This document shows, piece after piece, positions 1-64,000 of a stretch of DNA of 64,000 nucleotides. The stretch covers positions 416,001-480,000 of the forward strand of contig CAWJTV010000020.1 in NCBI GenBank assembly GCA_963845755.1, in the 5' to 3' direction. The stretch comes from an uncultured Planctomycetota bacterium (lineage in GTDB: Bacteria > Planctomycetota > Planctomycetia > Isosphaerales > Isosphaeraceae). The notes beneath the pieces were generated by a model. The model was given only the letters and a program-made list of their open reading frames with translations. It searched no databases and had not been told where the DNA came from. Both the position numbers and the translations under genes were made by a program. Within the stretch, counting starts at the first letter, position 1, and every line of letters begins with the position of its first letter.

Positions 1-3000
1 CGCGAACCAGCCGGGCGAACTCGCGAGCGAGGACGGCGGCCTCGACGCCATGCGTGCCCAGTGCGTGGATAAGAGCGCTGCGAGTGCGTGGGTCGGAACG
101 ATACTCGAGCAAGTGCCACACCGCGCCGTCGGAGCCGAGGCGGATCAGAGCGACCGCCGCCCGCGCCGCTCGCGCGGCCCGCCGATCCCTGGACTCTTCC
201 ACGTCCTCCGGGGTAGCGGGTGGCCTTTCCGACGTGCCTGGGATCCCCGTCGGCGAGCCGGGCGCCTCGACTCCCTTCGACAGCAAGACCGCCTCTTCCA
301 GATCAGCGAGGACGGCCGCTCGGTTCTTCTCGGCGACGGGGAGGAGGATCGAGAACGACATGGGATCGGAGTCGAGTAGCAGATCCACCAGGCGGTCGGG
401 GTCGTTGGCGGTGTACCGTGCCAGGACGTACGCCGCGAACTCGCGCTCCTCGATCGGACGATTGTGGTCCCGGTAGATTCGGGATAAGGGGTCGATGATC
501 ACGGATTGAATACCTGTCAGCGCGTCCGTCCAGGTGTTCACAGAAATGAGTTTCGCCCCGACCATCGCGTCTGCGACCTTGTTCGCCAGCTCGGACCAGT
601 TCGAATTCGTCCGGTCGTAACTCGCGAGTACGCCTGCCACGGGGAGCAGTCCATCATCACCAACCCTGGCCTCACGCAAGTCGCCCCATAGATTCTCGAT
701 CAGTTCGCCCTGATACGGCCTGAGGCTCTCCCGAAGTATGGGCATCTCCCCCGAAATGCCTTCGAGCAGGCGCCGGTGCAGGTAGTCGACCTGCCCACGG
801 TCGTCCGGCAGCCGGGCGAGGCTGTACCAGAGTCGAGAACGGGTGTCGTCTCCGGACCGGCTCGCCAGGTGCTGGAGGCGACGGGCATACATCCAGCGGG
901 GATAGGTTGCGAGTTGACCCAGGACCTCGGGGATCTTCTCAACTTTCGAGTTCGGTAGCGACTCCAGCAATACCTCGGTCCGCGAGTAGACGCTGTAGGC
1001 CTCGGTTATCATCGTCACGAGAGCAATGAAGATGACGAAGCCGAACAGTCTCGTCCCATGGACCCACCGTCCGCGCGTCATCATCCGCCGCTGAGGCTCG
1101 GTCCACCCCTTGGGTTTCGTCAACAGCCGAATCGATAGCCATTCGCCCGTTGATGGAAGGTGACGATCCTCCGGCTTGGAGTTCCATGCGGCTGCGCGCT
1201 CCGCCAGCAAGAACTCGACTCGACCGCGGCGAGTGTCACGCTGTTTGCGCGTCAACCACTCGCGAAGGGCGTGGACCAGGTAGTCGTGGGTCAGTTGGTA
1301 GTAGAGTCCGCCGACCGGGAGAGCCGGTGCGTCCTCATCGATCGAACCCTCCGGGTCAACCGGCGTGATCAGGCGAAGATCCGTATCGAGGATGCGGATC
1401 ACGTCGGCGAACTCCGTCGGTCTCTCGGCATAACCCGAGAACTGTCGAAGCTCCTCCACCGACCTCATCCGCCCCTTGATGTCGGCATTCGCCTCGGGCA
1501 GGAGCGCCTTCAACACGGCCTGTGCGGCTCTCTGATGGTAATGGTGGTTCGGATTGGACCGGGGCGAGCTGAAGGTGTCCTCGAGGAACGTGACCCCGAC
1601 TCCATCCATGCCGCCGACGTCGCGCAAGGTCGCGGTTGTCCAGGGCTTCTGCTTGACCATCTCGGCGAGGAGAGCCAGCCGAACCGGGACGACGCGACCG
1701 TCCTGCGCCAGGCCGTCGACCGCCTGGTCGAGGAATGCGCCATGTTCCCTCGTGAGGTCTTCGGTCCTCCGCGGCAGGGCCTCGTATGCGCGCGCCGAAC
1801 GCCGCCAGGACCTTGCGGGCGTGCTTCGGATCGAAGAGGTTGACAGCCGCCACGTTCCGGTCGGGCACCAGGTCGATCTCCAGGTCACGCATGAACCGGG
1901 TTGCCGCCATCCAGAAATCGTCCCGCACCAGGCAGATGGCCTGGAGGTGCTCGCCGTCACATTGCCGCAGCGCCGCCACCAGGTCGGTCGACGGCTCGCT
2001 CCGATGGGCGAACAGCCACTGCTCGAACTGGTCCAGGACCACGAGGACCTTCCGGTTCTGGGTTAGTGCCTGGTTGCGCCGCAGGGTCGTCAGGGACGCG
2101 GTCAGGCCGGCGTCGACGGGCAAGCCGGGGAACCCCTTGCGGACGCCGCGGAGCACGCGCGCCTCGGTCTCGGCGACCGTCGCCTCGACGTAGACCGGTG
2201 CCACGTGCTGGCCCAGCAGGGGCAGCAAGCCTGCCTTGACGAGCGACGACTTGCCGCAGCCCGACGGCCCGTAAATGAGCCCGACGCGGAACGTCCTGTC
2301 CGGGTCGGTCGCCTCGACCCGCGTCTTCCAGAATCGCAGCCCGTCCGGGAGTCCTCCGCGATCGCGAGGGCCAGGGAGTAGGTCGAGGAAGAAGTCGGCA
2401 TCGTTCTCGTCGAAAGAACTCAGTCCCTTCGGGACGATCCGGATCGCACGGAAGACGGAGTCCGACGATCCGGGGATCGGGGGGGGCGTGGGCTCGATGG
2501 ATGTTGCCATGGGGACTGCGTTGGCTTCCGGGCTCACGCCCTCCGTCGACCTCGCCCACAACACCGACTCGAGGAAGTGCCGCAGGTCCTCGGCCAGGTC
2601 CCGGGCGGTGGCGTACCGCTCGGCGGCCCGTTTCGAAAGCGCTTTCAGGCAGATCCGCTCGAGCTCCCGTGGGATCGAATCGTCGATCTGCCGCAGGGGA
2701 CGGGGCTCGGCACGGATGATCTGTTCCATGACCTGGTCTTTCGACGAACCCCGGAAGGGACGGCGGCCCGTCAGCAGTTCGTAGAGGACCAGGCCGAGGC
2801 TGAAGATGTCCGAACGGCCGTTCGACGCGATGCCCCTCGCCCCGCGCCTGCTCCGGACTCATGTACGCCGCCGTGCCGACGAGGCGCGGCACCCTTGCCG
2901 AGGTCCTCATCCCTCAGGGCCAGGCCGAAATCGGCGAGCGACGGGACGCCTGCCGCGTCGAGCAGGATGTTCGCGGGCTTGATGTCGCGGTGGAACAGGT

Positions 3001-3919
3001 CGTGAGTGTGCGTGTAATGCAGCGCATCGCAGAGGACCGCGATCAGCCCGGCCGATTCGGCGAACGCCGGCCGCCCCCGACGTAGCCTGTCGGACAGGTC
3101 GCCTCCATCCATATATTTAGACACAACATAACAGCGGTCGTCCTCGGTGCGACCGACGTCGTAGACCGGCACGATGTTCGGATGGCAGAGCCGGGCGATG
3201 ATCCGGGCTTCGGCGAGGTAAGTCTCGACATCCAGGAACCGGGACGCCTGGGCATGGATGGGCATCTTGATGGCGACGTCACGGTCGAGCTCGGCGTCAT
3301 GGGCCAGGTAGACCCGCCCGAACCCGCCCTCGCCGAGGACCCGGATCACCCGGTATCGGCCGATGCTGGCCGGTGATGGCTCCGATCCGGCCTTGACCTT
3401 CAATCCGACACCGGTATTTCGGGCCAAGGCCGCCGGGCCCAACACAGGTGCTGCCCGATGGACTCCCGACTCCGCCATCGTGTCCGTGGGCGTGTGCTTC
3501 AGGAAGGCATACAACCGCCGTAGCCGTTCGATTCTTTCAAGCAGCACTTCCCTCAGTACCGAGTCGTTGACACCGAGCGACTCCGGAGAAGCATCGTCGC
3601 CGCGATGATAGCGCTCTTCCCACCTCGCGAGGAGGTCGAGGAGACGGTCCTCCTCATCGTCGCCGGGTCCCACCTTGGCCTCTCCGACTTCGATCCGGGC
3701 GCCGAGTTCAGACTCGGTGGCAGGTTCCGAGCCGATTGGGGTGTCAACCACGGTGGCCGGCAGGCGGTCGCCGACCGGCCGGATGTCGGAATCGGGCTCG
3801 GTGACAACCTGCGTCTCGGGTTTGGTGTCAACGTCAGAGGGCCGCGCGCGGTTTTTACCGGTCGAAGAGTCGGTGTGGATTCGGGGAGTGGGCTGGAAGT
3901 CCGCGTCGGGATCGTTCAT
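1..3919 (-). CDS. Ser/Thr protein kinase fused to a STAND-like P-loop NTPase; frameshifted, runs off the window start
   Basis: ORF 2771..3919 has GEGGFGRV, VAIK, HRDIKPANILL, DFG; GTAAYMSPEQARGEG is in ORF 1957..2910; ORF 1356..2729 has Walker A GPSGCGKSS and Walker B VLVVLDQFEQ; protein-like reading continues to base 1. Frame changes near 2880, 2825 and 1790. Confidence 0.85.
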
Positions 3920-3948
3920 CGGCCGCTCCGCTCGATCGTCCCATCACG

Positions 3949-4632
3949 TCAGAGGGGTGCATTCGATCCATCCAGCCAGTGCGCGAGCCGCCCCGTTGCG
4001 GCCAACCAGAGCCGGCTGACCTGCTTCCGGTGCACCTCCAGCATCTGGGCGATCTCGGCTTGAGAGAAACCGCCATAATAGTGCAAATCAAAGACGATAC
4101 GTTGTTCGTCGGGCAACTTCCCGACTTGCTCGTGGAATTCGGTCAGCAGGGCCAGGCGGCCCGGATCGTGGGTGGTGTCGGCCCGGTCGATGGCTGCCAG
4201 CGCTTCCGAATCAGCCGCGTCGAGCGGCCCCTCGCGGCGCCGGGCATCGATGCGACGTTGGCCCTGGGCCATATCCAGCAGGACATGCCGTACCTTCACG
4301 AAGACCAGCCCGAAGAAGCCCTCGACGGTGTCTGGTACGGTCGCTTCCAGGGCGACGACCAGCCGCATCCAGACCTCGCTGACGACGCTTTCCAGGTCGT
4401 GACGGCCGTGCAGGCCCGGGAAATCGTCGTGAAAGAGCCGGGCTGCGATCCGCAACATGCGGTCGTGGGCGCGCTCCAGGAGCTCGCGCCGAGCCGTGAT
4501 GTCGCCGCGGCGGAGCCGGTCGATCAGATTCCTGAGTTCAGCCGAAGTGTCGTCTACCACGTCGAGGACGCCTTTCGGCGGGATGTCCGAGCCGATGGAT
4601 GTGCCGGATCGATCGCGCTTCGGGGATCCCAT
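3949..4632 (-). CDS. ECF-type RNA polymerase sigma-70 factor
   Basis: Region-2-like ESVVSEVWMRL and region-4 LPDEQRIVFDLHYYGGFSQAEIAQML; directly upstream of the kinase; start uncertain. Confidence 0.85.
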   Translation of the reverse strand: MGSPKRDRSGTSIGSDIPPKGVLDVVDDTSAELRNLIDRLRRGDITARRELLERAHDRMLRIAARLFHDDFPGLHGRHDLESVVSEVWMRLVVALEATVPDTVEGFFGLVFVKVRHVLLDMAQGQRRIDARRREGPLDAADSEALAAIDRADTTHDPGRLALLTEFHEQVGKLPDEQRIVFDLHYYGGFSQAEIAQMLEVHRKQVSRLWLAATGRLAHWLDGSNAPL

Positions 4633-5135
4633 GCGCCCTCCATCATAGTCAAGTTGGCACCCGCCCTCAACAAATCCGAGATTCTTGCAAGACTTTTTGT
4701 CCCAAGTTGCGACTCGAACAGCCTGGCGTATTAGAGCGACGAAGGAGAGGGATGGCCCGGAATGGCGAGAATCCAAGGACGGCCTCGAAGCTCGATCGAA
4801 ACGCCTTTTTCTCCAGAGTGATGGGACAGATGCCCAGGCGTTGATATGCGACCCGATTCCCGCCGACCGGGAACGGGAGCCACGCGGGGATTCAGGATCG
4901 GCGTCGCCGTAACTCGGCACGCGACGGAATCCTTGCTGGCTCGTCTGCCCGTGCTTCTCCCGACGAGAGCCGGAGATGATCCGACTCGAAAAGTCCATCA
5001 CTCGGGTTGAAGGACGATATCCGAACCTCCAGCCGTGTCGAGACGCGACCGAATGCCTTGCATGGCCGGATGGGGAGGGTGCGCGACCACCGTCAGTTTG
5101 ACCATCACGTCACCAACCTTGCGAAGGAGCTATCG

Positions 5136-5528
5136 ATGAAGAAGTCAACATTCGTACCCAGCCCCGATCAATTGGAAACCCGCGTCGTCCTGTCGAGCGG
5201 GCCCAAGTTCGCCCACGGTGCGGCAATCCTGACGAACCGCGCCCTGAACCAGACCTACGCCCAGATCCAGAAGGCGTTCAGCCAGTTCGCCCATCACGGG
5301 CAGAACTACAGACGGCTCCAGACCACGCTGGCCAACGACGTCAGCCGCATCCCCTGGAACCGGCGCGATGGCTTGCTGGCCGCCGTCGAATCCGAGGTGT
5401 CGCAGATGCACGTGGACATCGCCACCAGCGATGCCACGCCCGTGAAGAACGCGGCCCAACGGGCGCTCCAGGACGTCCATGATTTCGTCCAGGGCGAGAT
5501 CGCCGACGGCGTCATCACGATGCGCTGA
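5136..5528 (+). CDS. hypothetical protein with planctomycete LEPR-XLL-like N-terminal motif
   Basis: AAGGAG RBS before ATG 5136; MKKSTFVPSPDQLETRVVLS. Confidence 0.7.
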   Translation: MKKSTFVPSPDQLETRVVLSSGPKFAHGAAILTNRALNQTYAQIQKAFSQFAHHGQNYRRLQTTLANDVSRIPWNRRDGLLAAVESEVSQMHVDIATSDATPVKNAAQRALQDVHDFVQGEIADGVITMR

Positions 5529-5595
5529 GGCGGGAAAACCCGCCCAGGGCGATCGCGAGCACGGCAACGGGGACGGCGATGTCCCCGTTGCAGTG

Positions 5596-6000
5596 TCATT
5601 GTCGCAAAGCGGCGATGGCGGCCTTGACGTCATCGCTGTCGACCGGCTGGCCGGCCAGGGACTTCATCGCGATGCCCATGGCCATGCCTTCCTTGGGCGC
5701 GGCCCTGATCTGGTCGGCCAACGGTCCCAGCGCCTCGGCGATCTGCTCGGAGGTCAGGGTCGACGGGACCCATTCGCGGATTAGGGCCAGCTCCTCGGGA
5801 GTGAATGTGGTCATCCCCGACTTCGCTTCCTTCAGCACGCCGCGCATCTTCTTGAAGGCATCGGCATCGGACATCTCGGCACCGGTGCCGAGCGTCAGTT
5901 GCGCGATCCAGTAGCGCAGGAAACCCGTTCGGACGGCGTCGCGCGCCTTCATCGACTCGGTCAGTTGCGAGCGCATCTTCTGCACGATGGACCGAGACAT
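5596..6000 (-). CDS. GatB/YqeY-like domain protein
   Basis: QLTESMKARDAVRTGFLR N-terminus and MAMGIAMKSLAGQPVD C-terminus resemble YqeY. Confidence 0.6.
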   Translation of the reverse strand: MSRSIVQKMRSQLTESMKARDAVRTGFLRYWIAQLTLGTGAEMSDADAFKKMRGVLKEAKSGMTTFTPEELALIREWVPSTLTSEQIAEALGPLADQIRAAPKEGMAMGIAMKSLAGQPVDSDDVKAAIAALRQ

Positions 6001-6032
6001 GTCGAATCCTCCCGGCATTTGTCCTGCTCCGA

Positions 6033-7499
6033 TCAAGCCTCAGAGGTGGAACCGTCGAAGAGCGGCACGATCGGCTCGCCCGTGCAGAGCCGGATCGGTC
6101 GGTCGAGCCGGTCGCGCACCTCGGTATCGGGGTCAACGCCCAGCGACCGGTACACGGTGGCCGCCAGGTCGGCCGGCTTGTAGGGTCGGCTCGCCGGATA
6201 GGCGCCCAGCTTATCCGATTGCCCGATCAACTGCCCCCCCCGCACGCCGGCGCCGGCGAAGGCTGCCGAGAACACCGCGGCCCAGTGGTCCCGGCCGTCG
6301 CGGCTGTTGGCGTTCCCCGTGCTCTTGCCGATCCGGGGCGTGCGGCCGAATTCCCCGGTCACGATGACCAGGGTCTCGTCGAGCAGCCCTCGGGCCGCCA
6401 GGTCGTCGAGCAGCGCGGCGACCCCTCGGTCGGTCGGCGGCAGCAGTCGATCCTTGAGCGACTTGAAATTGGCCGAATGCGTATCCCACGTCTGAACGCG
6501 ACCCATGTTCACCTGAACAATGGGCACACCCACCTCGATCAGCCGCCTGGCGAGCAGGAGCGACTGCCCGTACATGTGCCGGCCGTAGTGATCGCGGAGC
6601 CGCGGGTCTTCCTCGCCAAGATCGAAGGCGCGCGCCACCTTGCCGGAGAGCAGCAGGGCGTAGGCGCGGTCGACCTGGTCGATGAAGGGGTCCTTCGCCT
6701 CCTCGGCCCAGCCACCGAAAGCGTCGCGCCCCGCACTCAAACAGTCGAGCAGCGACTTCCGGCGGTCCAGCCGTTCGACACTCAGGCCCGTGGGAAGGTT
6801 CAGGCCGTCGAAGCCGAAGCCCGACCGATTGGGATCCTGCTTGACCTGCCAGGGGTCGTGACGCGGCCCGAGGAATCCTGCATGCTGGCCGGGCCAGGTC
6901 AGGGGGCCGTCCATGAGGAACGTCGGGAGCATCACTCCGCTGGGAATACCGTCGCCCCGAGGCCGGATCGCGTCCACCGCTGAGGCATAGCACGGATAAT
7001 CGTCCCGTGATGCGATCTTGTCGAAGAAGGCGCCAGGCTGCGGGTGGCCGGTCAGGATTTCGTGCGTGGCGTTGAGGTGGTTGGTATACGAATGCGAGAG
7101 CGAACGGACGACCGCCAGCTTATCCGCCCGCTCCGCCAATCGGGGCAGGTGCTCGCAGTAGTGGATCCCCGGCACTGCCGTCTCGATCGGCTTGAACTCG
7201 CCCCGGATCCCCTCGGGCGCCTCCGGTTTCATGTCGAAGGAGTCGATGTGGCTCAGGCCCCCTGTCAGGAAGACGATGATCACCGACCTGGCCCGCGCCG
7301 CCGGCATCGGCTTCGCAATCGACGCGCCGGGGTTTGCCTCCGCGGCACGAGCCCGCGTCGCCAGGAGGCCCGGCAGCGAGAGGCCCAGCAGTCCGGAGAA
7401 TCCCACTTGGATAAACTCGCGGCGCACGATGCCGACGGGATGAGCCGTCGTCGTTTGATGTTGCACTACAGGGTTGACCGAACCGGTCGTCATGCACAC
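6033..7499 (-). CDS. DUF1501 domain protein
   Basis: RREF Tat-like motif, FLTGGLSHIDSFDMKP, WDTH, GEFGRTP, GRDHW. Confidence 0.9.
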   Translation of the reverse strand: MCMTTGSVNPVVQHQTTTAHPVGIVRREFIQVGFSGLLGLSLPGLLATRARAAEANPGASIAKPMPAARARSVIIVFLTGGLSHIDSFDMKPEAPEGIRGEFKPIETAVPGIHYCEHLPRLAERADKLAVVRSLSHSYTNHLNATHEILTGHPQPGAFFDKIASRDDYPCYASAVDAIRPRGDGIPSGVMLPTFLMDGPLTWPGQHAGFLGPRHDPWQVKQDPNRSGFGFDGLNLPTGLSVERLDRRKSLLDCLSAGRDAFGGWAEEAKDPFIDQVDRAYALLLSGKVARAFDLGEEDPRLRDHYGRHMYGQSLLLARRLIEVGVPIVQVNMGRVQTWDTHSANFKSLKDRLLPPTDRGVAALLDDLAARGLLDETLVIVTGEFGRTPRIGKSTGNANSRDGRDHWAAVFSAAFAGAGVRGGQLIGQSDKLGAYPASRPYKPADLAATVYRSLGVDPDTEVRDRLDRPIRLCTGEPIVPLFDGSTSEA

Positions 7500-7606
7500 C
7501 TCGATTCATTCACAGCGTGTAATAATGTTTGATTTTATCTCAAACAATCGGCAGGGAGCAAGTCCATCGACAGGATTGCCCGTTCCAAGGCGCCCTGGGT
7601 GGGAGA

Positions 7607-9085
7607 TCACGGGGTGATACGGGGCTTGGTCGGCGTCAACGGCTCGGGCGCGGTCAGGAAGGCGATGAGGTCGCGCACGGCCGCCTCGCCGAGTGCGGCC
7701 ACCAGGCCGGGGGGCATGATCGACGTCGCGCTCGGCCGGATCTCCTGGATCTGGTCGCGGCGGATGATCGTCTCGTGCGCATTGGTGTCAGTGACCTTGA
7801 TCGCATCCGGTCCCTCCGCGCGGACGACACCGGCTAAGACCTGGCCCGCCCTGGTGGCGATGGTGTATGACGTGTAAGCGGGCTCGATCGTGGCACTGGG
7901 CACCGCAAGGCTCCGGTAGATTTCGGCCCGGCCTTTCCGCCCGACGTCCGTCAAGTCGGGACCCACCTTGCCCCCCTCGCCTCGGAAGACGTGGCACTGG
8001 GCGCAACGGGCCTGATCGCCCGAGAAGATCGCCCGACCGCGCACGGGATCTCCTCCAGACAGGTCGGGGACCGCAACCGGCGCCGTGGCGGCCGAATCGG
8101 CCAAGAGCGGAGCCCAAGGGAGAATCAGGCGATCCCGCTCGATGCCAGAATCCTCCTTCGCGCCTTCGCGCCGGTAGACCGCCTTGACCGAGAATGGCCG
8201 TACCGTCGGGCCCGTCCGCACCGTCATGGTGAAAAAGAGCGGTTCCCCCTGGGATTCGACGGTCAACACGACGTGGTGGTCCTCGTCTTTGGAGGCCGGG
8301 GGCGAGTCCCCCGCCTGGCTGTCGCCCAGCATGGCCTCATCGATCCGGCCGGACGCGTTGATCCGGAGCGACACCTTTCCCGGTGGCAGGCGAATGAGCG
8401 TGCTCAGCGTGAGCTGTCCGGGCTGTGAGAGGCGAGCCAGACCGGCCTCGTGCGGCCGCGAGCCGCGCGTGAGCCGCCGCGTTGCTTCGAGGTCTAACTG
8501 CGGCCACCAACCCGACCAGCTCGGATTGCCGGGCGGTTGATCGGGCGCGCTCCAGATGGCCTCGACGCCCGTCAGGTCATAAGCGACGGTCGCATCGTTG
8601 TTCGACTTCGAGCTGGTGTCACCGGTCGCCGCTGGGATCGGGAGGAGATAGCGGGCGATGCGCGGGTGCGGGTCGGAGGCCATGACGAGCGTCTGACCTC
8701 CGTCGATCAAGCGAGTGCCGACGATCCGCAGGGATCCCGAGGGTAGGGTGCGGGTAGGCTGTCCCTGGGCATCCGATCGGGTCTCGACATAGGAGATCGT
8801 GCGCCCGATGTACGATCTCGCGAGCCCTGCGTCGATCGGCCGGTCGAACGCAGCGATCGCCTCAAGGGGCCCCGGTGCCCAGACCGCCACGGGACCGAAC
8901 TCCGAACCGCGACCGCTCGCGGCCGTCCCCTGGGCCAACCCGTCCGGGGTGACCGTCCCCATCAGGATCATCGCCAGGCCGAGGTGTTTCCCCGCGCAAC
9001 GCGTGGTCTTTCGCCAGCAAGAGCCGGACGCCGATCGGGGCGACGTCGGATCGGAACGCCAATGGGTCGAAGGGGATGTCTTCAT
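7607..9085 (-). CDS. c-type cytochrome / putative heme-binding domain protein
   Basis: GDPVRGRAIF...CAQCH...GGKVGPDLT and SIMPPGL near the C-terminus. Confidence 0.8.
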   Translation of the reverse strand: MKTSPSTHWRSDPTSPRSASGSCWRKTTRCAGKHLGLAMILMGTVTPDGLAQGTAASGRGSEFGPVAVWAPGPLEAIAAFDRPIDAGLARSYIGRTISYVETRSDAQGQPTRTLPSGSLRIVGTRLIDGGQTLVMASDPHPRIARYLLPIPAATGDTSSKSNNDATVAYDLTGVEAIWSAPDQPPGNPSWSGWWPQLDLEATRRLTRGSRPHEAGLARLSQPGQLTLSTLIRLPPGKVSLRINASGRIDEAMLGDSQAGDSPPASKDEDHHVVLTVESQGEPLFFTMTVRTGPTVRPFSVKAVYRREGAKEDSGIERDRLILPWAPLLADSAATAPVAVPDLSGGDPVRGRAIFSGDQARCAQCHVFRGEGGKVGPDLTDVGRKGRAEIYRSLAVPSATIEPAYTSYTIATRAGQVLAGVVRAEGPDAIKVTDTNAHETIIRRDQIQEIRPSATSIMPPGLVAALGEAAVRDLIAFLTAPEPLTPTKPRITP

Positions 9086-9227
9086 AGTCGAGATTCTACC
9101 GAGTTGACCGGGCGGGTGGAATCCGCGGTGGAATGAGGGTGCCGTCTGACATTGACGCGACAGCGGTCCCGGACTAAAGTTTGGCTCCCCTCCGATCCCA
9201 ATCTCGTCCTATCGAAAGGAGAGTGCC

Positions 9228-9769
9228 ATGGCCTGGCGATGGACCGCCCGGCGATCGGTCATTTCGGCCTTCGTGATCTTCCATCTTTCAGCCTTGATGA
9301 TCTGGACGGTGCCGAACTGCGCCATCAAGTCGCAATTCCAGTCGCCCTATCGCTATTACATGCTGCCGCTGGGTCTTTGGCAATGGTGGGCGATTTTTGC
9401 CCCGACCCCATCCGCAACACGACGAACCTCAATGCCGAGATCATCGACGCAAAAGGGATGCGGCAGACTTACGAGTTCCCACGGCTCGGCAACCTGACCT
9501 GGTGGGAAAGGATCCCCCGGTATCGGAACTGCAAATTCACGGCCAATATGTCCGTCGAGGAATACAACGAGCATCGCACGTTCACGGCACGTCATGTCGT
9601 CCGCCAGCTTGGCATGGCTGCCGAGGCGTTCCCTGTCTGGGTCAGCCTGTATTACGAGTTCACAGATTCTCCTCCACCCGGTACGGGCGTCGCCGACCCG
9701 ATGGCCTCGACACGCGTTCGCGTCCTGGATCGCTTTCAGTTCCGATCGCTCAAGGAGGTGATGCCGTGA
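9228..9769 (+). CDS. hypothetical membrane-anchored protein, partner of the HTTM gene (frameshift ~9400)
   Basis: AAAGGAG RBS; ORF 9228..9497 (hydrophobic N-terminus, GLWQWWAIFAP) continues in the frame of ORF 9152..9769 (PDPIRNTT...); overlaps the next start codon. Confidence 0.65.
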
Positions 9770-10803
9770 ATCCCATCAAAGCTTGGAATCGGTTCTTGTT
9801 CCGCCCGATCTCCGCGCGGCCGCTCGGGTTGTTCCGGATCGTTTACGGGCTGTTGCTCTTGATCTATCTGTCCTTGATGACCGTGGAATTCAAGCACTGG
9901 TACACCGGTGCCGGGCTGCTCCAGGGGACGGAAGCCCGGGAGGCGGCCGGGCCATTGCGATTCTCGCCGCTCCAGTTCGTCGCGAACCCGATCGTGCCAC
10001 AGCTCGTCCTCGCGACAGCCTTCGTCGCGGCGCTGGGGGTCACGCTGGGTTGGCGGACTCGCCTGCTGAGCGTCGTGCTCTATCTATGCATGCTCTCGTT
10101 CTACCACCGGAACGTCTCATCCAATGGCGGTCCGGATGCCGTCCCCGTGATCCTGTCGTTCTACGTGATGCTCTGCCCGAGTGGCGCGGCGTATTCGCTG
10201 GACGCTCGCCGCGAGGCCAGGCGTCGCGGGACGCTCGCCGAACCGCTCATCGTCCCCTGGGGTGTCCGTCTGCTCCAGATGCAGCTCTGCCTGATCTACT
10301 TCCAATCGTGCGTCATCAAGTGCGGCGGCCCGGCCTGGATGGACGGCACGGCCGTGCATTATGTCTTGTTCAACCGAGAATTCGGTCAATTCAACCTGGA
10401 ATGGGTGGCGTCTTATCCGATCCTCGTAAACCTGATGACGCACGGGGCGCTGTTGATCGAGTTCTCCCTGGCGTTCTGGTTATGGTTCAAGCCGACGCGG
10501 CGGTGGGTGATCCTGGGAGGGATCCTCTTGCATGCGGGAATCCGGCCGGTCATCAATATCCCGGGTTTCGGCGAGACGATGTGCGCGACTTACCTGACGT
10601 TCCTCGACGCGACCGAGGCCGCGACGTTGCTCCGGGTCCTGGATCCACGAGCCTGGCTGGTTCGTCTGGGCATCCGCAGACCCCAGTTCGATTTCTTCCC
10701 GGGGACCGATCGTCCGGTCGCGATGCCCGCGTGGCAGCAGCGGGAGTTCACCTTCGAAGGTGCCGAGGTCTATGCTGGCACCGAGCCGATGGCGCTGGCA
10801 TGA
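9766..10803 (+). CDS. HTTM domain-containing membrane protein
   Basis: LGLFRIVYG, LGWRTR, AAYSLDAR, LLQMQLCLIYF, WMDGTAV; GTG start overlapping the upstream TGA. Confidence 0.8.
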   Translation: MNPIKAWNRFLFRPISARPLGLFRIVYGLLLLIYLSLMTVEFKHWYTGAGLLQGTEAREAAGPLRFSPLQFVANPIVPQLVLATAFVAALGVTLGWRTRLLSVVLYLCMLSFYHRNVSSNGGPDAVPVILSFYVMLCPSGAAYSLDARREARRRGTLAEPLIVPWGVRLLQMQLCLIYFQSCVIKCGGPAWMDGTAVHYVLFNREFGQFNLEWVASYPILVNLMTHGALLIEFSLAFWLWFKPTRRWVILGGILLHAGIRPVINIPGFGETMCATYLTFLDATEAATLLRVLDPRAWLVRLGIRRPQFDFFPGTDRPVAMPAWQQREFTFEGAEVYAGTEPMALA

Positions 10804-10818
10804 GGTTGCCTGAAGGTC

Positions 10819-11334
10819 TCAGGGATTCCGAGTCAGTCGCCGGATGATCTCGGCGTGGCTCGGATAATGGTCAAGCAGGTCCGCGCTACCGCCGGTCTCG
10901 TAGTCGGCATAGTCGAATCCCGGTGCCATTGTCGCGCCCATCAGGGCGAACTCGACACCCGGTTCCAGGTGAGTGCCCTGCCAGACTCGCGGCGGCACGA
11001 TGACCTGCGGCTGTTGACCGGCGAGGACATCCGAGCCGATGAGGATCTCGCGGACCCGACCATCGGGGAAGAGCTGGAGCATTCGCGCCGGGCCTCCCAG
11101 GTAAAGGTGGAAGACCTCCTCGGTCGGCAGCCGGTGCATTTCGGAGAACGTATCCGCCGTCAGCAGGTAGTAGATCGCGGTGCCAAAGGCTCGATCGCCG
11201 CGCGCATGATAGACGATCGGCAGTGCGGACGCCGGGATCGATTCGGAAGACCGATAGGTCTCGCCGAAGAAGCCGCCCTCGATCGGATGGGGCTGGAGCC
11301 CGAGCGCATCGATGATCTGCCTGGCGTTGGTCAT
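10819..11334 (-). CDS. cupin domain protein (DUF985/cupin_5)
   Basis: LGLQPHPIEGGFFGETYRS, TAIYYLL, MAPGFDYADY. Confidence 0.9.
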   Translation of the reverse strand: MTNARQIIDALGLQPHPIEGGFFGETYRSSESIPASALPIVYHARGDRAFGTAIYYLLTADTFSEMHRLPTEEVFHLYLGGPARMLQLFPDGRVREILIGSDVLAGQQPQVIVPPRVWQGTHLEPGVEFALMGATMAPGFDYADYETGGSADLLDHYPSHAEIIRRLTRNP

Positions 11335-11418
11335 GGTGGGTTTGCTCTCCTATTTCGGTGAGAGGGCGTGCGCCGGAGAGGGCGGAGGTCGACACTGCGC
11401 GCCGGGTGGAGGAATCGA

Positions 11419-12548
11419 TCAGCCGATGCGGAACGTCTCGATCCCTTCCGCGCTGAGCTCGATGCCAAGACCGGGCGCATCGGGTACGGCGACCCGGCCG
11501 TCCTGGGCTCGGATGACCTCGGTGATGGACTGCCGGAGGTTTGTTCCCTCCTCGACGACGAACTCGAGGAGCCCGAGCGTATTCGGAACGCTGGCCAGGA
11601 AGTGGAGCGCGGCGGCAACGTTCAGGTAGGTGGTAAACCCGTGATTGACGACCGGCAGTCCCCGGTCGGCCGCCAGGGCGGCGATCTTCATGGCTTCGGT
11701 GAAGCCGCCGCACCGCGTCAGGTCGATCTGCACGATGTCGATCTGGCCGACGTCCATGAGCTGGAGGAACGACTTGCGCTCGCTCTCTTCCTCGCCGGCG
11801 GCGATCCGTAGCGGGCTACTCGCGGCCAGCTTGGCATAGCCCAGATAGTCGTCCGGCTGCAAGGGTTCTTCGAACCAGAACGGATTGTACGGTTCGAACG
11901 CCCGGCGCGCTGAATGGCGGTCTTGGCGTCGTAGACCAGGCCGGCGTCGATCATCAGGTCGACGTTGGGGCCGAGCCCCGCGCGCGCCTCGCGGACCAGG
12001 GCGACGTCGGTTTCGGCGTCTTTCCCCATCGGGTCCCAGCCGAACTTGACGGCCGTGAAGCCCTGATCGGCGAACCGCCGTGCGCGCCGGCCGGTCTCCG
12101 CGGGCGTCTCGCCGAAGAGTGAGCTGGCGTAGGCCCGCAAACTCCGGGTGAATCCGCCGCCGAGCAGCCTCCAGATCGGCAGACCGAGCGCCTTCCCCTT
12201 GATGTCCCACAGCGCCAGGTCGATCCCGCTCATCGCGTGGATGCCGAGACCGCGCCGACCGCCGTAGATGTTAGCCCGGTACATCTTGTGCCAGAGGTAC
12301 TCGGTCCGGAACGGGTCCTCGCCGATCAGCACGTGCGCCAGACCCGTGGCCGTCGTGTGCGAGAACGGCCCCTCGATGCACCCCTTCGCCGCCATCGGGT
12401 TCGAATCCACTTCGCCGTACCCGACGACCCCCGAATCGGTCGTAATCTTGACGATCAAAGCATCCTGGCCGCTGTCGCATTGGGTCTTCACGTCGGGGAG
12501 GCGGAGGTAGATGGCCTCCACGTTAGTGATCTTCAAGTCGCTCGTCAT
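11419..12548 (-). CDS. mandelate racemase/muconate lactonizing enzyme family protein (frameshift ~11910)
   Basis: [29 protein letters not shown] in ORF 11718..12626; WFEEP, AGEE, DIVQID in ORF 11419..12210. Confidence 0.9.
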
Positions 12549-12627
12549 GCGTATGTCCCGGTACCCCTGGTCCTTGTCCAGACGATGGCAACCTGCGCGG
12601 GCGAGCGCCATCCTCTCTGCTTGCATC

Positions 12628-13698
12628 TCAACACGCCAGGTTGTGGCTGTCGAAACTTAGTTGTACTGAGCTGAGTTTCTGCTCACTCCCACCCCAGTCT
12701 CGGAGACCTGGAGGCCCATTCCCAATACCTGGTTCGACGGCCGGTTGAAGGAGGCTCGCAATCTCGAACGACCTTACTTCTTTATCCATAACAATCAGCA
12801 AGTGCTTCCCGTAAGCGACATAGGCGTCAACTGCCTGAATCGGCGTATAGGGACATCGGAATGGACGGTCCAATCGGTCGCCCTGCAAGTATCTGGTAAG
12901 CAGATTGGGCAGAGCAACGATTCTCTTGCTAGTCAGGACAAACAGATGTCCGTCTGCTCTCAGAATCGAGTAAGGAGTTCCGTGCAATTCTTCCAGACGC
13001 AGTGCTTGTGGTTGCGGCTGAGTGAGATCCCGAACAAAGATCAACGTGCCATCCAAGCTCAATCCGACGACGGCGTGAGGCCATTGTTGGGAATCCATGG
13101 AGCACACATCGACAAAATCGACATCTTGCGAAACGAGTTCCTCGACATCCATATGGTCGGAGCCGGATTTGATCATCAAGAGACCGCTTGTACGAGCCGC
13201 GCAGGCAAGAATCTCCTGGTCCGCCGCCTTCCCGAGATAGATTAGCCTATAGAAATACGGGGTTGCTTGGTCTGGTTTGTCAATCGTGACTTCGTCAACG
13301 GGGATCTTGCCCGCATCCACACGAAGCAGGCCCGATGTACCCATAGGCGCGAAGAAATGTCCCTGCGGGGTAGCAAGAATCCCATGAGCGCCATCCGGAG
13401 TCCTTATGACGGCGGGGTGGATGCGGTCGTCTGAGGAGCTTCTTCGGGCGAAAACCACTTCGCTCGGAGTGCTAATCCCGATGAAGTCCTTCCAAAAAGC
13501 CACGTCGTTGATGGCGTCTTTCGCAACCTTATTCGGGGGAAGGATTTTGAGGTCATCGTCGCCGACCTGTTTGCCAACCAGAAGTTCGCCGTCTTCGGTG
13601 CCGAAGCAGAGGCTGCCGGTCCACGGGCACTCGCCCGCCCAAGTGATACCCTGGTCGGGGAATGGGAGTGACTTCCTTTGAACGACAAGCGAGCTCAT
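12628..13698 (-). CDS. hypothetical protein, possibly beta-propeller-like
   Basis: Long ORF in a visibly AT-richer segment; ATG overlaps the stop of the upstream gene; short beta-strand-like motifs ([30 protein letters not shown]). Confidence 0.7.
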
Positions 13699-14147
13699 GC
13701 GTGCTTTCCCTTCCAAAGTCGCTTCCGTTCCTCTCGAGTGAGCAATCCCGCGTTCACCATCTTCTGAAGCACGTCCTCCGGCGGTTTCCGCTTAGGCGGA
13801 TGCGGTGGATCGAGGGTCTTCTCGAGTGGCCAAAGCGGGTACCCGTGCCAATGGGATCCCGAGTCGTGGAACTCGGCGATCTGCTGCCCGAGAGTTCCCA
13901 AAACGAGGATCTGTCGCTCTGGATGGAGTCTCAATCGGATTCCATAAAGGTTGCCGCGCTTGTCGCCCAAGTCCAAGAGGTCAGCCTGGTCAAAGATGCC
14001 AAGCTCCTCATTCGGACTCAAGTTCGACACCCATTGTGCCGCTTTGGGACCTCCGTGCCCATGGTGCTTGTCATAAAAGAGGTAATGATAGCCATTCCTC
14101 TGACTCGCCACAGGATGGACATGACCGGGTTCACCGCCGACGGACAT
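13695..14147 (-). CDS. hypothetical protein with HWHGYP motif
   Basis: 150-aa ORF, AT-richer, ATGA-coupled to the downstream gene. Confidence 0.7.
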   Translation of the reverse strand: MSVGGEPGHVHPVASQRNGYHYLFYDKHHGHGGPKAAQWVSNLSPNEELGIFDQADLLDLGDKRGNLYGIRLRLHPERQILVLGTLGQQIAEFHDSGSHWHGYPLWPLEKTLDPPHPPKRKPPEDVLQKMVNAGLLTREERKRLWKGKHA

Positions 14148-14371
14148 GGCTATTTCCCGAAAGACTGTGTCTCGGTCGTCTTAGCGCTCTCCTTGTTCAT
14201 TTTACACGAGATGATCCCGATCCTGCGAGTGTGGCGCGGAGCTGGACAATTCGATCTCGCATCCGGTGTTTCTTCGAGAAAAGAGGATTCGATGGAGTCG
14301 TAACAGCCGATGAAACGTGTTGAGGCGTTTCGATCCCTGCGCGTCGTGACTCGTTTTCGAGACGAATGGCC

Positions 14372-15292
14372 GATGACCAGCCTGGTGATGGTGCGGTTGC
14401 TATGTGTCGTCCTCTGCTTCGCCGGCCTGGCAACCGCTCAGGAGCCACCACCGCTGGAGCCGCCGGACCTGGGGCCGCCCAGGGCCGGCGCGCCTCAGGC
14501 CCAGCCGGGGACAACGTCAAAGCCGGCCAGCCCGAAGCCGACCGCCCCGACGCAGCCCCGAGCCACCCAGGCGGTAAACTCACGCCCCGCATCGGGACCA
14601 ATGCTGGCGATCCCCGGCGTGACCGCACCGACGGCTCGCCCTCGGCCTCAACCCGCAAGTCCCCTACAAAGCGGAACCTCGCCCTTCTCGTCTCCGATCG
14701 CAAGCCCACCTGTTCGGTCGGCGGTGCCGGTCACTCGGCGGCCCTCTCCAGCGAATGGGATTCCGCCTCTCGAGGCGTTGTCGGGACCGTCACCGCGTGA
14801 GACGATCCCACTCTCGATCGAGCCACTCATCGATGTGCCCTCACCGGAGCAGGCCCGGGCCAGTACCTCGCTCCCGCGACCGGTTGCTAGTAGGGCTCTC
14901 GGCGCCGGGAGGACCGATCCGCCATCGCAGGAGAAAGCATCGTCCGCGCCAAGACCCGCACCCGACGACTGCCCGGCATGCTCGGTCGCCTCTTCGGGGC
15001 GCCGCCACCGCCACCCTCGCGCGAACCGTCGCGAACCACCCCCGGAGCGACCAACAGTCGTGAAACCGATGTCGTGTCCGATGCCGAACTTGTCGCCAAA
15101 CGGCGGATCGAGCGCCAGATCCGCGAGACCCTCGGCGACCGGGTCAATCACTTCGAGGTTCGCATCACCGGCCGGAATGCGGTGATCGTCGCCCAGCCGA
15201 GCCGCTTCTGGTTCCGGCGTTCCGTCCGCCGCTCACTCGAGACCCTCCCCGCACTCGAGGGATATCGAGCCCGCATCGAGGTGAGCGAGTGA
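14372..15292 (+). CDS. Pro-rich exported protein with small C-terminal domain (frameshift ~14965)
   Basis: Signal-like VRLLCVVLCFAGLATAQ and Pro-rich body in ORF 14310..15185; C-terminus in ORF 14978..15292. Confidence 0.55.
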
Positions 15293-15320
15293 AGCCATGG
15301 ATGCCCCGCATGGTTTGGTT

Positions 15321-15352
15321 CTCGTTCCCACGCTTCGCTCCCGCGTGGGTAC
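15321..15352. repeat. REP-like palindrome
   Basis: ctcgttcccacgc...gcgtgggtac hairpin just after a stop codon. Confidence 0.45.
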
Positions 15353-15626
15353 AAGTCGTTCGCAAGTCTTGCCCTTTCTTCTGGTTGACGCGTATTAACT
15401 GGCATTGCCCCTGAATTGGTTTCTCGCGGCCATCTCTGGGGTCGCCCTCGTGTCAACCCTACCGCTGCATCGACAGCCTTCTCGAGAATTCGCCGATTTC
15501 GCGCGAACATCCGGCCGGTACTCGGCGTCTGTCAAGTACCAGACGCGACGGTGACAGCCAGCGTGGCCGAGACCGAGTTGTCGCGATCTGATCGGCCTCA
15601 GCTCTCAGACAGCGAGCGGGACTGCG

Positions 15627-15728
15627 ATGTACGGAGTATGTCAACGGCTTGATCGGGTCATCCGCAAGGCGAAACGTTCCGCCGATCGCTCAGCGAGTCT
15701 CCGCCCGCGCCAAGTCCGACGCTGCTGA
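15627..15728 (+). CDS. putative 33-aa leader peptide of tRNA cluster 1 (MYGVCQRLDRVIRKAKRSADRSASLRPRQVRRC)
   Basis: Purine-rich gagcggga before ATG; same length, similar sequence and same downstream RNA elements as the leader at 34086..34187. Confidence 0.65.
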   Translation: MYGVCQRLDRVIRKAKRSADRSASLRPRQVRRC

Positions 15729-15759
15729 CACCCGGCCTGTCCTCCTTCGACGGAATCTC

Positions 15760-15790
15760 AAGACCCGGTGTCGAAAACACTGGGTCTTTT
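15760..15790 (+). terminator. intrinsic terminator of the putative attenuator before tRNA cluster 1
   Basis: agacccggtgt-cgaaa-acactgggtct 11-bp stem followed by T run; its 5' arm can instead pair with 15727..15738. Confidence 0.75.
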
Positions 15791-15839
15791 CGTTGGACAG
15801 CGACGGAATCTCCGACGCTGCATCGTGCCGACCCTCGAA

Positions 15840-15914
15840 CAGGGCGTGGGAAAGCCTGGTTAATCCGCGAGCTCGGGGAGCTCGAGATCGCCGGTTCAAA
15901 TCCGGCCGCCCTGA
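15840..15914 (+). tRNA. tRNA-Pro (GGG as folded; atypical C33)
   Basis: Acceptor cagggcg/cgccctg, anticodon arm cgagc-tcgggga-gctcg, T arm gccgg-ttcaaat-ccggc; no CCA. Confidence 0.85.
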
Positions 15915-16004
15915 CACTCTGACATACGTAGGATATTCGGCCTCGGGAGGGAGGTGTTGAGATGGATGCGCGAGTCAAACGCATACCCCGGAGAGGCGAT
16001 CGCC

Positions 16005-16076
16005 GGGGTCGTGATGTAAAGGCAGCATATCGGCCTTTTAAGCCGGGAAGTGGGGGTTCGAGTCCCTCCGGCCCCA
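16005..16076 (+). tRNA. tRNA-Lys (TTT)
   Basis: Acceptor ggggtcg/cggcccc, anticodon arm tcggc-cttttaa-gccgg, T loop ttcgagt; no CCA. Confidence 0.9.
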
Positions 16077-16077
16077 A

Positions 16078-16149
16078 TGGCGCCTAGCTCAGCGGCAGAG
16101 CACTCCCCTTATAAGGGAGCGACGAGGGGTTCGAGTCCCCCGGCGCCGA
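16078..16149 (+). tRNA. tRNA-Ile (TAT)
   Basis: Acceptor tggcgcc/ggcgccg, D arm gctc-agcggca-gagc, anticodon arm ctccc-cttataa-gggag, T loop ttcgagt. Confidence 0.88.
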
Positions 16150-16172
16150 CCGTCGAGGCCATCGCATGAGAG

Positions 16173-16243
16173 CGGCCCGTAGCTCAAGGGCAGAGCATCC
16201 GGCCGATAACCGGAAGACGAAGGTTCGACTCCTTCCGGGCCGA
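16173..16243 (+). tRNA. tRNA-Ile (GAT; atypical C33)
   Basis: Acceptor cggcccg/cgggccg, anticodon arm tccgg-ccgataa-ccgga, T arm gaagg-ttcgact-ccttc. Confidence 0.88.
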
Positions 16244-16273
16244 CTCGTGTTGAGTGAGATCTCGCCCCGCGAA

Positions 16274-16309
16274 GGGACCAAAGTTCTCGTGGCAGAGCGC
16301 CCGGCTCTT
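16274..16309 (+). pseudogene. 5' half of tRNA-Lys (CTT), truncated at the anticodon
   Basis: gggacca-aa-gttc-tcgtggca-gagc-g-cccgg-ctctt, then unrelated sequence; no 3' anticodon strand, T arm or 3' acceptor strand. Confidence 0.65.
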
Positions 16310-16315
16310 CCTTGC

Positions 16316-16744
16316 TCATGGCGGATCGGCGGATCCACTCCCGCTCCACGTTTCCGCGGGTAACCTGCGAGCGAGCAGGAAAACCTGGACCATAGTACCA
16401 CTCGTAAACGCCTGCACCACAGTGCCGGTCGTCGTCTCAACTTCCGCGGTGGCCTCGCGCACCTCCACACCCGTGATTCGCCGGATTTCCTTCCGCAGTG
16501 GCTCGGAAGTTGATGTGAATAACTGACGATGAAACTCCTGCACTCGAGCGGCACCTTCCGGCGTCCTGGCCAGGTCCTTCTCCGCCGGCGACAAAGACCC
16601 GTGGAGCGTGACGACCAACGTGTCCTCACTCACGACCACCGTCGCCGATGCGGGCAAGTGGCCAGTTCGTCGCAGCTCGAAGGCGATGGCTGCCTCGGCG
16701 ATCTGCTGCGCCAGGGTCGAATCGGGCTTGAGCATCGAGATCAC
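16316..16744 (-). CDS. DUF2294 / MpsC-family protein
   Basis: LAQQIAEAAIAFELRRTGHLP...DTLVVTLHGSLSPAEKDLA...IRRITGVEV parallels the protein at 22206..22586. Confidence 0.8.
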   Translation of the reverse strand: MISMLKPDSTLAQQIAEAAIAFELRRTGHLPASATVVVSEDTLVVTLHGSLSPAEKDLARTPEGAARVQEFHRQLFTSTSEPLRKEIRRITGVEVREATAEVETTTGTVVQAFTSGTMVQVFLLARRLPAETWSGSGSADPP

Positions 16745-16779
16745 CCCTATCGCTTACGGCCGTCCTGCACCACCGCTAG

Positions 16780-16888
16780 AAAAAAAGCCGACGTGGTGGA
16801 ACACCCAGGGGTATTCGACCATGTCGGCTTACTCGGCAACGGGCCCCCCGGTTCAGCCGGGTTACCCTTCATCTAGTCGTCCGACGAC
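16780..16888 (-). promoter_or_regulatory. conserved structured leader RNA with terminator, copy 1
   Basis: Minus strand GUCGUCGGACGACUAGAUGAAGGGUAACCCGG...CCGGGGGGCCC...AAGCCGACAUGG...CCACGUCGGCUUUUUUU; ends ~35 nt before the DUF2294 start; homologous to 18471..18578 and 23634..23741. Confidence 0.8.
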
Positions 16889-17108
16889 ATTGATTCAAGT
16901 TCCTGAGAACCGACTGCCAGTCGGCCTCGGCTCGATTCGTCACGCCAATTGTGCACTGACCAAAATGGAAAAGGCAAGTGAAATATCCTTCGCTTTCTTG
17001 TATGTTGGTCTTCGGCTAGTCCGAGTATCGGCGACGCGACCTCGGACGCCGGAAGGAGACGATCTTCTACGGCGGCCACGCGATCCGGAAGTGGACGGCG
17101 AAGTCGGC

Positions 17109-17168
17109 ACGAGAAAGCACGGAGAGATCGAGGCCGCCATCAGCGAAGGGATCACCGGCTTCGAACAG
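17109..17168 (+). pseudogene. DUF2294 N-terminal remnant
   Basis: TRKHGEIEAAISEGITGFEQ vs MKTQGEIEAAICEGINRFEQ of the intact gene at 22206; ACG at the start position; similarity then ends. Confidence 0.7.
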
Positions 17169-17268
17169 GTGATCCAGTCCCTCATCGACCTTATCCGGAC
17201 CGCACAGGCGGGAACTGGGTAAGCTGGTCTCGCCGTCTCAACGCCAAATTCCATTGCGGGGTTAGCCC

Positions 17269-17727
17269 TCATCTGGCTATAACGTTCGATGCTTCTATGA
17301 TCATCCATCTGTTGGGGATCGGCCCATCCTTCGATTCGCACGAGGTGCTCTCGAACTGCCCGGCCAAGGCCCCGGGGTCTCTGTCCGATCCAGGATCTTC
17401 CGACACCCGGCAGGCGGCCAGATCATCCGCAGCCGGCAACGTATTCCTGTACCCGAGCACGGCCTCGAGTTGGTCCTGGAGCCTCAAACTGTGTGTGTGG
17501 AGCAACGTCAGCGACTTCCTTAATCTCTCATTCTCATCCTTCAACTCCTGGAATTCTTCACTAATCGCGGAATCCTTCCCGTCCTGCACGGCGGCCACCT
17601 GTTCGACCATCGGTATCATCTCGGCACCATGGGATGTCACGGATCTTCGATAGGCCTGTCGAAGGGCTCGCTTGGCCTCAAAGAATCGCCGAAGAGCCGA
17701 CCGCAATTCGTGTGGGTCTACATTCAC
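17269..17727 (-). CDS. hypothetical coiled-coil protein
   Basis: AAGGAG upstream of GTG; heptad-like EEFQELKDENERLRKSL...LRLQDQLEAVL. Confidence 0.5.
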   Translation of the reverse strand: MNVDPHELRSALRRFFEAKRALRQAYRRSVTSHGAEMIPMVEQVAAVQDGKDSAISEEFQELKDENERLRKSLTLLHTHSLRLQDQLEAVLGYRNTLPAADDLAACRVSEDPGSDRDPGALAGQFESTSCESKDGPIPNRWMIIEASNVIAR

Positions 17728-17877
17728 CTTGCATTCTCCTTATGGTCCGCTCCGGTGGGGAAATCGCCCGGAGCAGCGCCTTCTCGAATCCGTCCCGGCC
17801 GCCTCGACGAGAAGGGACGTCGCAGGGATGCGGCATCGCGCCCGCCTCATGTCTGGAAGATCGATTCCGAAGGGTAG

Positions 17878-18168
17878 TTACTGTCCTTCCGGACCGTCCA
17901 CCAAGCCACCGATCCTCAGGAAGTCCCGGGCCTCGGGCACCATCACCATCACCACGCCGTCCTGGTCCGTCAGCACCTCGAGGATGAACCAATGCTGGCA
18001 CCCAGCGCAGATGCCAAGCAGCCTGTCGGGAGACCCGGGATCGGGTTGGTGCAGATCGAGGCCGATATCACAAGACAGACACGTGACTCGAGAGAAGTCA
18101 TCGTGCGAGGTCGAGAAGCGAGTTACCGTCAGCGAGACCAATGCCGTGACCGGAGTTTTGGGACTCAT
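17878..18168 (-). CDS. small zinc-ribbon-like protein
   Basis: CLSC...[19 protein letters not shown] (2x CxxC); ATGA-coupled to the upstream HTH gene. Confidence 0.7.
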
Positions 18169-18449
18169 GGTGGTTGCCCCTCGATCTGGAACCGAAGCAG
18201 CTGCGGTTCGCCGTAATCGGCCAGACCTCTTTCACCTTCGCCGGTCAGGAGCCAATAGGGTTCGGCCCCCGTGGCATCGATGAAGCGGAGGAGTACCAAC
18301 CCGGGGATTGTCACTCCGGACTCGTAATGAGCCCAGGTCCGGGCGGGGATACCCAGCGCCTCAGCCATGAGAGGCGCGCCATTTTCGCCATAGATCTCGA
18401 GGCGGACTTCGCGCAGACGGCGGGCCAACGCGTCGCTTTCTGGCTTCAT
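18165..18449 (-). CDS. XRE-family helix-turn-helix protein
   Basis: [11 protein letters not shown]...[18 protein letters not shown]...WLLTGEG. Confidence 0.8.
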
Positions 18450-18470
18450 CGCCGCTACCCTTTCTCGAAG

Positions 18471-18578
18471 AAAAAGGCCGACGTGGAGGAATACCTTCGG
18501 GTACTCCTCCACGTCGGCCTACTCGTCAACGAGCCCTCCGGCCGTGCCGGGTTGCCCCTCATCTAGTCTTCCGACGAC
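18471..18578 (-). promoter_or_regulatory. conserved structured leader RNA with terminator, copy 2
   Basis: Minus strand GUCGUCGGAAGACUAGAUGAGGGGCAACCCGGC-ACG-GCCGGAGGGCUCGUUGACGAGUAGGCCGACGUGGAGGAGUACC-CGAA-GGUAUUCCUCCACGUCGGCCUUUUU; ~20 nt before the XRE start. Confidence 0.8.
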
Positions 18579-18836
18579 ATCTGATAATGCTTCATCGGAG
18601 CCGAGTACGATTGCATACCAACTCCGCTACACCCCTAATCATGACGATCAGGATGGAGGAAAACAAGTCACTGCCACTCGAACTGCCCGTATCATGAATC
18701 CCGGATCTCCCGAGGACACACGCTCCGAGACCGGCAAACCCACCGAGGAGACCGAGAGCGGCATCCCCAGAGTGTGACCGCGCGGCGGATCCGCCGAGAT
18801 TTCGAAGAATGGTTTGGAAATTCCTTGAATTCCGCG

Positions 18837-19557
18837 TCACAGCCGAACGTCCTGGGCGAAGCTCGCGACCCTGGCGAGCGGCTGGAGGGGCACATCGTGA
18901 GCCGCCGGCACGAACGGCACGACGACCTTGAGGATGAACCGGTAGTGGGCCAGGCTGCCCGCCAGCACGAACAGGTGGAACAGCTCATGGGTCCCGAAGA
19001 TCCCCGGGTAGAGGACGGGCCAGTGGAGTAGGTTGAGCACGGCCCCCAGGCTGTAGGAGAGGCCGCCGCCCACGATCGGAAGCAACTGCGCGGTGCGACA
19101 CAACCTGCGCGATCTCGGAATAGCAGACGAGGGAGCCCCACCCCATCCCCAGGTACAGCCCGGTTGACCACGCGAGCGGGAAGTGCCGGCCGGTCGCGAT
19201 CAAGGCCGTGGCCATGGCCGCCACGCCCCAGACGATCGCCAGCGTCCACTGCCGCCATCGGCCCCGCATCAAGCACCAGGCCAGCGGAGTATAGCTCCCG
19301 GCGATCAGCGCAAAGATCCCGACGCCGTCCAGGCGGGCGAACGTGGCGAGCTGGGCGGACGGCAGCCGAACGCCGTGAAAGAGGCTACTGGCCAAATAGC
19401 AGAAGGCCAGGGTCAGGCCATAGATGAGGAGGCTCAGCCGCTTCGGGGGCTGGCCTGCGCTTCGCCGCCAGAGGAAATAGGTACCGGGCAGTGCCAGGAG
19501 CAGGCCGGCACAATGACTCCAGGTGCTGACGGGCTCGCGAAAGTCGAGGAAGTTCAT
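18837..19557 (-). CDS. hemolysin III / PAQR (TrhA-like) membrane protein (frameshift ~19085)
   Basis: REPVSTWSH, ASSLFHG, LDGVGIFALIAGSYTP, YLGMGW; GGGLSYSLGA and HELFHLFVLAGS in ORF 18837..19103. Confidence 0.88.
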
Positions 19558-19610
19558 CCGAAGACATCCGATAGGGCCTGATGTCGGGATAGGAGGTGGC
19601 TGCCAAGGGC

Positions 19611-20666
19611 TCAGACTTCGCACTCGTGGACCCAGGTGAAGCGGGTGGGCGGGCGTTTGGCGAGTGTTTCCGCGAGCTCGCCGGCGATGCGTTGATACTT
19701 CTCGGCCTGCTGGCAAAGGTAGTCCTGGGCCCTGGCCGCCTTCCCCGAGAGGGACCGATGCGCCACGCCCCAGACCTCGACGAGGTGTTCGATGATCTGC
19801 GCATAGGACAGGATAGTGTAGGCCCCGATCCGTTGCGAGACGATCGCGAAATGGTCGAACAGGTCGGGATCCTCGCCGTCGAACATGAAGCGTCCGGGCA
19901 TGGAGATGATGCCCTTGATCATCGACCGGAAGGCGATGATTCCCGTCTCCGGGTCTCGTTCCATGGCCTGGCCGACGACTCTCGTGTAGAACGTCTCGTG
20001 GCGCGCCTCGTCGCCGGCGATCCTCCGGCAGATCCTCGCGAGATTCTCATCCCCCTGCTGGGCGGCGAGCTTGCCCAGATTCCCGTGGGCGATCCGGGTC
20101 GCTCGCTCCTGGAAGGCGGCATAGATCAGCGCCGAGCAGTCGTCGCCCTTATTGCGCGAGTCGAATCCATTTCTGATGAGATGATGGATCGTCCGCTCGA
20201 TGGCTTGCATGTCCACCCGGCCCGTGAGCCGGAGGTAAGCGTTGAGCAGGTCGCCATGTCGGTTCTCCTCCGCCGTCCATCCCCGCAACCACTGAGCCCA
20301 GGGATCGTCGTCGATCCCGGACTGGTCTCGGGCGATGCGATTCAGCGAGATGGCGTAACTTGGCAGGGCCTCTTCCGTGACCATGTTCCCCACCAGCACG
20401 ACCAGCAGTTCGTGCGAGACCTGTCGCGCGGAAGTCCGGAACCGCGTCACTTGCTCGGCCCAATCTTCGGAGGTCAGATCGGGGAGGAAGTCGGTCGGCT
20501 GCCAGGCCTGATCCACGGGTGTGAGCAGCGCGAGGTTTTCCGCGACGAACCCTTGCAAATCCTCCATCAGTTCCATGTCGTGAGGCTCCTGGTCGATAGG
20601 GATGGTGCCGCTGATTGGCTCAATCCGATGCTCCTGTGAATCTTCCCGATCCTCGGCGGCACACAC
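19611..20666 (-). CDS. acyl-ACP desaturase (soluble di-iron); start uncertain
   Basis: WQPTDFLP, TEEALPSY, WTAEENRHGDLL, FQERAT, DEARHE. Confidence 0.92.
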   Translation of the reverse strand: MCAAEDREDSQEHRIEPISGTIPIDQEPHDMELMEDLQGFVAENLALLTPVDQAWQPTDFLPDLTSEDWAEQVTRFRTSARQVSHELLVVLVGNMVTEEALPSYAISLNRIARDQSGIDDDPWAQWLRGWTAEENRHGDLLNAYLRLTGRVDMQAIERTIHHLIRNGFDSRNKGDDCSALIYAAFQERATRIAHGNLGKLAAQQGDENLARICRRIAGDEARHETFYTRVVGQAMERDPETGIIAFRSMIKGIISMPGRFMFDGEDPDLFDHFAIVSQRIGAYTILSYAQIIEHLVEVWGVAHRSLSGKAARAQDYLCQQAEKYQRIAGELAETLAKRPPTRFTWVHECEV

Positions 20667-21555
20667 CGATCAGTTCGGTTTCGCTTTCCGGTGAAGGGCC
20701 CCGCGACCGCGGCATGGGGATCGTCCTGGGACGCTTCACACCGTGGGCCAGCCCGACCACGGCCAGGAGGCGGATCGCCCAGTAGGTCGCGTCGAGCTCC
20801 CACCAACGCAGGCCGTGCCGCGCCGAGGTCTGGGAGGCATGGTGGTTGTTATGCCAGCCCTCGCCGAAGGTGAGCAGGGCCACCCACCAGAGGTTCGTCG
20901 AGGTGTCGCGGGTCGGATAGCTGCGGTAGCCCCAGACGTGGGTGGCCGAGTTGACCAGCCAGGTCGAGTGCAACACCAGGCACGACCGGACGAAGCCGCC
21001 CCAGATCAGCCAGGGCAGGCCGCCCGCGGCGTAAAGGGCCGCGAACATCAGGAGCGGTAAGGTGAAGTGGAACCGGTCGAGCACGCGGTGGACCGGGTCT
21101 CGAGCGAGGTCGGGTGCCCACTTCGTGTAGTATTCCGGGACGTGGGTCCGGGCGACTTCGGGCGTGATCCACCAGAGCATATGAGCCCAGGCGAGGCCGT
21201 GGCCGGGGCTGTGGACGTCCTGCTCCTCGTCGGCGTGGGCGTGGTGCTTGCGGTGGTCGGCGACCCAGCCGATCGCCCCTCCCTCCGAGGCACAGCAGCC
21301 GATGGCCGTGAAGAGGTATTCGAGCCACCGAGGCCGAAGGGCGAAGCTGCGGTGCGTGAGGAGCCGGTGGTAGGTTAAGCAGATGCCGAGGCCGGCGGTG
21401 AGCCAGTAGAGGGACAGGCAGACGGCCGCAGCAGACCAGGTAAATAAGGCGGGCAAGAACGCCGCCAGGGCACCGACGTGCAGTCCGGCGATCCAGAGTA
21501 CGGCGGGCCACGCGATGCCAGACAACGCAGGCCGCGGCCGGGGGATCTCTCTCAT
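20620..21555 (-). CDS. membrane-bound delta-9-type fatty acid desaturase
   Basis: Three His boxes HRLLTH, HRKHH, GEGWHNNHH. Confidence 0.92.
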   Translation of the reverse strand: MREIPRPRPALSGIAWPAVLWIAGLHVGALAAFLPALFTWSAAAVCLSLYWLTAGLGICLTYHRLLTHRSFALRPRWLEYLFTAIGCCASEGGAIGWVADHRKHHAHADEEQDVHSPGHGLAWAHMLWWITPEVARTHVPEYYTKWAPDLARDPVHRVLDRFHFTLPLLMFAALYAAGGLPWLIWGGFVRSCLVLHSTWLVNSATHVWGYRSYPTRDTSTNLWWVALLTFGEGWHNNHHASQTSARHGLRWWELDATYWAIRLLAVVGLAHGVKRPRTIPMPRSRGPSPESETELIGVCRRGSGRFTGASD

Positions 21556-21907
21556 GCAGGACTCACGATCGGGAAAAAGCCGAAGTTGATCGCTCCGCGC
21601 CACCGGGCTCGCCGGCGAGACCTCCTCACACGGAGGGGGCGACGTCGGGTGATGGGTTCGCCGACCCCGTCGCCACGACGAGGCGAGGGTGCCGGGATCG
21701 CGCTCTCGCGGGCCTCCGGTCCTCCCACAGCGTGCGCCATCAAAAGGTCGCGACAATTAGAGTATAGAAAGAATCTAATCCAATTCAATAGATCGACAAA
21801 TTTTTTTTGGATAAATCCTTGACATACTGGATTTAAAGCTTCTTGTCTGTTATAGTTCTTGATAAACAGAGGATTTGCACACCGGTGCTGGCTTTTCCTG
21901 GATTGTG

Positions 21908-22129
21908 ATGGTGGGGATGATGGCGAAGCCGGAGCGGAGGAGGCCGGGACGTCCCCGGCGTGAGGCGTCGAGGCGCGAGACGGTCGTCGCGATCAAGGGC
22001 TCGACGGAATGGAAATCGTGGCTCGACGAGTTCTCGACCCATTGCCGGCTGGGGCTCTCCGACACGATCGAGCAATCGCTGGTCTACTACGCCGAGGAGC
22101 GTGGTTACCGGGAGCCGCCCAAGCGTTGA
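21908..22129 (+). CDS. small putative DNA-binding (ribbon-helix-helix-like) protein
   Basis: GRPRR motif, strand VVAIKGS, two helices EWKSWLDEFS / LSDTIEQSLVYYA; start uncertain. Confidence 0.55.
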   Translation: MVGMMAKPERRRPGRPRREASRRETVVAIKGSTEWKSWLDEFSTHCRLGLSDTIEQSLVYYAEERGYREPPKR

Positions 22130-22205
22130 GGGCCTGCTCGACCCCCGTGAGGAGCTCTCTCGTGGCAGCCGGGTAATGCGGGAGTGGTAGGCGAGCGAGG
22201 GCACC

Positions 22206-22586
22206 ATGAAAACGCAGGGGGAAATCGAAGCCGCCATCTGCGAAGGAATCAATCGCTTCGAGCAGGAATACATGGGCCGGGGACCCAAGGACATCCGGGC
22301 GCACTTGATCGGTGATCTCCTCGTCGTCCGACTCCAGGGCGTCCTGACCGCCGCTGAACAGCATCTGGTCAAATCGCTCCCGGCCGAGAAGGGACGAGAT
22401 TTGCTCAAGCAAGTCCGGACCCATCTGCTCGAAACCGCTCGGCCGTTCCTGGAAGCGATGGTCCGCGAGATCACCGGCATAGCGGTGCTCAGCCTGCACC
22501 ATGACATCAGCACCACCACCGGCGAAGAAATCGTGTTGTTCACCCTGTCCGAGCCGGTGCCCGTCCGCGAGACGAGGAAGAAGTAA
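22206..22586 (+). CDS. DUF2294 / MpsC-family protein
   Basis: MKTQGEIEAAI...YMGRGPKDI...DLLVVRLQGVLTAAE...LHHDISTTTGEE. Confidence 0.9.
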   Translation: MKTQGEIEAAICEGINRFEQEYMGRGPKDIRAHLIGDLLVVRLQGVLTAAEQHLVKSLPAEKGRDLLKQVRTHLLETARPFLEAMVREITGIAVLSLHHDISTTTGEEIVLFTLSEPVPVRETRKK

Positions 22587-22851
22587 CTCGCTTGGATCGA
22601 GGATCCCGCGATCGTCGAGATTCATGCCGATTACGCCCACCGGAACCCACGGTGGAGGACCACACATCCTCTCGGAAGGTCACGCCCGCGGATGCTCAGC
22701 CTCCAGATCGCCACGCCGGCCGCATTCTCCCCCGTGCAGAAAGCCGTACCGACCGACGCCAATTCGTCCAGCGTCTCCAGCACTTCGATCGTGCCGCCGA
22801 CGTGGCGGCGCAGCAGCGCTCCGTAGGAGGGCCCGGCGCTCGTAAAGTATA

Positions 22852-23070
22852 TCAAGGGCTCACCTTCGCATCGCCCGAAAAATCGTTGATTTCCCGCTCC
22901 GCCTCGTCTCTCGCGTAGCCATACTTTCGTTGAAGGAGGCTGGAGAGTTGTTCGCGCTTGCCGCTGAATGTCGTCAGGTCGGCGTCTGTCAGCTTGCCCC
23001 ACTTCGCTTTGACCTTCTCCGTGAAATGCTTCCAGTCGCCCGCGATCTCGTACCAGATCATGATTGACAT
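22852..23070 (-). CDS. CsbD/YjbJ-family stress protein
   Basis: IAGDWKHFTEKVKAKWGKLTDADL...GKREQL...LQRKYGYARDEAEREI. Confidence 0.9.
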   Translation of the reverse strand: MSIMIWYEIAGDWKHFTEKVKAKWGKLTDADLTTFSGKREQLSSLLQRKYGYARDEAEREINDFSGDAKVSP

Positions 23071-23282
23071 CCTAACGCGGCACAGCCGCAACCCGAAGGA
23101 TCGGGGGTTCTCCCCTGTGCGCGGGACTCCCGACCCCGCCCCGGACCGACTGCCGTTCTCCCAGGTTATCACAACGTACTCCAGGTTGTGCGCACGACGA
23201 GGATGGAAAGGAATCTCGAGGACTTGCGACACGAGAACGAGTCCAGCAAGCCCCGAGCGACCCGGTGCCTCGACGGACGCCT

Positions 23283-23516
23283 TCACTTGCTCGATTGCGC
23301 GTGCGCATCCGCCGAGTGCTGATGAGCTTGCTCGCTGTGCCGATTCGCGGACTCGGAGTGCTTCTTGGCCGACTCGTGCTCTCCCACTTCGTGGTGGTGG
23401 GCCGCCTCGAGGTGATGATGAGCGGCGGCCGTGTGGTGGGTCGCGGCCCTGTGGTGGTACTCGGCTGGTGTGCGTTTCCTGGTCGTCGCCGAGGCGTTCT
23501 TGGTGGTTGTGGCCAT
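23283..23516 (-). CDS. 77-aa histidine-rich protein
   Basis: GAGGAG RBS; AEYHHRAATHHTAAAHHHLEAAHHHEVGEH; 16 His. Confidence 0.8.
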   Translation of the reverse strand: MATTTKNASATTRKRTPAEYHHRAATHHTAAAHHHLEAAHHHEVGEHESAKKHSESANRHSEQAHQHSADAHAQSSK

Positions 23517-23633
23517 GGTTCGATTCTCCTCTCGAAGGATTGAAACCGCGCTCGTCCGCGTTCCGTTCATGACTAACCGGCCAGCCCGCAGAATCGCCGT
23601 TTCTCGGCGAAGGCCGAACAGTAAGCCTCAAGC

Positions 23634-23741
23634 AAAAAAAAAGACGTGGAGGAATACCCTGAGGCATTCGACCACGCCGGCTTACTCGTTGACGAGCCCC
23701 CCGGTCCGGCCGGATTGCTCTTCATCTAGTCGTCCGACGAC
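23634..23741 (-). promoter_or_regulatory. conserved structured leader RNA with terminator, copy 3
   Basis: Minus strand GUCGUCGGACGACUAGAUGAAGAGCAAUCCGG...CCGGGGGGCUCGUCAACGAGUAAGCCGGCGUGG...CCACGUC then U run; upstream of the His-rich gene; base of terminator stem eroded. Confidence 0.78.
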
Positions 23742-23958
23742 ACCTACTTTGATTCTCAACCGCGCCGACCGGTAATACCGAATCGGCACCGAGTTCGCCT
23801 CTCATTATGACGCGCGGTGCTGAGGTAGCAAGGAAATTCTTTTAATTCTTGTTTATGAAGGTCCCTCGATAGCCAAGTAGCGGGCGATTGGCGCGCGGGC
23901 ACCATCCGCGACAGGCCGGATCCGAGCCATCCGAGGAAAGCCGCACCTTGGAGGCCCG

Positions 23959-24132
23959 GTGAGAACGTTCAGAGAGATCGAAGCCGCGATCTCTGATGGG
24001 ATCGTTCCGATCGATCACTGCGAGCAGGAATGGACAGGGGGACTCAGAGATACTGACAGGCACTCCCGTGGTGATCTCCTCGTGGGCCGTACGCGGCCCG
24101 ATGATAGCCGGGAAAAACTCCGAAACGCATGA
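23959..24132 (+). pseudogene. decayed DUF2294 remnant
   Basis: GGAGG RBS + GTG; RTFREIEAAISDGI...EQEWTGGLRDTDRHSRGDLLVGR aligns with KTQGEIEAAICEGI...EQEYMGRGPKDIRAHLIGDLLVVR; stops after 57 codons. Confidence 0.7.
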
Positions 24133-24664
24133 CGGCACGGTGCACGAAATGGGCTTAGCGATCAGGCTGAGCGTTTGATGTCTGTGGATTCGACTCCCAC
24201 CTCGGCGACGGGACACCAAGCAACAAGCCCCTTGGCTATAAAAGGTTGCGTCAACGACGCCTGTCTGGCGAGCCTGTGTGGGTACGCCGTGGTACCTCCA
24301 GCCCGGCGAAGGGCGTGTGTTCTCGTCTTCTCTCCGATGGCGGGATCTGATAAACCCTACCCGAATCGACGCGGCCGCGCGGCTTTCAGGGAGGAGGCCA
24401 TGGCCGAACCGACATGCCGTAAATCACGGCGTCGAGCCCGAACTGGTTCTCCGGAAACTTTGGGCCGGCGCTGAACCATGTCGCCAGTTCGAGGCGCGCG
24501 ACCCGGTATGAGACGTCGGCCAACCCCCTTCAAGGGATTCTCGCATCCCGTCGGATACCCGCCCGACGGTATGGGTTCCGACCGTTTCGGACATCTGGGG
24601 GAGCAGGCATCTCCCTCCGGGTTCGCGACCGACCCCGGCCTACCGAATCTCGAAGGATCGAGTC

Positions 24665-26122
24665 ATGGTCTTTACCACTCATCTATTCATTTTCTATTAT
24701 TTGTCGTTCTTCCTGATCATCTACTATCTCCTCCCTTTCCGCGCGCGGACCGCGCTGATCGCGCTCGGAAGCTATTTGTTCTACGGCTGGGCGAACCCAA
24801 TCTGGGCCTTGCTGATGTTCTTGAGCTCGGGGGTCGATTACGTCTGCGGCCTGTCGCTGTTGCGGCTCTCGGGACTCCCGTCGGAAGGTGGTCTGCCACC
24901 GATCCTGAGTAAGGACCGACCGCGAAGCGGGATGCAAACGGCGATTCTGGTCGCCTCGATCGTGTCCAACATGGGCCTCCTGGCCTACTTCAAGTACACC
25001 GGCTTCGTGGCGGAGAACTTGAACGCCCTGTCGCAGCTCTTGGGGCAGGGGAACGACCTCGTGCCGGCGCTCCAGATCGTCTTGCCAGTGGGCATCTCGT
25101 TCTACACGTTCAAGTCGATGAGTTACGCGATCGACGTCTACCGCGGTGATGCGCGGCCGATGACCAACTTCATCGACTTCTGCTGCTTCGAGGCGTTCTT
25201 CCCGGACCTGGTGGCCGGGCCCATCGTCCGATACGGGGCGATCGAGCAGCAGATGCGTCAGCGAAGCCACACGGCCGAGAAGTTCGCCCGCGGCGTCGTC
25301 TTCTTCGCATTCGGGATGGCCAAGAAGATCCTGATCGCCAACCCGCTGGCGCAGGTTGCCGACGCAGCCTTCGGCGCCGGCGGACTGCACTGGTATGACG
25401 CCTGGTATGGGATCGTGGGCTACGCCTTCCAGATCTATTTCGATTTCTCGGGCTATTCCGACATGGCCAGCGGGCTCGCACTGATGATGGGGTTTGTCCT
25501 GATCCAGAATTTCGACTCGCCCTATCGGTCGGAGAGCATCACCGACTTCTGGCGACGGTGGCACATCAGCCTGTCAACCTGGCTCCGCGACTACCTGTAT
25601 ATCCCGCTGGGCGGCAACCGCCGGGGCCCGCTCCGCACCTACGTCAATCTGATGACCGTGATGCTCATCGGCGGATTGTGGCACGGAGCCAGCTGGAACT
25701 TCGTGATCTGGGGCGCGATCCATGGCGCGATGCTGGCCTTCGAACGAATGCAGGGCAAGCAGGGCTCGTACGGGCGTCTGCCGCAACCCGTGCGAGTCGG
25801 CCTGACCTTCGGCATCGTCTGCATCACCTGGGTCTTCTTCCGCGCACGGACCCTGCCGCAGGCGTTGACGTATCTCGCCTGCCTCCTCGGCCTGGGGTCG
25901 GCTCCCGCCGGCGGAGATGCAGTCGCAGCAGTCATGTACACAAATTACCATGCCATGATCTTTGCGTTGGCCGCAATACTCGTCTGGCAGTCGCCCACTT
26001 CCTGGGTCTTCTCTCGGAGAATCACCTGGGCGCGCGCTGGGTATGCGAGCGCCCTGCTCCTGCTCTCCATGGCCTTCATGTGGACGCAGAGCGCGAATCC
26101 GTTCATCTACTTCCAGTTTTGA
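24665..26122 (+). CDS. MBOAT family O-acyltransferase (AlgI-like)
   Basis: LPVGISFYTF, FQIYFDFSGYSDMA, FWRRWHISLSTWLRDYLYIPLGG, GLWHGA, NPFIYFQF. Confidence 0.92.
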   Translation: MVFTTHLFIFYYLSFFLIIYYLLPFRARTALIALGSYLFYGWANPIWALLMFLSSGVDYVCGLSLLRLSGLPSEGGLPPILSKDRPRSGMQTAILVASIVSNMGLLAYFKYTGFVAENLNALSQLLGQGNDLVPALQIVLPVGISFYTFKSMSYAIDVYRGDARPMTNFIDFCCFEAFFPDLVAGPIVRYGAIEQQMRQRSHTAEKFARGVVFFAFGMAKKILIANPLAQVADAAFGAGGLHWYDAWYGIVGYAFQIYFDFSGYSDMASGLALMMGFVLIQNFDSPYRSESITDFWRRWHISLSTWLRDYLYIPLGGNRRGPLRTYVNLMTVMLIGGLWHGASWNFVIWGAIHGAMLAFERMQGKQGSYGRLPQPVRVGLTFGIVCITWVFFRARTLPQALTYLACLLGLGSAPAGGDAVAAVMYTNYHAMIFALAAILVWQSPTSWVFSRRITWARAGYASALLLLSMAFMWTQSANPFIYFQF

Positions 26123-26123
26123 G

Positions 26124-27816
26124 ATGATCCATGCCGATTCTCAAGGATGGCCAGAAGCGGCGAGCGCGACTGACCCGGCTCTTTCCCAGCCCCGGCCAGA
26201 CCAGGTCGGCGGCGCGCAGGATGACCTGAGCCGCGGCATCCTGACGACGGAGATCCACCCTCTCCTCGCCAGGGTACTGACGATTGGTTTTCTCGCGTTG
26301 ATCGTCGCCGTGCCGGTCATTCAGACGACTCTCGAGCTGGTTCGCCGGTCGAGGATTCAGGCCCTGACGGTCTTCACCCGGGTTCCCACGCGAGCAAATC
26401 TCGACGAGTTTGAGAAGGACCTCACCCGGCAGTCGTTCGCCCGCCAGATCGTGAAGCCGCGAATGCAGTTGAACCTCAGCCGCGACCTGGGTTTCGGTTC
26501 GACCCAGGTAATCCTGGGGCGCGAGGGCTGGCTGTTCTACCGGCCAGGCGTCGACTGGCTGGCAGGTCCCGGCCTGCTCGATGCGACTCGTCTGGCGCTG
26601 CGTTGAACGGGACCTCATCGAGGCGGGCGAGGCCAACCCGTCTCCCGACCCGATACCGGCGATCCGCGCCTTCCACCAGGATTGCCAGGAGGCCGGCGTT
26701 CATCTCGTGGTGGTGCCGGTGCCCGACAAGGCGACGCTCCAGCCGGTCGAGCTCACATCGCGCTTCAATCGAGAAGGTCCGGCCGAACTCCCCGCCAACG
26801 TCGACTACCCGCGTTTCCTGGATGTTTTGCGGTCCTCCGGCGTGGATGTCTTTGATCCCAGCCCGAAACAGGTTAGCTCGGGCGAGCCGCCGCGCTTCTT
26901 ACGCCAGGATACGCACTGGACTCCGGAATGGATGGAAGCCGTGGCCCGCGACCTTGCAAATCACCTGAGGGCCCGAAACGCAGCCTTGCGCGCCACGACG
27001 CATCCGTGGCTCGTCCAGGAGACGCCGGTTAGCCGCGTGGGCGACCTCGTCGACATGCTCGAGCTGTCCGATGACCAGCAACTCTACTCGCCGCAAACAG
27101 TAACGATCCATCGGGTGCTCGACCCCGGCAACGGCCGCCAATGGCAGCCGCGAGCGGAGGCGGACGTGCTGCTCCTTGGAGATAGTTTTAGCAACATCTA
27201 CGGAACGCCCGACCTGGGCTGGGGAGAAGGTGCGGGATTCCCCGCCCAGCTCGCGCGATTCCTTGGCCGTGACGTCGATGCAATCGCCCGCAGCGGCTCG
27301 GGCGCCACGGCGACGAGGCGCGAGCTCGCGCGCCGGCCGGACCCGCTGAAGGGTAAGACCGTACTCGTCTGGGAGTTCGCCGTCAGGGAATTGCTGCAGG
27401 CCAATTGGGAAGTGGTGCCGATGCTCGCAACACGCTCCGGTACCCCGGCTCAACGGCCCGTTCAGGCTTCGTCGGCGAATCTGGCACCCCTTCTCCTGGA
27501 AGGCACGATCGTGGCCGCGTCGCGCGTGCCCCGGCCCTACACGGTCCCTTACAAGGACTGTCTCACCTACGTGAAGCTGCGCGTTGACCGGGTGGTGGAG
27601 GGGACGCACGAGGACGATCAGGTCATTGCCGTCTTCTGGGGGATGAAGGACAACGTTCGACTTCCCGCAGCCGACTATCCCGTGGGGACGCGACTCCAAC
27701 TGAAACTCGTACCCATGCGAAAGGCACCCGACACCCTGAGAACCGCGCGGAGCAGCGACGACCTGGATGACTACCAGCACCAACCTTTCTACGTTCTCGA
27801 GGAGCACGCTCTATGA
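26124..27816 (+). CDS. AlgJ/AlgX-like SGNH acetyltransferase with extra C-terminal domain (frameshift ~26600)
   Basis: GREGWLFYRP in the first frame; VPVPDK, DTHWT, LLGDSF, VWEFAVREL in ORF 26581..27816. Confidence 0.85.
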
Positions 27817-29012
27817 GACGGGGGAATCGATCAATCGTCGCGACGATCGGCGGACTGTGCCTGGTGGCGGCGCTATCCGTCGTGGTTCGCGCGCGGTGGG
27901 GTTCGCACGCCTCACTGGGGCGACCGAGCCTGCCCGTTCCTGCGACCTCGAATCGAGCAACCGCGCGGCAAGCACGGGCCGCCGCGATCCGCGAGACGAT
28001 GGAGACAATCCGGGCGGAATGCCAGCGCCAGGCGGGCGGCGATTGGGGTCGATGGTCGCATCAATTGGAGTCGCTCCGGGCCAATCTCACCGAGAGAATC
28101 CACGCGGCAAAGCCCTACAATCCCAAGGCCACCGGCTACTTCGAAGCACGATCGTCGGTCCTCGAGGGGAAGGACGCGTTTCCTCTCGTCGAGTCGGCTC
28201 CGGATCAGTACTTGCTGCATGTGGTCGAGCCTTCCTGCCTGGATGCCTTCCGCAAGGAGCGACCCGTTGTCGCCGGAGCACGCTGGCTGAAGCAGAAAGG
28301 GATCGACGTCCTCTTCGTGGCGGTGCCGAAGATGACCGAAGTCTACGCGGAGCACTTCACGGATCCCTGCCCGAGCGACCGGATCATCGCTCCTCAGGTA
28401 CGCCAGGCGTTACTCGAGCTGCTCGAAGCCGATGTCGAAGTCGTGGACTTGTGGTACGCGTTCCAGGAGGAACGAGACAAGGATACCCAGCCGCTCTACC
28501 TGCCCGCGGACCCTCACTGGGCACCGCGAGCTCACGAGATCGCCGCGCGCTTGATCGCCGCGCGCTTGCGGCGATACGAGTTCGTCTCGAAAGCGCAGGA
28601 CTCACCGGCCTTCTGCGAGTCGGCAAGGGTTCCCTATTTCCCCGTCAGCACTGGCGCCACGTTCCAGGCATTGAATCCCGACCAGCAGCGACGGGCGGAG
28701 GAAGTCCAGCCACGTTGGTATCTCACCTCGAAGAACTGCAAGAGTCCACAATTCGACGATTCCGCCCCTGTGGCTTGCATCGGCGACAGCTACAACGGAT
28801 GGTTCATGGATGCACTGAGCCGCGAGCTCAACCTCCCGATAAAGAACCTCACCGGCGGCGGTAACACGACTCAGGCGTTCAAGGAGTTCCTGCGAGATCC
28901 CGAGCTCCTCAAGGACTGCAAGGTCTTGATCTGGCTCGTCTGCAATTCCAGCCTCAAGAACCCGTGGCCCATGCCGCCACAAATCCGCGAAACCTCCGAT
29001 CGAGATGACTGA
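27813..29012 (+). CDS. second AlgX/AlgJ-like SGNH-type protein
   Basis: FVAVPK, DPHW, CIGDSY; ATGA-coupled to the previous gene. Confidence 0.7.
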   Translation: MRRGNRSIVATIGGLCLVAALSVVVRARWGSHASLGRPSLPVPATSNRATARQARAAAIRETMETIRAECQRQAGGDWGRWSHQLESLRANLTERIHAAKPYNPKATGYFEARSSVLEGKDAFPLVESAPDQYLLHVVEPSCLDAFRKERPVVAGARWLKQKGIDVLFVAVPKMTEVYAEHFTDPCPSDRIIAPQVRQALLELLEADVEVVDLWYAFQEERDKDTQPLYLPADPHWAPRAHEIAARLIAARLRRYEFVSKAQDSPAFCESARVPYFPVSTGATFQALNPDQQRRAEEVQPRWYLTSKNCKSPQFDDSAPVACIGDSYNGWFMDALSRELNLPIKNLTGGGNTTQAFKEFLRDPELLKDCKVLIWLVCNSSLKNPWPMPPQIRETSDRDD

Positions 29013-29109
29013 TCCGTCAATCCGGTATGTCGCGCGAGAAACGATAGAGTGTCCTCTTGCCCACAACCGGCCCTCCAGGACACATCGCCCCGCCGGTCCA
29101 CCCTCGCGG

Positions 29110-30318
29110 TCAAACAGATTCGACCGAGGCCATCGACCTGTCACGAAAGGCCGACATCCGGCTCATGATGACGGGGAAGCACAACAGGTAGAGTCCGGCT
29201 CCCACGACCCAGACCAGGCCGGGTGCCGAAGCGGGTGAGGCGGAGTAGATACTGGTGGCGGCGATCGGACCGACCACCTCGGTCAGGCTGAGGATGCTGA
29301 CCAGCGTCCCCTGCAACTCGCCCTGCCGCTCCTCTTCAACCTGTCTGGACAGGAGCGATTGGAAGGCCGGCATCGCGATCCCGCCCGCAGTGAAAAGGAT
29401 CAGGATCGGGAAGACCATCCACCCTTTCGTGACCAGCGCCATCGCGATGAACGCCAGGCTGTCGGACACAACACCCAGGATGATCGCGCCTCGTTCGCCG
29501 AGGTGATGGGTCGCTGGCCCGGTGAAGAACGCCTGGGCGATCGCGTGGAGGATCCCAAACGCGGCGAAGGTTAGGCCGACCATCCAAATGTCCCAGCCGA
29601 ACCTGTCCTCGCCATGGACGATCCAGAGCGACCCCGGTATCTGGCCGATCAACTGGATCATGAAATAGATCGTCAAGAGAGGCAAGAGGGTGCGGTTCCC
29701 GCGGATCGACAACAGCGGAGCGAAGAGGTTTCGAGGCCTCGGCTCAGATTCTCCTCTTCCCATCAGGTGGGACTCCGGGAGCGTCGAGAACCCGAGCAAC
29801 AGGTTCAAGCCGTTGAACAGCGCGGCGAGCAGAAATGGGTATCGCGGCGACAGGCTGCCGACCAGGCCGCCCAGGAGCGGGCCGGCGATGAAGCCGAGGC
29901 CAAAGCAGGCGTTCATGTACCCGAACCGCCTGGACCGCTCGTCCGGGCCGGAGATGTCGGCGATGTAGGCCGTGGCGACGGCCATGTTGGCCCCCGTCAG
30001 CCCCGCGAAAATCCGGCCCAGGTAGAGCACCCAGAGGAGAGGCGATAGACCCATGATCAGATAGTCGACCGCGGCCCCGGCCAGCGAAACCAGCAGGACC
30101 GGCCGGCGGCCGAAACGGTCACTCAGTCGGCCGAGCACGGGCGAGAACAGGAACTGCATGAAGGGGTAGATCGCCATGAAGTAGCCGAAGCGGCCGGCGA
30201 TCTTGCTCTCGTGCGACAGTTCGCGGAGTAGCGAAGGGATCACCGGCAACGCCAGGCCGATCCCGACGGCGTCGAGGGTGACCGTCGCCAGGATGACGAT
30301 CAGGGCCCGATTGACCAA
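29110..30318 (-). CDS. tetA: TetA-like tetracycline efflux MFS transporter
   Basis: NRALIVILATVTLDAVGIGL, motif A GRLSDRFGRRPVLL, GRIFAGLTGA, AYIAD, GFIAGPLLGG, EDRFGW, QGELQG; hallmarks of Gram-negative TetA classes. Confidence 0.8.
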   Translation of the reverse strand: MVNRALIVILATVTLDAVGIGLALPVIPSLLRELSHESKIAGRFGYFMAIYPFMQFLFSPVLGRLSDRFGRRPVLLVSLAGAAVDYLIMGLSPLLWVLYLGRIFAGLTGANMAVATAYIADISGPDERSRRFGYMNACFGLGFIAGPLLGGLVGSLSPRYPFLLAALFNGLNLLLGFSTLPESHLMGRGESEPRPRNLFAPLLSIRGNRTLLPLLTIYFMIQLIGQIPGSLWIVHGEDRFGWDIWMVGLTFAAFGILHAIAQAFFTGPATHHLGERGAIILGVVSDSLAFIAMALVTKGWMVFPILILFTAGGIAMPAFQSLLSRQVEEERQGELQGTLVSILSLTEVVGPIAATSIYSASPASAPGLVWVVGAGLYLLCFPVIMSRMSAFRDRSMASVESV

Positions 30319-30630
30319 GACGACTCCCTCTTCAATGGGTTGTCTTGAACGGGTGTTTTCCGCAAGAGCGCCGGATCAGAATCCGGTAGGCGACGTGCGG
30401 AAGCCCGGGAACGATTGGGCTTCCGGCAACGGCACCGAAGCGGCCTCACCGCCCCGGACACCGCTCGGGCCATCCAGGTTCGAAGAGCGCCAGGCGGATT
30501 GATCGAGACGGCGGCAACCTCCCATGGCGACCGCACTCGGTACGGTTCCCGGATCGCACTCCTTCTCCAGCCGAGTCCTGGCCGCAGTGCGTCGGAGTTG
30601 GCGCCGCTTCGCACCGTTCATTTTACGTGG

Positions 30631-31440
30631 TCAGTCGGCCGTCCGGCGTGCCAACGTTTTCAACGCCTCCTTCGCCACCTTGGTCGGCTGGGCGTCGGGA
30701 TGGCCTTTAGCCATGTCCTTGAGGATCTCTTCGGCGTCGGGAGTACCGAGATACTCCAGCAGAACGATGGCCCGGACAGCCCGCGTCCATTTCTTCTTGT
30801 CGGTGCGGTGAACGTGGGAGTTGATGCGTTCGATCTTGTGCTCGGCCCACCAGGAGCCGAAGTTGGGCTGGGCGAAGAAGTTGAAGCCGTCCTGGCCGAC
30901 GGGCCTCAAGCTGACCTCCTTGCCCGCCAGTTGACCGGCCTCGCGTCCGCTCAAGACCTCAACCATGCGCTGCCGGCCCGGGGCCTCCTTGTAGCGGTCC
31001 ATCAAGATCTGTAGATCGATCGCCAGCCGGGGGTCGAAGTATTCCAGCTCCTCGAAAGCGGGCTTCCAGACGGATTCTTCGCCATTTCCCAACTTGAGCA
31101 GGAGCGCCTTCGCCTGCCCGGACGAGAGTTTGAGCGGCTTCAACTTTCTCTTCAAGAAGTCCACGGCGTCTCTCGGCCGAGCCGATAGGTTGAGCAACGC
31201 TCGCGAGGCTTCGAGGTCGCCCTTTTCGAGGTCGGCCCATAAGGATTCGATTCGTTTATCGTCGGGCGATAAAGCGAGAATGGCTGGTATCGGTCCCAGA
31301 ATCAGTAGGCAGGCGATCTGGAAGCGGCGAGAGGATCGGGTCTGGGCCACGGGAAGAGCTCCGGTAGCGGCCTCGGGTATCGGCCAAACATATGACAATC
31401 GTACCAGCCAGGACGGCTTATCGTCATCCGGGCAAAGCAC
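30631..31440 (-). CDS. hypothetical helical protein; start uncertain
   Basis: LWADLEKGD...RAVRAIVLLEYLGTPDAEEILKDMAKG HEAT-like segments. Confidence 0.6.
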   Translation of the reverse strand: MLCPDDDKPSWLVRLSYVWPIPEAATGALPVAQTRSSRRFQIACLLILGPIPAILALSPDDKRIESLWADLEKGDLEASRALLNLSARPRDAVDFLKRKLKPLKLSSGQAKALLLKLGNGEESVWKPAFEELEYFDPRLAIDLQILMDRYKEAPGRQRMVEVLSGREAGQLAGKEVSLRPVGQDGFNFFAQPNFGSWWAEHKIERINSHVHRTDKKKWTRAVRAIVLLEYLGTPDAEEILKDMAKGHPDAQPTKVAKEALKTLARRTAD

Positions 31441-31469
31441 CGTCGGTTCCCGCTACGGGATCCTCGCGA

Positions 31470-32282
31470 TCAAACCTTCAGGGTCTTGAGATAGGCCACA
31501 CTCCGCTGAGTCAGTTCCCAGTCTTGCTCGACGAAGTAATTCTTAACTCCGCCTGCCCGCGCGGCGGTGAAGGTTTCCACCCAGTCGATGGTGCCCTGGC
31601 CCATCGCAACCTGAGGGCGTTTCCCCGTCTCCGTTGGAGCGTCCATGTCCACGTCCTGAAGATGCATCGAGTTGAATCGGCCGGGATGCTTCCGGAAATA
31701 CTCGGCGGCGACGAGGCCGACCTTGATGGCCGACATCTGGAACTGAAACTTGACCAGCTCCGGATCGAGCAGGTCGAACAACAGGTCGTAGGCTCGTTTG
31801 CCGTTGACCATCGCGTGTTCGAAATCCTCATTGTGCAGGCCCTGCTGGAGGCCGGCCTTCGCCGACACGGCCGCGATCCTGTTGTATTCGTCCGCGGCCC
31901 CTTTCACCTGGTCCAGCGTTGGGCTCTCACCCTGTCGGCCCAGGGTCGCGGTGATCATCTGCGTGATACCGACGTCTTTCGCCCACTCGATGCTCTTCTC
32001 ATGGCTGTTCCGCAGCTCACCCATGCTGAAGTGCGAGCTTTCGGCTCGCATGCCATGATCGGCCAGGATCTTCCGGACGGCTTTCCCTTCAGAGAGCGAT
32101 GAAAACTCGGGACCGAAACCGATTGGCGAGCACAACTCGAGCCTTGTCACGCCGATCGCGGCCACCTTCGCGACGAGAGCTGGAAGGTCCCCGAGCATCG
32201 AACGCAGTGGCCAGACCTGGCAGCCAATCGGCATCGGACTCGATTCGCCGGCGCTCTCGGACGCTGAAGCTTCGGTTGTCAT
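31470..32282 (-). CDS. sugar phosphate isomerase/epimerase (TIM barrel)
   Basis: IGCQVWPLR, GLHNEDFE, HLQD, MGQGTIDW, YFVEQD. Confidence 0.85.
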   Translation of the reverse strand: MTTEASASESAGESSPMPIGCQVWPLRSMLGDLPALVAKVAAIGVTRLELCSPIGFGPEFSSLSEGKAVRKILADHGMRAESSHFSMGELRNSHEKSIEWAKDVGITQMITATLGRQGESPTLDQVKGAADEYNRIAAVSAKAGLQQGLHNEDFEHAMVNGKRAYDLLFDLLDPELVKFQFQMSAIKVGLVAAEYFRKHPGRFNSMHLQDVDMDAPTETGKRPQVAMGQGTIDWVETFTAARAGGVKNYFVEQDWELTQRSVAYLKTLKV

Positions 32283-32486
32283 ATAGAAACCCTGGGATTT
32301 CGGTTGCGCGTGATCGAGGAAAAAGCGGTTTCGTAATTGACCTCATTCTCGCCGATCCGATGGGGGCGTGCAATCCGGGCGATCTCAACGGGTCCGAGCG
32401 CCGGTGAGCCGAGCCACGAACTCTGGTGTCGTCGGCACAGGGTGCGCGCTGATAAAATCCATCCGAGTCTTCCCGGGAGGCAGGAC

Positions 32487-33593
32487 ATGAAAATCACCCG
32501 TAGTACCTTCGAGAGCCAGCGGCAGCGACGGTTCGGCGCCAAGAATCCAGAGCGGATGCCACTCGCATTCTGGGAGTGGATGGTCCGGGGTTCCGAAGAT
32601 GCCCGGACCCGCGACGATTCCTCCAAGGAGAACGATCCCGCCGTCCTCGCTCACTCGCCCTACGACGTCCGCAGATATTTCGGCCGGGAGGGCGATTACG
32701 CGGCGGGGCCTATCTGGAACTTCGAGCGTATGGGTTCGACGCGCACGCCGCATCCGGACGGCAGGATGATCTGCATCGGCGGCGAACACGAGGACTACTA
32801 CGACCCCGATTTCTGCATCTACAACGACGACGACGTCCTCGATCTGGACGGCTCCATCGAGATCTATAGATATCCGAAAGACCACTTCCCGCCCACGGAC
32901 TTCCACACCGCGACCCTCCTCGGCGAGCGTGTGATCATCATCGGACGGCTCGGGTATATGGGGGAACGCCATCCGGGGATAACGCCAGTGTTCGCCCTCG
33001 ACCTCGCAAGTTACCACATCGAAGAATTCCCTTCGCATGGGGAACTGCCCGTCTGGGTCTTCGGGCATGAGACCGAACTCGACTCAGATGGGCTCATCAT
33101 CATTCGCGGCGGCGAGATCTTCGACGAGACGTACGGCGATCGAGGGATCAAGCGCAATTTCGACGACTTCGCATATGACAGTGTTACCGGAATCTGGAAG
33201 CGTCTCACGAGTCGAGAATGGCGTCAGTTCTCCATTAGCGACGAAGGTGGAAAGACCTTCATGAAAGGTCCTCCTTTCCGGGGATGCTCGCCGGTCGCGG
33301 ATGTGCCCGTGGAGGAGACCCTCGACGTCGCCGACCCCTTCCTCTATGTCATGCCCAAGGCACTGCTTCCCCGAAGCGTCGCATACGAGACCATCTGGTC
33401 CGATGAGCCATCGCTGGATGAGCGGATCATCGTGGCGGGAATCCCCGTCTCCATCAAAATGGAGGCCTTCTCCATCGAGGTCATCATCGAGGGCGAGATG
33501 GACGAAGACATGGCAAACGCGCGTGCCGAGGACATCAGGGAAGGGGTCGAAGCCGATACGGGGCGGCCTTGCGTCTTGCAGAAATACACATGA
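32487..33593 (+). CDS. hypothetical protein with kelch-like segments
   Basis: RFGAKNPERM, ICIGGEHEDYYDPDFCIYND, FPPTDFHTATL, IIIGRLG, IIRGG. Confidence 0.7.
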   Translation: MKITRSTFESQRQRRFGAKNPERMPLAFWEWMVRGSEDARTRDDSSKENDPAVLAHSPYDVRRYFGREGDYAAGPIWNFERMGSTRTPHPDGRMICIGGEHEDYYDPDFCIYNDDDVLDLDGSIEIYRYPKDHFPPTDFHTATLLGERVIIIGRLGYMGERHPGITPVFALDLASYHIEEFPSHGELPVWVFGHETELDSDGLIIIRGGEIFDETYGDRGIKRNFDDFAYDSVTGIWKRLTSREWRQFSISDEGGKTFMKGPPFRGCSPVADVPVEETLDVADPFLYVMPKALLPRSVAYETIWSDEPSLDERIIVAGIPVSIKMEAFSIEVIIEGEMDEDMANARAEDIREGVEADTGRPCVLQKYT

Positions 33594-33739
33594 GGGCGAT
33601 CCGGCTGCGCGTGCCATACAGGTCTTTCAGTTCCCCGAGTTCCGCGGCCTGCTCCGGGCCGCTCACCATGAGCCCTGAGGATCAGGGCGGCGACTAAAAC
33701 ATCCCGGCTCATGGGCCCAGATTGGTGATGACCTCTGGT

Positions 33740-33798
33740 GTAGGGTGGGTGCAACCCACCATAACCCCAAGTCGGACGGTGGATTGCACCCACCCTAC
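33740..33798. repeat. GTAG-family REP inverted pair
   Basis: gtagggtgggtgcaacccacc ... ggtggattgcacccaccctac. Confidence 0.75.
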
Positions 33799-34085
33799 AA
33801 ATCTCATGGGCACTAGCAATTACCAATTTCTGCCCATGAGCCACCCACGTAAGACCGCCACAGCGACTCGGGAATGTTGAGTTCTTCGAACACGTTGGCA
33901 TTCCGTATCAGCAATGAGGAGGCTCGACCGACTTCCCGGATCTCACAGAGCCGATGATTCCGCGCGAACATCCCAACAGGCTCTTGCGTCTATCAAGCAA
34001 AGGCTGCGAGGAGACGGCAAGAGCGACAGGCCGGCGCGAGCATCAAGCCGTCGTGATCGGTCAGGACTGGTATGCGAGGAAGGCG

Positions 34086-34187
34086 ATGAACGGCGTGTGT
34101 CAACCGCTCGCGAGCTTGTCCAGACGTGCCGTTCGGTTCGACGGGGATCGGTCGAGTTCCCAGCGGTGGTATGCCCATCGCTGTTGA
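34086..34187 (+). CDS. putative 33-aa leader peptide of tRNA cluster 2 (MNGVCQPLASLSRRAVRFDGDRSSSQRWYAHRC)
   Basis: GAGGAAGG RBS; paralogous to 15627..15728. Confidence 0.65.
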   Translation: MNGVCQPLASLSRRAVRFDGDRSSSQRWYAHRC

Positions 34188-34222
34188 CGCCCGGCCTGCC
34201 TCGATCTGCTTGTGGAAATGGA

Positions 34223-34258
34223 AAGGCCCGGTGTCGAAATCCACCGGGCCTTATCTTT
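34223..34258 (+). terminator. terminator-like hairpin of the putative attenuator before tRNA cluster 2
   Basis: aaggcccggtg-tcgaaatc-caccgggcctt then atcttt; its 5' arm can instead pair with 34186..34197. Confidence 0.7.
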
Positions 34259-34432
34259 GGATGGCGCTGGCGGGCGGGGATGGATCCGTCACGGCCCATC
34301 ACCAAATCCGGGAAACTCGGTAACAAACGCGGACAACGCATGGAGAATGTGCGAATCCGTATAATCGCACCAAATACTTTGATAATTCGAGCTTCGGCTG
34401 GATTCTAAATCCACGGCGAGATAATGCATTAG

Positions 34433-34478
34433 CTCCGTAGCAAGGAGGCGGACCGAGTTCGACTCTCGATGCGGTTCT
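34433..34478 (+). pseudogene. 3' half of a degenerate tRNA (loop reads AGC; identity uncertain)
   Basis: ctcc-gtagcaa-ggag arm and cgag-ttcgact-ctcg T arm, with no D arm or 5' acceptor strand upstream. Confidence 0.5.
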
Positions 34479-34491
34479 TTCGATCAACGAT

Positions 34492-34563
34492 GGGCGGCTG
34501 GTCTAACGGGATGACACTTGGTTTGCACCCAGGAGATCGGGGTTCGATTCCCCGGCCGGTCCA
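34492..34563 (+). tRNA. tRNA-Ala (TGC)
   Basis: Anticodon arm cttgg-tttgcac-ccagg, T arm cgggg-ttcgatt-ccccg, G3:U70-type pair; one extra G in the 3' acceptor strand. Confidence 0.8.
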
Positions 34564-34645
34564 CTCCCTCGCGGGTTCGAGTCATGGTCGGGGTATCAGA
34601 ATTCCTTCGGAATCGTGAGTCCTCGACCGGAAAGCGGAAAGCGCG

Positions 34646-34718
34646 GCCTCGGTGGTGAAATGGACGATCATCCCTCGCTTCTAACGAGGTGTTCCAGGTT
34701 CGAGTCCTGGCCGAGGTA
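34646..34718 (+). tRNA. tRNA-Arg (TCT)
   Basis: Acceptor gcctcgg/ccgaggt, anticodon arm cctcg-cttctaa-cgagg, T arm ccagg-ttcgagt-cctgg. Confidence 0.9.
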
Positions 34719-34742
34719 TGACTGTTGAACGAAGTGGAATGA

Positions 34743-34815
34743 GGACCCGTCGTCTAGCGGCGAAGACGTCCCTTTGACGTGGGGAAGACCGGTGGTTCGA
34801 GTCCACCCGGGACCA
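34743..34815 (+). tRNA. tRNA-Val (GAC)
   Basis: Anticodon arm tccct-ttgacgt-gggga, T arm ggtgg-ttcgagt-ccacc; A.A mismatch at acceptor pair 3. Confidence 0.82.
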
Positions 34816-34944
34816 CTGGTTGGCGAGACCCACTTGATATGGAAGCGCTACACGACTCGGGCGCGAGCGAGCGATGAGCCTTGCAGCTTCGACTTCCGCC
34901 CCTCGCGCTTCGACCCGGGCGAGTCCCGGGCAGGCCTTGATGAT

Positions 34945-35017
34945 GGTGATCGTGGTGTATCGGTCGCATCCGAGACTGTGAATCTCGACGTGCCGGGTTC
35001 AACTCCGGCCGAATACC
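34945..35017 (+). tRNA. tRNA-His (GTG), slightly degenerate
   Basis: G-1 present; anticodon arm cgaga-ctgtgaa-tctcg; acceptor mismatch and irregular T stem. Confidence 0.72.
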
Positions 35018-35035
35018 CTCGCTCAATCGAAAGAC

Positions 35036-35105
35036 AGGGGTGTGCTCCTGGGAGAGCAGCGAGCCTCCAAAACTCGTGCACAAGGTTCGAATCCTTGCAC
35101 TCCTG
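35036..35105 (+). tRNA. tRNA-Trp (CCA)
   Basis: Acceptor aggggtg/cactcct, loop ctccaaa, T arm caagg-ttcgaat-ccttg; compact D arm. Confidence 0.85.
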
Positions 35106-35129
35106 CTGGATGAATCTCCAGGCTCTCGT

Positions 35130-36387
35130 CTAAACTCGGCGCAAGAGCGGCAGTGGAGCGAACCCAGCCCCGAGGACGGATTCCGGAGGACATCCGAGCC
35201 AGTCGGCCAGGAGGCTCGCATAGACCTGGCGGAAGTCGGTGTGAAACTTCAAGTCGCCGTCGTCGAGGTCGTCCAGGCTCGGATGCTTGCCCACCAGGCC
35301 CGGCTTGGCGACCGGGCCGACGAGGAAGACCGGCGCCGCGGCGCCGTGGTCCGTCCCTTGCGAGGCGTTCTCTTGCACCCGGCGCCCGAATTCGCTGAAC
35401 GTCAGGACAACGACGCGGTCGGCCTGGCCGGCCGCGGTCAGGTCGTCATGGAACGCGGCGATCGAATCCGACAGCTCATTGAGCAGCGCCTGGTGGCTGC
35501 CGAGCTGGTTCGCGTGGGTGTCGAACCCGTCGAGCGATGTATAGAAGATCTGAGTACCGAAGTCCGCCTTGATCATCTGAGCGACCAGCTCCAGGCGACG
35601 CGCTAGCCCGAAATTGGGGTACTTGGGACCCGTTCCCGGCTTCGGCGCGAGCTGTTCGAGCCGGCTGCTGGATTCATACGCCGACAACGTCGTGCGGCTG
35701 ATGAAGCCGAGCAACGGGTCGTCCTCGCGACGCTCGACCCGCGCCATCTCCGATCAGCGCGGAGCGCGTCGCTTTCCGGTCAGGCTCGGCGCCGGCAACC
35801 CGGAGCTTGTAGGTCTCGAGGCTCTCCAGCGCCGGGACTTCAGTCTTGCGGCTGCGCAACGCCTGGGGCAAGCTGCGGCCGCCGACGTGCAATGCCGACG
35901 GATCGTCGCCCGGCTTGCGGCCCTTCGCATCGAGGGCCCGTCCCAGCCAGCCGGTCTCCACAGATGCAGGAGCATTGTCCAGCCGGGCGGTCTCCCAGAT
36001 CTCCATCGATCGGAAGTGAGAACGGTCGGGATTGGGGTAACCCACTCCCTGCACGATTCCCAGTCGTCCCTTTTCCAGCAGCTTTGCCATCCCTCCCATC
36101 GCGGGATGCAATCCGATCTCCGGGGTGACCTTATGGACCTGGCCCGGGGACGAGCGCAATGCCCTCCGCCCGCGGTTATAGCCATCGATCCCATGAGGGA
36201 CCACGGTATTCAATCCGTCATTTCCGCCCAGGAGTTGGACGACAACGAGAATTCGGTCTTTGGCTTTTCCGCCCATGGCCGCCTGGGCCGTACGGCCGAG
36301 GAAGCCGGGGATCGTCGTCGCGCCCATCGCGACCAGCGTACTGGTCCCGATCGACTGTTGAAGAAACTGGCGGCGGCTCGAAGGCAT
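35130..36387 (-). CDS. DUF1501 domain protein (frameshift ~35750)
   Basis: SRRQFL Tat motif, GGNDGLNTVVP, RSHFRS; GFDTH, FSEFGRR, GTDHG in ORF 35130..35747. Confidence 0.9.
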
Positions 36388-36411
36388 GGATTCGTCCTCC
36401 CGGTCGGCGGG

Positions 36412-37822
36412 TCAGGTCAGTTGATATTCCGGTAGGGTCAGGATCCGTCGGGCGGCATCGCGGACGGCCGCATCGGCGCCGGCGTCTTTCGACGTCGCGG
36501 CCTTGACGATCGGCTCGCGTACTTTCGGGTCGAGCGGATCGGGGACGAGCAGGTCGAGCAAGAACCGAGCGGCCGCGTCGGGTCAACTCGCACCGTGGCG
36601 AGCGGCCAGCGCCCGCGGGTTGCAACGCCGGCCGACAGCCTGGTCGTCTTCGGAGATGAGTCGCAGGGCCAGGTTGGCGCGGGCGAGCATCGCGGTGGAG
36701 CTGACCCAGGCCGGTCCACCATCCCAGCCGGCGACGCTCGGAGGGGAATAGAGACTCTCACCCATGGCGACGCAGGTCTCGGCAAGGGCCTGCGCCTCGA
36801 CCGTCGGGTTGAGGATCTCCAGGGAGCGGATCGTCCCCACGGCAAATTCGACCGGACTCTTCACCCGCCGACGTCGCACGGCGGCATCGAAGAACAGGCG
36901 CGAGCGCAAGATCCGCGCCACGGGAACCTTGATCTGATAGTTCGACTCGCGAAACGCCTGGGCCAGCGGCGCGAGGAGCCGCTCCGATGGCGACTGGGAG
37001 TCGCTCACAAACTGCCGGAATAGCTTGCGGCAGATCCACTCGGCACACGCGGGTTGTTCCAGCAGGATCCCCGGAATGTCGTCGCCCGTCCATTTCCCGG
37101 TACGGCCCAGGACCTGCTTGACGCCATCGTCATGCTGGCGCGACGACCACCTGGAACTCGTCGCGGATCACGAACCAACCCGTGAACGCCCGGGCGGCTT
37201 CCCGGATGTCCTTCTCCGAATAGTGGCCCCGGCCGAGGCTGAAGAGCTCCATCACTTCCCGGGCGTAGTTCTCGTTGGGCTTGGCCTTGCGGTTGATGGT
37301 CGAATCCAGCCAGATCAGCATGGCCGGATCCTTTCCGATGGCCTGGAGCAAGGCGCGGAAGTCGCCCAGGGCCTGAGCTCGGAACAGGTTGTTCTGCCGC
37401 TGCATCAACGCAGTGCTCGTGACTTTGGCGATCGACGTCGCGAAATGGTTGTGCCAGAACAGGGTCATCCGTTCGCGGAGCGCGTGGGGTGTGAAGATCA
37501 ACCGGTACAGCCAGATGGCCTGGATGCCGGTCAAGTCGGCGGAGGGTCCCAGCTTGGCGGCCATCGCGTCGAGGAAGGATTCGAACTCGGCGGCCGTCGT
37601 GCCATCGCCGGCCTTCGGTTCCCCGACGAGCAGCCGATCGATACTGGCGGAGGGCCCGTCATGCAGGTCTCGCTGAAGGATCGCCCAGGGAGCGGCGAAA
37701 CCGGCCGCACGGTGCAGATGCGAGACGCTCGCCAGGTCCCACGGGTGCGATCGGTCCGGCTCGAACGGCGCCCAGGCACGATCCGGATCGTCCAGCAAAC
37801 TCTTCGGCGATGCGAACCTCAT
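36412..37822 (-). CDS. DUF1800 domain protein (several frameshifts)
   Basis: LRERMTLFWHNHFATS, PNENYAREVMELFSLG, RVKSPVEF, PPSVAGWDGG, terminal PEYQL. Confidence 0.88.
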
Positions 37823-37834
37823 CCCGATGCCCTC

Positions 37835-39668
37835 TTACTTGGATAGATCGAGCTTCACCTGGAATCGAGTGGCATCCGGATCATCCCGAACCACCAGCCG
37901 GCCGTGACCCAGGTAGCGCAAGAAATCGAGGTTGAGTCCCACCCGCTGCTCCGCTTTCTCCTTCGTCGCGCCTTGCTTCAGCATGGCCTGCATGACCATA
38001 CGGCTTCGGTTCCGCTCCAGATAGTGGGCGATCGCCGTTCCGTCTGCTTCCACGCGGAACGTGGCCTTTTCCTCGGCCCGCAAGACGCCGGGCCCGCTCA
38101 TCGCCTTCAATTCCTTCACCAGCGCGCGGGCCAGGCCCGTGCTCGAGCTCAGGATGAAATACTTGCCGACCTGGCCCGCGGCCGGCGTGTAGTTGTACCG
38201 CTGGAGCGCTTGTTCGCTGGCGGGTGCCGACGTACGCGGGACCAGGAAACGCGTCGTCGCGATCGTGATCCCTTCGACCTCTTCGGATCCGAGCTCCATG
38301 ACGGCCGCCTTCTTCTGCGCCGCATCGACGTTGGCGATGGCGACGATCGACTGGAAGGCGATCTTGAGGCGAGACGCGAAATCATCGTCGGGCGCATTCA
38401 ATTCGGCCACCAGGGCAAACGCGGGAATCTTCGGATCGGGCTCGGGTTTTAGTGCGCGTGTAATCCTGATCGGCGATGACCAATCGCCAGTGGGGATCGA
38501 ACGCTCCCAGCACATCGGGGCCGAACTCACGACCGCCGAAGAACTGCCCCGCAAGCGTGTCGAGCTGGGCGAAGCCCTGGACCGTTTCCGGGGCGAACAG
38601 GTCGGCCCTCGATTCCCAGATCGTGGCCCAGTCGCGCCAGAGACTCAGCGAGGCGATGGTCCCCGGTGGATGAAGCAACGGCGAAGTTCCATGCCCTCCG
38701 TCGGGCACATAACCCTTGATTGTCGCCGGACGCCCCTCCTTCGAAAGGGGCACTTCGAGCGCCGCGGTCAACTCAGTGGCCGACCAGCGGATACTACCTT
38801 GAATCGAGTGGGCCTGACGCAGAACCTCGTACCAGGACCCGAAGAAGAGAACGATCCCGGTATCCCCTTTCTCCGGCAGCGTAAACTTCTTGGGATCGAG
38901 CGTTTTCAGCCTGTCCAGGTCGGCGTATCCCCATACGTCGGCGTCAGCCCCCTGGCGCTCTCGGATCGCTTTCCACTCAGGCTGATCAGTGAACCGGAGG
39001 AGGGCCGGCTTGATCTTCTTGGCATCGCCGAGATCGCCCGCGGACTTCGTCTCAATGCGCTCATCGATCAAACGAACGAGGTTCTTCGGCGAATTCGAGA
39101 TCGCCAGCGTCCCGGCGATGATGGTATAAGCCGCCCCCTTCTCGCCGCCGACCGCGTACACGACCACACCCTTGTGGTCGGATGTCTGCACCGGGTCGGG
39201 CTTGGCCTTGTTCTTCGCGTCCTCGCGCGCCAGTTTCAGGAGCACCTGGTGCGTTCGTTCTAGCAGAGACAGGTCTTTCGGCGTGATCAACAAGTAAACT
39301 CGGGGCTCCTGACCCGCCTCGGCCTCGACCGCCGCCACGATCCCACCGCCGGTCAGATCGCGAAGCCCTCGGTCCCAGGTGGTCCCGACCTGCGACGCGA
39401 CCAGATTGACCACCGCCTTGAGTTGTTGGAACTGGTTGCCTTCCAGGAATTCGCGGTATTGCGGCAAGACGCCGAGATATTGCTGGATTCGCGGGTCGGT
39501 CAGTCGGTCGAGCAGGATCTCCGGATGCGGAATCTCCAGACAGACCACGGGACGGGGGTCGATGACCGTCGCGGCCGGGCGTTGTCCCTTGGCCGTCTGC
39601 GCCGCCGCCGCGGGAATGAGCCATCCAACCATTGCCAGGAGGATCAGCCAGAGCCTCGGTGTTTCCAT
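37835..39668 (-). CDS. exported hypothetical protein of the DUF1800 operon (frameshift ~38460)
   Basis: Signal peptide WLILLAMVGWLIPAAAAQ; ORFs 38382..39785 and 37835..38554 join. Confidence 0.7.
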
Positions 39669-40242
39669 TCTGGACCGACTCGTTGGCAGGAACCTGTTGC
39701 TCGGGAGCGGGGATCGATAAGGACCATGATCGCTTTGATGTTTGCGCGGATTGATCTCTGTCCGCGAAGTTCTCGGCGCTATCATCGGTGGTGCCCCTCA
39801 GGTCGCCTCATACGGATCGCGGCACGGGGTCCAAGTGGGCTCCGGCGCCCGGATCGTCTGACCCCATTTCCGCAACCAATACCCCGGTCAGCCGCAAATC
39901 GGTTTCAACAATTCGCATCGGACACGCCAAATCACCGAGGACGAGGATGGCGCGGGGAAAGCGTAGGCTGGAATCCAATTGTAGCAATGGAATGGAACAC
40001 TGCTCGAGTCATAGGGGAGTCTTCTGACGCCGATTCTCCGGAACGAGTTGACCCGGCGAGACGGTCGTCCCGACCCGACTCAACTCGATCCCCATTACCG
40101 TCGGCGGATGGGCTTCCCTTCGGTTTCCTGCGAATTCATCGAATCTCGGACCTGATCCGCCGAATCCCCTGAAACAAGCAGCCCCTCGCCGGACAATTCG
40201 TGCCGCAGGGGCGCTTCCTCTGTCGCGATACAGACATCTTCG

Positions 40243-40485
40243 ATGAACAAATCCACAACTGCGATTTCGCTGGTTCTCATGGGTTCGGCCCTGGCTCTGG
40301 CCGGCTGTTCGTCCGGGACGGATGAGGAGGACGATGCCCGCGCCGGAAACGGCGGTGGCCACGGGATTTACACGAGTGGTCGCCCCATCGGCTCGGGGTT
40401 GCGGGGCAACGTCGGATCCGTCGGATCGGGAGCGTCGGCTCGCGGCGGATTCGGGGGGATCGGAGGCGTCGGCGGGGGTTCATGA
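40243..40485 (+). CDS. small Gly-rich lipoprotein (YgiB/DUF1190-like)
   Basis: Lipobox LAGC, C-terminal RGGFG motif, upstream of a Gsp-synthetase-like gene. Confidence 0.7.
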   Translation: MNKSTTAISLVLMGSALALAGCSSGTDEEDDARAGNGGGHGIYTSGRPIGSGLRGNVGSVGSGASARGGFGGIGGVGGGS

Positions 40486-40560
40486 GGCCACGGACCACCT
40501 GCAGCCGGTCCCTCGATCCGGTTGATGCACGTTCCTTCACGCCTCTCTGGACAAATGACG

Positions 40561-41832
40561 ATGCTCCGAATCCCAACCCCTCCCCGCGCCGACTGGACCA
40601 AGATCGTCGAATCGCAGGGCCTGCTCTTCCACTCGATCGACGGCGTCCGCTACTGGGACGAGTCCGCCTTTTATCTTTTCGAGGCTGCAGAGGTTGATCT
40701 CATCGAGACGGCCACTTACCAACTCAATGAGATGTGCCTGAAGGCGGTCGGAGACGTGATCGAGAACGGACGTCTCGGCGAGTTCGACATACCGGAGGCG
40801 TTCCACGAGCTCGTGGCCCGAAGCTGGGAGCGCGACGAGCATACGATCTACGGCCGGTTCGACCTGGCGTATGACGGTGCTAGTCCGCCCAAACTGCTCG
40901 AATACAACGCCGATACGCCGACGGCACTCCTGGAGGCGGCCGTCATCCAATGGTTCTGGTTCCGGGACCTGCTGGTCTCGGCGGGCATGAGCGAACGGGC
41001 GGAGGCACCTTTCGACCAGTTCAACAGCCTGCACGAGCGTCTCATCGAGGCGTGGGGCCGCGTCCGGCGCGACCTGGGAGGTCGTGTCCTCTTCGCGGCG
41101 ATGCAGGACTCCCTCGAAGATGTGATGACCGTCACCTACCTCCGCGACACGGCCACGCAGGCCGGGCTGAAAACCGAGTTCCTCGCCGTCAAGGACATCG
41201 GCTGGCACGCTGGCCGCCGAGCATTCACCGACCTCCGCGAGCGAACCGTCGAGATCCTGTTCAAGCTCTACCCCTGGGAATGGATGCTCCGAGAGAAGTT
41301 CGGGCGGTTTCTGCCGGCGGCTCGAACCCGATGGCTCGAGCCCCCCTGGAAGATGGTGCTGAGTAACAAGGCGATCCTCCCGGTACTGGCTGGGCTCTTC
41401 CCGGATAGTCCATACCTCCTCCGCGCCGGATTTCAGCCGATCGGCGAGACGTATGTGGTGAAGCCGATCTATTCGCGCGAAGGCTCGAACGTCGCGATCG
41501 TCCAGGAGGGGCGCATGATCGCCCAGACGGCGGGCGACTATACAGACGGCCCGCACGTGTACCAGGAGTTTCAACCGCTACCGAATTTCGAGGGCCGATA
41601 TCCGGTCGTCGGGAGCTGGATCGTTAACGGTTACGCCTGTGGAATGGGTATTCGCGAGGACGACGGCTTGATCACCCGGAATACGAGCCGGTTCCTGCCG
41701 CACTTGTTTCGCAAGCGGTCCGACCTCAAGCCGCCGGTCATGGACCCCAAGACAAGTCAATGCTCGGACGAAAGGTCGCAGCCTTCCTCCGGCGTGAACG
41801 ACCCGCTCTGGGACCCCTGGCTCGACCGTTGA
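40561..41832 (+). CDS. glutathionylspermidine synthase-like ATP-grasp protein (YgiC-like)
   Basis: YWDES, YGRFDL, KLLEYNADTPT, FKLYPWEW, LSNKAIL, SREG, GIRED. Confidence 0.92.
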   Translation: MLRIPTPPRADWTKIVESQGLLFHSIDGVRYWDESAFYLFEAAEVDLIETATYQLNEMCLKAVGDVIENGRLGEFDIPEAFHELVARSWERDEHTIYGRFDLAYDGASPPKLLEYNADTPTALLEAAVIQWFWFRDLLVSAGMSERAEAPFDQFNSLHERLIEAWGRVRRDLGGRVLFAAMQDSLEDVMTVTYLRDTATQAGLKTEFLAVKDIGWHAGRRAFTDLRERTVEILFKLYPWEWMLREKFGRFLPAARTRWLEPPWKMVLSNKAILPVLAGLFPDSPYLLRAGFQPIGETYVVKPIYSREGSNVAIVQEGRMIAQTAGDYTDGPHVYQEFQPLPNFEGRYPVVGSWIVNGYACGMGIREDDGLITRNTSRFLPHLFRKRSDLKPPVMDPKTSQCSDERSQPSSGVNDPLWDPWLDR

Positions 41833-42019
41833 GCGAATCCCGAGAGTCCCTCTTCCCAGAGTTGCCCTGCCAGGTCAGACACATTCATGCAACCACGCTC
41901 GTATTCGTCTTGTCGAGCGACCGAGTCTGATGTAAGATGGAGTAGCTCGCGGAAACACGGAGTAACCGGCCAGTCACATCCCTCTCGTCGGTCCCGTCCG
42001 GACCAGAACAGTGTCGATA

Positions 42020-42617
42020 ATGAAAGCGGAACTTGTTCCCGATAATGGTGACCCCGCGATCCCGATCGTGCGCGACCTGACGATCGTGGGTAGGCGCGAG
42101 TATTGCGATGTGGTGATCCATCACCACAGCCTCTCGAAACGGCACTGTGTCCTGGTAAAAACCGACGGGTTGTTAGTGATCCGCGACCTGGCGACGACCA
42201 ACGGGACGAAGGTCAAGGGTCAGAAAGTACGATGGGCGGCGCTGTTGCCGGACGACCGGATCAGTCTGGGCGGCTACAAGATGCGCGTGTACCTGGGACC
42301 CGACGATATGCCGGCGCCTTCCGAGCAGGGCCGAGGCCGGGCTCACGCGGCTGGGCGAGGGGCGGCGAATGGGGCAGGCGTTGCGGGCCGACCTGCGGCC
42401 TCCACGGAGGCGCCCTGGAGGGTGGCCGGTCCTCCCGTCCGGCAGGGTGTCACCCCTGGCTTCCCCGAGCCGTCGAAGAGCCAGATCACGGCAATGCCGG
42501 CGCCGGAACGGGCTCTCGTCGCGCCCCTGCGCCGAGGCTGCCAATCTCCCCGATCTGGCCGAGTTCCGGTTCGACATCCTGGATGATGACGACGACGAGA
42601 TCATCGACCTGGAATAG
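42020..42617 (+). CDS. FHA domain protein (frameshift ~42530)
   Basis: VGRREYCD...SLSKRHC...DLATTNGTKV; acidic tail DDDDDEIIDLE in ORF 42369..42617. Confidence 0.85.
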
Positions 42618-42907
42618 ACCCTCAATGGATCATGGTGCCGCGCTTGAGGGGGATCCGAGGTTCTGGTTGCGAGATTCCCGATGAGGAAGATTGTGGGATT
42701 TGGAATCTCGCATCGCGAACGCGGGAATCTCGGAATCGGGAAACCCTCGGCTCCTGGCCGAAGGCCGCGTCCAGATGCTTCAGGCTGAAGAAAAAAAACG
42801 AGACAACGCCGCCGGTGTGACCACCGTGCGACGTCGTCTCGTCGGGAGCGGGTTCGTCGTCTAGCTCAGTTTGAGCGGGAATCTCGGGCCCATCCAGGGT
42901 GGGAGAC

Positions 42908-43174
42908 TCAGGTGGGATCGGGGCGACTCCGGCGGGTTTCGCGGCGGACCGGTTGGTTGAGGCGCTCGATCTGTCGAGCGTCCTGGGGATCCAGCCGGCT
43001 CGCCTGGCGATTCTCGCGTTGGATCGCTTCGTACACCTCTTGTCGATGTACGGAGATCTCGATCGGGGCCGCGATCCCCAATCGCACTTTATCACCCCGG
43101 ATATCCACCACGGTAATGACGATATCATCACCGATGATGATACTTTCGTCGCGGTGTCGGGATAGGACCAGCAT
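42908..43174 (-). CDS. csrA: carbon storage regulator CsrA
   Basis: MLVLSR...IIIGDDIVITVVDIRGDKVRLGIAAP...VHRQEVY. Confidence 0.95.
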   Translation of the reverse strand: MLVLSRHRDESIIIGDDIVITVVDIRGDKVRLGIAAPIEISVHRQEVYEAIQRENRQASRLDPQDARQIERLNQPVRRETRRSRPDPT

Positions 43175-43305
43175 CGTATTCGGCTCCTTCCTCCTGCCAG
43201 CGAGGCCCGCGACCATCCCTGATCACGCTGCCTACGCCTCGGTGACCACGACGGAGCTGGGGATGGTACGTCGGCAGTTACACGAAAGGTGTTGAGCTAC
43301 ACGGG

Positions 43306-43785
43306 TTACGCCGTCGCACGCAGCGGTGACGGCCCGGGAAGCAGGTTCGGTGCTGAAGGGGACACGCCCGTTTCGAGGGGGTATCGCACCGGGTACCGGC
43401 TGGAGGTCAAGACCAGTTGCCGGCCCAGGCGACGAAGCGGGTTGAAGACCAGCGGTCCCTGGAGGTTGACGGTCAACCCTCCCCCTTCGCCACGATTGAG
43501 GATGACGTAAATCAATGCGGACCGTTCGTCATCGAGCTCCAAGGCCGAACGGTCACCCTGACGGATCTCGACGCGGTAGTCGCCGACCGCCAGCGGGGGC
43601 GCGACCAGGCCGAATGCCAGTTCGGGAGCGGTCAGGCTCTGCAACCAGGACAGACCCATCACGACCGGATCCGGGAGGAAGACAAAGTGCCGGAATGCCC
43701 GAAAACCCAGCAATCCTTCCGGAATCGTGATGACATCCGTTTCGCAAGCCTGGATCAGCCCGAAGCGGGTCGTGAGGATGTTCAC
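43306..43785 (-). CDS. fliW: FliW, CsrA antagonist
   Basis: TTRFG...PEGLLGF...WLQS...TVNLQGPLVFN...GRQLVL; adjacent to csrA. Confidence 0.9.
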   Translation of the reverse strand: MNILTTRFGLIQACETDVITIPEGLLGFRAFRHFVFLPDPVVMGLSWLQSLTAPELAFGLVAPPLAVGDYRVEIRQGDRSALELDDERSALIYVILNRGEGGGLTVNLQGPLVFNPLRRLGRQLVLTSSRYPVRYPLETGVSPSAPNLLPGPSPLRATA

Positions 43786-44185
43786 TTCCTGGTTACCTCC
43801 TTGAAGGTCGGTCGGGCAAAAGCCTGAGTGAGCAGGGCGTCTCCCGGCGCAACTTCAGACGTCCTCATCCAATCCCATCGTTCACCTCGACGGGCCCGGC
43901 CGCGATCCCGGCCCCTTGAGCAGGGGACCGAACGGGCCGGATGAGTGGCGGGAGCTGCGGTCTCCCGTCCGCCACGTGACGCGGTCCCATCGGCCCGCAC
44001 CGCAACCCACTCCCCGCCTCATCCCTTCGCTTCCCTTCGCTCGTCCGGGGAGTCGCCGTGACGACCATTATATCGTCCCGGGATCCCGACGCGGCTCAAT
44101 CGCGGACGACGGAAATCCTGACACAGTACGCCTCGCGATGGCTGCGCCAGTCGCTCCGTTCGTAGCTTTTGTTCGTGGTCCCTCC

Positions 44186-45727
<1,542 letters not shown>

Positions 45728-46352
45728 ATCCGCCACTCCTCCAACGCGACACGCGTCAAATCTCGTATCGACCTTGTAGGCCGTCGCGCCCTGGAAACTC
45801 TGAATAAAGAGTTTTCAAGAGGTTTCGCGAGCTGCACGACCAGGAACGTCCCACGAGAGATTCAAGAGATGGTCCCGACTCCCGGCGTTGCGAAGAAATC
45901 ATCCTGGACCGTGCTAATCTCATCGAACCATCCCGCCTCTCCGAGCCTCCGACAAGTCCGGCGGGAGATGCTCGGATCTAGTAATGATGTATGTTTTATC
46001 TATCAATGATAATCTATCCTCCTGAGGTAGGTAATCAACCACGAGAACCGACTGCGCGTACGCGACTGTGAACTCTCTCGTCGGTCGCCAGGACGCGATC
46101 TGGCTCCCCTCGTCGATGACGAAGAGTTCCAACCTCGGTCCTCTCGATTCGTTGGCGCCGTGATGGAGCGAGCCCATCGCTCTGGCCTCCGGGGATCGCT
46201 CCGGGCTCGCCGAATGACGAGTGGATGGCGTATCGCGGCGTGACGCTGTTAGAATCAGCCCGTGATTATCGGAGTTGTGGAGCGACGTCCTTCCCGCTGT
46301 CATCTTTCGGATGGACAATGGTTTCGCATTCGGAAGGAAAGCAGGATTGTAC

Positions 46353-47081
46353 ATGAAGACTAACCGATGGTTTTCTCGTGGGCTCGGATTCTTGATGGGA
46401 ATGACCGTCACCGTCCTGGGATCGAGTCCCGCCCGGGCTCAGTGGGGCATGGGAGGTGGTATGGGCTGGGGCATGGGAGGTTTTTACCAGGCGCCCTCTC
46501 CGACAAACCTCTTGAACCAGCATGCTCTCACTCGTGCCGCCGCGGGCCGAGCAGAGCGGCCTTCGCACGGCGCCTATCGGAACAATCCCAACTCCTACAT
46601 CAATCGCGTTCGCGATAATGGATTCGTCCCACACTACGATGTCCGGCGGCACCAGCCGCCCGCCTATCAGCCGCGACCGACCGCATCGCTGGGTAATACC
46701 GGACGGGTAGATTCTGGGGCCACGGCCGCTCCGCAGCCCATCTTGCCGCTGTCGAGTTTTTTCGATGCATCACAACGTCTCGTGTGGCCGACCGACTCTC
46801 CCAACGATGGGGACTTAGGAGAGAAGCGAACGATTTCCGACCAGAACACCCTGGCCGTCCTCCAGGAGAAGAAGCAGCGAAGTACGGCTTCGATTGCCAT
46901 TGTGACGGAGGCGCGGCAGAAGCTGCTCGACTATGGCCGGCCTGCGCTCCGAGCGCTGAGGGAGACCTCCACGCCGCGCATCGCGGACTCGTTCCACGTC
47001 TTCCTTCTGTCTCTCTACGATTCGCTCGCTCAAGCCGCCTTGCCGCCCGCACCCGGTGGCAGTTCCGCTCCCAACCCCTGA
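46353..47081 (+). CDS. exported hypothetical protein
   Basis: Signal peptide ending SSPARAQ followed by Gly/Met/Trp-rich segment. Confidence 0.65.
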   Translation: MKTNRWFSRGLGFLMGMTVTVLGSSPARAQWGMGGGMGWGMGGFYQAPSPTNLLNQHALTRAAAGRAERPSHGAYRNNPNSYINRVRDNGFVPHYDVRRHQPPAYQPRPTASLGNTGRVDSGATAAPQPILPLSSFFDASQRLVWPTDSPNDGDLGEKRTISDQNTLAVLQEKKQRSTASIAIVTEARQKLLDYGRPALRALRETSTPRIADSFHVFLLSLYDSLAQAALPPAPGGSSAPNP

Positions 47082-47140
47082 TCAGGAGAAGGCGATTCCC
47101 GATTCGGAATCCTGTCGAGGCTTTGCGGGGCTCTGGGGGG

Positions 47141-48214
47141 TCATTCGCCGACTGCGCGGGCGATCGTCGGTTCGAGGTTCTTGGGCACCAGGTCAATGGA
47201 GGCAACCTTTCCATCCCTGGCGATGAGGATGTTCGCCGGGATTTCGGTCACGCCGTAAGCCTTGGCATAGTCCTTCTCCCCCAGACCGTTGATTAGCGTG
47301 GGCCAGCGCACATTCTGGTCGAGCAGAAATCGACGGACGTTGGGCAGCACGGTCTCCAGCTTCTGTCCTTCGTCCTGCGCTGCGTCTAGATTGATGCCCA
47401 CGATCCGCAGTCCCCGCTCTCGATAGGACACTTCCACAGCTTGCAACGCCTCGATCTCGGCGGCACAGGGCAAGCACCAACTCGCCCAGAAGACAACCAG
47501 AACGACCTTCCCCTTCATATCGGCGACGCCGAACGGTTTGCCATCAAGATCGGCTCCTTGGATCACCGGTGCGGGCTGGCCCACCAGCTCTAGTCGTCTG
47601 AGACGAGTGGACAAGAATTCCTTGAGGACGGGACGTTGCGTGTGCCCGAGCACAATCTGGAGGGCCTTGCGTGCGGTGTCGAACCGGGCATTCTGGATCA
47701 GCCGCTGATAGTAGGCATCGCAAATTGTCATAATCTCGTCGGTCGGCAGTTCGGCCCGAGGAGCTCCGCGCTCAGCGGCCTTCTCTCGTTCGGCAACGAT
47801 GTGCTGAAGGGTCTCGAGAGACAGGTCGTAGTCCCCGCGGTCGGCCTCGGCGATCATCTTGACCAGAACGGCGAGCGCCGTAGCGGTCGGCGATGCGCTA
47901 CCGCCGCTCAGCACGCTCTTCGCGGACGGCTCCGCCTCGCGGAACAGATTGCCGGCGATCGCCAGTCGAAAGAGTTGTTCGTAGGTCGCAACGGCGTCCG
48001 CGGCGTTCTGGCGGGCCGCTAGTTGTTCGAGACGCTCCAGTCGCCGACGATCGAGCAGGAGTAATTGTTGATTGTAATCATCATTGATCGCCTTGATGCT
48101 TTCGTCGGGTGCGGACGCCGCCGTCTGCTTCTTGGCTTCCTGCCCCATGGCCGTGACCGTCAAGCCAATACACGCCAGAATCCCGGCTCTCGCGATGATG
48201 CGACGACATCTCAT
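47141..48214 (-). CDS. TlpA-family thiol-disulfide oxidoreductase
   Basis: GKVVLVVFWASWCLPC and YGVTEIPANILI; N-terminal signal peptide. Confidence 0.88.
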   Translation of the reverse strand: MRCRRIIARAGILACIGLTVTAMGQEAKKQTAASAPDESIKAINDDYNQQLLLLDRRRLERLEQLAARQNAADAVATYEQLFRLAIAGNLFREAEPSAKSVLSGGSASPTATALAVLVKMIAEADRGDYDLSLETLQHIVAEREKAAERGAPRAELPTDEIMTICDAYYQRLIQNARFDTARKALQIVLGHTQRPVLKEFLSTRLRRLELVGQPAPVIQGADLDGKPFGVADMKGKVVLVVFWASWCLPCAAEIEALQAVEVSYRERGLRIVGINLDAAQDEGQKLETVLPNVRRFLLDQNVRWPTLINGLGEKDYAKAYGVTEIPANILIARDGKVASIDLVPKNLEPTIARAVGE

Positions 48215-48911
48215 CTCGGTCGATCCTCCTCGAATGGGGCGTTCTAGAAGCAGTCCTGGCAAATCGCGGCGATCGATTTGGACTTATCTTGGTTGCTATG
48301 AGTGGTCGATCGTCCCCATCGTCGGGATGCCGCGAGATCGTCTCGAGCGGTCGAGTTCACTCGGTCCTCATTGTGCCATCTCGATCTGGACAAGGGTAGG
48401 GACAAGGGCGAACGGAGATCGCAGCAGCCGTTCATCGTGGTCGAGACCCGGCCGTCGAGGAACGCATCGTAACAGGGCGGCCCCTTCCCCAAGCGAACTT
48501 AGGCCACGATCAGAGCCACGAGGCAAATGCAATTGTGGGAAAACGTCTTACCAGTTATCTTCCGACACCTCGATGAGACACGCAATGGTGCGTCTGGAGG
48601 ATCCGGGGTCGGCCCAATTCGAGGTGAGAGTGGGGCTGATGGGATCATGGTCTCGTGGTCGAAGATGATCGACGAGAAGAACGACTCGCGATGTCCTCCG
48701 GGTGCACGCGGTGACGATGCTGGCTTTCACGATCGGCAGGTTTTCGAGGCGTTGCGGGAAGTCATTTTGGATAGGGATGTTATGTTCTTACAATCCTTTC
48801 ATTGCTTTAGGTGCTCTTAATAAGGCACTGAGGGTTCTGCGGAGTCATGCTCGAGAGCGAGGCCGATCGATGTGGACGGCACAACCGTCCGGCGGCAGGA
48901 GCTGAACACGC

Positions 48912-50630
48912 GTGCGACGACCCATAAGCTGGACAAGCCTTTGGGAATCGCTACTCGGCTTGTTCGCTGTCCTGGTCGTCTTCTGCCCGAGCGCCCTGTC
49001 TCAGGATCTTCCCCCGGCGATTCCCCCCTCACCAGCGGCGCCGGGTCCGAGGATCCCATCCGGTCCATCCCCATCCGCACCGATCTCTGTGGAGCAACTC
49101 GCAGAGCGGCTTCGAATGATGGAGGAAATGAACAGGAAGCTCGCCGCGCAACTTGAGGAGGCCAACAAGGCGCATGACGAGGAGATGAAGGAATTACGCG
49201 CGAGATTCGCGGAGCTGTCGAATCGGCTAAGCATCGGAGAGAAGGGCGGGGGAGGGATAAGCGATCCCGTCGGAACGGCCCCGCGGAGGGCCGACGTCCC
49301 GGGGGCCGACCCCGACTCGCCCGTGCCGGACTACACGGAAGGGCAGTTCTTCCCCAACTCACCCGCACCGGGATACTCACTCGCGAAGGTCTCCGGTACC
49401 CGCGGGTTGCCCCTGAGGGGCACCTTCGGGCCCGGCTTCCAGTTCGAGACCGAGGATGAGGAATTTCGGCTTCAAGTCCACCTGGAGTCCCAGATCGAGG
49501 GACGGATGTGGCGTCAGGCCGACCAGATCCCGGCCAATAGCGGCCTCTTCTTGCCCCGCCAGCGGATCTTCTTCAACGGCAACATCACCAAGAACATCGA
49601 GTACGAGTTTTCGATCAACCGAGGGTTGGGCGGCACGATCAACATTCTCAACGCCTATATCAACTTGCATCTCGACGACCGTTTCGAGATCCGCTTTGGG
49701 CGATTCTTCACGCCGCTGACCTACGACCAGTACGCGATCTCGAATTACTGGCTGCCGACGCCCGAGCGTTCGGTGTTCACGACCAACGTCGGCCTGGGCC
49801 GCCAGATCGGGCTGATGGGCTGGGGTTACCTCTTCGACAAGCGGCTCGACTACGCCGCCGGGATCTTCAACGGCTCGCGGAATTCGTTCGAGAGTCTCAG
49901 CAATGGTGTCGATGTCGTCGCGTTCCTCAACGCGAGGCCGTTCCAGCAGTCGGAGACGCTGAGGTTTGCCAGATTCCTCAACCTTGGCACCTCGGTCGCG
50001 TTCGGCTATCAGGACCAGCCGCCGGTGCCCGTGTCGTTCCGCATCGGCGGGGGGTCCCCGAATGGCGACGTCCCCGGGGCCGGCACGACGCCGTTCCTCA
50101 TCCTCAACCCCGGCGTGATCGAGCGGGGCGACCGGTTGCTTGGATCCGTCCATTCGGCCTACTTTTACAAGAGCCTGTCGCTGCTCGGCGAGTGGCAATA
50201 CGGCTACGGCAGCTATGCGTTTCTCAACAGCCCGTCGGCGGTCCAGGTGCCCTACATGGGCTTCTATGTCGCGGGTGGCTATTTCCTGACCGGCGAGCAC
50301 GTCGAGCAACGAAGCCGGCTCTATCCGAATCGGTCCTTGTTCCCGACCAAACGAGGAGATCCACGCGGTCCGGGTGCCTGGGAGATGGTCGGGCGCGTCG
50401 GAGAACTTCGCCTCGGCGAGAAGATCTTCACCGAGGGGTTCGCCGATCCGAACCTCTGGTCCAATCAGGCCATAACGACCGAACTGGGCATGAACTGGTA
50501 CTGGAACGAATATATAAAAATGTATATGTTTTGGCTGCATGGCGACTTCGGCGAGGCGGTCCAGTACCGACCGGGCGGGTTTCAGAAGACCGCCGATATG
50601 TTCTGGTTGAGGTTCCAGCTCTATTTCTGA
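48912..50630 (+). CDS. phosphate-selective porin O/P-like outer membrane protein
   Basis: Signal peptide, coiled coil, beta-barrel motifs GFYVAGGYFLTGE, GAWE, GMNWYWN, terminal RFQLYF. Confidence 0.82.
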   Translation: MRRPISWTSLWESLLGLFAVLVVFCPSALSQDLPPAIPPSPAAPGPRIPSGPSPSAPISVEQLAERLRMMEEMNRKLAAQLEEANKAHDEEMKELRARFAELSNRLSIGEKGGGGISDPVGTAPRRADVPGADPDSPVPDYTEGQFFPNSPAPGYSLAKVSGTRGLPLRGTFGPGFQFETEDEEFRLQVHLESQIEGRMWRQADQIPANSGLFLPRQRIFFNGNITKNIEYEFSINRGLGGTINILNAYINLHLDDRFEIRFGRFFTPLTYDQYAISNYWLPTPERSVFTTNVGLGRQIGLMGWGYLFDKRLDYAAGIFNGSRNSFESLSNGVDVVAFLNARPFQQSETLRFARFLNLGTSVAFGYQDQPPVPVSFRIGGGSPNGDVPGAGTTPFLILNPGVIERGDRLLGSVHSAYFYKSLSLLGEWQYGYGSYAFLNSPSAVQVPYMGFYVAGGYFLTGEHVEQRSRLYPNRSLFPTKRGDPRGPGAWEMVGRVGELRLGEKIFTEGFADPNLWSNQAITTELGMNWYWNEYIKMYMFWLHGDFGEAVQYRPGGFQKTADMFWLRFQLYF

Positions 50631-50907
50631 GGCGGGCGATCAGCAATTGTCGAGGAGCGAGTCCTGGATGACCGAGCGACATTTCGGACACTTTGTTAGT
50701 GACTTCGGATTTCGCGGAATTTGGGGGGATTGCTGGATACTGGGCGAATTGTCAGCATCGTAGCACCTCATGCGCCGCGGCCTTCCCGTGAAATTGCGAT
50801 CGCCCTTCGACCTCGCGGAGTTGCCGGAGCGTCGCAGGCTGCGCTCGCGGGTCCATTCGATCGGGCGACCCACCGAGCCCGAAGCGCCGTTCCTGGAAGG
50901 ATGAGTC

Positions 50908-51624
50908 ATGCGATCACCGTATCGTTCGTCTCGCCGCGAGTTCGTGCGGCTCACCGGGCTGGCAGCCGGCGTGGCCGGTCTGAGTTCTGGATTGACCGGG
51001 GAGGCTGCCGTCCAGCCACCTGCGGCCCGCGATCCCGCCGCCGTGCTCGCCCGGTTGCTCGAGGGAAACCAGCGGTTCGTCGAAGGGAAGCTCACCCACC
51101 CGGGGCGGAAGCCGGAAGACTTCGCGGCGCTGGCGGAGGGGCAGGCGCCCCTCGCTGCCATCGTTGCGTGTGCGGACTCGCGAGTGGCTCCCGAACTGCT
51201 CTTCGACCAAGGGGTCGGCGACCTGTTCGTGGTCCGCGTGGCGGGGAACATCGTCAGCGGCGCGGGACCGAGTGTGAAGGGGAGCATCGAGTTCGCGGTC
51301 GCAGAGCTGGGCGTCCGACTGATCATGGTCCTCGGCCACTCGGCGTGCGGCGCGGTCAAGGCCGCCGTTGCTCACATCGACGCCAACGACGTGCTGCCCG
51401 GCTCCATCCGCGAACTCGTAGAGCTCATCCGGCCAGCCGCCGCCTCGGTGCGAGGAAAATCCGGTGACAAGCTCGACAACGCCATCAAGGCCAACGTGGC
51501 GCTGGGTGTTGAGCGGCTCAAAGGCCTGGATCCCATACTAGCCGAGAAGGCCAGGAGCAGAGAGCTGAAGGTGGTCGGCGCCGTCTACGACCTGCGCGCG
51601 GGCCTGGTCACCTTGCTCGACTGA
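50908..51624 (+). CDS. beta-class carbonic anhydrase with Tat signal
   Basis: SRREFV twin-arginine motif; CADSRV, RVAGN, GHSACGAV. Confidence 0.93.
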   Translation: MRSPYRSSRREFVRLTGLAAGVAGLSSGLTGEAAVQPPAARDPAAVLARLLEGNQRFVEGKLTHPGRKPEDFAALAEGQAPLAAIVACADSRVAPELLFDQGVGDLFVVRVAGNIVSGAGPSVKGSIEFAVAELGVRLIMVLGHSACGAVKAAVAHIDANDVLPGSIRELVELIRPAAASVRGKSGDKLDNAIKANVALGVERLKGLDPILAEKARSRELKVVGAVYDLRAGLVTLLD

Positions 51625-51675
51625 ATCTGCTGAACGGGCACAGTCTGTCAAGGAGGATCCCGGGGACTTCCATCG

Positions 51676-52224
51676 ATGACAGACGTTATGCGGATTCTCT
51701 CGTCAATCGGGCAAGGAGGACCCGAGTCGGCGGATCAGTTGCTGCCGTTGGTCTACGAGGAACTCCGTCAACTCGCCGTTCAGAGGCTGAGACTCGAGTC
51801 GCCCGGTCAAACGCTCCAGCCAACTGCGTTGGTACATGAAGCCTACTTGCGGCTGGTGGATGTCGAGAACGCCCAGGTCTGGAACGGCCGCCGTCACTTC
51901 TTCGCCGCGGCGGCCGAGGCGATGCGGCGCATCCTGGTCGAGTCTGCACGGCGCAAGACCAGTCTGAAGCGGGGGGGGCGGCTGCGCCGAGTCGACCTTG
52001 TCGACCAAGCCGCCTCTGACCCGGACGAGGACCTCCTCGCTCTTGACGAGGCTCTCAACCGGCTGATGATCGAAGACCCGATCGCGGCCCGGGTGGTCGA
52101 ACTTCGCCAGTTCGCCGGCCTGGGACACGAGGAGATCGCGGTCACCCTCGGCATTACCGTGTACCTCGCCCGCCAGAAATGGACCTACGCCCGGGCCTGG
52201 CTCCGCAACACCCTCGGGAGCTGA
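51676..52224 (+). CDS. ECF-type sigma factor (planctomycete kinase-associated type)
   Basis: LLPLVYEELRQLA, TLQPTALVHEAYLRL, FFAAAAEAMRRILV, WTYARAWL. Confidence 0.92.
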   Translation: MTDVMRILSSIGQGGPESADQLLPLVYEELRQLAVQRLRLESPGQTLQPTALVHEAYLRLVDVENAQVWNGRRHFFAAAAEAMRRILVESARRKTSLKRGGRLRRVDLVDQAASDPDEDLLALDEALNRLMIEDPIAARVVELRQFAGLGHEEIAVTLGITVYLARQKWTYARAWLRNTLGS

Positions 52225-52300
52225 GGAATTTTTCAGATTCTTCGACAGTTTCGGCAACGGAATGCGCACTGAAGGATGAAGCCGATGAGCGGAGCATCCT

Positions 52301-55300
52301 ATGCCAATCGACCCGAAACGCGTGCAGGCCATCTTCCTGGCGGCGGTTGAACATCAGGACCCCGCCGATCGCGCTGCGATTCTGGACCGTGAATGCTCGA
52401 CCGATTCGGAGTTGCGGCAAAGCGTTGAGGCACTCCTGCGGTCTCACGACGAACCGGATAGCTTCCTCGATCAGCCGTTCGTCGATCACGCCGACCGGTC
52501 GTGGGTCAACATTGTTCGACGCGATGGGGGCGCCGCACCGAAACCGATTGCCAATTCGCCCCACAATAGCACCCCCGCTCAACCCCGCGAGCCGGCGCCG
52601 GGCGTTACCGACAAGACAGCCGCCCCACTTCTGATCGCGGAGGTGGCCGGGAATCATATCGGCCCCTACAAGCTGCTCCAAAAGATCGGCGAGGGGGGCA
52701 TGGGCGCGGTCTACATGGCCGAGCAAGAGACGCCGGTCCGACGACGGGTCGCGCTCAAGATCATCAGACCTGGAATGGATAGCGAGCCAGTCATCGCCCG
52801 GTTCGAGGCCGAGCGCCAGGCCCTGGCCATGATGGATCATCAGAACATCGCACGCGTGCTCGAGGTGGGGACGACCGCCACCGGCCGGCCCTTCTTCGTC
52901 ATGGAGCTGGTGCATGGAGTGTCGATCACGGAGTATTGCAACCGGAGCCAGCTCACGACGAAGGAGCGTCTCGAACTCTTCATCCCCGTATGTCAGGCGA
53001 TTCAACACGCCCACCAGAACGGGATCATCCACCGTGACATCAAGCCCTCGAATATCCTGGTTACCCTCTACGACGGGAAGCCCGTCGCCAAGGTGATCGA
53101 TTTCGGCGTCGCCAAGGCGATCGAGCAACGACTGACCGAACGGACTTTGTTCACGCAATACGGGACGATCGTTGGCACGTTCGAATACATGAGTCCCGAG
53201 CAGGCGGAGATGAGCGCACTCTCCGTTGACACTCGCAGTGATATCTACTCGCTGGGAGTCCTCTTGTATGAATTGCTGACAGGGACCACGCCGTTAGAAC
53301 GACAAACGATGATCGGGTCGGCCTATTCGGAGATCCTGCGCCGCATCCGCGAGGAGGAGCCTCCCAAGCCCAGCTCCCGATTGAAGGAGTCGAGGGAGAC
53401 ACTTCCCGCGATCTCAACCCAACGCAAGACGGAACCGGCGCGGCTGACGAAGCTGATGCGAGGCGAGCTGGATTGGATCGTGATGAAGGCACTCGAGAAG
53501 GATCGGACCCGTCGCTATGAAACGGCGAGCGGGTTCGGTCGCGACATCCAACGATTCCTGGACGGCGAAGTCGTCAGTGCCTGCCCGCCATCGGCTGCCT
53601 ACCGGCTCCGGAAGTTCGCCCGGAGGAATTACGCGGCGCTCGTGACCGTTGCTCTGTTCGTGGTGCTCTTGCTCGTCGGGGCCGTGCTCAGCATCTGGCA
53701 GGCGACCCGGGCCACGAAGGCGGAAGCCGTGGCGATCCGTCAGGCCGAACGCGCGATCGCCGCGGAGGAGCAATCACGGCTCGAGCGCGATCGGGCTCTG
53801 GTGGCCGAGGTCCAGGCGAAGGCCGAGAGTGAGAAGGCCAGGCGGTCGGCGGCCGAGGCGCGCAGCGTCCTCAGCTTTTTCCAGGACCACGTCCTGTCGG
53901 CCCCGCGCCCGGAGGGCATGGAAGGGGCGCTTGGCAAGGACGTGACCATCCGCAAGGCGCTCGACGCCTCGGAGCCGAAGATTGCGGCCGCGTTCCCCGG
54001 CCAGCCGGGTATCGAGGCGGAGGTGCGGACGGTCCTGGGCGACACGTATTACTACCTGGGAGAGCCGGCGGTCGCGCGTACGACAGCGGGAACGGGTCCT
54101 TGCGCTTCGATCGACCGAACTCGGTCCGGACCATCCCGATACCATGAAGTCCCGGACAAGTTTGGCCCTGGCCTACTGGGCCGCCGGCCAAGTGGATCGG
54201 GCCATACCCATGCTCGAGCGCACGGTGCCGGAGCAGGCGGCTAGGCTCGGCCCGGACCATCCCGATACGCTCACCAGCCAGAATCATCTCGCGCTGCTCT
54301 ATCAGGCTACGAGCGCGTTTGACCGTTCAATTGCGCTGCTCGAACGGACTGTAAGGGCACGCCGGACCGTCCTTGGGGCCGACCACCCCGACACACTCCT
54401 GAGCCAGTCCTATCTGGCCAATTCCTATCGCGTTGCCGGCTACCTCGATCGTGCCTTGCCATTGATCAAGCAAACCGTGGAGGCTCAATCATCCAGGTTG
54501 GGGGGCGACCACCCCGATACGATCACGGCCCGGAACACCCTCGCCAACGTCTACCGCGACATGGGTCAGTATGACAAGGCCATCCCGATCGCGGAGAAGA
54601 CGCTGGCGATGGGAGTACCCAAGCTTGGCCCGGAACACCCCAGGCTTCTCATCACCTTGAGTCTCCTGGCGATGTCTTATCAGGCGAGCGGATGGTTGGA
54701 CCGATCGATCCCACTCTTCCAGCGCGCGGTGGCGGTCCAGTCGGCCCGGATCGGTCCTGACCATCCGGAGACCCTCAGCACGCAGACCCGCCTCGCCTCG
54801 GCCTACAGAGACATCGGGCGGCATGACCTCGCGCTCACGATCCTCGAGAAGGCCGTACCGACGCTGGCGGCGAAATTGGGTCGGGAGAACATCAGGACCT
54901 TGATCGCCATGAACATCCTCGCCGACACCTATCGGTGCGCCGGTCAGTGGGATCGCTCGATCTCGCTCCTGGAGCGAAATCTCGTGGACCTATCGGCCAA
55001 GCTTGGTCCGGACCATGCTGAGACGCTCATCGCCCAGGACTACCTGGCCAAGGCTTATTGCGACGCCCGCCGGCACGAGCAGGCGCTTCCATTGCTGGAG
55101 CGCAATCTGGCCATGCGGATGGCCAAGCTCGGGGCCGACCATCCCGCCACCCTGGCGACGCGCCTCGATCTGGGGGAAGCGTTGCAAATGCGGGGCGACT
55201 TCACCAGGGCCGAGTTAACGTTCCGCGAGGCTCACGCCGTACTCATTGAGAAACTGGGTCCCCACCACCCCGAGGTCGCCCGGGCACTCATCGCAATGGC

Positions 55301-55649
55301 TCGCGGACTTCTGAGGTCGCGGAAGTGGGCCGAGGCCGAACGCCTGCTCGACAACGCCCTGGCCATCCTGGACGAGCGGTGCCCCGATCATTGGACACGG
55401 TTCAATGTCCAGAGCCTGCTGGGCCAGAGCCTGCTGGGCCAGGGAAGATTTGCCGAGGCCGAACCGCGTCTCGTCGCCGGTTTCGAGGGCCTCATCGCCC
55501 GCGAGGCGAGGATCCCGGCGTCGGGAAAAACCGACTTGACCGAGGCTGGCGAGCGGACCGTGAAGCTCTACGAAGCCTGGGGAAAGCCTGAGAAGGCCGC
55601 GGCGTGGCGTGCCAAGCTGGTCCCGCCGCCCACCCGGGCCGCACAGTAA
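52301..55649 (+). CDS. membrane Ser/Thr kinase with C-terminal TPR repeats (frameshift ~54075)
   Basis: GEGGMGAV, HRDIKPSN, DFG, YMSPEQ, TM helix; repeated LGPDHPDT TPR units in ORF 53982..55649. Confidence 0.92.
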
Positions 55650-55790
55650 TCGGTGGGGCCACGGCCCCATCCGCATTGGCTTGAGATGAACACACTGGAG
55701 GTGCCGGCGATTCACCGGAATCGCTCGCAGCGCAATGACGCCGAATTCTGCTCAGGACTCCTCATATGAACGTCTCACGGAGACACGCAC

Positions 55791-56780
55791 ATGGATTCAC
55801 TCACCTCGACCGATGCGAACGTGAATGCGACGCGACCACGCGCACTTCCATGGCCGGTGGTCGATGTTCCGGCCCCGGTGCTGGCGGTGTTCCGGGGCAT
55901 CGGGCAAGTCTTCTTCCAGGAGAACGCCCTGACGGGTGCTCTCTTCACACTAGGGATAGCCATAAGCTCACCCCTGATGGCGGTCGGTGCGGTCGTCGGG
56001 TCGGCGATCGGCACAGCAACGGGTTGGGTCCTGAAGCTCGACAAATCGGAGGGTCTCGCCGGGATCTACGGCTTTAACTCCGCACTGGTCGGGATCGCCA
56101 CGCTCTTCTTCTTCCGCCCGGGGACGACGAGTATCGGCCTGCTCATCGTCGGCTGCGTCGTGGCGGCGCTGGTGACCTGCCTGGCGCGGCGATACGTGCC
56201 TTTCCCGACGTACACCGCGCCGTTCATCGTGACCACCTGGGCGCTGTTTTTCCTCGGGCAGGCACTGGGGGCGACCCGTGCCGATCCGGGGGGGCTCTGG
56301 AAGGAGTCGGCATCCTCGGGTCGGTCGCGCACGGAGTCAGCCAGGTCATGTTCCAGGCGAGCATCTGGACGGCGCTGCTGTTCCTCGTCGGCATCGCCCT
56401 GAGCGACTGGAAGCACGCGTCATGGGTCCTGCTGGCATCGGCCCTCGGCATGCTGTTGGGGAGCTACCATGTGACCGCCGCGGTGAGGGCTCTCGACCCC
56501 GAAAGCCTGGTCGATCGCTCGCCTATTCGAGAACGTCGCCTTGGGACTGTACGGTTACAACGCGACGCTGGCGGCCGTCGCCCTGTTCCTCTGGAGGCGG
56601 TCGTTCATCGCTCCCTTGTTGGGCATTCTTCTCTCGGTCCCGCTCACCGAGCTGATCCCGCTCGTCGGGCTGCCCGCCCTGACCGCACCGTTCGTCCTTG
56701 CGACGTGGCTGGTCCTGGCGTTCGGCTGGCTCGAGAGACGGCTTCTCGGCAAGAGCAGCACAATATCGGCGACGGGATGA
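55791..56780 (+). CDS. urea transporter (UT family), frameshifts ~56295 and ~56525
   Basis: RGIGQVFFQEN, GIYGFN, YTAPF; second repeat QVMFQ, GLYGYN, LPALTAPF. Confidence 0.88.
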
Positions 56781-56853
56781 AATGCCGTCAGGCTGCCACC
56801 CGGCGCCCGGTCGTGAACGTCTTCCGTATTCCCCGTCCCTTGGAGTTTGATCC

Positions 56854-57156
56854 ATGAATCTGTCACCGCAAGAGCGAGACAAGGCGCTGATCTACGTGAT
56901 CGGCCAGGTTGCCAAGGACCGCAAACGGCGCGGCCTGAAGCTCAACGTCCCCGAGGCCACGGCCTTGATCACAGCCGAGCTCCTGGAGCTGGCACGGGAC
57001 GGCAAGTCCGTTGCCGAGATCATGGCTGCCGGCCGCGAAATCCTCAAGCGTAGCGACGTCATGGAGGGCGTCCCGGAGATGATCGCGATGATCCAGGTCG
57101 AGCCGACCTTCCGCGACGGCAGCAAGCTGGTCACGATCCACGACCCGATCCGTTGA
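56854..57156 (+). CDS. ureA: urease gamma subunit
   Basis: [10 protein letters not shown]...[10 protein letters not shown]...[15 protein letters not shown]. Confidence 0.96.
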
Positions 57157-57203
57157 CGGTCGGCGCTAGTTCTTGATACCCGCAATTCCTGGGAGGCAGA
57201 ACC

Positions 57204-57581
57204 ATGATTCCTGGCGAGTTCTTGTTCGACAAACCCGACCTCGAGCTCAACGCGGGCCGTCCCGTCGTCACGCTCACCGTCAACAATACGGGGGACCGGC
57301 CGGTTCAGATCGGTGCCCATTACCACTTCTTCGAGGTCAACAGGGCCCTGATCTTCGACCGGGTGAAGGCGTACGGCATGCGGCTCGACCTGCCGAGCGG
57401 CACGTCCGCACGGTTCGAGCCCGGCGACACCAAGGAAGTCCGTCTGATCCCCTACAGCGGCCGCCGGGTGGTGTACGGGTTCAATGCCCTGGTCAGCGGC
57501 CGGCTGGACGACCCTCACACCCGCGAGACCAGTCTGAAGCGATGCCTCGATCAGAAATATGGCCATAAACCATCCCAGTGA
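57204..57581 (+). CDS. ureB: urease beta subunit
   Basis: MIPGE...[19 protein letters not shown]...RFEPG. Confidence 0.96.
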
Positions 57582-57635
57582 CACGGCGGACCTCACGATC
57601 GTATCCCATTCCGAACAACCCGAGGGCACCGACCC

Positions 57636-59357
57636 ATGAGCGTGAAACTCTCGCGAAAAGCCTACGCCAAGAAGTACGGCCCAACGGTCGGCGACCGCAT
57701 CCGGCTGGCCGACACCGAGCTGATCATCGAGATCGAGCACGACTACACCGACTACGGCGAGGAATCGATCTTCGGCGGCGGAAAGTCGATCCGTGACGGG
57801 CAGGATCAATGCCCGATCGAAGATGTGATGGGTCCCGAACACTGCGACCTGGTCATCACCAACGCCGTGATCATCGACCACTGGGGGATTGTCAAGGGTG
57901 ACATCGGCATTCGAGGCGGCCGCATCGTGGCGGTCGGCAAGTCTGGGAACCCGCTGACGCAATCCGGTGTTGACCCGAGGCTGGTCATCGGGCCGGGCAC
58001 CGAAATCATTGCGGGCGAGGGCAAGATCTGTACGGCGGGTGGCATCGACACCCACATCCACTTCATCTGCCCGCAGCAGATCGAGGTCGCCATCGCCAGC
58101 GGCATTACCACACTGATCGGCGGTGGAACCGGATCGGCGACGGGGACCTGGGCAACAACCTGCACGCCCGGCCCGTGGAACATCATGCGAATGCTCCAGG
58201 CATTCGAAGGGCTGGCGATCAACGTGGGGATCCTCGGCAAGGGCAACGGCAGCGTGCCGAGGCCCCTGTGCAAGCAAATCGAGGCCGGAGCCTGCGGGCT
58301 GAAGCTCCACGAGGACTGGGGCACCACACCCGCCGTGATCGACACCAGCTTGTCAGTGGCCGACGAATACGACATTCAGATCGCCATCCACACCGACACG
58401 CTCAACGAGTCGGGTTTCATCGACGATTCGATCGCGGCGATCAAGGGGCGGGCAATTCACAGCTTCCACACCGAGGGTGCCGGCGGCGGCCATGCCCCGG
58501 ACATCATCAAGATCGCCGGGCTGCCCAACGTGCTCCCCTCGAGCACGAACCCCACTCGCCCGTTCACCGTCAACACGATCGACGAGCATCTCGACATGCT
58601 GATGGTCTGCCATCACCTGTCGCGGGACATTCCCGAGGACGTGGCGTTCGCCGAGAGCCGCATCCGGGCCGAGACCATCGGCGCCGAGGACGTCTTCCAC
58701 GACCGCGGCATCATCAGCATGATGAGCTCGGACTCACAAGCGATGGGCCGTATCGGCGAGGCGATCGTCCGGTGCTGGCAGACGGCCCACAAGATGAAAG
58801 TGCAGCTCGGCCCCCTGGCCGGCGACAGCTCGCGCAACGACAACGAGCGCGTCAAGCGGTACGTCGCCAAATACACGATCAACCCGGCGGTCACGCATGG
58901 CATCGCCCAGCACGTCGGGAGTATCGAGGGCGGCAAACTGGCCGACCTGGTGCTGTACGAGCCGGCGAACTTCGGTGTGAAACCCTTCCTGATCCTCAAG
59001 GGAGGCCTCATCGTCGCCGCCCAGATGGGCGACCCCAACGCCAGCATCGCCACGCCGCAGCCCGTGTACATGCGACCTCAGTTCGCCGCCTACGGCCGGG
59101 CGCTGTCCAAGTCCTGTCTGAGCTTCGTCTCGAAGGTCTCGCTGGACAAGGGGATCGTCGATCGCTACGGCCTCGAGCGCGAGGTCGTGGCCGTCGAGAA
59201 CTGCCGTGACATCGGCAAGAAGGACATGCATCGTAACGAGGCAACTCCTGAGATCCGCGTGGACCCGGACACCTACCAGGTCTGGGTCAACGGCGAGAAG
59301 GTCAGCAGCGAACCGCTCGAGGAGCTGCCGATGTCTCAACTTTACTTCGTATTCTGA
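57636..59357 (+). CDS. ureC: urease alpha subunit
   Basis: [40 protein letters not shown]. Confidence 0.98.
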
Positions 59358-59425
59358 AACGACGTCGCCGCGCCGGCGGGGATGCCTACCGCCGGTGCCT
59401 CCTCAGGTCGAGACCGCAGATTTCA

Positions 59426-60106
59426 ATGAATCTCCACTTGCTTCAGCTTGCCGATTCGGCCCTCCCGATCGGCGGCTATACTCACTCCTGGGGGTTGGAG
59501 GCGGCGATCGCTCAAAGGCGAGTCCGCGACCCCGCGACCCTGGAGCGATGGACAGTTCGTTGGCTACGAACCTGCCTGGGGCCGCTCGAGGGTGTGCTCG
59601 TCGCCTCGGCTTGCCGTGCGGCCCGCGCAGGCAAGCCCTTCGATCTACGAGCTCTGAATCACCTTGCCGAAGCATCGATCATTCCCCCCTCGATACGCAC
59701 AGCCAGTCGAGAGATGGGCGAGCAACTCCTGGCTTTGGGGGCGACGTGGGCCTGGTGTGCCGCGGGGCTTGCGCCGTTCCTGCCGGAGGGAACCGACGAA
59801 TCTGACGGCTGGCACCACCCGATCTCGTTCGGCCTGCTCGGGGCACTCGCGGGTGGCGATCCCGAGGACGTGGTGACGGCCTACCTGCACCAGGCGGCGC
59901 TGGGAATGATCGGCGCCGGGGTCCGCGCCATCCCTGTCGGTCACACGCATGGCCAGCAAGTGCTGGCCTATCTTCACGACGAGATTGAAAGCCTGACTCA
60001 GGAAATCCAAGGCCGCGAGCCGGAGACGGCCGGCGCCGGCTGCCCCTTCTACGAGATCCTTTGCGATGACCAAACTCGACTTTATGCTCGGATGTTCCGC
60101 TCTTGA
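59426..60106 (+). CDS. ureF: urease accessory protein UreF
   Basis: [20 protein letters not shown]; terminal RMFRS. Confidence 0.92.
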
Positions 60107-60119
60107 CGATCGGTCGGAC

Positions 60120-60860
60120 ATGCTGGGATGGTGCCCTGGACGCCATCGCCGGCGCTTCCGGGCGGGTGTTGTCTTCCACAAGGACCACGGCCACTCCCAC
60201 GACCACATGGGCAGGGCCGGCCCCGCTCGCTACGCGGGGCCCACGCGAAAGGTCTATACCCTCGGTGTGGCCGGCCCGGTGGGCTCGGGCAAGACCGCGC
60301 TGGTGGAGATGCTCTGCCGCGCTCTCTGGCCGGAGGTCAACCTTGCCGTCATCACCAACGACATCTACACCCACGAGGATGCCGAGTTCCTCTCGCGGCG
60401 CGAGGTGCTGCCGGTGGAGCGGATCGTCGGCGTCCAGACCGGCGGTTGCCCACACACGGCCATCCGCGACGACGCCAGCGCCAATCTGAGCGCCGTGGCG
60501 AATTTTCAGCGTCAGTTTCCCGGTCTCGAGCTGGTCCTGGTCGAGTCGGGCGGCGACAACCTCACAGCCGTCTTCTCGCGCGAGCTGGCCGACCGCTTTA
60601 TCTTCGTCATCGACGTGGCCGAGGGGGACAAGATCCCCCGCAAGGGAGGGCCGGGCATTTGCAACAGCGACTTGCTGGTCATCAACAAGATCGACCTGGC
60701 CCCGCACGTCGGGGCCGACCTGGACGTCATGCGACGCGACAGCCTGAAGATGCGGGGCGAGCGGCCGTTCCTCATGGTCAGCCTTCGGCAGAAGGAAGGG
60801 ATCGCGGAGGTCATCCGGTGGGTTCGCGAGCAGTTCGCATCACGCGCGACGAGCTCGTGA
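60120..60860 (+). CDS. ureG: urease accessory GTPase UreG with His-rich N-terminus; start uncertain
   Basis: [34 protein letters not shown]. Confidence 0.95.
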
Positions 60861-61761
60861 CGCCGCCCGAGTTCCGGGGCCTGCACCCGACCGGGCACCA
60901 GGCCGCGCGGGTCGGTGGCGCACGCATCGAGCTCGTCCGCGTCGGCGACGAGACCCGCCTGGGGACTTGCTACCAGCAGGTCCCCGTCCGCCTGATGCCG
61001 CCGTTCGTCCTGGACTCGGAGCCAGCATCCTTGCTGTACCTGATCAACCTCACTGCCGGCCTGATGGATGGCGACGGCCACTGCGTCGAGATCACGGCGC
61101 GGGCGGGCACGCAGGCCGTCGTGACCGGCCAGTCAGCCACCCGGATTCATCCGGCCGTGGCCAGTTACGCAACCCAGCAATGGACCATCGAGGTCGAGGA
61201 CGATGCGTGTTTGGTCGTCCTGCCGGGACCGGCGATCCCGTTCCGAGGTAGCCGCTATTATCAGCGCGGCCGCGTCGAGCTCGCCCCCCGCACCGGTTGA
61301 TCTGGGGCGACATCTGGCTGGCAGGTCGCTACGACCGCGGCGAGCTGTCGGAGCGGTTCCAGTTCGATCGGATTGTCCAGGACTTCGAGGTCCGTCGCGC
61401 GGACCAACTGGTGTATCGGGATCGCTTCCGATGGGACGGCCCCTGGACCTCGGAGGACGCCGACTGGTTCTTCGGCGGCGCCCTCGCCTCGGCCAGCCTG
61501 TTCATCGCCGGGCCGGTGTCGGAGCCCGTTGCCGAGGTCGGCCCGACCCTGCGGCGTTCGGTCTTTCGGCTCGGCAATGGCGAATGGTGCATTCGATGGT
61601 GCGGCCACCCGTCGGCCGTCACGACCGACCTCGTGCATCACGCGTTGCGGCTGGCTGCGAGCTCGACCGACGGCTACGAGGCCCATCCCTGGCTGCTTGC
61701 GTCGTCCGGCCTTGCCCCCAACCACTGGTTCTCGACACCGGTAGAAAAATCAGGGGAGTGA
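60818..61761 (+). CDS. ureD: urease accessory protein UreD (frameshift ~61290); start uncertain
   Basis: [37 protein letters not shown]; then [10 protein letters not shown]...ERFQF. Confidence 0.88.
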
Positions 61762-61959
61762 GACAATGTCAGAGAAGGACGAATCCCCACGCCACAGAAA
61801 ATCGGTGGTATCGTCGCGTGGCAATGCCGGTACAATCGAAGGGTGCAGTAAGGTCGGTGGCCACCTCACTGCCGTGTCGCTCGACCGGCAAGCGGACGTT
61901 CAACCTGTCCAACCGGCTGTCGTGGGGGAGGCCGGGGCTTCGTTTATGAGGAGGCGAAT

Positions 61960-63012
61960 GTGCCGATAATCTTGGAACGACGGAGCGGCGTGAGACGATG
62001 GGTCGCGCCATTGCTGATGGTCGTCTCCATCGCGATCGGGTTGGTCGCCGTCTCGGGAGCGACCGATCCTCAAGACGGGCAGAAGGCTCAGGCAGCGACT
62101 CCTACACCTCCGGGCGAAGTGGAGATCCGCAACGTACTCAAAGCTGTGACTGACGCCTACAACCAGGCCGACGCCAAGGGGCTCGCGGCTCGATTCACCG
62201 ACGACGCTGAACTCTTCGACCAGGACGGGCAAGTCGTTCGGGGGCGTGACTCGATCGGCCGACATTACGCCCAGGCGTTCGGCAATGGACCGACGTGCAA
62301 GATCTCGGGAAAGGTCGAATCGGTCCACTTTCTGTCCCCCGACGTCGCCTCGGTCGTGGGCCGGTTCCAACTTGAGGACGAGAAAGGCACTGCGCTCTCC
62401 TCGGGTAGTTACAGCCTGATCGCCGTTCGGAAGGGAGACCAGTGGCGGCTGGCCGAGCTTCGCGACGGCGCGACCACGACCGTTGAGTCCTCGGAAAAGG
62501 GAGGACCGCTCCGAGACCTCGAATGGCTGATCGGCGACTGGGTTGATGAGGGCGAGGATGGCAAGGTCGCGTCCACAGTGCGCTGGGACGAGGGTCGGAA
62601 GTTCCTGGTTCGCAAGTACTCGGTCCAGATCGATGGCGAACCCAACTGGAGCGGGACGCAGTGGATCGGTTGGGATCCGCAAGCGAAGCAAATCCGGTCG
62701 TGGGTCTTCGACTCCGATGGAGACTTCGGCCAAGGACAGTGGACCCGCTCGGGCAACGCCTGGATCGTCAAGGCAAGCGGGATCTCAGGCGACGGTCTCA
62801 CGACGTCGGCAACTCAGGTCATCGAGCCGGTCAACAAGGACGCCGTCAAGATGCAATCGACCGACCGCATCGTCGGTACCGAACTGCTCCCCGATCTGGA
62901 GGAGGTCGTGATGGTCCGTAAGCCACCATCGGCCGATTCCGACCGGCCGACGCCCGCCACGGAGCGAAATCCGCCGGCAGGGGTATTGGATCCCAAGAGC
63001 GATCGGCCTTGA
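61960..63012 (+). CDS. exported NTF2-like (SgcJ/EcaC, DUF4440) domain protein
   Basis: AYNQADAKGLAARFTDDA, GRDSI, WRLAELRD; second domain LEWLIGDW, IGWDP...IRSWVFDS. Confidence 0.82.
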   Translation: MPIILERRSGVRRWVAPLLMVVSIAIGLVAVSGATDPQDGQKAQAATPTPPGEVEIRNVLKAVTDAYNQADAKGLAARFTDDAELFDQDGQVVRGRDSIGRHYAQAFGNGPTCKISGKVESVHFLSPDVASVVGRFQLEDEKGTALSSGSYSLIAVRKGDQWRLAELRDGATTTVESSEKGGPLRDLEWLIGDWVDEGEDGKVASTVRWDEGRKFLVRKYSVQIDGEPNWSGTQWIGWDPQAKQIRSWVFDSDGDFGQGQWTRSGNAWIVKASGISGDGLTTSATQVIEPVNKDAVKMQSTDRIVGTELLPDLEEVVMVRKPPSADSDRPTPATERNPPAGVLDPKSDRP

Positions 63013-63123
63013 TTTCGAGCCAACCCGTATCGATTGGCGTCCTGGGTTCCAGCTTCCCGGCGGCCCTCGGCGAAAAATCGATCTGTCGTCCATCATGTAG
63101 GTATCATCGCGAGGCTCGTTGTC

Positions 63124-64000
63124 ATGGGCGCTTCTTGGAAACTGATCCTGGCTTTCGCCTTGTGTTTGACTTGCATGGAACCGACCTACGGCCAGCGGAG
63201 GGGCGGGGGAGGAGGAGGCCGTTCGGGAGGGGGAGGAGCTCGTTACGGAGGGGGAGGTGCCGGAGGTGGCCGATCGGCGGGACGGGCTGGAGGCGGAATG
63301 ACCAGTCCCTCGACTCGCCCGAGCGCGTCACGCTCTTATGGCGGGGGCGCCGGATCGGCCTACCGGCCCAACGCGGGTGGGACGAACCGGCCCTCGCAAC
63401 GTCCGAGCGCGACGCCCGGGCAATACGGATCTGGCTCGACGAATCGACCTGGGACGGGCGGGATGACCCGACCCTCGCCCTTGCCGGGTGGCGGCTACCG
63501 CCCCGATTCGGGTGGTGGTGGCCTCACTCGTCCGGGAGGTGGTAACCGACCCGGTTCGGGCGATTATCGTCCGGGTTCCGGTGGCAATCGTCCCGGCCTG
63601 GGCGACTACCGTCCGAGTGTGGGTGGTAATCGGCCTGGAGCCGGAGGCGATCGTCCTGGCCTGGGCGACTATCGTCCGGGTGCGAGCGGCAATCGTCCCG
63701 GCCTCGGTGATTATCGACCCGGTGCCGGTAGTAATCGTCCCGGATCGGGCAACTCTCGTCCTGGTCGGCCCGACTATGGCGACAACCTCGGGATGGTCAA
63801 CCGGCCGAATCCCGGAAACTTTCGCCCCGGTGGAGGTCTGGGAGGCGGCTGGTTCGGCAATAACAACACCCTCATCGTCAACAACGGCTGGGGTGGCGTC
63901 CGGAGGTGGCCCCGCCACGGCTGGGGATTCCCCAATTCCCGCTTCCATGGCAACTGGTATCGAGGGAGTTGGGGGCGAAACCACTTCGGTGGCTGGTTCG
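63124..64000 (+). CDS. exported Gly-rich repeat protein, partial (runs off the window)
   Basis: Frame open from ATG 63124: MGASWKLILAFALCLTC...QRRGGGGGG..., RPGxGxx repeats, ...HGNWYRGSWG; absent from the ORF track as it has no stop in the window. Confidence 0.8.
   Translation, partial: MGASWKLILAFALCLTCMEPTYGQRRGGGGGGRSGGGGARYGGGGAGGGRSAGRAGGGMTSPSTRPSASRSYGGGAGSAYRPNAGGTNRPSQRPSATPGQYGSGSTNRPGTGGMTRPSPLPGGGYRPDSGGGGLTRPGGGNRPGSGDYRPGSGGNRPGLGDYRPSVGGNRPGAGGDRPGLGDYRPGASGNRPGLGDYRPGAGSNRPGSGNSRPGRPDYGDNLGMVNRPNPGNFRPGGGLGGGWFGNNNTLIVNNGWGGVRRWPRHGWGFPNSRFHGNWYRGSWGRNHFGGWF
63528..63765 (+). repeat. degenerate coding 21-nt tandem repeat (RPGxGxx heptapeptide)
   Basis: Recurring cgtccggg/cgtcccggcctgggcgactat units giving RPGSGDY, RPGSGGN, RPGLGDY. 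Confidence 0.75.

Follow-up and report, generated by a model that had tools for sequence, protein, structure and literature searches.

Two clusters of tRNA genes are located on the plus strand of the window, by which we mean the whole stretch of 64,000 nucleotides analysed in this work. Cluster 1 (15840..16244) encodes Pro(GGG), Lys(UUU), Ile(UAU) and Ile(GAU) and was identified by ARAGORN and by the Rfam tRNA model, at 52-67 bits; cluster 2 (34492..35106), likewise called by ARAGORN and Rfam, encodes Ala(UGC), Arg(UCU), Val(GAC), His(GUG) and Trp(CCA). The genome contains 102 tRNA genes, and 39 of the 45 array tRNAs share their anticodon with a dispersed tRNA at a median identity of only 66%; thus, the array tRNAs constitute a second, diverged set. 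In PMC4758250, a tRNA array unit is defined as at least 20 tRNA genes at a density of at least 2 per kb. By this definition, an array elsewhere in the genome, with 36 tRNA genes in 3.4 kb and supernumerary isodecoders, is an array unit, and the clusters of the window (4 and 5 genes), each taken singly, lie below the gene number of one. The tRNA-Ile with anticodon UAU at 16078-16151 is an unusual bacterial isoacceptor, which in this assembly is present only in the array and is kept in the arrays of relatives. Directly after cluster 2, at 35130-37819 on the minus strand, there are fragments of DUF1501 (partial) and DUF1800 (two pieces), which suggests frameshifts or pseudogenes.

The original prediction for the region preceding cluster 1 comprised a 33-codon ORF, a segment that overlaps its stop codon and is complementary to the 5' arm of a terminator-like hairpin, and the hairpin itself, about 50 nt before the first tRNA. 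Re-reading of the sequence returned each of these elements as described. The ORF (15627..15728, plus strand) runs from the ATG at 15627 to the TGA at 15726-15728 and is preceded, 5 nt before the ATG, by a weak Shine-Dalgarno-like GGGA (15618..15621), the equivalent of which is GAGG or GGAG in most homologues. The predicted antiterminator strand, gacacccggcct at 15727-15738, begins at the G of the stop codon and pairs in antiparallel orientation with agacccggtgtc at 15761-15772 at 10 of 12 positions, the mismatches being C.C and C.A. The terminator-like hairpin with its T-rich tail occupies 15760..15796 and is supported by folding and by family covariation; its stem-loop (15760-15788) has 12 pairs, including one G-U, and the loop CGAAA, and is followed by ttcgttgg, with tRNA-Pro starting at 15840. 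When 15700-15800 was folded, as had been proposed, the hairpin was part of the MFE structure (-38.5 kcal/mol, z = -3.42), and none of 200 shuffles was as good. A smaller hairpin, of six pairs with one C.A mismatch and the loop TCGC, lies within the ORF at 15680..15695 (codons 18-23).

As a single sequence, copy 1 of this leader is not striking in every respect. Its antiterminator duplex, of -14.6 kcal/mol, is at the 9th percentile of upstream windows, which is unremarkable, and in folds of truncated transcripts the antiterminator, at -14.4 kcal/mol, falls short of the terminator, at -18.2 kcal/mol, in stability. Moreover, a simple terminator scan did not call the copy 1 hairpin, because its T tract is interrupted.

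Leader copies, their spread and the promoter motif

A search of the window's own assembly revealed a similar stretch 18 kb downstream of copy 1, ahead of cluster 2. Copies 1 and 2 share the upstream motif, the ATG, the stop-adjacent segment and the hairpin, the last with compensatory changes, and they align without gaps from ATG to TGA, both being exactly 33 codons long and ending in TGA-C. The ORF of copy 2 (L022 in the leader set; 34086..34187, plus strand) has GAGGAAGG in front of it. Its predicted antiterminator strand, gacgcccggcct (34186..34197), forms 11 of 12 pairs with the 5' arm (one G-U, one C.C), and the duplex, of -21.4 kcal/mol, is the best of all upstream windows. The terminator-like hairpin of this copy (34223..34258), with 11 pairs at 34223-34252 and the tail ATCTTTG, scores 81.7 bits with the covariance model R1, which was built from the stop-to-hairpin part of the leader. 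An nhmmer profile of copies 1 and 2 found exactly three copies in the 14.3-Mb genome (E-values of 2.5e-91, 8.7e-89 and 4.4e-12, the next best being 2.3), and R1 returned the same three. Two of them are those of the window and the third is elsewhere in the genome; each is upstream of a tRNA cluster, of 4, 5 and 36 genes, respectively, copy 3 standing directly before the 36-tRNA array.

The surroundings of the copies present some features of their own. The 240 nt between the copy 2 hairpin and the first tRNA of cluster 2 (34253-34491) are AT-richer than their surroundings; a TATAAT hexamer occurs in them, as does GTTCGACTC, which resembles a T arm. Neither tRNA nor Rfam searches gave a call in this interval, which may be a decayed tRNA or a second promoter. 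Just upstream of the copy 1 promoter, 15315-15407 is a repeat, about 90 nt long and itself containing an inverted repeat, that is dispersed in the genome, with at least seven other matches at 75-84% identity. Just upstream of the copy 2 promoter, 33700-33850 holds a palindrome of about 140 nt that resembles a MITE and has inverted repeats nested in it, for which BLAST gave eight further genome matches at 81-88% identity. In a genome of the same genus (G001, L002:1380-1500), the copy 1 orthologue carries a 133-nt AT-rich insertion with terminal inverted repeats, located in the 5' UTR between the promoter and the leader ORF, and the part from ORF to hairpin is intact.

Among the 121 genomes of the family, which is Isosphaeraceae according to the titles of related records, R1 matches 53, which represent 30 of 53 genera and have between one and three copies apiece. 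Outside the family it matches one of 150 other genomes of the phylum, taken as an even sample, again before an array that starts with tRNA-Phe, and the leader found there has a 51-codon ORF ending in ...YPLRT-TGA-C. The element also occurs, with related leaders, in further planctomycete lineages beyond Isosphaeraceae: in the species collection, the pattern of the terminator/tRNA-Phe junction was present at 54 loci, 39 of them with a leader, from Isosphaeraceae, Singulisphaera, Aquisphaera and a second group (Pirellulales, Pirellulaceae, Planctomycetaceae) with a variant promoter. The other 15 loci, in Streptomyces and others, showed no leader. A search of 401 phylum genomes with the pattern TGACRCCNGG-N20-45-GGCCCGGYG matched 44 genomes, against about 27 matches of the reversed control, and looked random.

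This distribution bears on the simplest explanation, namely that an open frame and a hairpin coincide by chance in GC-rich DNA. The window is indeed GC-rich, and spurious ORFs are common in it, 8 kb containing 106 ORFs of 25 aa or more; the 9th percentile of the copy 1 antiterminator would also agree with such a coincidence. However, comparison refutes it, since there are three paralogous copies in the genome and the architecture is conserved in the R1 matches of the 53 family genomes. Copy 1 stands above chance because it is conserved in this way, in two further copies and in dozens of leaders of relatives, and we give coincidence practically no weight.

All copies open with GCGCGAACATC-N13-GCGTCT, which is invariant in 9 of the first 10 copies and is found as an exact match at 15501..15530 in copy 1 and at 33962..33991 in copy 2, both on the plus strand. 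The main text of PMC8103513 gives AAC at -35 and CGT at -10 as the hallmark of ECF-sigma promoters. With AAC and CGT 17 nt apart, the motif of the leaders is, judging from its sequence, a promoter motif of the ECF type. Allowing at most one mismatch, it is present in 83 of the 121 family genomes, as opposed to about 10 matches of a reversed control pattern, and the conserved motif defines a candidate ECF regulon for these arrays. A leader follows in 51 of the 78 distinct motif sites that were inspected; the 27 leaderless sites include some located 39-162 nt before tRNAs and others without any tRNA. Attenuation would thus not be obligatory for these arrays.

In relatives, what follows the motif sites without tRNAs is a fragment of a phage-type integrase, a DtxR-like repressor or unassigned ORFs, and no coherent regulon emerged from them. 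At one locus (L093, in G106) the motif is directly before a DtxR-type gene (iron-dependent repressor and FeoA), and at another (L044, in G062) the same gene follows a single tRNA-Cys; the regulon of this promoter may include this gene as well. The genome of the window also contains a fourth exact motif copy, outside the window itself, at contig C20:720408-720437 on the minus strand (L096); downstream of it there is neither a leader nor a tRNA, and no Rfam match or clear ORF either. Viral contigs gave 13 exact matches to the promoter pattern, none of them with a tRNA or leader, and these were taken as chance. A Pfam search of 28 ORFs near the locus detected no sigma factor and no mobile-element gene, and the genes found were ordinary ones (desaturases, MBOAT/AlgX, MFS, DUF1501/DUF1800). 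In many but not all copies, including that at 15525-15546, the -10-like GCGTCT belongs, as the left arm, to an inverted repeat (GCGTCTG...CAGACGC) that could be an operator or a 5' stem.

Coding features of the leader ORF

The ORF had been predicted to act as a translated leader, and among relatives the ORF itself, its start signals and the position of its stop are conserved; most of its sequence is not. The aligned stop column of 51 leaders contains TGA in 48, TAG in one and GGA in one, the remaining leader being misaligned, and among 66 leaders, 64 end in TGA and 61 have C immediately after the stop. An ATG or GTG in frame, with a Shine-Dalgarno-like site, is found 29-38 codons before the stop in 44 of 49 leaders, at exactly 33 codons in 32 and within 29-38 codons in 12 more, and a start linked to such a site is absent in 5 of the 49. 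When the ATGs that follow GAGG or GGAG are counted in any frame, 29 are in frame and 2 out of frame; the 16S rRNA of this genome has the 3' end ...GATCACCTCCTT, with the canonical anti-Shine-Dalgarno CCUCC. The 87 nt upstream of the stop contain 1, 14 and 27 stop triplets by frame (frame 0 first; 47 sequences), and 1, 11 and 19 when the sequences are taken as 30 groups below 60% identity. The indels point in the same direction, being, among close relatives, of -3 nt and, in the second clade, of -9, -3, +18 and +24 nt, where 18 of 19 leaders are in frame and one is out by +1.

The end of the peptide is the part conserved at the amino-acid level. Arg occupies codon -2 in 55 of 66 leaders and is encoded by six different codons, including AGG and AGA, and Pro occupies codon -4 in 37 of 66, with all four of its codons in use. 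The N-terminal two thirds of the peptide are not conserved, and no codon-position periodicity of variation was detected across most of the ORF (entropy of 1.39, 1.49 and 1.46 by position). Such a pattern is the one expected of a putative regulatory leader, in which the act of translating and the manner of ending would matter. As to sequencing runs, the DNA of the window matches only those of soil metagenomes (best share of words, 0.21), and in four metatranscriptome runs at 88% likeness only the tRNA parts of relatives were covered and 15300-15835 was uncovered.

Conserved C-terminal residues could also belong to an independent small-protein gene ending in its own terminator, with the tRNAs transcribed from separate promoters, and the distances from the hairpin to the tRNAs (50 nt in copy 1, 240 nt in copy 2) would accommodate this arrangement. 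However, in the 20 arrays starting with tRNA-Phe for which the stem was located, the stem ends 7-30 nt before tRNA-Phe; this leaves no room for a separate promoter, so that these arrays can only be transcribed through the hairpin. The lack of conservation in the N-terminal two thirds of the peptide also speaks against a small protein, as does the fact that in this genome the element is found only before tRNA clusters. We therefore regard an independent gene as very improbable.

Alternative structures of the leader RNA

The two structures of the original prediction did not fare alike when covariation was examined, which was strong for the hairpin and weak for the antiterminator. In 47 non-redundant leaders, the hairpin is paired in 90.9% of cells and 7 of its 12 pairs are changed on both sides, a result that none of 500 shuffles reached. 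The T tails are interrupted, and a consensus terminator scan called none at copy 1 or copy 2. For the antiterminator the covariation is weak, with 3 pairs changed on both sides, a number reached in 213 of 500 shuffles; 79.0% of the cells of the same 47 leaders are paired, against 77.8% in the shuffles, which reach this value because both strands are so conserved. Owing to this weakness, the conservation of the antiterminator could have another cause.

The complementarity as such, on which the mutually exclusive structures depend, is conserved: the 79% of paired cells compare with 24-45% when the pairing is slid, so that this part of the original prediction was borne out. The 6-pair core is paired in about 90% of cells family-wide, and 41 of 47 leaders keep the central C.C mismatch. 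In a further test, the pairing of a 16-nt window starting at the stop codon with the 5' arm was compared with that of all upstream windows. In 51 of 65 leaders the stop-codon window ranked within the top 5% (median of -17.4 against -7.9 kcal/mol). When transcripts were cut before the 3' arm, the 5' arm paired with the antiterminator segment in 32 of 47 leaders and elsewhere in the other 15; the median stability was -21.2 kcal/mol for the antiterminator stem-loop and -21.3 kcal/mol for the terminator. One divergent leader has a TAA stop, and in it the pairing is shifted such that the stop is still within it. With the antiterminator strand starting from the second stop-codon base, the geometry fits control by the ribosome.

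Some of these results would be equally compatible with a different role of the hairpin. The ORF might be translated and the hairpin serve the leader RNA as a processing element or stable 3' end that RNase P sets free by cutting at the first tRNA, the promoter alone setting expression. The imperfect T tracts and the lack of a call by the consensus terminator scan agree with this, as does the position of the stem 7-30 nt before tRNA-Phe, where cleavage by RNase P would leave it near the 3' end; in addition, at 27 of the 78 sites no leader intervenes between the shared promoter and the tRNAs or other DNA that it drives. However, a processing element leaves unexplained why the stop abuts the segment complementary to the 5' arm, within the best 5% in 51 of 65 leaders and with the shifted pairing of the TAA leader, and why the length of the ORF is held near 33 codons, and the many homologues with 5-6 T directly after the stem do not favor it either. 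In our view it is the least improbable of the alternatives, and still unlikely.

A trans-acting factor, either a protein or, as in T-box elements, a tRNA, could also stabilize one of the two structures, and the open frame would then be incidental. Conservation at the RNA level is indeed not limited to the two alternative structures. The small hairpin inside the ORF covaries; the RNAalifold consensus of 34 leaders keeps its three inner pairs, one of which is GC in 12, AU in 11 and CG in 3 leaders. Together with the conserved C.C mismatch (41 of 47), which could be a binding feature, this is what such a factor would lead one to expect. However, the scarcity of stops in one frame, the Shine-Dalgarno-linked starts (29 in frame and 2 out), the in-frame indels and the synonymous variation at Arg -2 and Pro -4 favor translation. 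Moreover, Rfam gave no match in 15450-15845 at E-values up to 5 or in 33900-34520 at E-values up to 1, so that even with permissive thresholds neither copy could be assigned to T-box or any other family, and no catalogued leader RNA, again including T-box, reached its gathering score anywhere in the window. A trans-acting factor thus appears quite improbable.

A candidate ribosome-mediated attenuator

The original prediction read the element as a leader-peptide attenuator, and this reading is now supported by the conservation of the ORF, its start and its stop, by the covariation of the hairpin and by the rank of the stop-adjacent segment as a top 5% partner in 51 of 65 leaders. We consider it probable, on the basis of sequence comparison, that the leader is a ribosome-mediated transcription attenuator gating an alternative set of tRNA genes. 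Transcription would start from the conserved promoter of the ECF-sigma type and yield a leader RNA in which a Shine-Dalgarno site precedes the ORF, about 33 codons long. Its stop, nearly always UGA-C, would open a segment that can pair with the loop-proximal half of the hairpin's 5' arm, about 30 nt downstream. A ribosome at the stop codon would cover this segment with its footprint, the terminator would form and the tRNAs would not be made. When ribosomes are absent, slow or stalled upstream, the segment would instead pair with the 5' arm before the 3' arm exists, giving an antiterminator stem-loop that is predicted to be as stable as the terminator, and RNA polymerase would read into the tRNA array. 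Shortage of or damage to tRNAs, as well as drugs that block translation, would act as triggers. Since any ribosome missing from the stop would free the antiterminator, failure of translation in general would induce the spare tRNAs.

Two further features may contribute to this attenuator. The C-terminal Pro-x-Arg-x-UGA-C may prolong the stay of the ribosome at the stop, and the small covarying hairpin within the ORF may pause the polymerase, keeping both machines in step. A more extended reading, which is possible and for the moment tentative, is that a complete, diverged backup set of tRNAs stands behind a general sensor of translation capacity. The C-terminus Pro-x-Arg-x-UGA-C would hold the terminating ribosome on the antiterminator, the spare tRNAs would be switched on whenever ribosomes fail to arrive there in time, be it because anticodon nucleases cleave tRNAs, because tRNAs are short or because antibiotics target the ribosome, and the ECF-sigma promoter would be a second gate. 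Were the ribosome to read such an attenuator, the availability of spare tRNAs would be tied directly to how well ribosomes perform.

The layout of promoter, Shine-Dalgarno-ORF, antiterminator and terminator is that of the amino-acid leaders. In trpL, hisL and pheL, the stop is just before region 2, and a ribosome at the stop prevents the antiterminator. An attenuator of the amino-acid type was nevertheless rejected for the planctomycete leaders, which have no runs of regulatory codons and whose codon content shows no correspondence with the tRNAs that follow. In copy 1, for instance, the leader has 9 Arg, 2 Lys, 1 Ile and 1 Pro codons, and the tRNAs behind it are those for Pro, Lys and Ile. 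Unlike in trp, no alternative of the region 1:2 type is evident, so that absence of translation should give read-through instead of super-attenuation. The conserved UGA stop and the C-terminal residues including Pro also resemble leaders of the TnaC type, in which a ribosome held at the stop would likewise decide downstream transcription, with arrest in the planctomycete leader being conjectural. TnaC-type leaders arrest the ribosome at a UGA stop, with Rho-dependent termination and a need for free tryptophan.

The closest functional parallel that we can draw is with the bmrB leader of Bacillus subtilis bmrCD, described in PMC4191407 as a ribosome-mediated attenuator that senses inhibition of translation. 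According to that paper, bmrB also consists of a small leader ORF, alternative stem-loops and an intrinsic terminator, and whether the leader is translated determines read-through. Both have, in addition, a further level of control at the promoter, AbrB in bmrCD and the ECF-type motif in the planctomycete leader, and in both the signal would be the state of the translation machinery in general and not one amino acid. In contrast to bmrCD as described there, the putative target of the planctomycete leader is tRNA genes and not a protein, and there is no sequence or Rfam relationship between the two leaders. Moreover, whereas a section title of PMC4191407 places the bmrB terminator inside the coding region, in the planctomycete leader the stop codon itself is in the antiterminator; thus, the decisive event would be arrival at the stop.

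Long arrays of supernumerary tRNA genes are spread over many phyla, and one case, in Anabaena, has been studied. The main texts of PMC8421152 and PMC10272220 report that the L-array (trn operon) of Anabaena sp. PCC 7120 is induced by translational stress and controlled through direct repeats at the -10 box and the transcription start, which are bound by the RHH repressor TrcR; the words attenuat*, leader and terminator do not occur in these two main texts. As in Anabaena, the planctomycete arrays are long and supernumerary and duplicate housekeeping anticodons, and in both cases the spare tRNAs are proposed to be turned on when translation is impaired. Planctomycetes are listed in the main text of PMC8421152 among the phyla with L-arrays, which are described there as scattered among species; the planctomycete arrays, in contrast, are common across a family. 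If the proposed attenuator is confirmed, regulation of L-arrays here would be independent of the cyanobacterial TrcR repressor. The original prediction also stated that no leader-peptide attenuator had been described for a tRNA array, and our full-text literature search of main texts likewise turned up none. The planctomycete leader would then be the first leader-peptide attenuator known to control non-coding genes, extending this mechanism from protein-coding operons to tRNA genes. At about 170 nt it is a compact element that is testable in cultured Isosphaeraceae such as Singulisphaera or Aquisphaera.

Elsewhere in the window, a match to the Rfam family 5_ureB_sRNA (97.3 bits) is present at 57787-58089 on the minus strand, antisense to a 573-aa ORF at 57636-59357, which is probably a urease subunit gene.

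Follow-up and report, generated by a model that had tools for sequence, protein, structure and literature searches.

Three copies of a roughly 108-nt sequence lie on the minus strand of a 64,000-nt stretch of DNA (the window; GCA_963845755.1 CAWJTV010000020.1:416001-480000) from an uncultured Planctomycetota bacterium, each upstream of a different gene. An initial annotation, made from the sequence alone, took them for a riboswitch-like leader RNA and suggested Na+, pH or CO2/bicarbonate as its signal. The locus poses the question of what this RNA is, whether it controls the adjoining genes and what it might respond to. Judged from sequence comparison, all three repeats belong to a previously undescribed leader RNA that is widespread in Planctomycetota. 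It is very probably a cis-acting terminator/antiterminator leader, and we lean towards a protein of the linked gene module, over a small ligand, as its effector.

Copies of the leader RNA and their distribution

The three minus-strand copies are present in the window sequence at exactly the places annotated (16780-16888, 18471-18578 and 23634-23741). They share 81-83% identity with copy 1 across about 110 nt in the alignment and score 113-131 bits with a covariance model, a resemblance far above chance. Alignment and covariance model place four further copies on another contig of the same genome, giving three in the window, as annotated, and seven, not three, in the genome. The listed motifs (GUCGUCGGAmGAC, UAGAUGA, a GGGU/GCCC-type stem, an AA/GG loop, a CCGG hairpin, CGAGUA, a long hairpin with a U tract and GUCGG/CCGAC complementarity) all occur in the sequence. 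The 108-nt unit is real, but the conserved unit extends further, taking in an upstream promoter-like element and a variable 5′ hairpin; UAGAUGA, described as invariant, is so among close copies but varies, and pairs with the 3′ strand, in distant ones.

The annotation had proposed a covariance-model search of Planctomycetota with a table of downstream genes. This search found the element to be widespread and the genes behind it to be of the general-stress type. Within the order, 54 of the 121 genomes carry the element, which also extends to other families and classes of the phylum. A single genome can have up to 30 scored matches, and copies cluster in islands.

No Rfam 15 family accounts for the RNA. 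A scan of the whole window with its 4227 models (gathering threshold) returned only tRNAs and 5_ureB_sRNA, all elsewhere, and a search of 16600-24000 at E up to 10 gave three chance matches only (MIR848 on a terminator and two snoRNAs), in line with the earlier failure to assign a riboswitch class. The Na+ (DUF1646) and Li+ (nhaA-I) riboswitches, both of which have motifs in Rfam, gave no match at E up to 10. The Rhodopirellula-1 motif, which has no Rfam accession in the table of Weinberg 2010, was compared by eye; its supplement rows (AACAA..GAU..GAAC...GUUAUC..ACGUU) are unlike the leader RNA.

Four-part architecture and competing helices

Each copy comprises a predicted sigma-70-like promoter about 65 nt upstream, a variable 5′ hairpin (P0), a 65-nt irregular rod and a long intrinsic terminator. 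The predicted promoter (TTGnnn-N16-18-CAnnAT) and P0 sit about 65-100 nt upstream. All parts in the window are on the minus strand:

16948-16977, minus: copy 1 promoter-like element, TTGCCT (16972-16977), 18-nt spacer, CACAAT (16948-16953); conservation
16907-16933, minus: copy 1 P0, GAGCCGA...UCGGUUC
16822-16886, minus: copy 1 conserved rod; covariation, aptamer-only model R2 80.7 bits
16780-16830, minus: copy 1 intrinsic terminator, GCCGACAUGG...CCACGUCGGC hairpin, then U7; fold energy, covariation
18638-18666, minus: copy 2 promoter-like element, TTGTTT, 17-nt spacer, CATGAT; alignment
18596-18626, minus: copy 2 P0, CGGAG...CUCCG; sequence, alignment
18512-18576, minus: copy 2 rod, from CGUCGG (18571-18576) to CCGACG (18512-18517); R2 78.8 bits
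18471-18520, minus: copy 2 intrinsic terminator, perfect 20-bp stem and U tract; terminator scan
23804-23831, minus: copy 3 promoter-like element, TTGCTA, 16-nt spacer, CATAAT; promoter scan 9 of 12, alignment
23764-23787, minus: copy 3 P0, GCCGA...UCGGC; sequence, alignment
23675-23739, minus: copy 3 rod, closing helix CGUCGG/CCGGCG with one G-U pair; R2 85 bits
23634-23681, minus: copy 3 terminator hairpin and U9, its stem base shorter than in the other copies; sequence, fold

The promoter-like element of copy 1 is preceded by a conserved TTCAC block, is kept in all seven copies of its own genome in the alignment, and scores under the 9-of-12 rule of a simple promoter scanner; we infer that transcription of copy 1 starts from it. 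P0 differs in sequence among the aligned copies while its pairing is retained, and it is absent in some distant relatives because there the promoter abuts the core. The rod of copy 1 runs from the closing-helix strand (C)GUCGG, by way of loop A-Y-G, stem ACU/AGU, stem b, stem GGGU/GCCC and an AA/GG tandem purine loop to stem CCCGG/CCGGG and the apical loop, followed by loop AAG and CCGAC(A).

The rod is shut by a closing helix of 5-6 bp (CGUCGG/CCGACG), the 3′ strand of which is also the base of the terminator 5′ arm, as seen in the overlapping coordinates of copy 1. Because they share one strand, closing helix and terminator are mutually exclusive structures.

Covariation, conservation and folds were computed over 99 distinct copies. 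Standard pairs occupy 93.1% and 98.2% of cells in the rod stems, where both-sided changes occur at 7/7 and 5/5 pairs, and 97.8% and 92.3% of cells in the terminator helices, where they occur at 7/10 and 8/8 pairs; the observed values were reached by none of 500 shuffles. The closing helix is paired in 92.6% of cells across the 99 copies and has compensatory changes in three single sequences only, because both of its strands are nearly invariant; the case for it is founded chiefly on folding energy and conservation. Base conservation is highest beside it, on the 5′ side G11 (98 of 99), G12 (98), A13 (96), G15 (97), A16 (99) and C17 (99), and on the 3′ side G73 (99), U74 (97), A77 (98), C80 (99), C81 (99) and G82 (98); next to the helix lies a nearly invariant region, GGA-Y-GAC opposite AGUAAGCC. 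A 5′ GUCG...CGAC hairpin, which had been proposed for the same bases, is paired in just 75.3% of cells and is absent from all 99 minimum-energy folds; these bases are better accounted for by the closing helix, whose 5′ strand they form, and the conserved internal loop.

The folds separate the two states. In transcripts cut before the terminator 3′ arm, the closing helix is part of the minimum-energy fold in 98 of 99 copies; in full leaders, the terminator folds in 96 of 99 and the closing helix in none. For the window copies, the terminator state is favoured over the closed rod by 3-14 kcal/mol (in copy 1, -53.1 kcal/mol against -42.6 with the closing helix enforced). The truncated transcript of copy 2 folds as exactly the closed rod (-29.2 kcal/mol; full leader, -64.4 kcal/mol), as does that of copy 3 (-30.2 kcal/mol). 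Pairing, fold energies and the 99-copy folds back the earlier suggestion that the 5′ GUCGG box pairs with the CCGAC of the terminator arm in a helix that competes with the terminator, and they support a cis-regulatory role for the leader.

Orientation and linked genes

The position of the element is that of an attenuator: a G+C-rich hairpin with a U tract stands upstream of a same-strand open reading frame (ORF), and an alternative helix, the closing helix on CCGACG of the 5′ arm, excludes the terminator. In 33/37 and 44/56 copies (77/93), a same-strand gene with Pfam support begins within about 450 nt. In copy 2 the ATG (18449) is only about 21 nt past the U tract, too close for a separate promoter to fit between them. 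In 33 of 99 copies the neighbouring upstream gene is divergently oriented, which indicates that the terminator is not there for an upstream gene. All full-length matches share one orientation, reading in sense towards a gene that follows; what matches in antisense is no more than a weak echo of the terminator palindrome. The genes around the window copies are as follows:

16316-16744, minus: DUF2294/MpsC type B gene downstream of copy 1; Pfam PF10057, E 4.8e-22
17112-17168, plus: remnant of a divergent type-A DUF2294 gene; BLASTP 68% identity over 19 aa, E 2e-4
18165-18449, minus: small protein gene downstream of copy 2; Pfam HTH_19/HTH_31, E ~0.006
22206-22586, plus: intact type-A DUF2294/MpsC gene in the same island; Pfam PF10057, E 2.6e-36
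22855-23097, minus: stretch that includes the domain of the CsbD-like gene after the His-rich ORF (the genes span 22855-23570)
23283-23570, minus: His-rich 95-aa ORF downstream of copy 3; no Pfam match
23959-24096, plus: remnant of a divergent type-A DUF2294 gene; BLASTP 47% identity over 47 aa, E 3e-6

Pfam confirms the gene after copy 1 as DUF2294, its match beginning about 42 nt after the model match. The XRE-HTH label for the copy 2 gene has a weak HTH likeness behind it, short of the curated cut-offs; the His-rich peptide after copy 3 is there, and to it we add the adjacent CsbD gene. The two remnants, found by BLASTP with intact type-A protein as the reference, lie 220 nt upstream of copy 1, a spacing as in intact modules elsewhere, and 214 nt upstream of copy 3.

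DUF2294/MpsC is the commonest downstream gene (34 of 93 copies, the most distant families included), often followed by a CsrA-like gene and often with a second, divergent DUF2294 gene upstream. With local HMMs, a type B gene was placed no more than 61 nt downstream of 31 of the 99 copies; 33 have a divergent type A gene 134-341 nt upstream, and 17 have a CsrA-like gene some 480 nt downstream. The genome holds 14 CsrA-family genes. A protein-first search gave the same association, with 65 of 78 testable DUF2294 loci carrying the RNA in sense within 120 nt upstream. Among the order's 121 genomes, RNA and DUF2294 occur together in 49 and are both absent from 62, with 10 discordant, counts that overstate independence because the genomes are related. 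The linkage would also be expected if DUF2294 were simply the main effector under regulation.

Other downstream genes include a desaturase and ice-binding-like, BON, CsbD and hibernation factor genes, and the regulon looks like one of general stress, not of ion or bicarbonate transport. The suggested Na+, pH or CO2 signal had been based on the name MpsC, and it finds no footing here: passages of PMC6689103 describe mpsC as dispensable for MpsAB function in S. aureus and as not co-located with mpsAB outside staphylococci, and no MpsA/MpsB-type gene is among the Pfam hits downstream of 93 copies.

Proposed switch and alternative explanations

We propose that each copy leads, at the 5′ end, into a stress-type gene or operon and acts on it as a switch through transcription attenuation. 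The closed rod would form first; the 3′ arm of the terminator, on emerging, would displace the closing helix and stop transcription after about 110-170 nt. An effector bound at the GGA-Y-GAC/AGUAAGCC region would keep the rod shut and allow read-through into the gene, an ON switch. The candidate effector is a DUF2294/MpsC-type protein of the linked module, possibly with the CsrA-like protein of the operon, in which case autoregulated, protein-dependent antitermination would co-ordinate a general-stress regulon. Taken whole, a cis-acting leader with a protein of the linked module as effector is a tentative reading, plausible but short of probable. Its strongest form, in which DUF2294 proteins are RNA-binding antitermination factors that read the rod leader with a CsrA-like partner as a master stress switch in Planctomycetota, is unlikely as it stands. 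If true, DUF2294 ('MpsC') would be a previously unrecognised RNA-binding antitermination family; we know of no general-stress regulator described in Planctomycetota.

The main competitor, possible though doubtful, is a true riboswitch in which the internal loop of the closed rod binds a stress-raised small molecule or ion (examples would be second messengers, alarmones and monovalent cations) and stabilises the closing helix. Transcriptional ON riboswitches such as guanidine-I/ykkC, ZTP and c-di-GMP-I, and the ion-sensing DUF1646 (Na+) and nhaA-I (Li+), share with the leader RNA a closing helix set against an intrinsic terminator, covarying stems, near-invariant internal-loop bases, a 5′ leader location and many copies per genome, here up to 30 scored matches. 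A functionally mixed regulon is also found for cyclic-dinucleotide riboswitches, and the housekeeping-like promoter suggests that regulation may sit in the RNA. The leader RNA differs in having no Rfam 15 match (E up to 10) and no transporter or enzyme among its linked genes that hints at a ligand. Its rod is a single simple hairpin, without junctions or a detected pseudoknot, and it is linked most strongly and most deeply to uncharacterised small soluble proteins at fixed positions, which is more typical of protein-RNA autoregulation; its fixed linkage to two DUF2294 genes and a CsrA-like gene is a further difference. In the samples searched, an aptamer-only model found no real copy beyond the sites of the full model, which includes the terminator (one extra match was judged false), hence nothing to suggest the modular re-use known from many riboswitch classes.

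A reading in which the terminated transcripts are the functional product, as ~110-170-nt sRNAs of one family acting in trans, for instance by jointly titrating CsrA-like proteins through GGA, with read-through secondary, is improbable, although compatible with a cis reading. In its favour, each copy combines a promoter-like site of its own with a very strong terminator, copies are numerous, GGA is retained in 96-98 of 99, and CsrA-family genes occur both in the core operon and 14 times in the genome. However, each RNA has a single conserved GGA, whereas known CsrA sponges carry many; nearly every copy lies directly before a same-strand gene, sometimes without room for another promoter; and the conserved overlap of closing helix and terminator would be superfluous for a pure sRNA. 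Quite improbable, too, is a direct physical sensor in which kinetic competition between helix and terminator answers temperature or ionic strength without a specific effector. The closing helix does form first and must be displaced, and the desaturase, ice-binding-like, BON, CsbD and hibernation factor genes hint at cold, osmotic stress or desiccation, but some 15 near-invariant bases around the internal loop across classes of the phylum exceed the needs of a thermometer, and the fixed DUF2294 linkage is left unexplained. Clustering of multiple copies in islands and the duplicated-neighbour remnants at copies 1 and 3 might suggest a non-functional REP/MITE-like repeat or a conserved terminator carried along by gene duplication. 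Compensatory changes in the helices, the uniform sense orientation before genes and conservation across families and classes while flanks and 5′ hairpin diverge make this very improbable indeed, and dispose of the repeat against which the annotation had proposed checking orientation and covariation.

Protein-dependent antitermination, the reading we favour, has a parallel in BglG/SacY/LicT, which act in antitermination at RAT hairpins. There, as here, an imperfect hairpin with internal loops overlaps the terminator 5′ arm, a protein-held closed hairpin would prevent termination, and the regulator may be encoded beside its target. The leader rod is roughly twice as long as a RAT, and no CAT/PRD-type antiterminator is among the Pfam hits in ORFs downstream of 93 copies (upstream ORFs were screened for DUF2294 and CsrA). 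Unlike BglG/LicT, the candidate protein DUF2294 appears from its structure model (pLDDT 80.6) to be without a recognised RNA-binding fold; the model found no convincing structural relative (best Z 6.3, within noise). Autoregulatory leaders of RNA-binding proteins (ribosomal-protein leaders, PyrR, TRAP) likewise have as their most conserved association one small protein family immediately downstream. The leader RNA, in contrast, also precedes many unrelated stress genes, which would define a regulon, not a single feedback loop.

With CsrA/RsmA sites and CsrB/RsmZ sponges the leader RNA shares an invariant GGA and, in its core operon, a CsrA-family gene. It has one conserved GGA and no repeated GGA hairpins, unlike CsrB/RsmZ. 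CsrA/RsmA targets hold GGA in the loop of a short hairpin, usually with a second GGA site. In the leader the GGA-presenting hairpin (75.3% of cells, 0/99 folds) does not reliably present it in a loop, and the conservation profile contains no second conserved GGA. A CsrA-type protein on the GGA strand would block the closing helix and favour termination, the opposite polarity.

Copies, fold and proposed switching of the leader RNA

The three leader RNAs of the initial annotation were borne out at their positions, all on the minus strand, with 81–83% identity to copy 1 over roughly 110 aligned nt. Using copy 1 as a BLAST query, we found seven full-length copies in the 14.27-Mb assembly: besides the three of the window, which is part of contig C20, contig C23 has four.

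Leader RNA copies in the assembly
16780–16888 of the window (−): copy 1
18471–18578 of the window (−): copy 2
23634–23741 of the window (−): copy 3
C23, 93.6 kb (−): leader copy
C23, 99.6 kb (−): leader copy
C23, 105.8 kb (−): leader copy
C23, 107.5 kb (−): leader copy

A covariance model recovered the same seven copies at 113–132 bits, together with seven weak antisense echoes of the palindromic terminator (16–39 bits). When the seven copies were aligned with added flank, conservation resumed about 65–100 nt upstream in a block, TTCACTTGC, 16–18 nt, CAYAAT, that resembles a sigma-70-type promoter, from which transcription would start; a simple promoter scanner flagged the promoter before copy 3. 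Upstream of all seven copies, a conserved block, (A/T)TTCACTTGC (for example, window 16972–16985 (−)), surrounds the −35 region, and an invariant CATAC lies about 20 nt further upstream; these elements might bind a factor or form the promoter of a divergent DUF2294 gene (type A, below). The 5′ hairpin between promoter and core varies in sequence among copies and keeps its pairing. The hairpin is dispensable, since some distant relatives lack it and have the promoter directly next to the core.

To describe the fold, we aligned 101 model matches (99 distinct; alignment A6) and counted base pairs per column. The core of the leader is a single long irregular hairpin, which we denote the rod, enclosed by a closing helix.

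Helices of the leader core (columns of A6)
Columns 7–12 with 80–85: closing helix, CGUCGG with CCGACG, 92.6% paired
Columns 16–18 with 72–74: stem a, ACU/AGU, 96.6% paired
Columns 22–24 with 66–68: stem b
Columns 26–29 with 61–64: stem c
After stem c: 2×2 purine loop, changing in step by eye (AA/GG, AG/AG, GG/AA)
Columns 32–36 with 50–55: stem d, followed by a variable apical loop

Standard pairs occupy 93.1% of cells in stems b and c, with both-side changes at seven of seven pairs, and 98.2% in stem d, with changes at five of five; in stem a, one pair has 5 double changes and 8 mismatches. The two terminator helices are 97.8% and 92.3% standard pairs, with both-side changes at 7/10 and 8/8 pairs. 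For the whole structure, none of 500 shuffles reached the observed values, and slid controls fell to 29–52% paired. The UAGAUGA segment had been described as an invariant linker; in distant copies, it varies and co-varies with its partner strand (CUGA/UCAG, UCGA/UCGA and GCAA/UUGC, for example), and the rod pairing counts therefore identify it as the 5′ side of stems a and b. A 5′ hairpin of the form GUCG...CGAC, also proposed initially, was rejected as the main fold: 75.3% of its cells are paired, each pair is left unpaired in 13–41 sequences, and it occurs in none of the 99 minimum-energy folds. Its bases fit the closing helix better. Two further candidates were discarded, a small CUCG-loop-CGAG hairpin after the rod, which by eye is broken by U-to-C changes that suit the rod stem, and the palindrome GTCGTC-G-GACGAC as a DNA operator, the 5′ half of which is unconserved in distant copies.

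Compensations in the closing helix number only three, each in a single sequence, because both strands are nearly invariant; two of them, seen by eye, are U-A for C-G in copy L093 and A-U for G-C in copy L107. Between this helix and stem a lies a 3×3 internal loop, A-Y-G opposite A-A-G, and the most conserved bases of the element lie in this region (of 99 sequences: G11 98, G12 98, A13 96, G15 97, A16 99 and C17 99 on the 5′ side; G73 99, U74 97, A77 98, C80 99, C81 99 and G82 98 on the 3′ side). The variable loop base Y14 is C in 53, U in 32 and A in 13 of the 99. The same two strands stand out among 55 representatives below 85% identity. GAC opposite AGUA presumably also fits the bulged-G (loop E/sarcin-ricin) motif.

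Because the terminator 5′ arm has the 3′ strand of the closing helix as its base, the closing helix and the terminator are mutually exclusive structures. The competing GUCGG/CCGAC pairing foreseen in the initial annotation is upheld: in transcripts cut just before the terminator 3′ arm, the closing helix is in the minimum-energy fold of 98 of the 99 distinct copies; in full leaders, the terminator is in the fold of 96/99 and the closing helix in 0/99. For copies 1, 2 and 3, the terminator state has energies of −53.1, −64.4 and −46.7 kcal/mol, and the state with the closing helix enforced has −42.6, −50.7 and −43.3 kcal/mol. Kinetically, the rod would close first and the terminator would subsequently displace it, so that any factor locking the rod would be expected to cause read-through. 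The ATG after copy 2 lies about 21 nt past the U tract, and a Pfam-matched gene starts on the same strand within around 450 nt of 33 of 37 copies and of 44 of 56 further copies (for this second set, 132 of 138 open reading frames (ORFs) were run, leaving out six duplicates of one locus).

Distribution and novelty

Of 101 genomes sampled from the family, 34, spread over 20 of 53 genera, had the leader by BLAST with a 181-nt query. A covariance model of core and terminator built from 43 copies (R1) extended this to 54 of 121 genomes and 27 of 53 genera of the order, with about 580 matches, antisense terminator echoes included; a single genome has as many as 30 scored matches, and these often group within tens of kb. 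In a class sample (151 genomes), 18 genomes from six families carried the leader; in a phylum sample (151 genomes), 7 did, one with a weak match, which added two families outside the class. An aptamer-only model (R2), run on the source genome and the phylum sample, revealed no copy beyond those of the full model and none with a different expression platform; its single extra match (31 bits) overlies the apparent 3′ end of an ORF, has no terminator and was judged false.

No Rfam family matches the leader, which the initial annotation likewise could not match to a riboswitch class. Against Rfam 15 at gathering thresholds, the whole window gave only tRNAs and a 5_ureB_sRNA elsewhere, and the 16.6–24.0 kb stretch searched at E values up to 10 gave three chance matches, none relevant. 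In published literature outside subscription journals, we found no description of the leader, nothing joining DUF2294 with a riboswitch and nothing relevant on DUF2294, on CsrA and small RNAs in Planctomycetes or on Gemmata. The ‘YjbJ motif’ is confined to Streptococcus in the available portion of PMC11109978, and the leader differs from Rhodopirellula-1, a cis-regulatory motif of planctomycetes that has no Rfam accession, as far as the latter is described in the accessible part of PMC2864571. Taken together, these data identify the leader as a real, widespread and apparently undescribed cis-regulatory RNA of the attenuator or riboswitch-like kind. To our knowledge, gene regulation in Planctomycetota is almost unexplored; if real, the leader represents a large new structured regulatory RNA family that would define a stress regulon.

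Linkage to DUF2294 and CsrA-like genes

Using local hidden Markov models built from sequences of this analysis, we located the neighbouring genes of the 99 copies and found a fixed module arrangement that recurs across families. A high-scoring, divergent DUF2294/MpsC gene (type A) lies 134–341 nt upstream (mostly 210–223) of 33 copies, a second DUF2294/MpsC gene (type B) starts at most 61 nt downstream (mostly 39–47) of 31, and 17 copies are followed, at about 480 nt, by a CsrA-like gene. The window retains N-terminal remnants of type A at the canonical divergent spacing, indicating that the entire module was duplicated to give copies 1 and 3 and that type A then decayed.

Type-A DUF2294 remnants in the window
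17112–17168 (+): N-terminal remnant, 220 nt from copy 1
23959–24096 (+): N-terminal remnant, 214 nt from copy 3

A second island (C23, 93.5–108.3 kb) carries four leader copies and a complete module of type-A DUF2294, leader, type-B DUF2294 and CsrA-like gene, in which the leader is 95% identical to copy 1. The genome encodes 6 DUF2294 genes and 14 CsrA-family genes, an unusually high number; one of the latter lies at window 43019–43174 (−), away from any leader.

Among the 121 genomes of the order, which are related and so not independent, 49 have both RNA and DUF2294 and 62 have neither; of the discordant genomes, 5 have DUF2294 only and 5 RNA only (three weak, two in fragmented assemblies). 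A reciprocal test started from loci found through the type-B protein and is thus free of ascertainment by the RNA. In the best 80 of 458 such loci, the RNA lies in sense at most 120 nt upstream in 65 and farther upstream in 7; in 6 there is no RNA within 1.5 kb, and in the other 2 the upstream DNA is too short. The link of the leader to DUF2294 and CsrA-like proteins is unusually tight. Taxa represented in these best 80 of 458 loci include Isosphaeraceae, Gemmataceae, Planctomycetaceae, Pirellulales, Thermoguttaceae, Phycisphaerae and Tepidisphaeraceae, as well as the cultured Singulisphaera acidiphila DSM 18658. The genome of this strain has one strong leader copy (82 bits; NC_019892.1 2480287–2480405 (+), about 1.85 kb upstream of a type-B DUF2294 gene) and one weak copy (40 bits), making it a usable experimental system. 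Four of the 80 loci (L217, L228, L242 and L262) come from metagenome-assembled genomes titled Alcaligenaceae, Gammaproteobacteria (two) and Bacillota, and three of the four have the leader; we suspect mis-binned planctomycete contigs, the alternative being horizontal spread.

DUF2294 itself had no sequence match in the PDB at E values up to 1. Its AF2 model (pLDDT 80.6) had no Foldseek match at E values up to 0.001, and VIA-align gave a best Z of 6.3 among unrelated folds, with KH-like and V4R/TRAPP-like folds at 4.2–5.3, within noise; its function could not be read from the fold by these searches. The linkage gives a testable functional context to a widespread family whose sole name comes from a neighbouring operon that it does not serve.

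Putative regulon and candidate effectors

Beyond DUF2294, the genes downstream of the leader are varied, and their family names suggest a general-stress type of regulon.

Pfam families downstream of 93 leader copies (37 + 56)
DUF2294/MpsC: 34 copies
DUF3309, often with DUF1328: 11 copies
CsbD: 6–7 copies
Transglycosylase-associated (YmgE-like): 4 copies
Histidine kinase/response regulator: 4 copies
BON: 3 copies
YflT: 2 copies
SPFH/Band 7: 2 copies
DUF2934: 2 copies
Single cases: ferritin-like, fatty-acid desaturase, hibernation factor, ice-binding-like, DUF4142 and others
No Pfam match: 16 copies

In the window, the assignments of DUF2294 to copy 1 and of a His-rich ORF to copy 3 stand, the latter followed by CsbD; the supposed XRE-HTH gene after copy 2 encodes a small protein that is weakly HTH-like. 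On C23, one copy lies before DUF2294 and CsrA, in that order, one before DUF3309, one before a ferritin-like gene and one before an ORF without a Pfam match. Between copies 2 and 3, window 18988–21756 (−) encodes a haemolysin-III-type membrane protein and two desaturases, one acyl-ACP-type (FA_desaturase_2, E = 1 × 10−121) and one membrane fatty-acid desaturase, which we assign to membrane adaptation; these genes share the stress island and have no leader themselves.

The leader works like a transcriptional ON riboswitch or like a RAT-type protein-dependent antiterminator. It would be either an orphan riboswitch class not seen before or a new protein–RNA antitermination system. The effector might be a protein: two small soluble proteins and a CsrA paralogue show a fixed and deep linkage to the leader, its GGA is invariant, and its rod-with-loops shape is typical of RAT hairpins and other protein platforms. 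It might instead be a small ligand: the architecture resembles that of an ON riboswitch, the copies are numerous and the regulon is mixed. The earlier suggestion of Na+, pH or bicarbonate as the signal is not sustained: it rested on the name MpsC, and no MpsA/B-type gene occurs among the Pfam matches downstream of the 93 copies. In Staphylococcus aureus, mpsC deletion has no phenotype, and outside staphylococci mpsC is not co-located with mpsAB, according to the accessible part of PMC6689103.

Rfam also placed other RNAs in the window.

Other RNA features of the window
15840–16243 (+): cluster of four tRNAs
34492–35105 (+): cluster of six tRNAs
57787–58089 (−): 5_ureB_sRNA match (97 bits, E = 3 × 10−24)

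The four-tRNA cluster lies directly downstream of the copy 1 DUF2294 gene, in the place of the CsrA-like gene in related modules. As 5_ureB_sRNA is an antisense RNA to the ureB 5′ end, its match probably marks a urease gene.

Follow-up and report, generated by a model that had tools for sequence, protein, structure and literature searches.

Leader peptide attenuators control the amino acid operons trp, his, leu, thr, and pheA, and they include the antibiotic-sensing bmrCD and erm-type leaders. T-box riboswitches control aminoacyl-tRNA synthetase genes and amino acid genes and are not known to control tRNA genes. Several bacterial phyla carry long arrays of spare tRNA genes whose function and regulation are still poorly understood; the array of Anabaena PCC 7120 is the one studied case. 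That array is described as normally silent and induced by translational stress, and its control is ascribed to a repressor, TrcR, which acts on direct repeats at a sigma-70 promoter (PMC8421152, PMC10272220). Planctomycetes are named among the phyla with long tRNA arrays (PMC8421152). Two surveys of such arrays (PMC8421152 and PMC4758250) mention Planctomycetes in passing in their main texts, where the terms "leader," "attenuat," and "terminator" are absent; their supplements may list the planctomycete arrays. A literature search for papers that join tRNA arrays with an attenuator, a leader peptide, or an upstream open reading frame (ORF) returned none, and no published description of the element reported here was found.

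The element lies in a 64,000-nucleotide stretch of DNA from an uncultured Planctomycetota bacterium (GCA_963845755.1, CAWJTV010000020.1:416001-480000), which is termed the window herein and to which all positions refer unless stated otherwise. An initial annotation had pointed to positions 34086 to 34258 as the second, diverged copy of a leader peptide attenuator in front of a tRNA cluster. This is a real, conserved element, and it is most likely a form of ribosome-dependent attenuation applied to spare tRNA arrays.

RESULTS

Anatomy of the leader upstream of tRNA cluster 2

On the plus strand of the window, the leader ORF of this copy (copy 2; read from the window and from the ORF list) runs from 34086 to 34187, with an ATG at 34086 to 34088, a TGA at 34185 to 34187, and 33 sense codons in between (MNGVCQPLASLSRRAVRFDGDRSSSQRWYAHRC). 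It is preceded by a promoter-like element at 33962 to 33991 with the layout GCGC-GAAC (33966 to 33969)-N17-CGTC (33987 to 33990)-T, a motif of the ECF-sigma type with an A-rich stretch further upstream, and by a Shine-Dalgarno-like sequence, GAGGAAGG (34076 to 34083), 6 nt before the ATG. Codons 3 to 7 (GGCGTGTGTCAAC, 34092 to 34104) form the candidate region 1, which is complementary to region 2 and could act as an anti-antiterminator. Further into the ORF, the hairpin P1 (CGACGG-GGAT-CGGTCG, 34139 to 34154) has five of its six pairs in this copy. Region 2 (34185 to 34197), the predicted antiterminator strand, consists of the TGA itself plus CGCCCGGCCT and pairs with 34224 to 34235; a small hairpin, P3 (34205 to 34216), weak in this copy, sits at the tip of the antiterminator. 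The predicted terminator (34223 to 34259) is made of the arms aaggcccggtg (34223 to 34233) and caccgggcctt (34242 to 34252), the loop tcgaaatc, and the T-rich tail ttatctttg.

The initial annotation had proposed that the stop codon overlaps a strand that competes for one arm of this hairpin, and the window bears this out. The TGA overlaps gacgcccggcct at 34186 to 34197, which pairs with aggcccggtgtc at 34224 to 34235 at 11 of 12 positions, counting one G-T wobble and leaving a central C.C mismatch, and the competing hairpin is present at 34223 to 34252. The two pairings are mutually exclusive.

Two further copies in the genome

The genome (14.3 Mb in 49 contigs) contains three such elements, all of which immediately precede part of a long spare-tRNA array. 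Copy 1, also on the plus strand of the window, has a promoter-like GAAC-N17-CGTC motif at 15505 to 15529 and a leader ORF of 33 codons plus TGA at 15627 to 15728, followed at 15726 to 15795 by region 2 (15726 to 15738), a spacer, a predicted terminator hairpin (15760 to 15788), and a T-rich tail. The ORFs of copies 1 and 2 align without gaps, and upstream blocks are common to both. The number of codons is thus identical, as had been claimed, and most of the peptide features said to be shared are indeed shared (M-x-G-V-C-Q-x-L, R13, A15, R17, and the terminal RC), but the DRS motif is offset by one codon (codons 20 to 22 versus 21 to 23). The rival pairing of copy 1 comprises 10 of 12 positions rather than 11.

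The third copy is located on contig C41, directly upstream of a long tRNA run, and has the same promoter-like motif, 33 codons, and the same hairpin; its TGA lies inside TGACACCCGGTCT. The likeness of copies 1 and 2 exceeds chance: this third copy precedes an array of 34 to 36 tRNA genes, and frame, stop position, and pairing persist in the 50 full-length relatives described below.

Relatives in the family Isosphaeraceae

The three copies were used to build a covariance model, the terminator being the sole structure supplied, and this model was searched against 121 genomes of the family Isosphaeraceae. Matches at an E value of ≤0.01 were obtained in 62 of the 121 genomes and matches below 1e−9 in 35; many of the weaker ones consist of the hairpin alone, and weak matches in three genomes (G089, G090, and G091) were rejected because no tRNAs follow them. 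Fifty-two strong matches were examined, of which 50 are full length (34 genomes, 20 genera) and constitute alignment A5. In a sample of 150 genomes from other parts of the phylum, matches at an E value of ≤1e−4 occurred in six, and the only real relative outside the family came from a genome of another family of the same class (G123), where the element (L104) is followed by a Phe-first array. The second match in that genome and those in the other five genomes were discarded, having no tRNA gene in the examined locus; five of these six cover little beyond the hairpin. Two divergent members outside the alignment, L120 (38 codons, ending in FRT) and L104 (51 codons, ending in YPLRT), both have the TGA inside region 2. 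G098 and G107, relatives assembled in few large contigs, may be cultured isolates.

Apart from tRNAs and one unrelated small RNA, no Rfam family reached its gathering score in the window, and the region from 33800 to 34500 gave only two chance-level matches (E values of 4.1 and 6.8), with no T-box and no other family. The small RNA is a full-length match to 5_ureB_sRNA (RF02514; 97 bits versus a gathering score of 40) at 57787 to 58089 on the minus strand. This family is unexpected outside Helicobacter, and a urease gene encoded on the other strand may explain the match.

The leader frame is preserved, its peptide largely is not

Start and stop codons are conserved among the 50 aligned leaders: 46 begin with ATG, 3 with GTG, and 1 with CTG, the TGA stands at a common column in 48, and the frame is intact to this TGA in 46, the four leaders that break the pattern being L054 (+1), L078 (−1), and L084 and L085 (without TGA). 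In 35 of the 50 leaders, GAGG, GGAG, or AGGA is present at −18 to −4; a control window placed another 30 nt upstream has such a motif in 2 of 50. None of the 48 rows whose distance from the ATG to the stop column is divisible by three contains an internal stop in frame 0, whereas frame +1 is open in only 17 of the 50 leaders and frame +2 in 30. The ORF has 33 codons in 34 leaders, and whole-codon variants span 27 to 35 codons. Of the 16 length variants of the ORF, 13 deviate from the modal length by multiples of three; the corresponding counts are 3 of 35 for the spacer behind the stop codon, 7 of 44 for the 5′ untranslated region (UTR), and 3 of 27 for the terminator loop (pooled, 13 of 106, or about 12%). 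These length changes are the strongest evidence for what appears to be a translated frame.

The amino acid sequence behaves differently from the frame. Differences within 12 disjoint closest pairs are spread evenly over codon positions 1, 2, and 3 (103, 102, and 83) without an excess at the third, and frame 0, with a ratio of synonymous to nonsynonymous changes of 29/170, does not outperform the shifted frames, with 49/158 and 47/154. Substitutions that are even over codon positions, together with the lack of a synonymous excess in frame 0, point to selection on translation and not on the whole peptide; general purifying selection on the amino acid sequence is not apparent, and translation itself seems to matter rather than its product. 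Selection on both the peptide and the RNA switch had been proposed; in the relatives this would hold for the switch and for the act of translation (start, frame, and stop), not for the peptide as a whole.

Two positions are exceptions. The second-to-last codon (34179 to 34181 in copy 2) encodes Arg in 43 of 46 leaders by means of five codons (CGC, CGG, CGA, CGT, and AGG), and Arg17 is kept in 24 of 34 leaders by means of four. In these 46 leaders the stop is TGA throughout, with C or T as the next base, and this context, together with the Arg at position −2, may affect how long a ribosome dwells at the stop. Both arginines and the conserved frame would also suit a small, Arg- and Cys-rich functional protein (about 33 residues) coexpressed with the arrays and acting in trans, as has been reported for some attenuator leader peptides, e.g., peTrpL. 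We consider such a protein very improbable, given the even substitution pattern and the synonymous ratio described above and the fact that most positions of the peptide are less than 50% conserved.

The shared M-x-G-V-C-Q is better explained as a constraint on the RNA, because its codons have their complement in the sequence at the stop, and the DRS/RSA motif falls within the conserved hairpin P1 (the "RSA-x-RSA" codons). That these "peptide" motifs coincide with pairings (codons 3 to 7 with region 2, RSA-x-RSA in P1), that the TGA itself is part of a pairing, and that purifying selection at the amino acid level is missing would all be expected of an untranslated structured RNA, be it a riboswitch-like or T-box-like one switched by a protein, a small molecule, or uncharged tRNA or a small RNA gene in its own right, with the frame as a by-product. 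This explanation is unlikely: in-frame length changes are specific to the ORF (13 of 16 versus 13 of 106 in the flanks), the ATG and a Shine-Dalgarno-like site are conserved, frame 0 is never interrupted while the other frames mostly are, and neither a T-box nor any other Rfam family matches the region. A translated leader remains our preferred reading.

Two predicted alternative folds of the leader RNA

Helices were counted on alignment A5, which is fitted to the terminator only. The terminator helix has 92% of its cells paired, with compensatory changes in 5 of its 12 pairs across the 50 leaders. Inside the ORF, P1 has 85% of cells paired and a closing pair that covaries (AU in 18, GC in 15, and GU in 6 leaders); that P1 is a pause hairpin for RNA polymerase is something we only infer. 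P3 has 62% of cells paired, and all three of its pairs have changed on both sides. The antiterminator (region 2 with the 5′ arm of the terminator) is retained in the relatives, each of its ten pairs being standard in 43 to 48 of the 50 rows, and the central C.C or A.C mismatch is constant in 48. Taken together, P1, P3, and the antiterminator have 81% of cells paired, versus 26 to 42% in slid registers. The strands of the antiterminator are nearly invariant, with a single pair changed on both sides, and 25 and 52 of 500 shuffles reach the pair-count measures; the antiterminator thus appears to be supported by conservation and not by covariation, which speaks neither for nor against it. For region 1 (codons 3 to 7, GVCQ) with region 2, 68% of cells are paired versus 33 to 45% in slid registers; its covariation is weak, being reached by 24 to 35 of 500 shuffles, and a role as anti-antiterminator has moderate support. 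RNAalifold, run on the 50 leaders, predicted only the terminator.

The predicted energies of the competing folds are close, at −24.4 kcal/mol for the antiterminator and −23.0 kcal/mol for the terminator in copy 2 and at −16.3 and −18.3 kcal/mol, respectively, in copy 1. Without the 3′ arm, minimum-energy folds contain the antiterminator in 29 of the 50 leaders and lack it in 21; with the 3′ arm, they contain the terminator in 45. As long as region 3 is not yet present, upstream pairing of region 2 is predicted for 37 of the 50. The tail that follows GGGCC of the 3′ arm has at least five T's within nine bases in 44 of the 50 leaders, and this tract is interrupted. A simple consensus terminator scan flagged neither hairpin in the window, because it takes the longest stem and thereby uses up two T's of the tail. 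A motif of the 5′ UTR, GGCCTGAGA, which pairs over a long range with the sequence just before the terminator, was dropped as not general; judged by eye, this pairing is exact and compensatory in Phe-first leaders only.

A promoter-like motif of the ECF type precedes the leaders

GAAC-N16-18-CGTC was found upstream of 51 of the 52 leaders, the exception being cut by the end of its contig, and the spacer is 17 nt long in 48 of the 50 promoter rows listed. The longer consensus reads GCGC-GAAC-ATC...G-CGTC-T and lies downstream of an A-rich stretch. Within 300 nt upstream, the pattern is present for 3 of the 102 tRNA genes of the genome, namely, two array genes and one stand-alone gene. The rRNA operon of this planctomycete has the sigma-70-like promoter TTGACT-N17-TAGTAT (G000:C27:59360-59395, minus strand), and its housekeeping promoter looks canonical. 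AAC in the −35 element is a feature of ECF promoters. The array promoter is distinct from the housekeeping one and resembles ECF-sigma promoters in its −35 element containing AAC, its −10 element CGTC, and a spacer of 16 to 17 nt; judged by this motif, it would be of the ECF-sigma type and would call for an alternative sigma factor. CGTC is given as a −10 sequence typical of many ECF promoters (PMC3426412).

When the genome was scanned with a loose form of the pattern, 140 matches were obtained versus 29 for the reversed control and no sigma gene was singled out; the pattern is too permissive, and the regulon search that was based on it was dropped. Outside the window, one more sequence, the fourth, closely matches the array promoter: GCGCGAACATCC-N13-GCGTCTG (G000:C20:720435, minus strand). 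It is followed by neither a tRNA nor a leader nor a clear gene.

Fragments of long tRNA arrays follow the element

ARAGORN called 102 tRNA genes in the genome. A single run on contig C41 accounts for 34 of them, or for 36 if its 6-kb locus is scanned alone, so that the array on C41 comprises 34 to 36 genes in 3.4 kb. Two further fragments are in the window, both on the plus strand: cluster 1 (Pro-ggg, Lys-ttt, Ile-tat, and Ile-gat; 15840 to 16244) and cluster 2 (Ala-tgc, Arg-tct, Val-gac, His-gtg, and Trp-cca; 34492 to 35106). Arrays hold 45 of the 102 tRNA genes, and these are 52 to 77% identical to the stand-alone isoacceptors with the same anticodon. Tandem, on the same strand, supernumerary, and diverged, they are long tRNA arrays (L-arrays). 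Gene order within the arrays is conserved across genomes (Phe-Glu-Pro-Lys-Ile ... His-Trp ... Arg-Cys), with breakpoints that differ between genomes.

The initial annotation had also expected the element to be linked to translation-related genes, and a same-strand tRNA array follows 51 of the 52 matches (L076 is the exception). In 21 of the 52, the first tRNA starts 0 to 9 nt past the modeled element, which leaves no room for another promoter there. Copy 2 has 229 nt between the predicted terminator and the first tRNA, and a separate promoter in this gap is possible. Array fragments are usually headed by their own promoter and leader and less often by a promoter alone. In L032, from a genome of the same genus (G046; 1460 to 1530, minus strand), the promoter lies 40 nt before an Arg-tct/Val/Ser/His/Trp fragment with no leader ORF or hairpin, and four further fragments (L093, L098, L102, and L103) are headed in the same way. 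The existence of such promoter-only fragments indicates that the leader is dispensable for expression.

These observations bear on a further explanation, namely, that the leader is a 5′ part of the array transcript without any sensing function and that its hairpin either is a fixed structure serving 5′ processing or stability of the tRNA precursor or terminates constitutively but leakily. In favor of this view, 21 of 52 hairpins directly adjoin the first tRNA, the T-tract has imperfections, and some fragments carry the promoter alone. Left unexplained by it would be the translated frame and a stop codon within the strand complementary to the 5′ arm, kept across 20 genera, as well as the match in energy of the two folds, and we judge a fixed structure to be quite unlikely. 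An attenuator that responds to translation remains our preferred reading.

Several features around the arrays of the window were noted in passing. The spacer from 34259 to 34491 is less GC-rich, contains a TATAAT at ∼34360, and includes a T-arm-like sequence, gagttcgactctcg, preceded by an anticodon-arm-like one, ggattctaaatcc; ARAGORN and Rfam made no call there, and the spacer may be a tRNA remnant. Between tRNA-Val-gac and tRNA-His, a 130-nt gap (34817 to 34945) holds what by eye is a decayed tRNA-Ser, with part of the variable arm and T arm kept and the anticodon arm gone; relatives have an intact Ser-gga at the matching place (L032, 1172 to 1259). Palindromic units (gtagggtgggt...acccaccctac) with the look of a REP-type intergenic repeat lie just upstream of the array promoters at 33740 to 33800 in the window and at 1560 to 1860 in L032, where several copies stand in tandem. 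The neighbors of the window arrays are ordinary chromosomal genes (desaturases, MBOAT/AlgX, MFS, and DUF1501), and no signs of mobile elements were seen around these arrays. The DUF1501 gene next to cluster 2 (35130 to 36387, minus strand) appears as two overlapping ORFs (35130 to 35747 and 35674 to 36387), which may be due to a frameshift or an assembly error.

DISCUSSION

Judging from sequence comparison, we think it fairly likely that the element is a ribosome-dependent (leader peptide) transcription attenuator that lies behind an ECF-type promoter and gates spare tRNA arrays. Probably, it turns the spare tRNAs on when protein synthesis slows. Transcription would start at the ECF-sigma-type promoter (GAAC-N17-CGTC) and yield a leader of ∼260 nt. 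If this leader is translated briskly, the ribosome at the TGA would cover region 2, the terminator would form, and the tRNA genes would stay silent. A ribosome that lags or stalls within the frame, whether through a shortage of charged or intact tRNA or because it is inhibited, would leave region 2 free to pair with the 5′ arm of the terminator, and the polymerase could read into the array. If the leader is not translated at all, codons 3 to 7 may sequester region 2, and termination would result, a step for which the pairing counts provide moderate support. A search of sequencing runs found no run with half of the sampled words of the stretch; one RNA run shared 0.04.

As to the signal, no regulatory run of codons for a single amino acid was found in the leaders. 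They contain 15.2 distinct residues on average; the figure is 13.5 (standard deviation, 2.0) for proxy-protein windows of 33 residues and 14.5 for draws from the leaders' own composition. The effect is modest, and the idea of an "all-amino-acid" leader was set aside. With no codon run and about 15 amino acids in use, we take the signal to be general decoding speed, which is probably what is sensed rather than one amino acid.

It is conceivable, if doubtful, that the leader is a sensor of the tRNA pool with feedback, in which lost, damaged, or uncharged tRNAs stall the ribosome and thereby switch on exactly their replacement copies. The frame would then sample many codons, the leader of each fragment would drift toward the codons of the tRNAs behind it, and starvation, anticodon nucleases, and phage or toxin attack would be the triggers. 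When leader residues were compared with the first five tRNAs of their own block, the score was 0.063 higher than for other leaders, with a positive value for 10 of the 12 leader types, although these types are not independent of one another; an earlier scoring of matches between leader codons and tRNAs was rejected because it was confounded by the abundance of Arg, Ser, and Ala. The tracking of the tRNAs behind by leader composition is faintly visible and not established. Were this proposal true, the arrays, together with their ECF-type promoter, would be an emergency translation kit with two keys.

If the attenuator model itself is right, the ribosome would report decoding speed and gate tRNA synthesis, so that the supply of tRNAs would be fed back directly from translation. 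The conserved small frame, which appears to be translated, was missed by gene callers. The family is suited to comparative and bench work, offering dozens of diverged copies, promoter-only fragments as natural controls, and several leaders per genome.

How does the element compare with described systems? Like T-box riboswitches, it has a leader with a predicted terminator and antiterminator that would report on tRNA charging; unlike them, it has no Rfam T-box match, specifier loop, or T-box bulge and has what appears to be a translated frame instead. The arrays resemble that of Anabaena PCC 7120, in which diverged, supernumerary tRNA genes likewise stand in tandem by the dozens on a single strand, and the induction of the Anabaena array by translational stress fits the switch logic proposed here, whereas control in the present case would apparently be exerted after initiation, by an attenuator, and through an alternative-sigma promoter. 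The closest parallel is provided by the amino acid and antibiotic leader attenuators, which share the short leader frame, a stop next to or inside the antiterminator strand, mutually exclusive terminator and antiterminator (both predicted here), and a possible pairing of regions 1 and 2. Their feedback logic is already known for amino acid operons and resistance genes. In those systems the position of the ribosome decides on read-through, which we infer for the present element from its sequence; the differences are that here tRNA genes would be controlled, that the leader has no run of codons for one amino acid, and that the promoter appears to be of the ECF type.
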